Shown here in pieces: positions 1 to 64,000 of a stretch of DNA of 64,000 nucleotides. Origin of the DNA: Eledone cirrhosa. Its lineage: Eukaryota. The number at the start of each line of letters is the position of its first letter. Position 1 is the stretch's first letter. The notes under the pieces were generated by a model. That model was not told the DNA's origin. It did not search any database and saw only the letters and a list, made by a program, of their open reading frames with translations. The DNA lies in the NCBI GenBank assembly GCA_964016885.1, contig OZ024741.1, forward strand, positions 177,506,001 to 177,570,000. Reading direction: 5' to 3'. The translations under genes and the position numbers were made by a program.

Positions 1-62
1 GCCCAGGATTATCTGTTACAAACACACTCAGGGCGAAACAGATTAGGGATAATCTGTCCGAG
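1..62 (+). ncRNA. 3' part of a hammerhead ribozyme (CUGANGA core would lie just outside the window)
   Basis: GCCC(1-4)/GGGC(31-34) stem II, then GAAA(35-38), stem III CAGATTA-GGGA-TAATCTG, and a GTC cleavage triplet ending at 58. Confidence 0.5.
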
Positions 63-300
63 AGATATAATGGTTATTGAGGCGGTTTGTATTATAATAA
101 TATATTTTTATTTTTATTTTATCATTCTGTCTGCTTCTTGGTTAAATATTTCAAACATATGTGGTTTTTCAACTCTTGTAATTTTAGACGCACGGTTTAC
201 TGTGTTTCTTACTATATATTATTAATCGGCTCAGTATTTATTTATACTTTATACTTAGAGCTTAATAGTTACAGGGTTCCAATTGAGTTTTAACTCTAAT

Positions 301-1262
<962 letters not shown>

Positions 1263-1515
1263 AAGCATTTTGAAGACCGTAAGCTATTGTTTTAAAGTAG
1301 TGACAAATTCACTCACTTTGATCTCAGCAAACGGTCTTCAAAATGCTTTTAATTAAGCATAAAGTGTATTGCAAAATACATTATATATACATCCATATAT
1401 ATATTGCTATTTCAGAGCTCCAATTCTAATTTTTAATTTCTGCCTGACCAACAACCGCTCTGTATAATCAGTTCCTGATTATTTACTAGAATTCTATAAG
1501 AATATAACATCAAGT

Positions 1516-1610
1516 GATCTCGGTAGACAGGAGAGAGTAGTTAGCCTTGATAAGCTTGAACAAAAGCGAAACAAGGCCTTGTCGGCTTATCTCCCCTGTT
1601 TGCTGAGATC
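1516..1610 (+). ncRNA. Type I hammerhead ribozyme, U3-A8 variant, GUC site at 1583
   Basis: AGCC-[TTGATAA]-GCTT gaacaa AAGC-GAA-ACAAGGCCTTGT-C-GGCT. Distal stem I GATCTCGGTAGACAGG pairs with CCTGTTTGCTGAGATC using G-U pairs. Confidence 0.8.
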
Positions 1611-1833
1611 AAAGTGAGTGAATTTGTCACTACATTAAAACAATAGCTTACGGTCTTCAAAATGCTTTTAATTAAGCATACAGTGTATTGCAAAATACAT
1701 TATACATACATCCATATATATATTGCTATTTCAGGGCTCCAATTCTAATTTTTAATTTCTGCCTGACCAACAACCGCTCTGTATAATCAGTTCCTGATTA
1801 TTTACTAGAATTCTATAAGAATATAACATCAGT

Positions 1834-1928
1834 GATCTCGGTAGACAGGAGGGAGTAGTTAGCCTTGATAAGCTTGAACAAAAGCGAAACAAGGCCTTGT
1901 CGGCTTATCTCCCCTGTTTGCTGAGATC
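1834..1928 (+). ncRNA. Type I hammerhead ribozyme, second copy, GUC site at 1901
   Basis: Core identical to the 1516-1610 copy, 318 nt downstream. Confidence 0.8.
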
Positions 1929-2066
1929 AAAGTGAGTGAATTTGTCACTACTTTAAAACAATAGCTTACGGTCTTCAAAATGCTTTTAATTAAGCATAAA
2001 GTGTATTGCAAAATACATTATATATACGTCCATATACATACATACATACATACATACATACATACA

Positions 2067-2776
2067 TGGTGGCTGCCAACTCGTTTTCGAGTACGGCCAC
2101 TACTTTATATCCATGTAGGAGAACCCCTACCGATGCGCTGAACGAGTGTGACTTTTTAGTCTAGCCAGCGACTTGAAAACTCTGGTACAAACACTACACC
2201 TGTGACAATTATTGACACATAGTGCTGGGCCCATGGTACCATGTGACGACAAGTGCAGAGAGATCACCAGATATAAAGTAATGCCTGTGCCGTGAAGCTT
2301 TTATAGTGATACATACATACATACATACATACATACATACATACATACATACATACATACATACATACATGGTGGCTGCCAACTCGTTTTCGAGTACGGC
2401 CACTACTTTATATCCATGTAGGAGAATCCCTACCGATGCGCTGAACGAGTGTTACTTTTTAGTCCAGCCAGTGACTTGAAAACTCTGGTACAAACATTAC
2501 ACCTGTAACAATTATTAACACATAGTGCTGGGCCCATGGTACCATGTGACGACAAGTGCAGAGAGATCTCCAGATATAAAGCAATGCCTGTGCCGTGAAG
2601 CTTTTATAGTGAGCAAAGGCACTGCACAAAGCCAGTCCCACTCTCTTAACCAAAATGATATTTACCAAAAAGAAGAACAAGTCAACATCATTGGATACCA
2701 TCAGGGTTGCAGGTGTTATATCAGAGTTTTCCTTCTCCTAGAATTCTGCCTTAACAAAGGCTAAGGGGTCATCTCT
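2067..2776 (-). mobile_element. Two copies (2067-2309, 2369-2776) of a non-coding retroposed element in (CATA)n, probably minus strand with an (ATGT)n tail
   Basis: The copies share the left end exactly and differ in right extent, as expected for 5' truncation on the minus strand. A terminal stem-loop GTGGC..ACTCG-AAAA-CGAGT..GCCAC sits next to the tetranucleotide tract. Confidence 0.55.
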
Positions 2777-2829
2777 CATACATACATACATACATACATA
2801 CATACATACATACATCAATCAATCAATCA

Positions 2830-3754
2830 TTAGAATAGCGACTGATCTGGAGGAGAGATATGGAATAAAGCCTGATATAAATCTCTCACCCAGAGAAATC
2901 GGAAGATCCTATTCAATGTTCAAACAAGATAAGAAAATTGACCAATTTACAGAAAAAGTTGTGCATGGATACTTGAGGCGTAAAACACAGACCATAGAGG
3001 GGAAAAACCACTCAAAAAACCTGGCATGGAGTTCCGACAAGTTTATGACATCACACCTTCACGGATATCTCTATGCAATACAGGAACAAGAACTCCCTAC
3101 CAAATATCTGCTGCACAAAAGAGGAGGGCCAGCAGCTGACAATAAATGTAGGCTATGTAAAACAAAGATCGAGGATGTAAGCCACATTGTTGCCAGCTGC
3201 GAAAGGATGTCATCTTGCTACTACCTCCCCATGAGACACGATGGGATAGCTAGAACCATCTGGAACGCACTTCGGAAAACTAAATTAACAACAAACGAGG
3301 TAGAATATATTGCGACAGATGGCACTAAGGAATACTGGTGGAACCTGAAAATAAAAACTGCCACCAAATTAAAGCACAACCGGCCTGATATTGTAGTTTG
3401 GGACCACACATTGAAAACGTGTTCTGTTGTTGAGATCAGCTGCCCACTTGATGTAAACGTTGTCAGAAAAATACAGGAGAAGGAGGACATCTACGGACCA
3501 TTGATGAGGAGTTTACAAATCCCGTATCCAAGATACACCTTTAGCTTCATACCCATCATTATTGGTGCTGCGGGTTATATACCAACCCGCTTGGACCAAA
3601 GTATGACTGAACTTGGATTTGCGGACAAAAAGCGCAGCTCCCTAATTCATAGTCTGCAAATGGCTGCGATAGCTGGCATCTTTTCTTTTACAACCTTGCC
3701 ACCAGGAAGGTGGCCGGTCAAAAAAAATATACTCGAAATTAAGAGAAAGAGAAA
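2830..3754 (+). mobile_element. 3' fragment of an R4/Dong-like non-LTR retrotransposon (CCHC finger plus restriction-like endonuclease) in (CATA)n
   Basis: ORF 2916-3899 has AIQEQ, CRLC..EDVSHIVASC, RHD, HNRPDIVVWD, VEISCP and FIPIIIGA motifs. Flanked by (CATA)n/(CAAT)n at 2777-2829 and (CATA)n at 3756-3828. Confidence 0.85.
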
Positions 3755-4551
3755 ACATACATACATACATACATACATACATACATACATACATACATAC
3801 ATACATACATACATACATACATACATACGTAGAAACACACATACATACATGCACACATATATATATTCATTGAAATATGTTACCAATATCTCTTGTTGAA
3901 GACAATGCATAGTGTAAACAAATATCTATCGAATTCTGTGCGTCCGAAATGATGAGGTAATTATTTATAAAATGATCGATTTTGTTAAATTCCATGAGGA
4001 TCAAAGAAATGTAAATCAAATGTTGATGTAAACAAGTGTTGGGCAACATATTTTAATGAATACTTTACTCCATGTATAATCTAACACATTTGGAATTCAT
4101 ATAAATGTTGCTTTTTGTAAATATTATATGTAGTCATGTGTATAGTATATTTTAATAAATGATCGTAGTTTGAGCTGATATAACCTTTTCACTTATACCT
4201 TTCCAGTTTGTATATTTGAAAACGAATTCCTTTTATGTATATACATATGTATAAAAGGAATACAGAAAAAAGGAATGGAATAACAACACCCAGACAAACA
4301 ATAATGACTTAAGAGAAATATAAATAAATAGAAAAATAAATATATACACAAGCACAATAACAACAAACACATATAAACACACACTAGTAAACTAAGATAG
4401 AATACGAAAACACAGTCACCCAAACGCGAACACACACACACCAAACACTATACCCACACGCAAACGCATGCGCAGAGAAAAAGACAAAAATAAATAAATA
4501 AACAGATAAAATAAAAATGACGTAGACATACAATACAACAGGAGGAACATA

Positions 4552-4604
4552 ATAGTACCACTGATGATGTTGCAGTTGTGCAACGAAAGACTTTGTTAGA
4601 CTAT
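4552..4604 (+). ncRNA. Degenerate hammerhead-like motif
   Basis: CTGATGA-T-GTTGCA gttg TGCAAC-GAAA. Stems I and III are imperfect. Confidence 0.4.
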
Positions 4605-4775
4605 ATATGTGTTTGCATCTGTATTTTTGACCGTTGGTCAGTCAATGATAAACATTAAGGACCAAATTAATTAACTGTGGACATATTTAAGATGCAGAAA
4701 CGAAAACCAACTAAACAGTAAGTGTGTTCTGTTATTATTTCTGGCAATATATTGCAACAATATGACCCTTCCCAA

Positions 4776-4852
<77 letters not shown>

Positions 4853-4971
4853 AAACTAAATTAACGGTTGTTATGCCTGAGAGACATGCGCCATATTCAC
4901 TGTAGAATAAGCTCAAAGATTCCAATGAATAGACCCGAGCATTTTATATCAACTAGAAATAGATTGACATA

Positions 4972-5433
4972 TATATATATATAAAATAAATACATGGAAC
5001 AATCACAAGGAATAATTTTTTAAAATGTAAGCGCACATAGCTATTAGCTATTAGCTATTACGTAACTAATTAAAGTTTAAATAGAACTTCAAATATAGCT
5101 ACCATTTAAAATGATTAATCTCCTTTGTATATATTTCTTTAAGTAAAAAATATATTTCACCAATTAATGAGTAATTTACAGTAGCCAAATCCTGGATGGT
5201 CACCAAAGGAGAAGAAAATAACTATCTGCGTTTACAAAGCAAATGCCAGTCTGAGAATGACTCGAACCACGTGTTGCATTTTTAAAAAATACACACATCG
5301 CACAGCCATCATTTTAAAAGGTATTTATATTTGAAACTCTAGTTAAACTTTCATTAGTTACCTACCTAGCTATGTGTGCTTACATTCTTTTCAAATTATT
5401 CCCTGGGATTGTTCCATGTATTCATTTTATATA

Positions 5434-5437
<4 letters not shown>
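4972..5437. repeat. Diverged inverted repeat (~4972-5115 vs ~5308-5437)
   Basis: TACATGGAACAATC..GTAAGCGCACATAGCTA vs TAGCTATGTGTGCTTAC..GATTGTTCCATGTA. The spacer holds a decayed hammerhead-like stretch AAATGC..GAG aatga CTC GAAC CACGTG TT GCATTT (5241-5282). Confidence 0.6.
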
Positions 5438-5518
<81 letters not shown>

Positions 5519-5624
5519 ATAGGTATGTTTATATATGTGTATGTACGTATACATACTTATATTTAAGTAACAGCCGTTCTAAGAGTGAGAAATGAAATTT
5601 CGTTTCATTTTTTCCGCTTATATA

Positions 5625-5655
<31 letters not shown>

Positions 5656-6646
5656 GTGTGTGTGTGTGTGTGTATGTGTGTGTATGTGTGTATGTTAGGT
5701 ATAAATCGAAGTTGTAGCTGCCATACATGCCACTCATTTGAAATGTTATAAATCGTGAAGAATTGAAAGCCAACCATATATTCAAGTTCTAAATACATAT
5801 ATTATGATATTTTTTCCCTGCATTCCCTTTTAGCTTAAATATGCAATTATTTAAAATAGTCAGATTTTGTTTTGTTGACATTGCACAGGGGAGAGATTGT
5901 GTTGGGAAATTTTATTATAATTGACATTAAAAAAAATAATATATAAATTATATATGAACAGAAAACGAACGGCAACAACAGGAAGATAGCAATCGATATA
6001 TTCTGTTAAAGCAGATGCTAGAGATTAATTTTACTGATTTTAGACTCAACATGAAGGACTGATACCGCAGATTATAAATATATGGAATAAAATAAAAATT
6101 AAAATATGCTACAAAACAAAATAACGCAGCGCATTTAAAATGGCTGATAAATGAATTGGAAATTTTAAAATACCTTCTTTGTATTCCGTTTTATATTAGT
6201 TTACATTGTATTATTCCGTGTCCAATATAATTGCCAGCATTTATAGTTGTATATTCCGCATTGCAATAATATGTTTAGTTGAGAATGTTTAAAGTGAAAC
6301 TAAACAACTGAATGAAACGGGAAAAAAGAAAACAAGACCACAACAAAAAGTAGAATAAAATAAATTTCGAATGAAAATATAAACAAATATTTCTGCTTAA
6401 AAACTGTTTGAAGAAAACAGCAAGTACTAGTAATGCAATGTGATTAATAGAATATTTACCGAAATAAAAATACATATATTATTAATTTTTTCATTTTGTC
6501 TTTATTTGAAATTATCCTAATGCTTATTCTGCCAAAGATTTATAGGGTTACAGACATAAATATGAATATAAATTTGTGTACCACTGTTTTGGTCCGGGAA
6601 TATATGTAAAAGAAATCAACAACAACAACAGCATACAAACACACAG

Positions 6647-6740
<94 letters not shown>

Positions 6741-8335
6741 GTGTGCGGTTTTAGACGAGTGTGTATACATTGTTATCTGATTTGAATGGGAAGGACGAAA
6801 GTATGGTAATCGATGTTTATATAAATTAAGTAGTTGTATATAGTGTGCAGAAGTTGGCGGTATTATATAATCGCACCATTTCAATGATGGATATGAGGGT
6901 ATGGCAAACAAATTACTTGAGAAAAACACAAAGTGTGGATATTCAATATGTACCTAAACCCATTTTCTTTCATTTACATGTCTTAATTATTTGTTGAAAC
7001 CATGGGCATTATAAGAGTTAATTGTCTCACTGTTTTAATTAGTATGGCGTATCAAGTTAAATGATGTTATTACTTAAAGAAAAAAGATTAAAAGTAAGGG
7101 CAGTAGATGCAGATGATGTTAGCTAATGCGTCAGACAGAATGACTTGCAGTATTTGCACACATCATTTTAAATACTAAGTTAAAATGTCGTCTGCGTCAT
7201 CTATTTCATTAGCCAGATGTCAATATAATACTGAGATCGATGTGATATATAATTACATCTCATTCTCGAGTGTGAGTCTCATAACGGTACGGAATTTCTT
7301 AAATTAATATGACATGAAGCACGACTTGGTGTACATAAGTCTCCTTAGATGACACACATGCGAAGATTAGATGAAATACTACTCTAAATGAGTCAGCGTC
7401 CTGCATTTTCCATGAATCGAACACACTAACAAATAAGTGTGAGCTCAGAAGCGTAACCGCTTGTTACTACTTCAAACATGTCCGAAATTGTGCTGGGGTA
7501 CTAATCATGTATTGAGTATATTGGAGATATAAATTAATACTTCTTTGTTTAAATGTATTGGTGGTTTAAATGTTATAAACCCTTAAGTTAAAAAATGTCA
7601 TATCTCATGTAGGAAATCGTTATGTTTACATAGTTGGGTAAACAGGTCAATGTAGGTATCAGACTTTGAATTATATATGATCAACGATAGCCCTCCCATG
7701 TATAGAGGTTCTATACCTATATCAGAAATCAGTGACTTAAACATATATAGTATGATATTGGAAGGATCATACATTTTCATCATTTAATTTCCGTGCTTTA
7801 ATCACACCTGGAACGAACTTAAAAGAAACTGAAACAGATACATTCAAGATATGGTATTGTTCAATTGACTATCTGCATGAAACAAAATTGATCTGTTTGT
7901 CCAAGAAAAATAAAGTATATTAACAATTTTTCTTAACCAAATACAAAGTCAGCTATGGCACTACGCTACACAGCTATTTAACCTAAAGTGTTTATATTAA
8001 TCTGAAAACTTTCTATCAGGATTTTTTGGCGAGAAACTATTTGTTATGCCAGCTTTGTAATAAAAAGTTACTTCAATAAATCATTCAAATTTTTATTGTA
8101 TATTAATCATCGACAGTGTATTTTGTTTGAAATATGGTAAGCAGATGGTCAAAACGGAAGACGATGCAATGCCTGAATGCAGAATAAATATATAGAGGGG
8201 TAAATATTTTTCCCTGATTTTCGATCTTAACAAAAAAATGTTGCTTATTTGAAGTTAATAATATATGTAGTAGTAATATACTGGTTTTAGTATCACCAAC
8301 ATATTCATTCACATAAACAGCAGGCAGATGATGGG

Positions 8336-8425
<90 letters not shown>

Positions 8426-8534
8426 ATGTGTGTGTGTGTGTGTGTGTTGCTGTGTGTATGTGTATGTGTGTATGTGTGTATGTGCGTGTGTGCGAGTGTG
8501 CGTGTATGTGTATGTGCGTGTGTGCGTATATGTG

Positions 8535-9413
8535 TACGAGGTGTGTCAGAAAAGTTCCAGGACTAATGTCACAAAAGATGTATTTCAAACCCAAACTTCA
8601 CACTAAGAGTGTTCTCCTTCCGACTAATTCCCCTGGAGTCTAATGCACTTTTCCATCCTTTTCTGCCACGCTCGCATGCACTCCTGGAAGGATTCTTCCG
8701 GGATCCTCCGCAGTTCCGTCGTCACCGCCTTTTTGATGTCGTCCACGTCTTCAAAATGGGTCCTCTCCGGCTCGTACTCGAAGATCCATGACTCATCACC
8801 GGTGATGACTGTCCCTAGCAAGTCTGGTTCGGTTTCAAGACCCTCGAGAATGTCCTGGTACACTTGCATGCGTCGACCCTTCTGGTCATCGTTCAGCAAT
8901 TTTGGCACCATCTTCGCGCAGACTTTCCGCATGTCGAAATCTTCAGTGAGTATCTTCCAGACGCTGTCCCGATTCATGCCCAGCTCATTTGCGATCAGTC
9001 GAACAGTCAGCCGAAGATCGCTACGCAACATCTGCCTGACGCGCTCCACGTTGACCTCAGTCCTGGTTGTTGAGGGCCTTCCGCTCCTAGGGTCATCTTG
9101 CACCACTCAAAAACACGTGAGCGTGACATCGTCTCGTCTCCATACACTTGCTGCAGCAATCCCAGTGCTTCTGACGGTGTTTTCCCCAACCGTACTTCAA
9201 GTTTGTTCGTTGCTCTGTTATCATTGCTTGACGACCTGAAACAGAGGATATGTATATAAAATTATGAAGAAAAAATGTGATTGCTACAGTGAGCTTAGAT
9301 TGCAGTTACATATTCCAGGGGGATTACTTTCAAAGAGAAAACACTTAGTGTGAAGTTTGGGTTTGAAATAAATCTTTTGTGACATCAGTCCTGGAACTTT
9401 TCTGACATATGTA
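8535..9413 (-). mobile_element. Mariner DNA transposon, internally deleted and non-autonomous
   Basis: TA followed by ~80 bp TIRs (8537-8620 and 9333-9409). Minus-strand transposase pieces GKTPSEALGLLQQVYGDETMSRSRVFEW, PRSGRPST, VCAKMVPKLL and VITGDESWIFEYEPE join directly to THFEDVDDIKKAV, so the second catalytic D and YSPDLAP are lost. Confidence 0.9.
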
Positions 9414-9459
9414 TGTATATATATATAAAAGAAAATGTACGCTCTGTATTGCTGAATAC

Positions 9460-9947
9460 AATAAATGTAATCTGAGTTTTTTGAATATTAATAATAACAT
9501 TCGATTCGTTTGCAATTATACAAACAAGCCTCAATAAAATTGAGCGACATTTTTTTTTAACTTGAATTTGGCAAAGCCGGCCATTTATCGCTCGTATAGA
9601 GGCAACTGATTGGCTAGTCTGCTGATATGCAAATCTGGCTGATCAATGGATTTGCTAATATGCAGATCTGACTGATCAGCCAGTCTGCTAATATGTAAAT
9701 CAGGCCGATCAGTCACTGTGTATTTTTGAAAATAGTATATATATTCACTAGCTCTGACAGTTTGGCAGGTGAACAGTGAGCTGTACTGATGAAGGGTGAT
9801 ACCTAGAAACAGTAGTGGCTGCCAACACAAGAGCAAGAATGAAGGGTTCATTCTACTGACATGCCTATAAAATTGAGGATTGTTTGCATAATTGCAAACG
9901 AATCGAATGTTATTATTAATATTCGAAAAACTCAGATTACATTTATA
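9460..9947. repeat. Inverted repeat (~9460-9535 vs ~9871-9945) enclosing a ~33-bp tandem repeat (9606-9715) and a hammerhead-like core (9786-9810)
   Basis: Arms are reverse complements. Tandem unit is approximately CTGATCAGCCAGTCTGCTAATATGCAAATCTGG x3. Core reads CTGATGA AGGGT GAT ACCTA GAAA. A related copy lies at ~17045-17215. Confidence 0.6.
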
Positions 9948-9999
9948 TATATATGTATATATATATATAAATATATATGTGTGTGTGTGTGAGAGTGTG

Positions 10000-10125
10000 T
10001 GTAAAAAGTAAACAAACAGGCAACAAAGCGAGTACCTCATCAGATGGAAGAAATACATTAGTTTAACAGTTGATATAATAGGAAAAGAGTCCTAACCTTT
10101 CGGAAACTAGTCCTTCATCAGAAGG
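10000..10125 (-). repeat. Copy of the hammerhead-like repeat family at 411-530
   Basis: Reverse complement reads CTTCTGATGAAGGACTAGTTTCCGAAAGGTTAGGACTC, and the downstream sequence also matches. Confidence 0.55.
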
Positions 10126-11499
10126 TAGAATAAAGAAAAAAGGCTGAAATAGCGAGAGAGAGAGAGAGAGAGAGAGATAAAGAAGGAACGGAAAAAAATT
10201 GGAAAGAATACACATGCTTATTTAGTCACCCATATATATATATACTTGTGGCTGCATTTATGTGTGTGCATGGTATTTCTGAGCCATACACATGGTTTTC
10301 ATCTAATAAGAGAACGAAATTTGAAATGAAATGGTTAAAGGTCGACAGAAAATTTTATGAAATATCAAGTCTGGCATTTTACAATTTCTGCCAATTCTCT
10401 GTTTGGAGAGAAAGAGAAAATTGTGTTTAGTTACAGATCTGCCTTGTAAAGAAATTTTAGAAAGATATATATAAATATCATCTTATTGAAATGTTGATTT
10501 CATTGGTGAGTAAGGCGGTGGCGACAAAATTATTATTTCAAAACTATACAGCAAATCAATAAATGATGTTTGAATGAGCAGGACAATAACTACAAAAATC
10601 AAGAAGAATAAGCAAATTGAGATGTAGAAAATTTACTATAAAAAGCAGTGGGACAGGAGTCATAACCGCAGTGAAATGAGAGATGGAGTAACGAAAATTG
10701 GCGACTTGGCTACATAACCAATCATCATAATGTACGTAAAAATTATGAAATGGAAACCATTACAATCATTCAATCAAAGTATATTATGAATTGTACAAAT
10801 AGTTTCCAATGACCAAGAAATTAATAAGTTATTTTCTCTTTTCCTAAAACTAGGAGAGGCAGTGTCGCTTAATAACAATGCAAGTGACGGGGAAGTTGTT
10901 TGAGATATATATAAACTAAAAATATAATCTTCTTGGATTTAGACGAAATATAGGATGGCCTGTTAACTCTAGAAAAAATAGTTTCTGATTTTCATTGTTT
11001 CGAGTATAATTTCAGAGGTTATTACGGGAAAAGGCGACAAGGCTAACAACATCGTATCTATAATAATATTATATGACTTGTTTTATACGCTCCCTAGCAC
11101 ACATAAATGCCGATCAAGAATAAATAATAGCTTGCTGTTTGCTGCTGGCGAGGAAAATTTACTGTTGATATCAATTGATTTTAAATTTTTTGTATGGATT
11201 GAATCTAGTATATTTGGTTGTTGAAATATTTCAGTTTGCAATTATATTATATTATCGTTTTCGACATAATACTGTTATATCAGTAAATTAGTATGTCGTA
11301 CAATTCACGTTTGCAGTATATTTCGATCCTGGTAAAGAAGTAAATGACATTTCAGAATTAATATATTTTATGCAACTAAACGAACAATTCTGAAATCTCC
11401 AAACACATTTTTGAAGTTATCTCGGGTAGATAACTTCAGATCCTCTAAACTCGTTTGAGTTCATTTATTTTAATTCAGAAACTTGTATGCTATTTCGTT

Positions 11500-11898
11500 A
11501 AATGATTATGATAATTGTTGCGTACCTGGGTCCATGGCGATGACAGGATAATGCCTTTATCATGTAACATCCAATTATGTTTCGTTTAATAACATCCGTT
11601 TCACCTTCAATTTCTCATCTGCTGTTCTGCATCTGATACTTACCGTGCACCCTGACTTAATAATAGAAATTCAGTATAACCAGCTCAGGTATTTCACGTG
11701 CAGAGAAGGCTTCATAATAATTATTTTAGTGGACTACATAGACATACATAACAAATGGAATTTACGTTTGACTGTAACCATTTGAGAAATCATATATACT
11801 GTTGGCAACTCTTCTTCTTCTTCTTCTTCTTCTTCTTCTTCTTCTTCTTCTTCTTCTTCTCCTCCTCCTGCTCCTCTTCCTACTACTACTACTACTAT

Positions 11899-11958
<60 letters not shown>

Positions 11959-12190
11959 AGCTATTTATTCCTGGAAGGTCTGGGGACAAAGTCCACAAAC
12001 TTTTGTCTCCAGCTGACTTGGCTACACCCCAGCCCAATTGAGATAAGCGAGTTAATGGAAGTTATCCAACCCTCTTGCTCAGGATCTGTTCCTGGTCTCT
12101 TGCCGGTTATACTCTTGTCCGTAAAATCTCTCCAATCATTCTTTCCTTAGACATTCTGACGTCATGTTTGTGGTACCGGGGCTGTCATCT
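11500..12190 (-). mobile_element. Highly decayed RTE-like remnants around a (CTT)n(CCT)n(CTA)n microsatellite (11808-11957)
   Basis: Minus-strand VKYLS..GC.VSIRCR and GKRPG..GW-like fragments. A (GAA)n tail on the minus strand is typical of RTE. Confidence 0.35.
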
Positions 12191-12945
12191 CTCATTTATA
12201 TTTCATTTATTTACATATGCTTTTGCAATACCATGAATATAATGTTATTGGTTTTATGTCTCAAACTATTTCACCAAGCCACACTGATAAACTAGAGGAG
12301 ATGTTTTTGAAACCTGACAATTTGAACACTCTTTAGATTAAAGTGATATACTGATGCTAATATATTTTTTCTACTAACAAACACATTTCTCAATTGCTGT
12401 TCATCTATAGCTTTCCCTCTCTTTCAACAAGGTTATAACCATCATAAGACTTAGAAAAGTAAGAATGAAACCTGTATTAATAAATGCAATTACAACTGTG
12501 ATTCTAAGAAATGTTTAATATATAAAATAGAAAAAAAATATATCGTAATGATGAAAACTGAATATTATGCTTCAGTGAGAGCCACCATGCGTTTGACACT
12601 TATAACACAGATGCTATGTCATGAATAACCAAATTTATTTGTTATATAAAGACATACATTTCTGATTGTACTACAACAAATACAGGTAAATGATTTAAAA
12701 TGTAAGTCATATTAGATATGCAATCATACACTGGGTTGCCTGAAAAAACGGAATCTTTGAGAGTTCTTATCCGATTTTAAGTGGAATGAGCCTGATCACA
12801 ATACATCTATAGCGTGGGATTCCACAGAGTGGATTGGTCAGTCAATATGTCATGAAACGTACCTTCACACAACTAATGTTTTGCTAGGATAACTATTCTT
12901 CAGTTACAGTTTAAATGAATATATTTATTCACGCCAACTACTGCG

Positions 12946-12995
12946 TTGGAGCTTTGGTTTCAAATCAACCTGCATTGTATTACACGTTATATAGA

Positions 12996-13059
<64 letters not shown>

Positions 13060-13107
13060 TATATAACGTGTAATACAATGCAGGTTGATTTAAAACTAAA
13101 ACTCCAA
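12946..13107. repeat. Palindrome with ~55 bp arms around (TA)n
   Basis: AAATCAACCTGCATTGTATTACACGTTATATAGATGT vs ACATCTATATAACGTGTAATACAATGCAGGTTGATTT. Confidence 0.85.
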
Positions 13108-13109
13108 TA

Positions 13110-14410
13110 AAATATTAAGTAATAAATGATATCCATCCAACACTGAGCGTCATAATAATAACAATAGTAAGTCCGACGTCAATGTTAACTCTAGGCTAGA
13201 TTCCGTAAATTTAAATACGACGTCAAACGTAACTTTGTCGAATGTTCATAATACCAATCTAAATCAGGAAACTTTAGCACCTATCGTAAGTAACTTCTCC
13301 AAATCAATTCCTTCTACAAATAATACTGGGTCACTTGCTAATAACTCTGGTAATTTCCCTAATCGTATTTGCAATTGCCCTATTAGAACTAAATGTCCTC
13401 TTAGTAACCAATGTCTTGATAACATTTTAGTGTATGAATGTGAAGTTATAACTGGTACTAATTATTTTACCTATTTTGGTTCCACTTCCACTTCCTTTAA
13501 AGCAAGATTTTATAATCACAATTCCTTTTTTAAATACCAACTTAAAAGAACTAACACGGCACTCTCAGAACTTATATGGTCCTTAAAGGACAAAAATATT
13601 AACTACAACATTTTTGGAGGAAGGTTTTCAACGCCTCTCCTTACCTTATTTCTTCCCTATCAAGAACATGTAATCTCTGCCTAGCGGGAAATTTACCATT
13701 ATCTCTAATTTTAATTCTATAATAAATAGACGTACGGATTTATTTTCGCTCTGCTTGCATAATCCCATAGAACTTTCTATAAAGTATACAGCTAATATCT
13801 TACTACCTTATTAGTTTAAAATCTTTTAGCAAACGCTTTTATAATTTTTACAAATATACCCATCTTTCTACCTTATTTCTGTATATTATACAATATTACT
13901 CATACTATGTCGTTAATTTTCTTCTTTTTTAATTTATAATCTTTCTATTTATCTATCTTTCTAATTTTTTTAAAATTATGTATTATCTTACAACGGTTTT
14001 CTTTTTAAATTTATCTCTGTGAGACAGTGTTTCTCAGTATTAAAAGTTATCTCTCTCTCTCTCTCACTCATTTTCACCTCCTATCTCATCCTTCCTTCTT
14101 TTACTCCTCCCCCGTCATCCTTTCCTTATTATTATATATATATTTTTTCTTAAACCCTATATTCTTTCTTCCACTTCTTTACCTCTTCCTTCCCCCTTCC
14201 TTTCCTTTTTTCACAATCTCATATATCCATCTTATTTCATTTTTCATATGTTGATTTAACACTTCACTCCACGCAAATGTTTTTTAAGCTTCATATCATG
14301 TCTCCCTATTTTATCTGATGAGAACGCAAATATCATCTCATGATGATATTTGTTTTTGAAATGCGTATAATAAAATACATGGAACTCTTTTAACCATCTT
14401 TTGATTTTAT
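13110..14410 (+). mobile_element. Penelope-like element remnant: GIY-YIG endonuclease plus 3' hammerhead
   Basis: ORF 13235-13684 reads CNC..CPL..QCL..VYECEV..YFGSTSTSFKARFYNHNSFF..TALSELIWSLK, matching the PLE GIY-YIG pattern. No RT is present. Confidence 0.8.
14307..14377 (+). ncRNA. Type I hammerhead ribozyme of the PLE 3' end
   Basis: TATTTTAT-CTGATGA-long stem II-GAAA-TGCGTA-TA-ATAAAATA. Stem I is 8 bp and stem III is quasi-palindromic. Confidence 0.75.
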
Positions 14411-14427
14411 ATACATATATATATATA

Positions 14428-14614
14428 TAATTGTTTTTACTTATGGCACAAGGCCGGCAATTACCCAGTGCATTACTGGTACTTTATTTTATCCACCCCG
14501 TAAGGATGAGAGGCAAAGTTAACCTCGACGGGATTTGAACTCAGTCCGTAAAGGGACGTAACTGTGCTGCAAAGCATGGCATCTGACCCTCTACCGATAC
14601 TGCCAATTGACCAC
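14428..14614 (-). mobile_element. tRNA-derived SINE (cephalopod type)
   Basis: Minus strand has A box TGGCAGTATCGG, B box GAGTTCAAATCC and body TTTGCCTCTCATCC..GATAAAATAAAGTACCAG..GGCCTTGTGCCA. Same family as 48862-49040. Confidence 0.8.
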
Positions 14615-15510
14615 ATTATTCACCATGCTTTTGCAATACCGTCAATATATAATAATGGTAATGAGACACATACGCTTGTGTCATAAAGGTAACAAGTTCC
14701 ATGTTCAATAGAAGTGCAAACAAAAGCTTACATTAAGGTGAAGAATATTCTGAAATTGTTTCTTTTTACCAATGATCATATTCAATTCCGGCTATAGCAT
14801 CTGTACAAAATGATGATATATAACTGAAAACTTAAAAGGAGATCGCAATATTAACTATAAAAAGAAATGATTGCATGGCGAGTATCATAAAAGAGTGATT
14901 CTGAGATGGAAAAATAATTCCGTGAGGAACAATGACAACCAGAAAGATAGATGTAAATGTGAAGGGAAGAATGAGAAAAGGAAGAAGGATAAAAAGAAGT
15001 CGGGTTTTATGGAACATAGAAAGAAAAAATAAATGAATCAGCGATAACCACAGGATTCCCCTACTATTTCTACTAAATGAGAATTAGATATGAAATATCT
15101 GCAATAGATAAACACAAAGCAATAAGAAAAACCTGATCCATATGTTGACTAATTCTATTCATCTTCTGATGCTTCAGCATCTTTTTATGTTCCGACCATT
15201 GTTTGGCAATAATTCATTATTCCAGAGATACATATCTAGGCCAGATATATGAACGTCTCAAAGAGTGTGTGTGCATCTTTGATTTTACGTGTGTGCGTGC
15301 GTCTCAAAATATAGTTCTGTAATCGGATGGTTTTGTTAATAATACTGCGGACGTAGGTGGCGGAGCAACACGTATGTGGCCAATTACTAGTTCATATAGT
15401 TACTATTCATGTGTCAGGTTAAGAGTCAGTTTCTGGTAACTCTTCATCAATAGAACTGATTATGGTATACTTGAGAGAGCTTTTCAGTATTATTTCTCTA
15501 TTCTTTAATA

Positions 15511-15555
<45 letters not shown>

Positions 15556-16633
15556 GTGAGGTTTTTTTTTACAAAATGAAAAATAACCGAGGTATCCTAC
15601 ACGAGTGAAAGTAAAAGGAAAAAAGATGAAATCGAAAATGCAACTGGAGTCTTTTTTTTTTAAATATATATATTTATTTGGTTCCTTTACTGGTTTCGCA
15701 GTTCAGCTTTTCAAAAGTAGAGATGGAGGGTCTGTGGTTTTTCTCACATCTGGTTGGTCTTTCAATGTTACTTGTTTTATATGGCAAAAAGTGGCTCGAA
15801 AGGCCAGGTTTTTAGAGAAGTAATTTGATTGGTTGGTGAATAAGTATAATACATTTCGCGCGAGTTCGCGTTACAAAGTTCTTCAAATAAAAGGTGGATA
15901 TATGACTGAAGTTTCGTTGGTTAATGCAGTCACGTGAATATGCACATCAGCTATCGCACCAGTTTGTGTTTGAATTTCTTTTTACTTAAAAAAGGTGACT
16001 CTCAAAGGTTCTTTTTAAAAAAGTATTTTGATTGGTTATAAATGAAATTTATACAGTCACGTGAACACTTTCATTAATTTTCGCGCCCGTAATCGTGAAT
16101 TTGTTTTGTAGCCTTTTAGAGAATTGTGTGGCAAACCTAGATTCGGCTGCAGACTTGCATAGAGGACATAATCGAGACTCTCAAGAGGGGCAAAATAAAT
16201 GTGCTGACACGTCTCTCGTTTTAGAAAGAACAGGCTGACTATCTGTGAAGAAGAACTAGACAGCAACCGCAGGCTAGATGGGTGGACATAGGATTGATGG
16301 GCGGCGAAATGTCAGATGTTGTGATGATCTGACACGATTTTCGGTTTTGTGTATATATATATATATAGACACGGCATTAGACAAGATTTTTCCTTATCAT
16401 ACACTCTCATCCGGCAGCAGTTCTGTATGTCGCATGTTCGTGATTTGAACTCGGAAATTTTATATTCTCCGAGTGAGAAGAACCCTCTGACGAAAGTCTT
16501 CTTTTCCATGGAGTTCCGCATGGATTATCCATTTATATTGAGACTTGAAACCGCGCAGTAAAGGTAATTATAGTAAGTACAGTAAACTTTTTTTTATTTA
16601 TTTTAAAACTTTTTCTCTATTTGCTAAACCTTG

Positions 16634-16682
<49 letters not shown>

Positions 16683-17044
16683 TTAATGTTATATCAATAC
16701 ATTTTCGTTTTTTCATACATGGGCTGGTGGTTGAAGACAAAAACACCAAGCGTTAACCGAACCCCTGTGTCAAAATATGAAAATCCTTTTGAGGAGGTTT
16801 TTGAATTTGATAAAATTAACAGATTCTTTTCAGGAATTTTCAAAGTATCGCCATCTGAAGAGCTCAGGCTACCATAACTGTTATTCCTCAGCGAAATATG
16901 TATATCAGTGTCTTAAATAAACTTGAATGTATTGATTGCAGTCAGTTTCATGTATACCGGTGATTAACGGCCGGCTTTGTCATAGTCAAATAACTAACAA
17001 ACATCAATCTACATGGCTGAATACAAGAAATGTAAGCACTAGAC

Positions 17045-17215
17045 AGTACTGATGAATTGTAATCACCCAGAAACATTAGTGTCTGCCGTCCTGTTTATAT
17101 ACCAACACAAGAGCAAGAATGAAGAGGTCATTCTACTAACATGGCGTAAATAGGGTGTTTGTATAATTGCAAACAGATTGAAATTGATTATTCCCAAAAC
17201 TCAAATTTATAATAT
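17045..17215 (+). repeat. Copy of the 9780-9945 repeat family with hammerhead-like core
   Basis: GTACTGATGAA..GAAACA..CCAACACAAGAGCAAGAATGAAG..ATTCTACT is shared with 9783-9860. Confidence 0.6.
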
Positions 17216-17220
17216 TTATA

Positions 17221-17292
<72 letters not shown>

Positions 17293-17317
17293 TATATATA
17301 TATATATATATATACAT

Positions 17318-17401
<84 letters not shown>

Positions 17402-18779
17402 GTATAAATATACGTACATAAATAAACTATTTATGCAGATGGGTGATATGCAAGGCATTATGCACCTCGCCTTCAAATTCCATGCTCTTGTCTTAAGCAT
17501 ATTACAATGCACAGTCACTTCTAAATAACTCCGCAAGTGAATAATATGTGGTCACTGCCGTTTCACATGTCAGCACTCTGCTTGTCCGTCTGACAAGGCC
17601 TGATCCGTCACTTATCTCACGCCAACACAGAATATCGCAATAATCGCCCAAGTGGAATACCACAGACAAGGAGTAGTCAGACTGTCCTAATGGGGAACTT
17701 GAATAATTCCAGAGGTCGAAAATAGGTAGGCTTCACACAATGAAATTTGTTTAAATATTGCACATGAAACTTAATTTCAATATCCACTAAAGATATATGC
17801 GAACAGAAAATATTTATACTTCCTGACAACATTATAAACTACATTGGGAATCAGTTTCTGATTGTCTTTCACTTTATTGAAAAACTGTTCAGTGACTACA
17901 CCTAATTTCGTGATTCTTGTAAACTATACCAAAAGTGAGATTATTGAATCTAAAAATTTAAATTGAAGCTGATACAATGCAAGTGTCCCATTACGCGTTT
18001 CAGTAACATTTGAATAAATGTTCCATGCCATGAACTTTACTCTAGTATTAAATCAATGTGATTATATAACTAGTATTTATGTTATCAGTGTTATAACAGC
18101 AGAGTTTAAATTGGGATCAGATATCAGCGAATCTAAATACTATATTGCATTTAGTTCCATATATTTCTACACTAGCCATCTTCCCCACTTACGTGCTATC
18201 TAACGAATACCTATCGTTATATGTCATCTACAGAGATAGGGCCCATTGTGTTAAGACAGCAAACTATTTTTCTTTATTTTTATTTTGTTTGTTTGTCGTT
18301 GCTTCCCAATTCACCTATCACATTATAACAATTTCCTTCAATCACCTCTAAATATGCATCTCTTTGGTATGAAACTTTGATAGATCAATATCATGGGCGA
18401 TAATTGTGTTTGCCAGTTTTCTTGATATGCAAATTCCATGTTCTAATCAGTAATTCGTGGAGACTCACAGAATGTCAACTTGTGAAGTTTGAAATATATT
18501 CTGACAATGTAGGAGCGTGGAGCTAATTATGAATCAACACCAATGTTCATTTCAACGGACCATAATTGATGTCGTATATTTTTATGATGGCTAATTGTGA
18601 CTTCAAGTACTATTCGTCTAACAAAAGTAGTTTGGTGAAAATGTTAATGCTGTTGTTGTTCGATCGATTTTCAGTTCGAACAGTTATTATTCATCACATA
18701 TGGATATGCTTATTCATGAAATTAACGTGCACATCGCTGAGCCTTATAAAAATACGTGCAAACTTAACGTAGGTTCCAG

Positions 18780-18940
18780 GGAGGTTCCGCGTGATACCAA
18801 GTGTGTCAACGTTAACCATTGACCATCATGGCCAGCTCAGTTTGCCAGCTAAGGGAACTGGAGCAACGTAAAATAAAGTCTAAGGGAATCGAACTTACAT
18901 TCCGTTTGTGACCTAAACACGCTCAGCATAAAACTACACA
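18780..18940 (-). mobile_element. Decayed tRNA-derived SINE
   Basis: Minus-strand B box GTTCGATTCC followed by TTTATTTTACGTTGCTCCAGTTC..AGCTGG. Confidence 0.45.
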
Positions 18941-19239
18941 ATTTTACATGAAATTCCAGTATATATTGACCAAAAGGAGTGTTATATAATTCCCCACCAG
19001 TACTCTTCATTGGTTAAACTACAACAACTTTTAAGCGATACTTCATATAGTAGTATACATTTTTTTTTTCGTTTATTGTTTTAAGTGGTATTCTGTAACC
19101 CAATGATGTCTACTAATGAAACGATGGCTGCTCAGCTGTGAGATTTATTTCAAGCACATTTACGTCGACATTCGAAGATTTACGTCTCACAGAGTATACG
19201 TATATTACCATCAACGTATGTTTTAGGCAGAGAAAGCCT

Positions 19240-19430
19240 AGGGCTTAGTGAACAGAGTTTTCAGCTCATGATCATAAGGCCGAGGGTTTATTTCTTGTGC
19301 ACGACATGATATTTCACGTTGATCTAATTGACTCAGCTGGAAAGATGCGCGATACAAATGTGAACAACACAAAGGGACCGCCGTGTAACACACTGTGATA
19401 CGCTGAATCTTAGTGAGAACTAGGTTAATG
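19240..19430 (+). mobile_element. Decayed SINE, same family as 18780-18940
   Basis: GGCTTAGTG head followed by ATTTCACGTTGATCTAATTGACTCAGCTGG body. Confidence 0.4.
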
Positions 19431-20117
19431 ATATGTTATTGTATTGCTCCGTACTTGCCCGTAAACTTCCAGATTTTGAAGAATTTAGGCACACTTTCTC
19501 GAAAATAACAGATCTTTAATCAAAATCTGAACTTCTTATTTGTATAGACAATGTTTGATACTACGTCATGTTAATTAATGATTGGATTGATGTGCTAAGA
19601 AGCAGGTTTTGGATAACGTAAATGTACAATAATTCATCACTGTATTTTGTAATATAGCAAATTGTGACCTGGCGATATGTGTATAATACATTGAACTTTA
19701 TAGTAAGACTGTACCTACTTCCCTGATTAATTTTTTCCACATATCCCCCTTCCATATACGGACTTTTTGAAAAATACAGAGATAGACCGAGACACGATTT
19801 AATTAATATACTATTGTTGGTTACACTTGAGTAACACAGCAATGCTTTTGAATTCAATTTCCTGAGAAGAGTATATAGCTATATTTGACACTTCGTAAAC
19901 AAGATATGTGTATTTCATTATTTTTTTGTGGCCATATATAGGTATTAGAACTGATATGACTGCTTGAATGGTTGAAGCAAATTGAAAAGCAAGTGTGTGC
20001 AGTGAATATAATAAAATGATGCACAGAGTGAGGTTTATGTATTCTCGTCACAACTGGTCATAATTACACTGCAAAAAAAAAAAAATAATAATAATAATGA
20101 TAATAATAATAATAGTA

Positions 20118-21447
20118 GTCTATCCATACCCGTTTTGGTATTAGTAGAAGGATACAAGTATTTGGGTGTTCTGGAGGGTGATGACATCAACAACAAAAAA
20201 ATGAAGGAATTGATAAGATCTGAATACATTCTGAGAGTAAGGAGCGTATTAAAGTCACATCTGAACAGTAGGAATGCCATAAGTGCAGTAAATTCCCGAG
20301 CTGTGTCTATTATTAGGTACAGTGCAGGAATTCTGAGATGGAATGTTGCTGAACAAAAAGAAATGGATAGGAAGACTAGGAAACTATTGACTATCTACAA
20401 CATGTTCCACGTGAGGAGTGATGTCGATAGACTCTACTTAAGGAGATCTGAAGGTGGAAGAGGTCTTATCAGCATAGAGGACTGTGTTCAGAGGGAGAAA
20501 TACAACCTACACAAATACATGACTGAGAGTAAGGAACCAATGCTCAGAATTGTACTGAAAGAGAGGACAATAGACCAGGGGATGTCCAAGGAGGAAATAA
20601 CAACAAGGAGAAAGAGCAGCCTTCAGGAAAAATCCCTTCATAGTACCTTCTTTGAGAAAATTGAATTCAGAGATCCACAGACATGGAACTGGTTGAAAAG
20701 AGGAGACCTTAAAAAGGCTACAGAAGGAATGCTAATGGCTGCGCAAGAGCAGGCCCTCAAAACGAAGTGGCTGAAAATCATATTTACAAGGAGGAGTGTA
20801 GCCCACTGTGCAGGATCTGTGGAGAGAGAGAGGAGACTGTGGCTCACATTGTATCCGAGTGTAAACACCTAGCCCAGACTCACTATAAAGGCTGGAGACA
20901 TGATGTGATGGGCAGGGTGATCCACTGGCACCTAAGCAAAGTAAACAATTTACCACATTCTGAGAAGTGGTATGAGCATAAGCCAGAGTCGTTGATAGAA
21001 AACGATCAGGTGAAGGTGCTGTGGGATTTTAGGATACAGACGGACAAGAAACTGGAACACAATATACCTGACCTGGTGGTTTTGGACAAGGAAAAAAGAT
21101 CGCGCCTGATTGTGGGTGTGGCCTGCCCATTCGACACGAGAGTGCAAGAGAAGGAGAGGGAGAAAATTAACCGATACCAGGACTTAAAGTGGGAGATAAA
21201 AAGGATTTGGAACTGCCATAATGTCAAAGTGATCCCGATTGTCATAGGCGAACTAGGTACTATCTCAAAGAGTTTCCAGGGATGGTTAAAGAAAATTGGC
21301 CCCGCCCCGCTTTATTGAACACTTCAAAAGGCATGCTTGCTGGGAATAGCAAGAACCCTCCGATACGTGCTGAATATCTGAGGCTGCTTGATATTCATTT
21401 CAACAAAATTTCCAGTTAACTAACATCAATGAGTGAGACTCAAAGAA
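20118..21447 (+). mobile_element. 5'-truncated R4/Dong-clade retrotransposon (RT thumb, CCHC, RLE) between (TAA)n tracts
   Basis: YKYLG, IIRYSAG, GGRGLISIE, MAAQEQAL, CRIC..ETVAHIVSEC, RHD, HNIPDLVVLD and VIPIVIG motifs. (AAT)n at 20084-20113 and 21449-21495. Dong is known to target TAA repeats. Confidence 0.9.
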
Positions 21448-21495
21448 CAATAATAATAATAATAACAACAACAATAATAATAATAATAATAATAA

Positions 21496-23345
21496 CCGGA
21501 GGTTATGTAACCATACATTCACAATTCATTATATGAGTGTTTAAATGTCGAACATAAACAGTTCGAATAACGGTTTGTGGAACGTTATGTGACAGACTCT
21601 CACTCAGCAAGCGTTCCCTGGCCCAGCAACCGGGACCTGGCTGTCATCCAAATACTGCTGGTTTTGGAGGAAGAAGAAGAAGTAAAGGGACAAGAACCAA
21701 CTGGATGAAAGAATGGAATAGAACGGTTATGCAATGTTACCTGAAGGAAAAGGGCTATAGGAAACGGATGCATAGCATCTGGAACGAGATTGGTCTATTT
21801 AAATTGGATGAAAAAAAATTGACCGGGCAGGCCCGGGTAATGAGAACTAGTGGATGGATAAGCGAATTGGAACTGAAGGAACTGAGCAGAGAGATTAGGT
21901 TGGACATGGAGAGTGGAGTATGCCAGGCAAACGAGCCAGTTGGAAATGAAGGTGAAGAGGTTGCGAGACCGGAGGAAGCATCCGAAGCAGACAATGATCT
22001 GAATGTTGACATAAATAACATCTGGAACAAGGATGTGGCCATTGAGGAAATGAATGCTGACGGGCTAGGACAAGATTTGGTTGATATCCTAAACTTAGTG
22101 GTAGATGAAATGAACAATGATAGTGGGAAACCTATGAACCTAAGATTTGTAGACAGGAAAAAGTTAAAAGAAACAACAACTAAGGGAAACAAAGTCATCC
22201 CATAATTTGAGGCGAGGAACCTTCACCAATGCAACAATATCCTCAAAGCAACAGCAAATGCGGTGAGGAGATTACTTGGCATAAAAACGAGAGGAAACAA
22301 CAAACAAGAAAGATCAGAGCCTTGGTGGAAGAAACGACTGAATGGTCAAATCAGGGAAATGAGAAATGACATTAGAAAGCTTGAGTACCTACTGAATGGG
22401 ACACTACAAAACATAGACACTAAAAATAGACTGGAAATAAAGTACAAAACTAGGAGGAAAATGCTAAATATTATCATAGAGGAACTGAAGCAGCGCATTG
22501 TAGCAAAGAGTGCAAAGATTAGGCGGTATGACCGCAGAGTCAGTCAGTATAGACAGAACCGCATGTTTGACAACAACCAGAAGATGTTTGGGCAGCTTGA
22601 AGTGAAAGAAAGAGGCAACGACTTGATCCCTGAGGCGGAACAGACTAAGACATTCTGGAGAGGAATATGGGAGCAGGATGTTGAACATAATGATCAGACA
22701 GTGTGGATTGAGACAGTACAAAAGGAGATTAGTGAACAAGCATACCAACAAACTGATTTAAGTATAACAGTTGAAACTCTTAAATGGCAGGCCAGAAAAC
22801 TAACCGACTGAAAATCACCAGGTCCAGATGGTGTGCAGGGGTATTGGATTAAAAATATAACCCCTCCACACGAAACTGACAACCATGTTCAATGACTGCT
22901 TGATGTCGGGTGAGGTACCAGAGTGGTTGACAATGTGTACCACAGTCCTGGTAATGAAAGACCGAATCAAGGGTAATGATGTTACCAACTATAGACCTAT
23001 CACATGTCTATCCGTAGTGTGGAAACTGTTAACAAGCATTGTGTCTGAGGAAATCTACCATCACCTCCACACAAACAACTTGTTACCGGACAAACAGAAA
23101 GGATGCCGAAAGAAGTCCCGTGGTACGAAAGACCAGCTACTTATTGATAATATGGTAATGAGGAATTGCAAGAGGAGAGACACTGGTCTTGCCATGGGAT
23201 GGATAGACTACAAAAAGGCATTCGACATGGTACCTCATTCTTGGATAACCAAAAGCCTAGAGATTTTCAAGGTGGCAGATAACATCAGACAGTTGTATGA
23301 AGTCCTGGGAAACAGAATTAACATCGGGTGGAGAGTCCTTGGGAG
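21496..23345 (+). mobile_element. 5' half of a second R4/Dong element (N-terminus to mid-RT), frameshifted
   Basis: W..EWNRTVMQCY..GYRKRMHSIW, PWWKKRL, KSPGPDGVQGYW, NYRPITCL, QKGCRKKSRGTKDQLLID and WIDYKKAFDMVPH. Confidence 0.9.
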
Positions 23346-23992
23346 AATTCCCGCACTGTACCTAATAATAGACACGGCTCGGGAATTCACTGCATTTATG
23401 ACATTCCTACTATTTAGACGTGATTTTAATACGCTCCTTACTCTTCTTAAGTATTCATATCTTATCAATTTCTTCATTTTTTTTTTTCTTGATGTCATCT
23501 GCCTCCCAAACACCCAAATATGTGTATCCTTGTGTCAATTTCCTTTATAATCTCACCTATTGGTACCTGGATTCCGTTGGTTCTGCTCAATTTACCCCTC
23601 TTCATCACTAGGACTCCACACTTCCTAATACAAATTCCATACATATATCATTGCTGAAAATACGGACAGTGTCAACAAGTACATCCAACTCCTTCTCACT
23701 CTTCCCAAAGAGTTTAAGATCGGCCATGAAGTGGAGGTATTTGATGGTAAGCTCTCCTTTTCCAAACTTGTATCCTGTTCTCACTTTTCGCAATATGACG
23801 GATAGGGTATCAGGGCAAGGACAAACAGCAAAGGGGACAAACTATCTCCCTAGAAGATACCTCTCTTGATATTCATACCTCCCAATGATTCTTCACCTGA
23901 TGTTAACTCTGTTTCCCGGGACTTCATAATTTTGCTCAATAGCTGTCCGATGTTATCTGCCACCTTGAAGATCTGTAGGGTTTTGGTTATCC
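23346..23992 (-). mobile_element. Inverted R4/Dong RT fragment
   Basis: Minus strand reads GIF*GDSLSPLLF, HFMADLKLFGKSEKEL and INAVNSRAVSIIRYSAGI. Its first ~110 nt repeat 23242-23345 in inverted orientation. Confidence 0.85.
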
Positions 23993-26704
23993 TCTTATCC
24001 TAGCCAAGATGGCTTCTCTCCGAATAGGTAGCATAAATGTACATGGCCTGGGGTCGTCTTGGAAGCAGGGCCACCTGCTGAACGATCTCAGGTCGTTAAA
24101 CATAGATGTGGTGGCCATCCACGAGACCAGAATCTCCGAGGCACAGCAATTCGCACCCATTTTCGGCGTCTACGAGTTGCGCACATCTCCAAGCCTTTCC
24201 CGGACCGGGGGGGGGGGGCTGTTCCGGAGAAGTCTGGATCTCAAGATACCCAGAGGGTAAGTTGGTGGTACTGGACGTGACAAGCGGAGAAGGACAAGCT
24301 TTCAGGCTAGTGGGCGTGTATGGCCTGACAGGAGCAGGACGGCCTGAATTCTTCCAGCGTCTGGAGAACTTTCTTGATACGTCGCGCGCTCTAGTGTTAA
24401 TGGGCGACTGGAACGGGATCTTAGATGCACGCTGGGATTGTGTTGGATTAGCGGAGAGGGTAGGAGTGTGTAAAAGACCCACAAACCTACTCAGGCGTTT
24501 TCAACTCTCAGACAGGTACCGATTGGATTTCCCGAATGTGCTGCATGGGGTCATCCAGCTCATATCTAGATAGAGTATTTTGTAGGGAAATAGATAGGTA
24601 TAGCATAGGCTGTCCCCAATTCAAGATAATCAGCTACACGGACCACAAATTCCTGAAATGTGTGGTTGACTTAGATAGGCTTAATAGACAAGGACCCGGC
24701 TACTGGAAGCTAAACGCGTCATTAGCAGCACGCAAGGACTACACAGACTGGATTAGCGAACTAGTTAAGCGGGCGTTGTCGGGGGATATCATGAACAAAA
24801 AATGGTGGTTTGCTCTGAAAAGAGCGATTAGAATAGTGTCCATTAGGTTTAGTAAGGCTTTAGCAATAGAGAAAAATAGAGCAGAGGGAGAACTAGTTAG
24901 AAAAATAGAAGAGGTGCTTAGCAAAGGCATCGCGACCGATGAATTTGCGGTGAAATTGGCCCTTGACCAAATCTTCAATGCAAAGCACTAAGACTGCGTT
25001 GTCAGAGCTAGGGTGCGTGCTCTCAGACACGAGGGGACGAAAGGCGTTCAATGGGCCCGAGTGTCGGAGGAGCAACTTCGCAACAAAGCCACGATCCGGT
25101 CTATGGTGTACCACGACGGGCGCATGCTACTCGATCCCGGGCAAATGTGTTAAGCGTTTCAGCGACACTTCGCTCAGCTGTTCGGGGGCAGCGGCGGGCC
25201 GGATCGAGAGATGAACTTTAGTGTCTACCTCGACGGACTGCCGCGGCTCTTGGCCACTGAATTGGAGTGTTGCGAAAAGCCGATAACAGCCGCTGAGGTA
25301 AGGGAGGGAATGACTGGCTGCACAAGGGGTAAATCGCCTGGTTTGGATGGTCTGCCCTATGAACTTTCGTACAGATGCCAGACATGTTCGGAGGCCTCTT
25401 GGAGGACGTCTACTGCAACTGGCAACAGACGGGAGAATACCCAGCTCTGTGAGCCGAGAAGCTGTGGCGCTGCTGAGAAGGATACGAACAAGGGGGATAA
25501 CATAAATCATTTTAGGCCCAGTTGGTGGTCTGGTGGGAGAGGCGCAGACATGCGCCATTCCCGACAGATCAATCCACCTCATGCGATACATCGTAGAGAG
25601 AGTAGCTAGGGAACCTGGCACGGGTGGGTCCTTGATCAATTTAGATCTGTCGAAAGCTTTCGATACGGTTGACCATCGTTACCTAGCGGCAGTTCTGAGA
25701 GGGCCTGGCTTTGGGCCCGTCTTCAGAGGCTGGATCACTGCCACGCACAGCGACATCTGCTGTGTGGTGAGAGTGAACGTTCACCTTTCAGAACCGTCCA
25801 ACATCACGCGCTCGGTCCGCCAAGGATGTCCCGTCTTGTCCCTCTTGTACGTATTGACTCTCGAGCCATTACTGCACAAACTGGAGACGTTTAGGGGTGT
25901 CCCGCGCGAACTAAGATGCGGAAGATCCGTGTCAGCATATGCGGACGATGTCACCATAGCGGTGTCGAACGCCAAACACATCGAGGCAATCAGCACTACA
26001 CTAAGAGAATACGAAGCGGTGACAGGAACAATGATCAACCAGGAAAAGTCAGTGGGCCTGAAGCTTGGCACCTGGAGAGGCAGGTCCTTGCCGTCCAACA
26101 GCGTCGTCGGGCTCTGGACGGACGGACCAGTTAAATTGCTAGGGGTCTGGTTCGGTCCGGACCTCCTAGACGGACAAAAGCTGGGACGAGGTGACGAGCA
26201 AGTGGCTTCTCTAACACATAAATGGGCGGAAAGGAAGGTATCCCTGAAAGGTCGAGCGGAGGTGGCTAACGCGTATATCGCGTCCGTCATCTACTACCGC
26301 CTGAGCGCCGTATCTTGTCCTAAGCCCCGCCTGACTGCGCTGGAGCGTTTGCTCTTTCGCTTTTTGTGGAAGGGACGCGCTCCGATGATCAGGCGGTCCA
26401 CCTGCTGTCAACACCCTCTGCGTGGAGGGCTAGGCATGCCGTGGCTGATGATGCGCAGACACGCGCTCAGGCTACGACATCTCCACCTCTTCCTCGACGG
26501 TGATCATGTGTGGTCGTTGTTTGCTAGACGCGTCTTTCCCCAGCTCGTCTCCTTGACGGAGCTGCAGTCCTGGGTCAAGAGAAGACCGAGAGGGAGCGCT
26601 TGGAGACTGGAATGTCTTCAGGTGTTCACAGCCCTCGACCAATCGGGCAATGTGATCGGTGGAAACTCCACCTTGGCGTTCTATAGAGGATTAGTGGAGG
26701 GGAA
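23993..26704 (+). mobile_element. Tx1/L1-clade copy A (ORF2 only: APE plus RT; 5' and 3' truncated)
   Basis: ATG at 24009 (MASLRIGSINVHGL); ETRI, GDWNG, SYLDRVF, TDH, KSPGLDGL, LDLSKAFD, VRQGCP and AYADD motifs. Closely similar to copy E. Confidence 0.9.
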
Positions 26705-29700
26705 TATGCAAGGGGTTGAAGGGCTCCACTGCTGCTGACGCCGGGGCAAGGACCACAACCAACACCAGCACCGGCAAAACCATTAACACCAACACCAATA
26801 GAAAAACCACCAGCAACATTGCCCACCGAGGGGGGAAACGAGGAAAGCTGTCAAAATCCCCCTCCCTCCAAAAATACACACATCAATAACAACATAAACA
26901 CACACAGACACAGACACACTTGCAGACACAGACCCCTCATCTACCAGTAGTGAAGATGAGGGAAAACCAAAATGCCCCACAATACAAAAAAGGAAACACA
27001 AAAAGAAAAAAAAATCAACAAAGCACAAAATCATCCAAAATGAAAAATGCAGACACCACCCACGCAAACATCCTCCAATAACATCAACATGAACACCACC
27101 ATGACCATCACCAGAATCCCCCAAACGCAAACAACCTAAACAGACGCTAGGACAAATACACACACAAACATCTGAAACCACAGACACCTCACTCACAACA
27201 AACACAGACACAACCGAAACAACACCACCAAAACCATCACCACCACAACCACGCAAACAAATAAAATCACACCAACAAAACATAAAAACTTCGTACTGGT
27301 CAGGAGAGCCAACAAGGAACTGATAGCCCTTGTAGCACGAAGTGAAAATATACAAAAAGAGGGGGGCATTTTTAAATCGAGCACATTTCGCGGGCCGGAA
27401 AATGTGTTGCTGGTGCGAATGTCGCTCAATTTATACAAAGAGATACGAGACAGCTTTCCTCGGGAAGGTGGGAACCCCCAACGTAAAACCCACTTCAAGA
27501 CTTTTAAAGGAGTTCCCAAAAGAAACCCCACCAAGTATGGAGGTGGACCCACCCGACCTTCACATGAGACCGGAAGGTAAGTAAACCTTTCCTCTCTCTC
27601 GTTTAACCCGCCAACATGGCCGTATTAAGAGTAGGAAGTTCAAATGTTCGAAGCCTGGGATCGTCCTGGAAGAATGGTCAGCTGCACAACGACATCAGGT
27701 CTCTAGAAATTGATGTAATTGCCGTCAGCGTGACCAGGATTTCTGACACGCGCGCACTAGCCCCCATTTTCGACGACTATCAGATCTTTGCATCTGTTAG
27801 TCGGCCGGGAATGGGAGGTGGGGTGGCAGTGTTGTTTAGGAAAAGCCTGGATCTCCAGGTAAGGTCGATCTTCCGGAACCCGGACGGGAAGTTGGTGGTC
27901 CTGGACGTGAACAATATCGAAGGTGGTGCCTTTACACGGGTGACCGTCTACGCCCCTACTAGTGCAAGACGGCCGGACTTCTTTAGACGTCTGGAAGCCT
28001 TTCTGGGTACGTCTCGCTGCAACAGCATCTTTGACGCACGCTGGGCCTGTGTGGGAATATCCGATAAGATCGGGGGTTGCAAAGGCCTCAAGAACCTGAT
28101 CAGCCAGTTGCAACTGTCTGACAGGTACCGACTAGATTTCCCTAATGCGCCAGTGTGGACCTGGACTAACCACAAAGGGTCATCTAGATCGTATATAGAC
28201 CGGATATTCATTAGGAAATAGACAGAAATAGTGTAAGCTGTCCACGTTTTAAAACGGTCGCCTATTCAGATCACAAGTGCGTGAGCTGTATGGTCGACAT
28301 AGATAAGACGCATAGATTCGGACATGCCTACTGGAAGCTGAACATGTCATTTCCGGCACGTAAGGCCTACAGGAACCAGGTCAACAATTTAGTCAAGAAA
28401 AAGTTGACAGGGTGAATGTCAACAAATAGATGGTGGGGGGCTCTCAAAAGAAAGATTAGTGTAATATCGATAGAGTTTAGCAAAGAAGTAGTGTTAGAGA
28501 AAAATAGAAAGGAGGGCGGTTGTTATATAAGTTAGACGAGGCCCTTTGTAGTGGCATTGCAACTAACGTGCTAGCGCCGAGAATGGCATTAGACCATTTC
28601 TTCAATACGAAACACGAAGGCTGCATTGTCAGAGTTAAGGCGCGTACTCTGTGAAACGAGGGAACAAAAGTTGTTCGATGGGCCCGCGTGGTAATAAAAC
28701 TACGATTCGGTTTTAACGGACCGAGATGGACACGAGCTGAGTTATTCTAAGCCGATGTGTGAGGCCTTTCGCCAACATTTGCTAGGTTGTTCGGGGGAAG
28801 AGGCAGATCAGAGGCGGGGTCGAACTTCAGTCCCTACCTCGATGGCTTGCGCAACTCTCGACGGCCGGCGCTGCGAAAGGCCGATTATTTCAGCCGAGAT
28901 TCAGGATGCACTTGTCGGCTGCATGAGGCGCAAGTCATCCGGTTTGGATGGTCTGCCCTACGAGCTTTACGTAAATATGCCAGACTTGTTCTCCAATCTC
29001 CTCGAAGCGCTTAACTGCAACTGGCAGCAGAACGGGAGTATTCCCAGTAATGTGAGGCGAGGCGTTGTGACGCTGATAAGGAAAGACGAGAACAAGTGGG
29101 ACACATTAGACAATTTCAGGTCCATAACTCTGCTCAACATAGCATTTAATATGTTGGGCAGGGTGTTAGCGAAGAGGTTGGCGCTTGCCGTCGGGGATTT
29201 GTTGGGGAGGCGCAAACTTGCGCAATCCCAACCAGGTCCATACGCGACAACCACCTACAGAGGGTAGGGTGTAAACCTGACTTCGGTGAGGCTCTGATTA
29301 ATTTAGATCAATCGAACGCATTCGATAGGGTCGACCATCTGTACCTGGAGGCTGTCCTCAAGGCGGCTGGCTTCGGCGCCGTCTTCAGAAGTTGGATCGC
29401 TGCAATGCACAGCGGCACCTGCTCGGTGGTCAAAATTAATGGCCACCTCTCGGAACCGTTTCAGGACTCCCGATCGATCCATCTCCCCTCTTCTGTACGT
29501 ATTGACTCTCGACCCTTTACTGCGGAAGCTGGAGCTGTTGCAGGGAATCCCGCTCGAACCGGGACGCGGAAAGTCTGTCTCGGCCTATGCGGACACCTCA
29601 GAAATCGAGGTGGTCGGCAACTTATTGGAGGATTATGAAGGGTTGACTGGAGCAAAACTTAACCTGGAAAAGTCGGTGGGCTTGCAACACGGCACCTGGA

Positions 29701-31141
29701 GAGGCTAGTCCATGCCGTCCATAAGTGTAGGTAGGCGCTGGACGGACAGACCGGTAAAGTTGCTCGAGATTTGGTTCGGGCCAGACCTCCAGGTGGATAA
29801 GAACTGGGACGAGGTGACGGGCAGAGTAGCCAGTCTCACCCAGAAATGGGCTACGAGAAAGCTATCACTGAAAAGTCGGGCGGAGGTGCCGAACGCGTAC
29901 ATCGCGTCCATCATCTACTACCGTCTGACCGTCGTCCCTTGCCACGTTCACGCCTCGCTATGTTGGCGCGGCTCCTCTTCAAATTCTTGTGGAGGGATCA
30001 GGTTCCGCTGGTGAGGTGGTCCATATGCTGCCAGCACCCTCTATGAGGAAGGCTAGGCATGCCATGGTTAATGATGCGCAGACGAATATCTCTAGATATT
30101 CTGCCTAAACGGTGAACTGGTGTGGTCGCCGTTTGTCAGACGGGCCTTTCCGCAGCTCGTTTCTTTAACTGAGACTGGGTGACTGGCATCTGGAATGTTG
30201 CCAGGCACTCACTGCCCTCTACCAGGCGGGCAATGCGGTCAGTGGAACTTCCACTCTCGAGTTCTATAGAGGATTAGTGGTGGGCAAGTGCGAGAACGCA
30301 CTCGGAGAGGCTCCGGGAGTCGACGAAGTCGAACTAACCACTCTGTTCCGGAGGACTTTCGGGCCGGTGACGATTGATAATTTCCAAAAATCCCTCGCTT
30401 GGTAGTGTTACCGGGGGGCACTGCCGGTTCGAGATAAACTCTACAGGCAAGGAAGTGTTGTCAGACGGACTTACCCGAGATGCGTGCGTGCAGAGCAACG
30501 AAACCGTTCTGCACGCACTCGTCCAGTGTCCATGCATTACTGACTTGTGGAGTTATGTCGAACAGCTGTTGTCGCGTGTAGAACAGATCCGGCTATCGGC
30601 CGACTCCATAGTGAAGATCGACCCGCCGCCTTCTTTTGGCCAGGAAGGGCAGGAAATGTTCCTCTGTCTGGTGGCAGTAGCGAAAGAGGTTGTGTGGTGG
30701 ACGAGGTTGAAAGGACAGAAGACAAACCAATCCCTCATCTACTTTTTCAACTTTCACTTGGAAAGGAAGGTGAGCGTGGAGAGAAAAGTGCTGCCCCCAC
30801 CCCAGCCCCCAGTACATTTGCTGAAAGGTGGGTGAATGTGGCGAGAATGGCCCGTGTGAGTGGGCCTACTCTGGTCATGCGCCTGTAGGTGGGTACATTT
30901 GAGGAGGAGAAGGGTGCCCTTCCAGGGTGCTCTCGAAGCGTCGGATCGTTCAGGATTGGTGGGGTACCTGAGCGAATCCTGGGTGGTCATCCCCCCTATT
31001 GGGGAATTTTTCTTGTTCTATTTTTATTGTTACTTTTTTATTGTTATTCATATTGTTTACTCAATTTTTCTGTAAAACCCCACTGTCCCAGTCTTTTGTA
31101 TTGTCCCCTATATGTTGGACATGTGGCCAATACATGAAATC
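26705..31141 (+). mobile_element. Tx1/L1-clade copy B (3' half of ORF1, ORF2 27616-30888, 3' UTR), disrupted
   Basis: ORF1 end is homologous to copy D; APE, RT and C-terminal motifs are present. Ends GTGGCCAATACATGAAATC followed by (ATT)n at 31142-31168. Confidence 0.9.
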
Positions 31142-31168
31142 ATTATTATTATTATTATTACTATTATT

Positions 31169-34100
31169 GGTTTAATCGGACGTCTTTTGCTCGCGCCCAG
31201 TAAGTCGCTTTATTTGCCTGTTCAAATTATTTGTTGTTAAATTTTTCTTGTTGTGTAAGGGGTATAAGCCCTTGGATTTCGCCCTGTGAATGGGAAAGTA
31301 TAATATTTGGGCCTCTTGGCCCAAATACTTGAACAATCTTTGAACATTTTAATTTTGAAAAGTGAAAAAAATAAAAAAAACATGGCTGAGCCACGCCCAC
31401 CCAGCAATATGTCTGCTGTCGTGTAACAGCGGAATAAAAGTTGAGAGGGGGGTTAGTGAAATTCATGCAACAGACACCACCACAAACAACGTGACAATGA
31501 CAACACTGAGAACACTAATTTTGAAAAGATTACCACACCAACTACAACAATAACAACGTCAACCAAAATACAAACAACAGAAAAAATACGACAACAAATG
31601 CAACAACGATATTAACACCACTAACAAGAAAATAAACAACGACAATACCAACAGCAACAATACAAATTGCACCGAAAACAACAAAAACGGTGGCACCAAA
31701 AACACAACCAACTACAACAGTGATAACAGCAACAACACCAACAACACCGTTTGTAGCAGTAGCAACAGCAACAGCACCAACAACAAGGCCAGTAGAGGCA
31801 GCAATAATGGGGCCGCTTAAAAGGGGGCCACCTCTTCCGCAGGTGTGGCCCGAAATAAAGATACAGTGCTTGTCACGGAGGAGGAGATGGCAGTCGCAAG
31901 AGCCATGGTGTCGAGAAACGACAATAGAGTTTCCCTGAAACCTCCACCCGATTTATTCAAAGACCAGTAGCTGCGCACTGTGACTTACCGCACCGTAAGC
32001 AAATCGTCACATCGGGTGAAGAGAGCCAGGGAGGCTCAAATCCAAAATGCTTTGGGGTGCGTATGGGCGCGCATAACCCACATCGCCCGGGGCAAAAAGT
32101 ACGCCACAGTAGACGTACATTTCGCCAACCCCCAAGAGACGAAGACTCACGCTTTGGAAACCCTAAAGAGTGAGGAAATAGACTTGGTGCCCTCCTACTG
32201 CGGGCAGAAAATTGTGAGGGTCAAAGTGACACAGCTACCGTCCAACGTGTCCATACCTTGCATGGCCGCGTCTGTACTGGCTGGAATCGAGGAGAAGACG
32301 ACCATACTGCAAATACAGAGATTCGGAAGAGAGAACTGGTCAGGAATAGGCATGCAAATGCTAATAGAGACTGACCATGTGTGCATCGAGGCCATCCCAG
32401 ACCTCATAGACCTCGAAGAAGGGCCCCATCTCCCTATAAGCGTGGAAGGAAGGTGCCCAAAGTGCTATCTCTGTGGGCAGAAGGGTCACCTCAGGTCCTT
32501 CTGTCCGCAGAAGACATCCAAGAAGAGGGCACCCCTCCTTGCGGCGCCTGATCCGCTGCTACCAAGAGCAGGACAGGAAACAGTGTCAGAAGACCCTTCC
32601 ATTGTGAATAGGATGACACGTCCGTGGCAGCCATACCAAGGCCACGGACAACTAAAGCAGCGGCAGCAGTGGCGGCAACACAAAGTGTCTCATTAGCCCT
32701 TCCGTCAGTAAAATCGCCGGAGCGGGCTCCATAACCACCACCAACAGCAGTGGAGATCGTGCCCCTCCCGGACGCCGTGAGGCCCGACATAAAGTATGCG
32801 GCGGGGAGAAATGGCAAACGGTCTGCCACAAAAAACGAAAAAGAAAAAAAACCCTTAGCTTCACCCTCCAAAAGCGAAGGCAGACAAAGAGGGGTAAAGT
32901 CTGCAAGGAGACTTGCGGCAACACCACAACCATCACCACCACAAACATCACCACCAACAACAACCACACCACAACCAGCATCACCAAAAACACCAACATC
33001 GCAAACACAACAAAACACACACACACCCGACAGCAACAACAAGAAAAAGCAACAAAATCACCCCCCCCCCCAAAAAAAAGTATACAGCCATAAACAATGC
33101 AAATAAAGAACTCCTACAACACATAACATCACAGACATCACAGAAATCACAGAAAAAACTACTACACCCCACCAACACCAAGAGCTCTCCTGACAAACAT
33201 AAGCGTCTTTGAAATCTCAATAGAACGTTACAAACTTTTAAAGCAAAAATTCCCCAACGCAGTTGGAGACTTCAGAGGGTCGGTTACCAAGAGGATATAC
33301 ATCGACTTCCTCGTGGAAACACCCATGACCAGCCAAAGGGAGGTTCTACTGTCCCTTTACCAAACGATCAAGGTAAGAGATCATTTCTTACTTACCCCGT
33401 TCCTCATCCAACATGGCCGTACTTAGAATAGCCAGTAGAAATATACGTGGTCTGGGGTCATCTTGGAAGCAGGGTCACCTGCTCAACGACCTCAGGTCAC
33501 TAAACATAGATGTGGTGGCCATCAGCGAGACCAGTATCTCCGAAGCACGAGCCTTCGCACCGATTTTCGGCGTCTACGATGTATACACATCGCCCAGCCG
33601 TCCATGATCAGGGGGAGGGGTTACCGTGCTTTTTCGGAGAGGCTTGGATCTTGCTATCCGGGCCATCTTCCTGGACCCAGAAGGTAAGTCGATGGTGCAG
33701 GGACGTGACCGGCAGCGAAGGCAATGTTTTCAGGCTAGTAGCCGTCTACGCCCCAATAGTGGTAGGACGGCCAGATTTCTTCAGACCTCTAGAGACCTTT
33801 CTTGGAACCTCCCGCTCTTTAGTGTTAGTGGGCGACTGGAACGGTATCTTAGATGCACGCTGGGATTATGTGGGGCTAGTAGACAGGGCAGGAGTGTGAA
33901 AAAGCCTCAACAACCTGCTCAGACGTTTTGAACTGTCTGACAGGTATCGACTGGATTATCCGAATGTGCCAATGTGGACATGGCCAAACCTCATCGGGTC
34001 ATCCAGATCGTATTTAGATAGGGTATTCTGTATGGAAACAGATAAGGCAATGCAGGTTGTCCACAATTTAAAGTAGTCGACTACACGGACCACAACTTTG

Positions 34101-37014
34101 TGATCTGTTGATTTAGGCTCCATAGGCAAGGGTCCGGCTACTGGAAGCTGAACGCGTCGTTACCGGCGCGCAAATATTACAGAGACCGGATTAGCGAATT
34201 AGTTAAGTGTGCGTTGACGGGTGCAATCGTCAACAACAGGTGGTGGTTTACTCTGAAACGGGCTATTAGAATAGAATCGATAAGATTTAGCAAAGGAGTA
34301 GTGATAGAGGAAAATAGAGTAGATGGAGAGTTAGTTAGAAATCTAGAAGAGGCGTTTATGACAGGCATCGTAACCGACGTGATTGCGGCGAGATTGGCAC
34401 TCGACCAATTCTTCAACGCAAAGCATGAAGGCTGCGTTGTCAGAGCTAGAGCGCGTGTTCTAAGACACGAGGAGACGAAAGCCCTTCAATGGGCCCGGGT
34501 ATGTGGAGGCGCGACGTGGCAACAAGACCACAATTCGGTCTTTGCCTTATCAAAACGAGCGCATGTTGCTCGAAACCCGAGCAGATGTGTGCGGCTTTTC
34601 AACAGCACTTTGCTCAATTGCCCGGGATCGGCGGCGGGCCGGTTTGTAGTATGGACTTCGGTGCATACCTCGACGGACTGCCGGGGCTCTCGACGACCGC
34701 AGCGCAGTGTTGCGAAAAGCCGATAAATGCAGGTGAAATACGAGGCGCGATGTCTGACTGCACGTGGAGTAAATCGCCAGGTTTGGATGGTCTGTCCTAC
34801 AAGCTTTATGCGTATATGCCAGACATGTTCGGCGACCTCTTGGCAGATGTCTACTGCAACTGGCAGTAGAACGGGATCATTCGCAGTTTTGTGAGCCGGG
34901 GAGCGGTGGGACTGCTGAGAAAAGACCCGAACAAGGACGACGTTATAGACAACTTCAGACCCATAATCTTTGGCCAAGGTGTTAGCAAAGAGATTGGCGC
35001 TTGTCGTCGGTGATCTGGTGGGACAGGCGCAGACATGCATCATCCCGGACAGATACATCCACGACAACCACCATCTCATGCGATACATCATAGAGATGGA
35101 GGTAAGGAACCTGGCACGGGTGGGGCCCTCGTGAACTTGGATCAATTCAAAGCATTTGATAGGGTCGATCATCGGTACCTGGCTGCGGTCCTCGAGGCGG
35201 CCGGCTTCGGACCCGTTTTTAGGGGCTGGATGGCTGCGATGCACAGCGGCATCTGCTCGATTGTGAGGGTCAATGGCCACCTGTCGCAGCCTTTCAGCAT
35301 CATGCGCTCGTTCTGCCCTAGAGCCGTTACAACACAAATTGGAGACGAGGGTCGTCCCAGGGGTACTGGGATGCGGGAGATCCGTGTCAGCTTACGACGA
35401 CGACGTCACCGTGGTTTGTCGAGCACCAAACACGTCCAGATGCTCGGCACCGCTCTCAAAGAATACGAAGCGGTGACAGGAGCAAAGATAAACCAGGAAA
35501 AGTCGGTGGGCTTGCAACTCGGCACCTGGAGAGGAAAGTTCATGCCGTCCGACAGCGTCGTGGGGCGCTGGACGGAAGGGCCGGTTAAATTGCTTGAAGT
35601 CTGGTTCGGTCCGGACCTCCAGATGGAGAAAAATTGACGACCAGGGTGGCCTCTCTCACCCAGAAATGGGCCGAGAGGAGGCTGTCTCTGAAATGTCGAG
35701 CAGTGGTGGCGAATGCGTACATAGCGTCCGTCATCTGCTACCGTCTGACCGTCATATCTAGCCCCCGCCCAACTCTGACCATATGTAGCGCCTTCTCTTC
35801 CGCTTTTTGTGGGAGGGACGTGCTCCCATGGTCAGACGATCCATTTGATATCAACACCCGTTGCGTGGAAGACTAGGAATGCCGTGGCTGATGATGCGCA
35901 AACTTGCGCTGAGGCTGCGACATCTCTGGTGCTTCCTTGACGGTGAACAGGTGTGGTCGCCGTTAGCCAGAGGCGCTTTTTCCCAGCTCGTCTCCTTGAC
36001 GGAGCTGCAAGTCTGGATCAGGAGCAGACCGAGGGATAGCGCTTGGAAGCTGGAATGTCTCCAAGCCCTCGCCGCCCTCTACCTGTTGGGCACTAGTATC
36101 GGTGAAACATCCACCTCGGCGTTCTATAGAGGGCTAGTGGAGGGAAAGTGCGACGACTTTCTCAGGGAGACCCTGGGCGTCGAGGACGATCAGCTGTTCG
36201 CTCTCTTCAAGAGAATTTTCAGACCGGAGCCTATGGACAACTTCCAGAAATCTCTGACCTTGCAGTGCTACCGGGGAGCGTTGCCGGTTCGGGATAAGCT
36301 CTACAGGCAGGGAGGGGCTGTCAGCCGAGCCTGTTCGAGATGTGCGCAGGACAACGAAACCGTCCTGTACGCACTCGTTCAGTGCTCGAGGATTGCAGAC
36401 TTGTGGAGCTATGTCGAACACCTGCTGTCGCGTGTAGGACTGATCAGGTTATCGACTGAGTCCATTGTGCAGATAGCCCCGCCATCCTCCTTTAAAGAGG
36501 AAGAAAGGCTGGCAGTTTTCATCTGCTTGGTGTCCATGGCGAAAGAGATTGTGTGGTGTACAAGATTGAAAGGGTTGAAGACGGACACTTTCCTCTCCGG
36601 CCAATCCCTGATTAAGTTTTTCAAGTTTACTTGAAGAGGAAAATCAGGGTGGAGAGGCAAGTGCTGACTTCTAGTGAGTTTGTTTAAAGGTGGGTGAAAG
36701 TTGCGAGTCTGGTCCAAGTGAACGGGCCCGCTCTGAGTATACGCCTGTAGACTGAGGGGTGGGAAAAGTGAGAGAGGGCACTTGCCCTGGTGGTCAGAGT
36801 GCCCGTGGTCTGTTCTGTGGTTTTCACCACGAGTGACCCACGGAGATTTCCCCCTTCTTGGGGAATTTTTGTTCTTTGAATTTTTTTGGATTTGTAGCCC
36901 GATTTTGTTATAACCTGTTTACACGACGAAAATCCACTTGGTATCGTCCTGTAATGTCCTGTGCCATCTATAATGTTTTTCTTCGTGTCAGCCCTTGTGG
37001 CCAATAAATAAACC
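31169..37014 (+). mobile_element. Tx1/L1-clade copy C, apparently full length, disrupted
   Basis: ORF1 from ATG 31382 with zinc knuckle CYLCGQKGHLRSFC. ORF2 33413-36750 has APE, RT and CSRC..ETVLYALVQC. Ends AATAAA plus CATTATTATT. Confidence 0.92.
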
Positions 37015-37028
37015 ATTATTATTTTTAT

Positions 37029-40000
37029 GGACGCACATGTGTGAAGACAGTACAAATCTGCGGGGGAAAAGGTTCGTAACTTTAAGCTGTTTTAAAGTGT
37101 CATTGTTTGTATTTTCTTGTGGTTAACGAAACTTAAGGTACACATCTGATTTAAAGGGAGGGATACCTCTCAATATTCGGGGTTTAAGCCCGAATATTCA
37201 GATTTATTTTTTAAAATCTTCGAAAAAAGTCGCAAAAAAATGGAAATGTTCGACCTTGAAACAGTAAACAACGTTCAGGTCAAAAGTTTAAGGGCAGCCA
37301 CTGTAGATTTCACCACGACTACGACGGCTACAGTCATGCCTGTCGTTCACTCTACTGAATGTGAAGGCAAAACTCAAAAGCTACCATCACAAACGTCTGT
37401 GATAGCAGCAGTATCATCTGAAAACGACATCACCACCACCACCGCCGCCGCCGCCACCACCGCCACCACCACCACAACAACAACAACAACTCAGAGCAAT
37501 AACGACAATAACACCGACACGGATGGCGGTGGCAACAGCATCAACAAACAAAACAACAACACCACCAATAACAACAGCAAGAATAACAACACCAACAACA
37601 AGAGCATCAGAAGCACCACATTTGCTGCAGCAGCAGCAAAAACAAAGCGCTTATTGAATATTGATATTGATATTAGCGATAAAGACGAGCAGTTGGCCAA
37701 AGCGTGGAGGCTAATTAAACGGGAGAAGTCCTGAGCAAACCTGACCATCCCGGATGAGGCAATAGCGGCCATGCAAAGGTGGACGGTGTACTTTCGATGC
37801 ATTTCGGTGCAGACACGAAAAGTGGAACCTGGCAGCCAAGCAGAGGTCGAGGCTGCTTTGGAGTACATCGGAAGTAACATAGAGTATAAAGCAAGAGGCA
37901 AACAGTTCGGTACCATCTCGGTACTGTTCAAAACCGAGGCCGTCGCTATTAAGCACTCGGAGACCCCCTGCAGAACGGAACGCATTATCATGCATCCATC
38001 CTACATGGGTAAAAGGACAGTAAAGGTCCGCATTCCCAGCATCCCACCAGGAATGAACATATGGTGGCTGCTGGGATGCGTAATCGAGGAGGGGACAGAC
38101 ACTACCCTCCTGTATATCAAAAGGACAGAGAGAGAGGACTGCTCCGGAATGGATTTGAAGATTGTTCTCCAAGTGAAACCGGAGGACGTGAACAACATCC
38201 CGGATTTTGCCCGCCTGCAGGACGGGACAACAATCCAACTAATCATTGACGGAAGAAGGCCACGCTGCTTCGTCTGCGGGGAAGCAACGCATATGCAAGA
38301 CTTCTGCCCTCAGCGCAAAAAAGCAGGGGGTCGCAGACCTCCTTTGTTGCCAACGCCAGTGTCAGCACGGAAAGCTGCACCACCACCAAAAACAACACCA
38401 ACAAATACACGGACACCAACATCAAAAACAGCCGGATCACCACCAACACCAAAACCAATCCAAGGGGAAAACGAAGAAAGCTCTCCCATTCCCCCTACCC
38501 CCCACCCCACCCCAATTATACCCATAGACAAAACAATAAACGCACACACAGACACAGAACCACTCACAGCCACAGACCCATGTCTTCCAGCAGCGAAGAT
38601 GAAGGAAAACACAAAAGTGCAAACAAATCAGAGAAAACTCACCCCCAAAAAGCCCCGACAAAACACAAAAACTTACACAACAAAAAACACAGACACCACT
38701 AACGCAAACACTTCCCCAATAACATCAGCACCAGCACCAACATCGACCCCCCCCCACACACAATCCCCGAAACGCAAACAACCTAAGCAAACACAAGTAC
38801 AAATAAACACAGACACCACACCTACAACAAACACAGACATACCCGAAACAACACAACCAACACCATCACCACCACTGACACCAAAACGAAAACAAATAAA
38901 ACCACACCAACAAAATGTTAAAAACTTCGTGCTTGTCAGAAGGGCCAACGATAAACTGATGGCCCTCGTAGCTCGAAGCGAGGATATTCTAACAGAGGGG
39001 GATTTTTGAAATGGGCACATTTTGCGTGCCAGAAGATGTGCCTCTGGTCCGAATGTCACTCAATTCCTTCAAAGAAATTCGAGAGAGCTTTCCTCAAGAC
39101 GTGGGAACCCCGAATGTGAAACCCACATTTTAAAGCGGTTCCCAAAAGAAACACCACCAACCATGGAGGTAGAACTACCCGACCTTCACAAGACCCCGGG
39201 AAGTAAGTAAACCTTCCCTCTCTCTCTTAGCTTACCAACATGGCCATATTAAGAGTAGGAAGTTTAAATGTTCGCGGCCTGGAGTCACCCTGGAAGCAGG
39301 ATCGCCTGCTCAAAGACCTCAGGTAGCTGGAAATCGATATGATTGCCGTCAGCGAGACCAGAATTTTCGACACGCGCGTACTAGACCCCATTTTCGACGA
39401 CTATCAGATCTTCGCATCTATTAGCAGGCCGGGAATGGGGTGGGTGGCAGTGCTGTTTAGGAAAGGACTGGATCTCGAGGTAAGGTCGATTGTCCGGGAC
39501 CCGGACGGTAAGTTGGTGGTCTGGATGTGAGCAGTAGCGAAGATGGTGCCTTTAGACTGCTAGCCGTCTACGCCCCTACAGGGGCCTTACGACCGGACTT
39601 CTTTAGGCGCCTGGAGACCTTTCTGGGTACGTTTCGCCATTTACTGTTAGCGGGGGACTGGAATGGCACCTTAGACGTACGCTGGGATTATGTGGGAGTA
39701 GCCGATAGGAGCGGGGGGTGCAAAAGCCTCAAGCACCTACTCAGCCAGTTGCAACTGTCTGACAGGTATCGACTAGATTTCCCCAATGTGCCAGTATGGA
39801 CATGGACCAACCAAATGGGGTCATCTAGATCGTATATAGACAGGATCTTCATTAGGAAAATACATAGAAATAGTGTGGGCTGCCCACTTTTTAAAACGGT
39901 CGCCTATTCAGATCACAAATTTCTGATCTGTACGATCGACCTAGATAAAACGCGTAGGTTAGGAGCGGGTTACTGGAAGCGGGTTACATGGCTTACAGGG

Positions 40001-42902
40001 ACCGAGTCAACAATTTAGTTAAGCAAAAGTTGACAGGGGGGGATCATCAACAACAGCTGGTGGGGGGCTCTCAAAAGAGAGATTAGAGTAACTTCGATAG
40101 AGTTCAGCAAAGAACTAGCGTCAGAGAAAAATAGAAAGGAGGGGGAGCTGGTAGATAAGTTAGACGAGGCTATTTGTAGTGGCACTGCAACTGACGTGCT
40201 AGCGGCGAGAATGGCATTAGACCATTTCTTCAATGAGAAACACGAAGGTTGCATTGTCAGAGCTAAGGCGCGTGCGCTGAGAAACGAGGGAACCAAAGCT
40301 GTTCGATGGGCCCGCGTGGTGGAGGCGCAGAGTGGTAATAAAACCACGATTCGGTCTTTGGCGAACAAAGACGGACACGAAATAAGCGATTCAAAGCGGA
40401 TGTGTGAGGCCTTTCGCCAGCTTTTCCTAGGTTGTTCTGGGAGAGTGGCGAGTCAGAGAGAGTAGCGGATTTCAGTCCCTACCTCGACGGCTTGCCGCGC
40501 ATCTCGACGGCCGACGTTGAGCGCTGCGAAAGGCCGATTACTTCAGCCGAAATTCAGGACGCCCTTTTCGGCTGCATGAGGTGCAAGTCACCCGGTTTGG
40601 ATGGCCTGCCCTTCGAGCTTTACGTAAATATGCCAGACTTGTTCTCCGATCTCCTCGAAGCACTCTACTGCAACTGACAGCAGAATGGGAGTATTCCGAG
40701 TTCTGTGAGCAGGGGAGTGGTGACGCTGATAAGGAAAGACGAGAACAAGAGGGATACATTAGACAAATTCAGGCCCATAACTCTGCTCAACATAGAGTTT
40801 AAGATTTTGGCCAAGGTGTTAGCAAAGAGATTGACGCTTGTCGTCGAGGATTTGGTTGGGGAGGCGAAAACTTGCGCAATCCCAGCCATATCGATACACG
40901 ACAATCTCCACCTCATGTGATACATCATAGAGAGGGTTGGGTGTAAACCTGGCTTCAGTGGGGCACTGATCAATTTAGATCAATCGAAAGCATTCGATAG
41001 AGTCGACCATCGGTATCTGGACTTTGTCCTCAAAGCAGCTGGCTTCAGCTCTGTCTTCAGAAGCTAGATCGTTGCAATGCACAGCGGCACACGCTCGGTA
41101 GTCAAGGTTAATGGCCACCACTCGGAACCATTTCGGCTCTCCCGATCGGTCAGTCAAGGTGCCCTCTCTCTTCCCTTCTGTACGTATTGACTCTCGAGCC
41201 TTTACTGGTGAAGCTGGAGCTGTTGCAGGGCATCCCGCTCGAATTTGGGCGTGGAAAGGCGGTGTCGGCTTACGCGGCCGACATCACCGTGATGGTGTCG
41301 AACACCTCAGAAATCGAGGTGGTCGGCACCTTTTTGAAGGAATATGAAAGGTTGACAGGAGCCAAACTTAACCCGGAAAAGGTGGTGGGCTTGCACCTCG
41401 GAACCTGGAGAGGCAAGCCCATGCCGTCCAACAGCATCGTGGGGCGCTGAACGGGTGGACCGGTAAAGTTGCTCGGGGTTTGGTTCGGACCAGACCTCCA
41501 GGTGGAAAAGAATTGGGACGAGGTAACGCGTAGAGTAGCCAGTCTTACCCCAAAATGGGCTGGGAGGAAGCTATCACTGAAAGGTCGCGCGGAGGTTGCG
41601 AATGCGTCATCTACTACCTGACCGTCGTGCCTTTCCCCCGTCCCCGCCTCGTCAAGTTGGAACGGCTCCTCTTCAAATTCTTGTGGAGGGGACAAGTGCC
41701 GTTGGTAAGGCTGTTCATCTGCTGCCAGCACCCTCTACGCGGAGGGTTGGGCATGCCGTGGCTAATGATGCGCAGACATGCGTTGAGGCTGCGACATATC
41801 CAGATATTTTGCCTCAACGGTGAACAGGTGTGGTGGCCGTTTATCAGACGGGCCTTTCCGCAGCTCATTTCTTTGACTGAGCTGCAGTCCTGGGTCAAGA
41901 AGAAACCGAGACTGGGTGACTGGCACCTGGAATGTTGCCAGGCACTCACTGCCCTCTACCATGCGGCCAATGCGATCAGTGGAACTTCCACTCTCGAGTT
42001 CTATAGAGGATTAGTGGTGGACAAGTGCGATGACGCACTCGGAGAAGCTTTGGTCTTCGACGAAGTCGAACTGACCAGTCTGTACCGGAGGACTTTTGAG
42101 CCGGGGATGATGGACAATTTCCAGAAATCCCTCGCCTGGAAGTGCTATCGGAGGGCTCTGCCGGTTCGGGATAAACTCTACAGGCACGGAAGTGCTGTCA
42201 GACGGACCTGCCCAAGATGCGAACAGAACGACGAAACCGTTCTGCACGCACTTGTCCAATGTCCATACATTACTGACTTGTGGAGTTATGTCGAACAGCT
42301 ACTGTCGCGTGTGGAACGAATCTGGCTATCGGCCGATTCCATAGAGGGAGATCGACCCACCGCCTTCCTTAGGTCTGGAAGAGCAGGAAATTTTCCTCTG
42401 TCTGGTGGCAGTTGCAAAAGTGGTTATATGGTGGACCAGGTTAAAAGGACTGAAGACATACACTTTTCTCTTCGGCCAATCCCCCATCAACTTCTTCAAG
42501 TTTCACCTGGAAAGGAAGTTGAGGTGGAGAGAGAAGTGCTGCCCCTCAGTACATTTGCTAAAAGGTGGGTGAATGTGTCGAGAATGGCTCGTGTGAATGG
42601 GCCTACTCTGACCATGCGCCTATAGGCTAGCTAACTTGAGGAGAGGGGTGCTCTCCCTGGGTGCCCTAGAAGCGGAGGGTGGTTCAGGATTGGTGGGGTA
42701 CTCGAGTCACCGCAGGGTCGTCCATCCCCTATCGGGGAATTTATTTTGTTATATTTATGCATAGTTTATTTTATATTTTTTTATCTTCATTGTTAAATTA
42801 GTCTTGCAATTGTACACTTTTAGTCGACCTTATTGTAAACCCCCACCGTCCCTGTCTTTTTATTATCCCCTACATATCGGCCCTTGTGGCTAATAAATTA
42901 AA

Positions 42903-42904
<2 letters not shown>
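37029..42904 (+). mobile_element. Tx1/L1-clade copy D, apparently full length, disrupted
   Basis: ORF1 37240-39210 (frameshifted) with CFVCGEATHMQDFC. ORF2 39240-42625 with CPRC..ETVLHALVQC. AATAAA is followed by (ATT)n at 42905-42982. Confidence 0.92.
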
Positions 42905-42982
<78 letters not shown>

Positions 42983-45900
42983 GGCGACCTACGTAGTAAA
43001 TCGTATCATCGTGAGCTCCGCAAAGGTTTGTTATTTCCGTTTGTTAAAAATTGCCATTTATGGAAAATTTTATTGTTAACTGTTTATAAGCACACATACA
43101 TTGTTTTCCGAAAAGGACACCCAAAAAGATTGGGGCCTTGTGCCCAAAATTTAAACTTTTATTATTATCAAAAAATTTCTTTGAAAAAAAAATGGCTAAT
43201 TCACCTCTGCAACAAGCAGCTGAAAGCCTTCCTCACAAATTAACACCTCATACCGACACCACCATTGTAAATGTTACTACGTTTGCCAACACAAAAAAAA
43301 ATATAAGCAGTAGCAATATTTTAAATTTGTCTCAGGCAGACATTCATTTCCCGCCATTACCAATGACTGTAGGTGTAAAAGCCTCCACCACCACCACCAC
43401 CGCGACAGCCACCACCCCCACCACCACCGCGACAACAGAAACAAAAGAAGAAAAAAATAAATTAACTCGTGATGTCGAAATGAAATCAAGCAAAATGGAC
43501 TCTTCCGCACCAAAGACGACTGACGTCACCACAACCACAACTGAAAATAAAATTAATATTAACACAAATAACGATAGCAACAACAACAACAATGACATTA
43601 TAAAAACCCCCCTCAGTTTCGCCAGAGTAGCAAAACAATTCGAAGCATTCACGGTAACTCAGGAAGATTTAGAAAATGCCAAACAAATGGTAAAGAAAGA
43701 TGGGTACAGGGTCAGCGTCACCCCCCCCCCACACACACCTAATAAAATGGAGCATCGGCGCCTATGCACCGTGTCGTATAGAACAATAAATGTAAAATCG
43801 CGCCGAGTGGAACGGGCATCCGAGTCCCAAATCCAAAAAGCTTTGGGACATGTGTGGGCAAGAAAAACCCACATCAGACGTGGGCAAAAGTATGGAACCG
43901 TGGATGTGTTCTTTGAAACACCAGAGGAGGCTAGAGAACACGCCATGGCCCCATTAAAAAGTGACGACTTCACACTCGTCCCAAGCTATTGTGGCCAGAG
44001 ACTCGTAAAGATAAGGGTGACCCACGTTCCACCGGCCATCGAAATTGCCTGGCTAATAACGGCTGTCCTCGCCGGCATCGAAGCCAACACGAAAATAATA
44101 GCAATAGCAAAAGAAAAGCAGGAAAGCTGGTCCGGATCTGGGATGGATCTCCTGATCCAAGCGGACCAAAAAAACATTGAGGAGATCCCAGAGGTAATAG
44201 ACCTCACTGACGGCAGCCACCTCACGGTAATTGTCGAGGGCAGAAGACCTAGGTGTGTCGTTTCTGGTGAAGGAACCCACCTAAGGGCTTTCTGCCCTCA
44301 GGCTAAAAGGTTGAGGCCACCTCTCCTACCCACCCCAGTGACACAACCATCAACACCACCAGTCGCAGAGATGGCAGCAACAACTGTAGCAGCAACAACA
44401 GAAGCAACTATAACAGCAACAACCCCAGCAACAGTAGCAAAACCAACACCACTACCACCACCAGCAAAACCAACACCACCACCACCCAACGCTTCAGAAC
44501 TAGCACCAGCGCCTACACCATCCACCACACCACAACCAAAACTAACGGCTGTGGAGGATTTTCCACTCCCCGGTCTATCACAACTGGAGACAGATTGTGA
44601 CGACGAGGAGTGGGAAACGATATCCGGAAAAAAAAAGAAACCAAAAAAGAAAAAATTCTCTTCCTTCCCCCTCCAAAAACAAAATACAGAGGGAAACAAA
44701 TAAACTAAGAAACAAAAAAGTTAGGACAGATATGCCACCATCCACACCAGCATCACCAACCCCATCAACCCAAACACCAACACCATCACCATCATTAACT
44801 CCAACACCACCATCACCTACACCACAAAAGTCACCAAAATGCGAAACAGAAACGAACCCACAACAAACGCAAACAAAACAAAACAACCAAAACGATACAC
44901 ACTACACAGCATTAAATTTGAACAACAAGCAATTATTACACTACATCCAACACAACACCAGCATCACACAAAAAGACTACACAACAACCCCAACATTCAC
45001 ACCACCTCCACACATACAAATCACTCGCATCACACAGAAAACGTACATGACATTAAAACAAAAATTCCCCAAAGACATCGGAGACTTCCGACAAGCACTC
45101 TCCAGGAGGATTTATAAGGACATCCTTCCTGAGGAGGCCACAAGCAGTGAAAAGGATGGAAAAACCGTCCTTCCCCTACGAGAAGTAAGGGAAGTGGTCT
45201 TTCCCATCTTTTCCACTCCTTTTCAACATGACCTCACTCAGAATAGGCAGCATAAATGCGCGTGGCTTGGGGTCGTCATGGAAGCAGGGCCACCTGCTCA
45301 ACGACCTCAGGTCACTAAACATAGATGTAGTGGCCATCAGCGAGACCAGAATCTCCGAAGCACAGGCTTTCGCACCGATCTTCGGCGGCTACGATGTGTA
45401 CGCATCTCCCAGCCGTCCGGGATCGGGGGAGGAGTTGCTGTGCTTTTTCGGAGAGGTTTGGGTCTTGCCATACGGGCCATCTTCCTGCACCCAGAAGGTA
45501 AGTTGGTGGTGCTGGACGTGACCAGCGGAGACGGGCAAGCTTTCAGGTTAGTGGCCGTCTATGCCCCGACAGGAGCAGGGCGGCCTGATTTCTTCCGGCG
45601 TCTGGAGACCTTTCTTGGAACGTCCCGCTCTTTAGTGTTAGTGGGCGACTGGAACGGGATCTTAGATGCACGCTGGGATTGTGTGGGATTAGTGGATAGG
45701 GAAGGAGGGTGCAAGAGTCTCACCAACCTGCTTAGACGTTTTGAACTGTCTGACAGGTACCGAATGGATTTCCCGAATGTACCAATGTGGACTTGGACAA
45801 ATCGCATAGGGTCATCCAGATCATATCTAGATAGAGTATTTTGTAGGGAAATAGATAGGTCTAGCATAGGCTGTCCACAATTCAAGATAGTCAGCTACAC

Positions 45901-48843
45901 GGACCACAAATTCGTGATCTGTGTGCTTGACTTGGATAGGCTTCATAGACGAGGACCCGGCTACTGGAAGCTAAACGCGTCCTTACCAGCGCGCAAGGCC
46001 TACAGAGACCGGATTAGCGAACTAGTTAAGCGGGCGTTGACGGGGGCCATCGTCAACAACAAGTGATGGTTTGCTCTGAAAAGAGCAATTAGAATAGAGT
46101 CCATTAGGTTTAGTAAGACTTTAGCAATAGAGAAAAATAGAGCAGAGGGAGAATTAGTTAGAAAATTAGATGAGGCGCTTAGCAAAGGCATCGCGACCGA
46201 CGTACTTGCGGCGAAATTGGCCCTTGACCAATTCTTCAATGCAAAGCACGAAGGCTGCGTTGTCAGAGCTAGGGTGCGTGCTCTCAGACACGAGGGGACG
46301 AAAGCCGTTCAATGGGCTCGAGTGGCGGAGGCGCGTCGTGGCAACAAAGCCACGATCCGGTCTTTGGTGGACCACGACGGGCGCATGCTACTCGATCCCG
46401 GGCAAATGTGTGAAGCTTTTCAGCGACACTTCACTCAACTGTTCGGGGAAAGTGGCGGGCCGGATCGAGGGATGGACTTTAGTGTCTAGCTCGACGGACT
46501 GCCGCGGCTTTCGGCCACTGAGGCGGAGTGTTGCGAAAAGCCGATAACAACCGCTGAAGTACGGGATGCAATGACTAGTTGCACAAGGGGTAAATCGCCT
46601 GGTTTGGATGGTCTGCCCTATGAACTTTACGTACAAATGCCAAACTTGTTCGGAGGCCTCTTGGCGGACGTCTACTGCAACTGGCAACTGAACGGGAGAA
46701 TTCCCAGCTCTGTGAGCCGAGGAGCGGTGGCGCTGCTGAGAAAGGATCCGAACAAGGGGGATAACATAGATAATTTTAGGCCCATAACTCTGCTAAACAC
46801 AGAGTTCAAGATTTTGGCTAAGGTGCTAGCAAAGAGGTTGGCGCTTGTCGTTGGTGGTCTGGTGGGAGAGGCACAGACATGCGCCATTCCCGACAGATCC
46901 ATCCACGACAACCTCCACCTCATGCGATACATCGTAGAGAGGGTAGATAGGGAACCTGGCACGGGTGGGTCTTTATCAATTTAGATCAGTCGAAAGCCTT
47001 CGATAGGGTCGACCATCGTTACCTAGCGGCAGTCCTGAGGGCGGCTGGCTTTGGGCCCGTCTTCAGAGGCTGGATCGCTGCCATGCACAGCAACATCTGC
47101 TCTGTAGTGAGAGTGAACAGTCACCTTTCGGAACCGTTCAACATCATGCGCTCGGTCCGCCAAGGATGTCCCCTCTCGTCCCTATTGTACGTATTGACTC
47201 TCGAGCCATTACTGCACAAACTGGAGACGTTGAGGGGGATCCCGCGCGAACTAGGATGCGGAAGATCCGTGTCAGCATATGCCGACGATGTCACCGTAGT
47301 GGTGTCGAACGCCAAACACATCGAGGCGATCGGCACTACACTAAGAGAATACGAAGCGGTGACAGGAGCAATGATCAACCAGGAAAAGTCAGTGGGCCTG
47401 CAGCTCGGCACCTGGAGAGGCAGGTCCATGCCGTCCAACAGCGTCGTCGGGCGCTGGACGGACGGACCGGTTAAATTGCTAGGAGTCTGGTTCGGTCCAG
47501 ACCTCCAGACGGACAAAGACTGGGACGAGGTGACGAGCAGGGTGGCTTCTCTCACCCAGAAATGGGCCGAGAGGAAGCTATCCCTGAAAGGTCGCCTGAC
47601 CGTCGTACCTTGTCCTAAGCCCCGCCTGACTGCGCTGGAGCGTTTGCTCTTTCGCTTCTTGTGGAAGGGACGCGGTCCGATGGTCAGGCGTTCTATCTGC
47701 TGTCAACACCCGCTACTTGGAGGGCTGGGCATGCCGTGGCTGATGATGCGCAGACACGCGCTCAGGCTACGACATCTCCACCTCTTCCTCGACGGTGATC
47801 AGGTGTGGTCGCCGTTTGCTAGACACGTTTTGCCCCAGCTCGTCTCCTTGACGGAGCTGCAGTCCTGTGTCAAGCGAAGACCGAGAGGGAGCGCTTGGAG
47901 ACTGGAATGTCTTTAGGCGCTCACAGCCCTCGACCAATCGGGCAATGTGATCGGTGGAAACTCCACCTTGGCGTTCTATAGGGTATTAGTGGAGGGGAAG
48001 AGCGACGACGTACTTGGAGAAACTCTAGGCGTCGACGAAAATCAACTAGCCAATCTCTTCGGAAGGACTTTCGGGCCGGGGCCTATGGACAACTTCCAGA
48101 AATCCCTGGCCTGGCAGTGCTACCGAGGAGCTTTGCCAGTTCGGGATAAACTCTACAGGCATGGAGGTGCCGTCAGCCGGGCATGTCCGAGATGCGCGCA
48201 GGGCGACGAAACCGTCCTGCACGCACTCGTCCAGTGTCCGAGCATTGCTGACCTGTGGGTTCATGTCGAACACCTGCTGTCACGTGTAGGACGGATCCAG
48301 CTATCAGCTGAGTCCATCGTGAGGATTGCCCCGCCCCCTTCCTTTACCCTGGAAGGGCAGGCAGTTTTTATCTGTCTGGTGGCCATGGCGAAAGAGATAG
48401 TATGGTGGACACGCTTGAAAGGGCTGAAGACGAACACTTACCTCTTCGGTGATGCCCTGATTAACTTTTTCAAATTTCATTTGAAAAGGAAAATCAGGGT
48501 AGAGAGGGAAGTGCTCTCTTCCCAGCATTTTGTTGAAAGATGGGTGAGAGAAGCAAGTATGGCCCGAATGAATGGGCCTTCTCTGAGTATGTCTCTGTAA
48601 ATTAAAGGTGGAAAACTGGGAGAGGGCACTTGCCCTGGTGGTCAGGACCACTGTGGTCTTTTAATGGGCTTTCTCCACAAATGTCCCTCGGAAGTCTCCC
48701 CCCTATTATGGAATTTTTCTTTGTTATTTTATTTCAACCTCTGTTTTTTTACACGCAGAAATGCCCATTTCTACCGTCCTGTATTGTGCTGTACTGTCCT
48801 TAATGTCTACTTTATGTAAACCCTTGTGGTTAATAAAGAAAAC
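42983..48843 (+). mobile_element. Tx1/L1-clade copy E, apparently full length, least decayed
   Basis: ORF1 from ATG 43192 (Thr/Asn-rich, degenerate knuckle CVVSGEGTHLRAFC, Pro/Thr-rich). ORF2 45228-48600 has NFRPITLLNTEFKILAK, VRQGCPLS, AYADD and CPRC..HALVQC, with a few stops/frameshifts. Ends AATAAA plus (ATT)n. Confidence 0.93.
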
Positions 48844-48861
48844 ATTATTATTATTATTATT

Positions 48862-49040
48862 TTGCCTTTCATCCTTGCGGGTCGATAAAATAAAGTACCA
48901 GTAATGTACTGGTATAATTGCTGGCCTTGTGCCAATAGTAGAAACAATTATTATTATTATAAAATAAAGTACCAGTAATGCACTGGGTACTTGCTGGCCT
49001 TGTGCCTAAAGTAGAAACAATTATTATTATTATTGTCGTT
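48862..49040 (+). mobile_element. Two tandem 3' fragments of the SINE seen at 14428-14614, with (ATT)n tails
   Basis: TTGCCTTTCATCCTTGCGGGTCGATAAAATAAAGTACCAG..GGCCTTGTGCC..AGTAGAAACAATTATT, with the distal part repeated. Confidence 0.8.
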
Positions 49041-49782
49041 GTCGTTGTTATTATTATTACCCATGTATTCCTGCAATATTTATTAGAGAGTATTGTGATT
49101 ACTTCCTAGAAACTTTAGTGTTTTGAAAACAGCATTAAGGTGACTAATAAATACTATATATAGGAACTGTTGCTCATAAACTTGTTTAGCTAGAAACATC
49201 CAAGATGACATTGACAAACTGAAGTGTCTTTTAAGGAAATAAACGAACAAATATTTTGCTGTAATAATGTTTTACATAGCTTTATACTTTCCTCTATCAA
49301 AAGATTCATATTGTTTGTGTTTCTACGTGCTTACACATATGACAACATTTCTGTTATTTAGAAAGTATGGAAATCTACTATAGGTGACTATTACCGTAGT
49401 CATCTTAAGACTCCGTAGCTGGAAGTAAAGTAATATAGAATACAGTTTATAGTTCACTTCACAAGGACCATGACAAATTTCCAACAGATTATTATTTAAT
49501 CCCCCGCTAGATGTAATATATTTTTCTAAAAGGTACAAAAACTGATGATCAAAAGGAAATTATTGTTATATATTATATTTTTATTCTACTGGTTTGAGTT
49601 ACTATACTGCGGTTATACAGCGGGAGGACAGATTTCATTTCGATCACAGAACATTACTTTAAAAGTCTCGTACTAATTCTGTCTCTTTTTTTTTTTTTGT
49701 CGAATTGTTAATATTACGGAATACGGAACAGTACTCTTAAAACATCGACGCAGCCACACATAGACATATATTTATATATATT

Positions 49783-49831
<49 letters not shown>

Positions 49832-49834
<3 letters not shown>

Positions 49835-50633
49835 CTCTGGCTTCTCAATATTCTCTACCAGACATTTTGTCTCAGTCTCATTCATTCTCAGCCCCACACT
49901 CATCGACACAGTCTCAACTTTCTGCATCAAATCCTCTGCCTCCTTCACTGTATTTGTCACCAAAACTATGTCGTCGGCAAATTCACCATCCGATATCGTT
50001 TTCGCCTTAACTCTCCTGCTCTGAGCTGGTGTTTTGTCCAGTGCAAGGCGCATACAATAATGTAGGTGGGAAGCCGCTGGAATTAGTTGAGGACTTCTTG
50101 TAGTTGGGAGCAAACATTGGGAATACGGAAGATGATGTGGTTGAGAGAAAAAGCAAAGCCTGGGGGTTGTGCCACAGTTTGAGATCGGTGTGGAAGTCGG
50201 ACCTTCGTGGAGACCTGAAGATCCGCCTCTCCATTGTCGTAGTGGAGTCTGTGCTGCTGTACAGGTCTGAGACTTGGACATTGACTAAGAAATTCACCCA
50301 GATGGTGGATGGGTGCTACACAAGAATGCTGAGGATGGCTCTGAACATTAATCAGTATACACTGAGGATGCAAAACTCAGAGCTGTATGGGAGCCTCCCA
50401 AAAGTATCAGCTCAAAAGTGACACGGACGAGAGATCCAGAGTTGACACTGCACTCACTGCTCCTATGGGAGCCCCTGCATGGACACACTGGAAGAGGAAG
50501 ACGAAGGTTAACGTATGTTGATGCCCTAAGGACAGATACTGGTCTGTTGGAGACGCAGGACATGACAGCGATAATGAGGGACAGAGACCGCTGGAAAGAA
50601 CTCGTCCGTGGATCTCGGGAATTTTATCCGCCC
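49832..50633 (+). mobile_element. RTE-type LINE 3' end with inverted 5' segment (49832-~50050), in (TA)n
   Basis: Plus strand: VESVLLYRSETWTLTK, DGCYTRMLRMALNI, LLLWEP.HG..GRGR. Minus strand: EFADDIVLV..VGLRMNE..TK (RT). Confidence 0.85.
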
Positions 50634-50655
50634 TATATATATATATATATATATA

Positions 50656-50862
50656 TTTAATATAGAAAAGCTTCTACAGGACTACAACTGTTTCATTCAT
50701 GCGAAAGCATCAGGAAACTAACAGCTTCCCGGTGATTTTGCATGAATGAAAGAGTTCTAGTCCTGTAGAACCTTTTCTATATTAAACATTTATACTCTGC
50801 TATGTATTGAGTACCTTACTTACTGTGGTTACCCACGATTAAACCCGTATTAACTTACTTTT
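50656..50862. mobile_element. Fold-back element (arms within 50656-50786) with decayed outward-facing hammerheads and a one-sided extension
   Basis: Left arm reverse complement: CTGATGC-TTTC GCAT GAAT-GAAA-CAGTTG-TA. Right arm: CCGGTGA-TTTT GCAT GAAT-GAAA-GAGTTC-TA. Confidence 0.6.
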
Positions 50863-50877
50863 ATATATATATATATA

Positions 50878-51239
50878 CCAAGATAATAATAAATGGAAAC
50901 TATATTTATAAAACCATATTTATTTTATTTATATTTCAAGGGCGACCAAGCAACCCTGGTGCGATTTCATCAGATAAAATACAAAATTTGTTTTATAAAT
51001 AATGACATACCAATGGAAATCACCGAATCTTCGGACCGTTAAGGTGTGATTTCCATGGGTATGTCATTATTTATAAAACAAACTTTGTATTTTATCTGAT
51101 GAAAGCGCACCAAGATTTGCTTGGTTGCCCTTGAAATATATATAATAAAATAAATATAGTTTCCATTTATTATTATCTTGGAATATTTACTGCAGTAACT
51201 TGTTTGTCGGAATTCCAATAAATTAAATACATCTCCTAC

Positions 51240-51240
<1 letters not shown>
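50878..51240. mobile_element. Fold-back element (arms 50878-51023 and 51046-51181) with two hammerheads
   Basis: Plus hammerhead 51088-51152: TATTTTAT-CTGATGA-stem II-GAAA-TATATA-TA-ATAAAATA. Minus copy at 50921-50981. Stem I is identical to the PLE hammerhead at 14307. Confidence 0.75.
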
Positions 51241-51273
<33 letters not shown>

Positions 51274-51278
<5 letters not shown>

Positions 51279-51962
51279 TAAATTTAGTCCTTCATCAGTG
51301 ATCTGCCAACCTTCATTGGTATTTCATCGCTTTAAAGACCATATACCTCCTGTTGGTGCGAGCAACGGCTAAAGAAAGTCGTTGGGACACGTAAATAAGG
51401 GGACCGAGCGAGACTGTAAACAATCAAAGATGGTAATGCAACGAAAAGTGAGGAAGAAGGTGTCAAGTCCCTGAAATCGATGAACATATGTTCTGTGAAA
51501 TCGTAGACGAGAGAGAATAAAGACCACTAAACCTGGTCGAAATGTGAGCAAGGAAAGAATTTCGCACAGGTCAAACGAGAGGGAGAAAGAGTCAAGTCCC
51601 TGAAATCGGGGAACATAAGTTCTGTGAAATCGTAGACGAGAGAGAATAAAGAACAACCGACCTGGTCTAAGTGTGCGCGAGGAAAGAATTTCGCACAGGT
51701 CAAACGGGAGGAATTAGGAGAGAGAGAGTAGCACAGAGTGAGTGAGTGAAAGGTGAGGAAGAGGCTAACAGAGAGAGTGACTGTTAGAGGGGGTAAAGGG
51801 AAGTGAGAGATACAGAGAAAAGAGGAAGCAGTAAGAAATAAACAGACGGGTCACAGCGGAGGAAAATATATATGTGAATATGAAAACATGGCGTGCTGCG
51901 TGGTTGGAAATGGGTTGCATATGAATAAATTTAGTCCTTCATCAGTGATCTGCCAACCTTCA
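51274..51962 (-). mobile_element. Element with terminal direct repeats (pLTR-like) and an internal ~129-bp duplication
   Basis: ATGAATAAATTTAGTCCTTCATCAGTGATCTGCCAACCTTCAT occurs at both ends. 51462-51581 matches 51591-51710. Homologous to 61163-61731. Confidence 0.6.
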
Positions 51963-53030
51963 TATATATATATTCGACAGTAAGATATTCTTTATCATAT
52001 CTCACCCGGGTAAATATATAAGAAAAACCAGTAGGAAGAGCATTTGAAATTTTTAAGAAGGTTTATTTACAATAATTATAACTTTACCGATTTCACAAGT
52101 TACGTGATTTTCAAACTTTAGGCCAGATGGAGAGATGTGGGGGCATATTCAACTATCTCATAAGCTTGTAAAAATAAATAAATATCTAAACTCTCTACGA
52201 AAAATGTTCTATATTAGAAATCCCTTTGTGATTTTAATTGTGTGATGGCAAAATAAAGTTATATCATTTTAGGTGTTATAATCATTTGAATGTGACCATT
52301 TTGATACAAGACCTTGATTTAGTCGATTATATCGACTCCTTTACATAATTTATCGATGTTTGTTGTTTAACCGCTACTCAACTTGGCATAAATATAGACG
52401 CATGCACATACTTAAACACACCTACATGCACAGAATCATGAAGCTAATACGTGCAACATGTTTCCCCATCCTGTACATATTTTGCATGCAGCGTAGGTAC
52501 ATTGAACATGATGAAACCCAGAGAGATAATGTTTCAACACTTAAATGCAAGAACTACTGAATTCCGTCTGTTGCATTGACATATATTTTCATTCCGTTTG
52601 AATCTAAGACTAATATGCATTTAGTTTCATTACATTACAGCTCTGTTATTTCGTCGAACTACGTATAACTTTGGTGGATTAACTATAAAAGCTACAATCC
52701 CACCGACTTTCACTTCGTTAAACACTACATCATCTAATCAGTCTCACTCCGTTTTTCCCAACTCTACTGAAATATACAAGATAAATGATGCAGTAGATGG
52801 TTCACATTACCAATAACTTGTCTAAGATAGGTGTGCAAACTCATAACTATTTAGCTGTAAACTTGAAACATTATAACATAAAGAAAGTTAATGTTACTCA
52901 CAATACAAGTTTTACATCATCTTTCATCAAATTTGAATTTATTACGTTGTTCTATAACCAAATTCCCAAACTCTATTTTCACCATGTCTACCAATATCGT
53001 TCTCGCCATACATACAACAAATATGATTAC

Positions 53031-53059
<29 letters not shown>

Positions 53060-53065
<6 letters not shown>

Positions 53066-53448
53066 GTTTGTATTTGTAAAGCCAAAACAATGCAGGTATG
53101 GATATAGAATATAAATGCAAATGCAAAATATATTGTTGTCAATTAGTCTTTTACCTTAAATTTATTTAAATATCCTTAATGTTCGAGATAATATCTCTTC
53201 TTCGGAGGGAAGTAAAGTGGTTATACCAGCGTTCTAAATAGCTTGCCAAGAAGCTTGCGAAGAAGAGATATTACCTCGAAAATTAAGGATATTTAAATAA
53301 ATTTATTTAAGGTAAAAGACTAATTGCAACAATATCTTTTGCATTTGCATTTATATTCTATATCCATACCTGCATTGTTTTGGCTTTACAAATACAAACG
53401 TTTATACCTCATTACACAATGCTTCAAGTGAACTATAACTTCTTCCTA
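53060..53448. mobile_element. Fold-back element (arms 53060-53205 and 53258-53405) with CCGAAGA-type hammerhead-like motif
   Basis: Near-perfect ~145 bp arms. Consensus from the two arms is (C)CGAAGA-AGAGATA t TATCTC-GAAA-AT-TA-AGGA. Confidence 0.7.
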
Positions 53449-53467
53449 TATATATATATTATAATAT

Positions 53468-55207
53468 AACAGGAGGCTGGACTGGTGTAATTCCTTAAAA
53501 GGTTTATTATACTATGATCATTTTATTGACCGGGTTCAGTATGAATCCGGTGACATCATCAGGTATTCGAAATATGACAGGAATATATTAGACAAAATCC
53601 ATTTGGCTGAAAGTCAGAGACATGAAGGCGGCCGAACATTTAGCTTCTAGGCCGGTTGACCGCCCTTAAGTGATGATTATTAAGTCTACTTATGTCCTTG
53701 TGGTGAATGGGCGTAGGCATATAGTGCACTACTACCACCCTGTCATAGACAGAGGCCAGCGGTAAGATCTGGTTACATTCAAGCTGGTCACGAGTGCTAG
53801 AAAGTGACGCGAAAAATATTTTTTCAAAAAAGATATTTCCTTAACAAAGCTATATATCAGGCGACAGCACAGTATATTGTATGATCAGAAATTACGATTA
53901 GCAATGAGAATCGTTAAATTTATATTTAGGGTTAAAATATGCCAGTTAAGATGAAATTAGAAAAGTAAGAATTAGGTTTAAATAGGGAGATTTAGTTAAA
54001 GAATATACAGTAGGAGGCTTTTAAGAAAAGGTATAAGGGTATTATATATAGTCAAGAAAAGGTTTCAGGGTGGAATATAGAGTAAAGATTAAGCCCATAC
54101 TTAGCGGACATTAACCAGAGACGTTGCAGAGCCCCCTCCCCTCCCGGCCAGACGGAGCCCCATCGGCATGTCAACCGTTCCGAGTATTTTCGTCTAGCGA
54201 AAGAAAGGGAAATTTATTTTTCCGAGCACTCCAGGAATATTAACTGTTTTAAGCGTCAGGTGTGCTTGCGGGAAGTCCGCCACCGTCAGCTGGCTATTGT
54301 ATATCCCTACCGATTCCTAGTTATTCACACTGTTAGGGGATTTAGTTGAGTGCTAATAGAAGGAGGCATGATAAAGTTAAAATTTATGATTAAGCCTAGA
54401 ATTTTAAGATACTGTTTGGCGTTTAATACACGGTTGCATGGCGGATTCCAAGTGTGACAGGGCCCCAGGGCGAAACAGCCATCCGAGTATATTCGTTTAC
54501 CGAAAAAAGGGAAAATTTAATTTTTCTTAGCACTCTAGGAAGGCTGATCGACCCGAGCGTGCTGATCGACCCGAGCGGGCTGATCGACCTGGCGTGCAGT
54601 CGGGAAAGCCGCCATATCCGTCGGATCAACGCGTGTACCAAACGATTATTAGTTATTCACACTCGTGATGTGAAGTTTAAAAGTGGCAAAATCTGATGAA
54701 ATGTGTCTATAGACTATAACTAGTCCCCAGTAAGTCCGGGTTATATGTAGTGTTAACCTTGAGTGGGCTGGCCTCTGTCTATGACAGGGTGGTAGTTGTA
54801 CACTATATGCCTACGCCCATTCACCACAAGGTCATAAGTAGACTTAATAATCATCACTTGAGGGCGGTCGACCGGCCTAGAAACTGCTAAACATTCGGCC
54901 GCCTTCATATTTTCAGCCCCGTGGATTTTGTCTAATATATTCCGTTGTTATATTTCGAATACCTGATGATGTCACCGGATTCATACTGAATCCGGTCATT
55001 GAAATGATCATGGTATAATAAACCTTTTAAGGAATTTCACCAGTCCAGCCTCCTATTATCTTATAATAATTAACTCCGTACTCGCACCACCAACAACACA
55101 AACGAAGACGGGTGAGTTGCTTTACGTTGAGTACTCTCTATAACATTACATCGAGGTTGACCATACAGAATGAACAGTTCTATGCAGTGATGAACCAACA
55201 AACCTAA

Positions 55208-55212
<5 letters not shown>
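53468..55212. mobile_element. PLE-like element with ~290 bp inverted arms (53468-53760 and 54767-55056), each with a hammerhead
   Basis: Plus 54959-55016: ATAC-CTGATGA-stem II(ACCGGATTCA/TGAATCCGGT)-GAAA-TGATCA-TG-GTAT. Minus copy at 53509-53566. Internal diverged duplication (54180/54483) and an 18-bp tandem repeat at 54543-54590. Confidence 0.7.
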
Positions 55213-55300
<88 letters not shown>

Positions 55301-55519
55301 ATATTCAATTATTTTGTTTGACCTGTTTGGCTTGCCTAGTCTGTTTAGCTTAGGTGGCTGATGGCTTCTTAGACCGCCATCTCAGTTTGTTTGGCCTTTA
55401 TAACCTATGTTTATTGCTCTGTTCTTTGTTTGGTCCATGGAGCGCTTGCCAGCATAACTAGGATATTGCGTTTCGTTTTGTTTTCGACCACAGCCAAAAT
55501 TCGATCTCGCTGAAATTAT

Positions 55520-55598
<79 letters not shown>

Positions 55599-55626
55599 TT
55601 AATTTAAACTTTAATCTGTTATTTTA

Positions 55627-55657
<31 letters not shown>

Positions 55658-55707
55658 TAAAAAAATAATGAATAAAACAATGAAACAGTTTCCTTCAGAA
55701 ATAATGA

Positions 55708-55855
55708 ATTATTTCTGAAGACGGCATATATATGTGTTGGTATGTATATTTAATTTTGATAGTTTGTATAATTTTGTATAATTTTGTACATAGATCTGTT
55801 GAATATGCATGCCAATTCTAACACATATATATCCTAGAAACGATCGTTAAATAAT
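55708..55855 (+). ncRNA. Hammerhead ribozyme with ~115-nt stem II, inside a short inverted repeat
   Basis: ATTATTT-CTGAAGA-[ATATATATGTGTTGG..CTAACACATATATAT]-GAAA-CGATCG-TT-AAATAAT. Confidence 0.6.
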
Positions 55856-56055
55856 GAACTTTTTTTGTTTAATATAAGGAACTGTTTCATTGTTTTATTC
55901 ATTTTTTTTTTTATATTTTATCTTGACTCAGTATTCCGTTTATCTTTCACCGAAAGTGATTTTTCATTGCATCTCTTCTTTCCATGATATCCGGATTACA
56001 TTGAGTTCTTCATACGGATTGGACACTACCGTAAACTCTTGGTAGATTTATCTAC

Positions 56056-56086
<31 letters not shown>

Positions 56087-56138
56087 GAAATATATACATA
56101 GAAATATATACATATATATATCTGTGTGTGTCTGTGTC

Positions 56139-56139
56139 T

Positions 56140-56183
<44 letters not shown>

Positions 56184-56210
56184 GAGAGAGAGAGAGATAG
56201 AGAGAGAGAG

Positions 56211-56279
<69 letters not shown>

Positions 56280-56280
56280 G
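56139..56280. repeat. (GA)n microsatellite
   Basis: Read directly from the sequence. Confidence 0.95.
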
Positions 56281-56857
56281 TTTGAACAGTATGACAAAGT
56301 ACTTAGAGACTCAGAGTGACACATTACTCCATTAGATCACTCCATCGTGTTAATGGCGGCACTCTACCACGATTGATGGTGTCTGCGCTGTAAAATGACA
56401 TGGTTCGGGTTGGTATTTATAGTTGAGATAGACTGGAGACTGAAAAATAGTTATGCAGGTCGACCATAAGCTGAATCCAAATGAACAGATAGACCGCGAA
56501 CTGAGGTGGCACCGAAAAATCTTATACTGGCGATAGGTATAGTATCTTACGGCCATCATTGAGGATTGTGTATAATTAATACTGCTTCCAAATGATAGTG
56601 ACAAGAAAACTTCTTATCATGATGTGGCTTATAAAATCTATGCCTAGATAAATACTGCACTGTATTAACTACGACAATCCATTGTTAAAATTCCCTAAAC
56701 GAAACACGTTTACACGACAGAAGTACAAATATATTACACGTTTACACAGTAGAATTTCATATATATATATATAGTAATAATAATAAATTTGAAGTCTAAA
56801 ATCCAAAGAGGGCTCGATAAGGAGAAATATATATCAAATATATAAGAACCGTATACA

Positions 56858-58940
56858 TAATAAAAAGGACGATTTGTTACGTTTCATTATGTTTATTGAT
56901 TAGTGTCGCACGTTTCGCTGTTAATCAGCTCAAGGTTCAATCTGTATCGATCTAGCCCGAGAACTGTGGCTAGTAGGTGAAAGAGATATTTTATAAATAA
57001 ATAGATGATTAGATAACCAAATTAGTTACTACACTAACTATATGGGCTAACATATACACACATACGCACCCACACCACACTAATATACAAATATACATAG
57101 CTACAGACATGTGTACGTATATACGTGTATATACATACACATGTCTGTAGCTATGTATATACGTATATACGTACACATATCTGTACCTATGTATATATAC
57201 ACATACTCAGATATATACGTACTCACTGTCATAGACACACATACATACACACACGTCGGCCTGCATCGACGTACTGATGCGTGTATATATGTACTAGTAA
57301 TAGGCATAGAGAAATATCCTACAGGAATATATGGTGGTCTAAAAGTTTAGGTGAATATCCATAAGAAGGGTGAAAAGCTTTGATAGAGAGGGGACTGAGG
57401 TTAACTGGACATGCTCACCGACATCCAGAGTTGACATTGCACTCAGTACTCCTTTGGGAGCCCTTACATGGACACACTAGAAGAGGAAGACCAAGGTTAA
57501 CGTATGTTGTTGCCCTAAGGACAGACACTGGTCTGTTGGAGAGGCAGGACATGGCAGCGATAATGAGGGACAGAGACCGCTGGAGAGAACTCGTCCATGG
57601 ATCTCGGGAATTTTACCCGCCTTAGATAGATAGATATATGGTTAATAAGACGGGAAATGTTAATAGTAACAGAATAATAATCGTAATTGAAATAATAACG
57701 ATGATAGAATTGATGATACAAATGAAAGTAATGATAATAATTGTGGTAATTGATAGGATGCTGGTGCAGTGTGTGAGATGGCTGATGTGTGCTGTGCGTG
57801 TTCAGGTGGGTGGAAGTGTTTAATACATAGTGATATGTTTAATAATGAGGGACATCATAAACAATATAATAGTAACAAGAATAACAATGATAATAAATGT
57901 AACAATGTTAATGATGATGATGATAAAGTTGATGAGACATAATAATCATTTTTTTATAATTAAGAGGATGTCGTGTATGTGACTTGTGATGTTTGTGTTC
58001 AAGTGGTTCAATTGGGATCTGTCGTTGGTTTATGTCCGAATACCAGGGTGGACAATGTATGTTTTTTGCGTGTCGGCAGTTCACGAAAATTTCCGATTTT
58101 AATTTAATGATCTCTGTCGATTCCACCAAGCAAAGCCGTTGGAATGTTGGACCACACTTCCCCTTATGGACCATTTGATCTGGTATTTCAGGTTTCTATC
58201 GTTGAGGTCCTCAATCAGGTCGACCAGTCTAGTATGGGAACGCTTAGGTAGGTGGTTGAAGTCGCTCATTGAATGTGATACCAAAAACCCCTTTAATATA
58301 TATCTTTCATATACTAGCCACACCACAGAAAACATATGTCCCCCTAACCTCAGTATCATCATCCGATCTTCTTTCTCATAGTATTCTTATCCTTAACTTT
58401 TGTTTAATTTACTTTTATTTATTTCTCTCTAACAAACATATGACCAACACAAAACACAACTCCCTTTGGTCTTGCATTGCACCCTTACATCTCTCATTAC
58501 TTATCGCTCCTTATTACCTCTACAATCTTACTCGGCACCTTCGATTCGCCACATAGACGCCATAATGGCTATGAAACAGCCAAAACACCACATCCTCACA
58601 ACAGACACCAACTATTGCTTCCCACCACCATCTCTCTCTCACCATCTCTTCATTATAAACCTTCCCCTCACATATCACACATACCCACACATTTCTTCCA
58701 GCAAAGCCACCCATCAAAACAAACTTAAACTGACCACCATAAATAAATGTGAATCGTTATATACTATTTCTATGCCCTAAGATGTTAATTCACTCATTAC
58801 CACAACAGAGGTCCGGCGAAATTTTGATTCCAGAGTCGAGGTAGATCTATACAGATCAAACCTTGAGCTGATCAATAGCGAAACGTGCGTCACTACTCAA
58901 TAAACACAATGAGGACGTTAACAAATCGTTCTTTTTATTA
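56858..58940 (-). mobile_element. Decayed Penelope-like element (GIY-YIG C-terminus at ~58040-58330) with inverted ends 56858-56958 and 58840-58939
   Basis: Minus strand reads DFNHLPKRSHTRLVDLIEDLNDRNLKYQIKWSI and RLCLVE..KSEIFVNCRH. An outer inverted pair lies at 56771-56853 and 59833-59915. Confidence 0.65.
57385..57622 (+). mobile_element. RTE-type LINE 3' end, same family as 50055-50633
   Basis: RGLRLTGHAHRHPELTLHSVLLWEPLHGH..GRPRLTYV; same 3' terminus, followed by (TAGA)n. Confidence 0.85.
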
Positions 58941-59078
58941 TTATCATTACACTCTGCCTAGTACTACAACTTTATACTTACTGGAAACTACGCATCGAGT
59001 GCTCACTCTGGCGAACCTACAGTAACTAGACATTACAATTCACACACGCACACACACACACAAACTCACACACACACA

Positions 59079-59130
<52 letters not shown>

Positions 59131-59135
<5 letters not shown>

Positions 59136-59773
59136 AGTATATTTGGCAATATACCGTATGTTTATTTTAAAACATTTTGAAGAACTTGCGCTCTCATTCT
59201 TGAAGTAGTGACTATGTCACTTACTTCTTTTTTCGGCAAAAGAAGGGAGAGAAGCTGACAGATTCTGTTTCACGCTGTTGGCAATCCTCAGAGCATCGTA
59301 TTCACCACCTTTGCCGAAAATTATAGAGGCTGGATTCTTATTGAATTCCAATAATAACCAGGAACTGATTAAGCAGAGCGATTGCCGGTCTAGCAAAATT
59401 TAAAAATTAGGATTGGTGCTCTGAAATAGCGATGCATACATGAATGTATGTATAGTATATTTGGCAACATACCGTATATTTAATTAAAAACATTTTGAAG
59501 ACCTTGCGCTATCATTTTTAAAGTAGTGACTATGTCACATACTTCTTTTTTCAGCAAAAGAAAGGAGAGAAGCTGACAGATTCTGTTTCACTCTGTTGGC
59601 GATCCTCAGAGCCTTTGCCAAAAATTATACAGGCTGGATTCTTACAGAATTCCAGTAATAATTAGGAACTGGCTAATTATACAGAACGTTTAATTAAACA
59701 TACAGTATATTGCCAAATATACTATACATACATTCATGTATACATCGCTATTTCAGAGCACCAATCCTAATTT
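59131..59773 (-). mobile_element. Second retrozyme-like locus: 318-bp tandem units plus an inverted partial unit (59689-59773)
   Basis: TGTATAGTATATTTGGCAA at 59131 and 59449. Homologous to the reverse complement of 1332-1650. Minus-strand hammerheads at 59253-59294 and 59571-59612 (GCT-CTGAGGA-..-GAA-ACAGAATCTGT-C-AGC). Confidence 0.78.
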
Positions 59774-59910
59774 ATGTATATATATATATATATATATATT
59801 TATTTAATCTGTTATTTTAATAAATATTTGCTCTACGGTTCTTATATATTTGATATATATTTATCCTTATCGAGCCCTCTTTGGATTTTAGTCTTCAAAT
59901 TTATTAGTAT

Positions 59911-59976
<66 letters not shown>

Positions 59977-60028
59977 CAGGAAGGAAGGTTTACATGGTTT
60001 GCTATACAAAAAAGTTTTTAATCACATA

Positions 60029-60134
60029 GCTTACATTTGTTTCACTGAACTGGTATGTCTAGAGATCGCTATTCGCTTAATTTTGCGTTACTCGATCACC
60101 AATACAGAATTATAACCAGTCAGATCTTCGGAGC
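60029..60134 (-). ncRNA. Hammerhead-like motif with CCGAAGA core and long stem II
   Basis: Reverse complement: GCT-CCGAAGA-T-CTGACTGGT..ACCAGTTCAG-T-GAAA-CAAATG-TA-AGC. Confidence 0.5.
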
Positions 60135-60515
60135 ATGCGAGAATGAAGAAAATACACAGGCAAGAAAAGAAAAGAAAATACAGGCTACTATATGAAGTAG
60201 TAATTGCATTCAATTAGAACAATACTATCAATACATTATTTAAGGAGACCCTGACATTACTTAGGTGGGGGGTATATAATGTATCTAATGTTACGGCGTG
60301 TAAAACTACCTGTCATAAGGCAAAATGAAGCGTTGGCATGTACAAAGTATCGTAGTGTATATCAATTTTAAATTATAAAGATAAGCTAGTTTTTACAGTC
60401 TTTCTCTTCATCTTCAACAGTATACATGAGTGGGACCACTGTCAAAGCTAAATAGTTGTTGAGTTAATACAGAGGTTAACGAATTAATATACGCATATAT
60501 TTACGCACACACACA

Positions 60516-60615
<100 letters not shown>

Positions 60616-61130
60616 TACACATGCATGTGTACATAGACACATACATACACATCAATATACACTCGTACAAAAATATACATACATGCAAAGAGATAAGCGT
60701 GCTAATTGTAATTATGGCAGAAAGAAGGTAAAGTAACATTGTAGTAGTGAAATGAGAAAAACTAGGATTTAGGATCAAATGATGGCAGCAGCTGAGAAGG
60801 AGTAAGATTGTTGGTAGATGAGATACTTACAGACAATTGTGTGGTATAGACTTATGAAGGATATAGTATACTTAATGAATATATTTCTGTGGGTAGTAGG
60901 TATCCTAATTTAAAGCTATGTTATGTTGGTTCGATTCACGGAGGTTTGAATCTTATGAATTTAGTGGCTATTCTATGTCTGCAGAAGATAGATCTTTCTA
61001 ACTTATTGTTAAGTAGCCTTTTAACATTTCTAAGGATATACAATAGCTCAAGATCACATAGCCCGCAATGGGACATCCCTGTACTATAGGTTTTAGCAGC
61101 CGACAACTTCGACCAGTTGTTTGTTAATCC

Positions 61131-61162
<32 letters not shown>

Positions 61163-61171
<9 letters not shown>

Positions 61172-61731
61172 GAGAAGAAAGAATACTTCGTGGTTGCACA
61201 TGGGTTACATATGATAAAAATAGTCCTTCATCAGTGATTTTTCAACCTTCATTGGTATTTCCTCGCTTTAGAAATGATGTACGTCCGGTTGGTGCGAGCA
61301 ATAGCTAAATAAAGCTATTGGGACAAGTAAATCGCGTAAAGCGAGCGAGACAAGTAAACAACAAGGAAGTAAAGCAACCCAAAGATAGGAAAAAACAGCA
61401 GCATGGAAATCCGGTCAGCTTAAGCTGGGTAGATTTCAGACCGTCCGACGTGAGTGAGATGTGAGCAAGAAGAGAACCAACTACAGGCCAAACGGGAGGA
61501 AGTGAGAAGGGGAGAAACAGATCGTGAGTGAGTGGAAGTGCGAGGAAGAGGCCAGTCGAGAGAAAGTGTAACTGACAGAGGGGGTGAAAGAAGGTGAGAG
61601 AAACAGAGAGAGCGGGGAAGCAGTAAGAGAGAAACAGACAAACGCAGCTGAGCAAATATATATAAAAAACATGAGAAGAAAGAATACTGCGTGGTTGCAC
61701 ATGGGTTACATATGATAAAAATACTCCTTCA
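61163..61731 (-). mobile_element. Element with ~65-bp terminal direct repeats, same family as 51274-51962
   Basis: AAAACATGAGAAGAAAGAATACT..GTGGTTGCACATGGGTTACATATGATAAAAATA at both ends. The body aligns with 51285-51870. Confidence 0.6.
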
Positions 61732-61762
61732 TATATATATAATATATAATATATAATACATA

Positions 61763-61784
<22 letters not shown>

Positions 61785-61793
<9 letters not shown>

Positions 61794-62236
61794 AACTTGT
61801 AGTTCCTGTCTGTTTATTTGTTTGTTTGTTTGTTCACGATCTCCTCCTATGGTTTTGGTGATAGACCCCCATAACCATATATATTCTGAAGCTACATTGC
61901 TCAGGGTACTTGGATAAGTATATTTCATTTCAATCAAAGGGTTCACCGGGGGCGCTACTCCCGCTGAAAATACATTCCCTTCGATTTATATGAAATTTCA
62001 ACCATACGTAAATGACAAGATATGATGCGTATTCACAAAAGTTTTGAAATAAGAATAAGATTTAAAAACGTGATTTAGATTTGATATATTACAAAAAAGA
62101 ATGTTTTCCAATTTTTCATCCATTACATTTTACATTGTGTAATATTGAAATGCAGAGTTTTTCTCCATAAATTATATCAATGATTTAAAATCAATCATCA
62201 TTTTATTACAAAAACAAGGCGCGGGTAATTTGGCTA

Positions 62237-62237
<1 letters not shown>
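61785..62237 (+). mobile_element. Probable non-autonomous Helitron
   Basis: 5' TATATAAA with nearby (GTTT)n; 3' GCGCGGGTAATTTGG-CTAG followed by T; no TIRs. Confidence 0.5.
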
Positions 62238-62298
<61 letters not shown>

Positions 62299-62379
62299 GG
62301 AGAGAGAGAGAGAGAGAGGGGGGGTCAGATAGATATGACGTTCGTACGTATGATATCTGACTGCGAACATGAACGCTTC

Positions 62380-63700
62380 TCCAGGTCAACAAAAGCATCA
62401 GAAGCTTTAGGCAAGCACTAGTTATCATAGGATTTGCTGGTTCTAGAGAGAGTACTATTTATGCAGGGGAACCTATCAAAAATGTTCAATATTTTCCGTT
62501 TGACAGCTAGTACGTTGGAATATATAATATTCCGGATGCATGCTGGTACATCACCACTGTCGTTTTCAGGCTGATTGTCAGCACAAACTCATCACAAACT
62601 GCCGAGGAATAATTCATTAGAGGTTGAAGTTTTTCTTTCATTTGCCAAACAAGATCACAGTTGTCTGCATAAATACGATTATGGATCAGTGCAATATGTG
62701 TTTTTGATTCCACAAGAACTCGACGCATGTTCAAGATCCTTCCTATTGTTTGATAACGTATCTACAGTATATGCCAATATCAGTGGTGGTGAATGCTTTA
62801 CAAACGTCAGCTGCAAAGATGGCAAACTAAATCTTTCTCTTCTGAGTAGATTTCCCGGAGTTCACCACTGATGGAAACCCATGCACTCATGTCATCCAAT
62901 TAACGTATAATGCCCGTAAACTTCTCAGGGGTAGCCAACGTCAAGGGTTTACTCCAAGACGCTAGCCTATTGACTATGCCAAAGTTTGCTGAAATCAATA
63001 ATTCAATTGTACAGTTCAAACTGTAGCTTCCTACACTTCTCCTGGCGCGCAGTGAAGATCGTATCTGCAGTGTACCGATATGGACAGAATGTTAGATGCA
63101 ACGTGATTCAGCACACGGTTAAGAAGAACTTTGACAAAGATTTTACCAACAATTGATTGTAAAGCAATCACACAGTAATTGTCTCTAACTCTTTTACTTC
63201 TCCTCTTGAAGACGCAACCAAAAAGGGTATCTTTCCGTTCCTGTGATACAGCATCTTTCAGCCTCATATTTCAGTTACTATACCATGTTTTAGGGGCGCT
63301 TTGCCAGTGATCATTTGTCTCACTGCTGTGAGGATGCTCAAGCTTGATAATGATGTGCGAGGTGTCACAAGGTCTCAATCACGCCGGAATTCATGAGTGA
63401 TGCGTGCCTTAAGGTATAATTAAAGTGTTGGCACCATTTGCTTTGATTCCATTAGGCTTACGCAATGCATTGTTTCCATTCCATGACCGTAGTGAGACAA
63501 AAATGTGTTATGTGTGCCATATAATGTGCACAGTACGTGATATAATGATTTCGCATCTTACTTTTGTGCCGAGGATGGTGAGGCTCTTCATTGCACCACT
63601 ATGAATCTTTTGCTGGTCGGAGTGCACGCTACACATGCACCCTACATTCTTTGAAAGCTTTCTATAGCTGAAGCTTTTCTACACCTTCCTTAGAGAAGGG
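62380..63700 (-). mobile_element. Old, decayed RTE (BovB-like) LINE
   Basis: Minus strand NYCVIALQSIVGKIFVKVLLNRV (resembles NYRGISLLS..GKI) and CDEFVLTISLKTTVVMYQ (resembles FGLTIS..KT.VM.Q). Confidence 0.65.
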
Positions 63701-64000
63701 CAAAAAACATCTCCAGTCAGATTTTATGTTCCCTTACTAAGTTTTTCTACTAGTCATTCATTTGCAATAAACCATTACTGACTTTTTTCCCTGCATATGG
63801 CTTGTCCACTGCCTCATTAAGTTATTTTCTGATGAAAGGCATGCGTCTGACTTCACTTTGCTTAATTGTTTCTTGAAAATTCTTTCGCTTTTCTGGGCAA
63901 GCCAATTATGAGAGGCTTATATGTTACTGCATCCTGACAACGCCCCGTTTCATATTTTCCCGAACAGGAACACGGAGTATTACTCATAGGAGAGGGTAGT

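What the first reader, a model, noticed from the sequence alone, without database searches (positions are those of the whole stretch)
59131..59773. A diverged sister locus keeps the 318-nt period and shows structural covariation (C3-G8 vs U3-A8)
Seen: 57 kb away on the opposite strand, a clearly diverged homologue has predicted cleavage sites at 59257 and 59575, again exactly 318 nt apart. Its core is canonical CUGAGGA. Stem III is ACAGA-A-UCUGU (vs ACAAGGCCUUGU) and the distal stem is UUUUCGGCAAAG/UUUUGCCGAAAA (vs GAUCUCGGUAGAC/GUUUGCUGAGAUC), so sequence changed while pairing was kept. Both loci have an inverted partial unit at their 5' end. Inference: selection acts on RNA fold and monomer length, and the 5' inversion points to mobilisation by Penelope-like machinery, remnants of which are in this window.
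Basis: partly seen in the sequence, partly recalled or inferred. Interest (0 to 1): 0.8.

Follow-up and report, generated by a model that had tools for sequence, protein, structure and literature searches.

The report
Penelope-hitchhiking hammerhead retrozyme, decayed copy
This is one ageing copy among thousands of a 314-321-base non-coding repeat carrying a predicted self-cutting hammerhead RNA, a known kind of animal element (retrozyme), and its insertion ends match those of Penelope-like jumping genes in the same genome, which likely copy it around.

Summary
In detail: a type I hammerhead on the minus strand (C3-G8 core, cut site 59257), a second cut site at 59575, and an inverted arm (59689-59773). 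The locus at 1262-2030 is a 76-79% identical relative with a U3-A8 core. These are not a special pair. Both belong to one non-LTR retrozyme family with at least 3,348 copies and at least 7 subfamilies. Covariation is real but modest: 3 of 96 proposed pairs pass a tree-aware test, and none passes genome-style all-pairs correction. Selection acted on the founder lineages; inserted copies decay neutrally, and both ribozymes here are damaged. Selection on length is not supported: subfamilies span 314-321 nt, and 318 = 318 has P about 0.2-0.3. 110 of 197 loci are inverted, 229 of 276 3' ends abut (TA)n, and in 80 of 84 inverted loci exactly one arm carries a 34-nt tail. Autonomous GIY-YIG elements in this genome show the same pattern. 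No partner was found by sequence and no RNA data were available. Class, U3-A8 and the PLE hypothesis are published; I did not find the tail evidence in print. The scan noted similar PLE-type ends in other genomes.

The parts
59131..59448 (-). Complete 318-nt monomer of retrozyme subfamily B, ending at the 'short' 3' end against (TA)n
59228..59324 (-). Type I hammerhead with long stem I; core CUGAGGA from 59291, predicted cut after 59257; U-U at the base of stem II; palindromic stem III; post-insertion changes weaken stems I and II
   Evidence: (88.7 bits)
59449..59686 (-). 5'-truncated second unit (partial tandem); 20 mismatches and a 14-nt deletion against the complete unit
59546..59628 (-). 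Damaged second hammerhead; core from 59609, C17 at 59575; 14 nt of stem I missing, stem II mismatch
   Evidence: 54.3 bits
59689..59773 (+). Inverted, 5'-truncated arm: last 40 nt of a unit plus first 45 nt of the next
59738..59771 (+). 34-nt tail, present on the inverted arm only
59079..59130 (.). (TA)n microsatellite, left half of the inferred target
59774..59800 (.). (TA)n microsatellite, right half of the inferred target
1331..2030 (+). Related locus, subfamily A: two units plus a partial one; hammerheads 1513-1611 and 1831-1929, core UUGAUAA, C17 at 1583 and 1901
1262..1332 (-). Inverted arm of the subfamily A locus, cut short before either standard 3' end
13370..13612 (+). GIY-YIG endonuclease remnant of a Penelope-like element (context only; no sequence link to the retrozyme)
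   Evidence: tblastn 47% over 81 aa, E 2e-20, to an ORF in L125; Pfam gave no hit for this ORF

Best explanation
The locus is an old, damaged insertion of a high-copy non-coding repeat with a type I hammerhead fold (a non-LTR retrozyme) that is likely copied in trans by the reverse transcriptase-endonuclease of a Penelope-like element (PLE) into (TA)n microsatellites. Shown: copy number, subfamilies, partial-tandem and head-to-head structure, two fixed 3' ends 34 nt apart, (TA)n flanks, compensatory changes on founder branches, neutral decay of copies. Inferred steps: (1) tandem copies are transcribed as multimers; (2) the hammerheads cut out monomers, probably as double hammerheads because stem III is palindromic through its loop (about 0.65); (3) monomers are circularised by a host ligase, as published for mussel and axolotl; (4) a PLE protein nicks both strands of (TA)n and starts reverse transcription inside the RNA, at the short site from one strand and at the tail site from the other, which gives one tailed and one untailed arm; (5) the template is a circle or an uncut multimer, since arms run through the cut site (about 0.6 for a circle). 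The helper is most likely a PLE with the Zn-finger linker (Neptune/Nematis type; about 0.6).
For: Family: 2,543 and 1,594 first-look candidates for the two window units; 3,348 exact pattern matches, control 0; the pattern catches 71 of 108 top-scoring monomers. No ORF over 41 aa, GC 0.34-0.39. Architecture: 110 of 197 loci head-to-head inverted (48 of 79 in the pattern-drawn C1 sample); of 84 with both ends classifiable, 80 short+tail, 4 short+short, 0 tail+tail (P 2e-19 against 50%); 229 of 276 3' ends followed by (TA)n against 461 of 3,960 background positions; 4 of 305 5' breakpoints lie within -2..+4 of the cut site (about 7 expected). Autonomous RT+GIY-YIG loci show the same short/tail arms in (TA)n in 5 of 11 examined (tails about 33-35 nt in three, read by eye, and 64 nt in two); their minimal hammerheads have U3-A8 and a palindromic stem III in 12 of 12 matches. 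Structure: 95.3% of cells paired, 11 of 27 pairs changed on both sides in 24 sequences; core 3:8 pair C-G in 46, U-A in 39, other in 6 of 91, and it switched at least twice on a tree built without the ribozyme columns; deep branches keep pairs in 27 of 39 changes, tips in 60 of 173 (P 1e-4); core changes 0 on deep branches (3.1 expected), 15 on tips (17 expected). Stem III: 21 of 26 positions that cannot pair in a hairpin are complementary. Literature: the tail marks two RT start sites and both strands are extended (PMC11167929).
Against: No autonomous PLE sharing sequence with the repeat was found in 50 GIY-YIG loci or 61 loci by nhmmer, out of 10,595 candidates. No pair reaches E<0.05 when all 50,721 column pairs are tested; the best true pairs rank 2, 3 and 8. 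Outside the ribozyme no proposed pair is significant (best E 0.13). Cleavage, circularisation and expression are untested; in the Xenopus preprint only 1 of 9 predicted retrozyme dimers cleaved. 26 of 110 inverted loci have one arm ending elsewhere, including the window's subfamily A locus. Six of 11 PLE loci did not show a clear short/tail pair. Loci were picked by best BLAST score or exact pattern, which favours intact copies. The stem III types are related by descent, so 21 of 26 is not a count of independent events.
Confidence: 0.85

Rival explanations
1. The unit is the detached terminal repeat (pLTR) of an autonomous PLE, and the loci are just truncated stumps of that element, not an independent non-autonomous lineage.
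For: The architecture is that of PLE ends. The Xenopus preprint finds 24 of 57 retrozyme families homologous to annotated TEs, nearly all PLEs, at their termini. Only a small share of the genome's PLEs was examined.
Against: Arms read upstream run into another copy of the unit, up to seven near-identical 316-nt units, not into coding sequence. The 5' flanks printed differ from locus to locus. The hammerhead has a long stem I, unlike the minimal PLE hammerheads of this genome. At least seven subfamilies evolve as a unit-length lineage.
Confidence: 0.08
2. A SINE-like repeat moved by a LINE (APE-type LINEs are abundant in this window), with inversions made by twin priming.
For: LINE remnants with RVT_1, Exo_endo_phos and zf-RVT fill much of 22-50 kb. 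5' inversion by twin priming is known for L1 (recalled).
Against: Both arms carry the element's own 3' end pointing outwards, which twin priming of one linear RNA does not give (recalled mechanism). There is no poly(A) end. There are two fixed ends 34 nt apart, distributed one per arm, as in PLEs of this genome. No Pol III B box, and T4+ runs occur in every consensus.
Confidence: 0.04

Closest known systems
Animal non-LTR retrozymes (Cervera & de la Pena 2020, PMC7229834; read: results and discussion, parts 2-4 of 6, plus term searches; supplement not readable)
   Same: Type I hammerhead in a non-coding tandem unit of 170-400 nt, GC under 50%, thousands of copies, PLEs in the same genome. The U-U pair at the base of helix II also occurs in axolotl HHR_Amex2. 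Dimeric cleavage is described for amphibian motifs.
   Different: No sequence comparison with the published families was possible here. The main text has no mention of tails, inverted arms, microsatellite targets or covariation. Here arrays are mostly 1-3 units in head-to-head insertions, and stem III is longer (3-5 bp as a hairpin) yet still palindromic.
Non-LTR retrozymes as non-autonomous PLE derivatives (Li, Clavereau & Pollet, bioRxiv 10.64898/2026.07.22.740005; read: parts 1-3 of 5, abstract to discussion; supplements closed)
   Same: Same conclusion: retrozymes depend on PLEs.
   Different: Their evidence is co-occurrence and pLTR homology, mainly in vertebrates; 'tail', 'target site' and 'palindrom' do not occur in the text. 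Here the evidence is the insertion footprint, and no pLTR homologue was found.
Penelope-like element insertion structure (Craig et al. 2021, PMC8557442, passages; Frangieh et al. 2024, PMC11167929, parts 1-2 of 4)
   Same: Partial tandem, inverted 5'-truncated copy, 30-40-bp tail often at one end, (TA)n bias; tail lies between two RT start sites; start in an AC-rich stem-loop (the short end here lies in a predicted hairpin with an AC-rich loop, one pair C-G in 65 and U-A in 39 of 133 copies, not significant by itself, E 0.85). Non-autonomous multicopy PLE derivatives such as MRC1 are described.
   Different: No RT or GIY-YIG ORF; a full-size hammerhead, not a minimal one; no shared 3' sequence with an autonomous family found, whereas non-autonomous Chlamys elements generally have one.
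Natural U3-A8 hammerheads and palindromic stem III dimers (Perreault et al. 2011, PMC3088659, passages; Cervera & de la Pena 2014, PMC4209133, part 1 of 4)
   Same: C3-G8 to U3-A8 covariation and palindromic loop 3 are both reported.
   Different: Here both core types occur inside one element family at similar frequency, with at least two switches.

Membership tests
Non-LTR retrozyme | Type I hammerhead with canonical core and helices I-III | tested here: met
   core intact at 59291, helices damaged in this copy
Non-LTR retrozyme | Tandem unit of about 150-450 bp, dispersed in many copies | tested here: met
   314-321 nt; 3,348 pattern matches; arrays up to 7 units
Non-LTR retrozyme | Non-coding, GC under 50%, no long terminal repeats | tested here: met
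   longest ORF 28-41 aa, GC 0.34-0.39; ends defined; PBS/PPT not searched separately
Non-LTR retrozyme | Self-cleavage of the transcript | not testable with these tools
   fold and covariation only
Non-LTR retrozyme | Expression as linear and circular monomer RNA | not testable with these tools
   no RNA holder listed
Non-LTR retrozyme | Long target-site duplication when present | not tested
   most ends lie in (TA)n, where a duplication cannot be read
PLE-type insertion (non-autonomous) | Partial tandem with inverted 5'-truncated copy | tested here: met
   110 of 197 loci
PLE-type insertion (non-autonomous) | 30-40-bp tail at one end | tested here: met
   34 nt in subfamilies A-D; 80 of 84
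PLE-type insertion (non-autonomous) | AT-rich / microsatellite target | tested here: met
   229 of 276 against 461 of 3,960
PLE-type insertion (non-autonomous) | 3' sequence shared with an autonomous partner | tested here: inconclusive
   none in 50-61 loci of 10,595 candidates
Autonomous Penelope-like element | ORF with RT and GIY-YIG endonuclease | tested here: not met

The most novel reading that the evidence does not exclude
This family records the PLE reaction on a retrozyme template: a PLE dimer primes both target strands on one circular retrozyme RNA at two internal sites 34 nt apart, always one site per strand, so internal initiation is what lets an end-less RNA circle retrotranspose. 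The ribozyme works as an obligate or preferred double hammerhead and turns over about 3.6 times faster per site than the PLE-recognition part among founder lineages.
Probability: 0.4. Interest if true: 0.68.

Novelty: new member of a known kind. Interest (0 to 1): 0.43.

Why it matters
Which machinery moves animal retrozymes has been argued from co-occurrence and pLTR homology. Here a retrozyme carries the PLE-specific tail, inversion and (TA)n footprint in large numbers, with a near-strict one-tail-per-insertion rule. That gives a short, defined RNA and two predicted start sites for an existing in vitro PLE assay, including the test of a circular template. The family is also a natural series of hammerhead variants (both core pairs, many stem II and III types). 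The finding as first written, one diverged copy with the same period, is ordinary.

Tried and rejected
Rfam scan: no hammerhead match, only AT-repeat matches to miRNA/snoRNA models. RNA evidence: no RNA holder listed; four contig runs of unrecorded kind were laid, used only as a lead to a stem III variant, not as evidence on expression or species range. Autonomous partner by blastn and nhmmer: all strong hits were retrozyme copies inserted near PLE ends. All-pairs covariation test: nothing at E<0.05. One search had one hairpin mis-indexed; one search fixed it but mis-registered 4 of 96 pairs of another hairpin, which only adds noise. One search's duplicate filter wrongly dropped loci; one search replaced it (22 loci left out as overlapping, non-element or one complex array, 1 at a locus edge). 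Selection on length: rejected. Pile-up of 5' ends at the cut site: not seen. Pol III B box: none. A covariance-model search of the whole genome was not available, so more distant subfamilies lacking the 15-nt anchor may be missed. Literature searches found no report of this family or of tails on retrozymes; most subscription papers, Repbase/Dfam and the supplements of PMC7229834 and the preprint were not visible and may hold either.

Full report
Observation. A scan for hammerhead cores with three helices finds the motif on the minus strand with core CUGAGGA at 59291 and C17 at 59257, and two on the plus strand with core UUGAUAA and C17 at 1583 and 1901. A second minus-strand core at 59609 has C17 at 59575. 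Both spacings are 318. The monomers align with 242 identities, 65 mismatches and 11+11 gap letters. The inverted arms are at 59689-59773 and about 1262-1332. Rfam does not detect these motifs. A model built from 24 relatives scores the three complete ribozymes at 88-89 bits and the partial one at 54.

State of this copy. The complete unit differs from its subfamily consensus at 19 of 318 sites, five of them in the ribozyme domain; that domain folds at -26.1 against -37.5 kcal/mol for the consensus. The second unit lacks 14 nt of stem I and has a mismatch in stem II, and the two units differ at 20 of 223 aligned sites. This is an old insertion and is unlikely to release a monomer (inference).

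Family. The window lies in a 3.0-Gb genome. The two window units return 2,543 and 1,594 first-look candidates. Flanking hits and a variant lead gave further subfamilies. An exact gapped pattern matches 3,348 places, control 0, and catches 71 of 108 top-scoring monomers, so the true number is higher. I fetched 80 of the 87 distinct places among the first 100 listed matches as a sample not ranked by similarity. Two copies 57 kb apart are unremarkable; a third (L148) lies about 45 kb beyond the window.

Length. Consensus lengths are 318 (A), 318 (B), 321 (C), 314 (D), 316 (E), 320 (F) and 318 (G). Of 93 sampled ribozymes, 46 were in full units: median 318, interquartile 314-320, range 302-321, 6 exactly 318. 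A and B differ by eight 1-nt indels; net zero has P 0.27 with random signs, 0.18 for the window copies. B and D are 95% identical and differ by 4 nt. Length is narrow because of descent and the lack of large indels in founders, not demonstrably because 318 is selected.

Covariation. In 24 sequences from five subfamilies 95.3% of cells pair and 11 of 27 pairs change on both sides; slid controls pair 38-52%. In the pattern-drawn sample the 3:8 pair is C-G in 46, U-A in 39, other in 6 of 91 parsed. On a tree from non-ribozyme columns subfamily C (U-A) nests among C-G lineages, so the pair switched at least twice (the tree is poorly resolved within clades). A home-made R-scape-like test on 133 monomers finds no pair at E<0.05 among all 50,721 pairs, and 3 of 96 proposed pairs when only those are tested: core 3:8 (E 0.002), one stem II pair (0.0008), one stem I pair (0.04); slid controls 0. 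On branches with four or more descendants 27 of 39 changes at paired sites keep pairing and 12 are double; on tips 60 of 173 and 9 (P 1e-4 and 3e-5). The four core positions not fixed by my pattern change 0 times on deep branches (3.1 expected) and 15 times on tips (17 expected). So founders were under selection and inserted copies are not. On deep branches the ribozyme domain changes at 1.58 per site against 0.44 for the rest; on tips 5.26 against 3.84 (alignment error may inflate this). The whole monomer folds far better than shuffles (z -6.2 to -7.3 as a circle; -3.4 to -5.5 without the ribozyme), with single compensatory pairs in three 3' hairpins that are not significant alone.

Stem III. 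Nearly all recurrent types are palindromic through the loop: 21 of 26 positions that cannot pair within a hairpin are complementary over 18 types seen twice or more, 14 of 16 over the 11 types seen four times or more, and duplexes are predicted far more stable than hairpins. One such position runs A-U, G-U, G-C across types. This points to double-hammerhead cleavage, which is known (PMC4209133; PMC3088659). The types are related, so this is supporting, not statistical, evidence.

Insertion footprint. Among 197 loci, 110 are head-to-head inverted, 85 single-orientation, 2 other; in the pattern-drawn sample 48 of 79 are inverted. There are two 3' ends, 34 nt apart. Of 84 inverted loci with both ends classifiable, 80 have one of each, 4 two short ends, none two tails; 26 more have one arm ending elsewhere. 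229 of 276 such ends abut (TA)n, against 461 of 3,960 background positions. 5' breakpoints do not collect at the cut site (4 of 305). The finding's locus is typical: short end at 59130, tail at 59738-59771 on the inverted arm, (TA)n on both sides.

The helper. GIY-YIG matches give 10,595 candidates; long ORFs with RT, a CX4CxxC linker and GIY-YIG were read from 20 fetched loci. In 5 of 11 loci whose repeated ends I examined, the arms show the same short/tail pairing in (TA)n. Their minimal hammerheads have U3-A8 and palindromic stem III in 12 of 12 matches. The linker places them in Neptune or Nematis by the description in PMC8557442; I built no RT tree. No sequence link to the retrozyme was found. 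The window holds a GIY-YIG remnant at 13370-13612.

Mechanism. PMC11167929 shows that a PLE protein cleaves and extends both strands, starts inside the RNA at two sites, and that the tail is the stretch between them. Applied here (inference): one strand primes at the short site, the other at the tail site, on a circle or uncut multimer, giving a partial tandem with an inverted arm. Independent choice of site would give at most half mixed loci, so the two primings appear coupled.

Comparison and verdict. The class (PMC7229834), the PLE hypothesis (preprint), U3-A8 and palindromic stem III are published. Tails and inversions on retrozymes do not appear in those two main texts or in my six searches. 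Earlier notes of this scan describe PLE-type ends on other small elements in other genomes; none exist for this genome. New member of a known kind, with unusually clean footprint evidence; interest 0.43.

Noticed in passing
window 58200-58940 (+): 3' end of another high-copy repeat (3,295 candidates) with a hammerhead-like 3' half, ending at (TA)n in relatives; a GIY-YIG-like ORF lies upstream in the right orientation in 1 of 12 loci. Probably a PLE end sharing the target with the retrozyme.
   Followed up: partly
window 400-800 (-), core at 527; also 14315 (+), 51096 (+), 9786 (+): Further hammerhead-type cores in other repeats, probably PLE terminal repeats.
   Followed up: partly
window 1-60: Reverse strand suggests the 3' half of another hammerhead with a long stem III, cut by the window edge (read).
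   Followed up: no
window 24000-48600: Four to five diverged copies (60-90%) of an APE/RT/zf-RVT LINE about 5.8-6.0 kb long in head-to-tail array, which suggests target-specific insertion.
   Followed up: no
L131:6718-8001: A different tandem repeat, period about 480-510 bp, with a CUGAUGA hammerhead-like core: possibly a second retrozyme family.
   Followed up: no
G000:C1:6519941-6521851 (L174): Seven subfamily E ribozymes 316 nt apart; six full units differ at 0-1 sites: a very young multimer insertion.
   Followed up: partly
subfamily D (L141-L170): Many copies have U in place of C at the cleavage position 17 (13 of 93 in the sample).
   Followed up: no
window 2073-2561: Tandem duplication of a roughly 290-bp unit ending in (TACA)n, directly after the subfamily A locus (read).
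   Followed up: no
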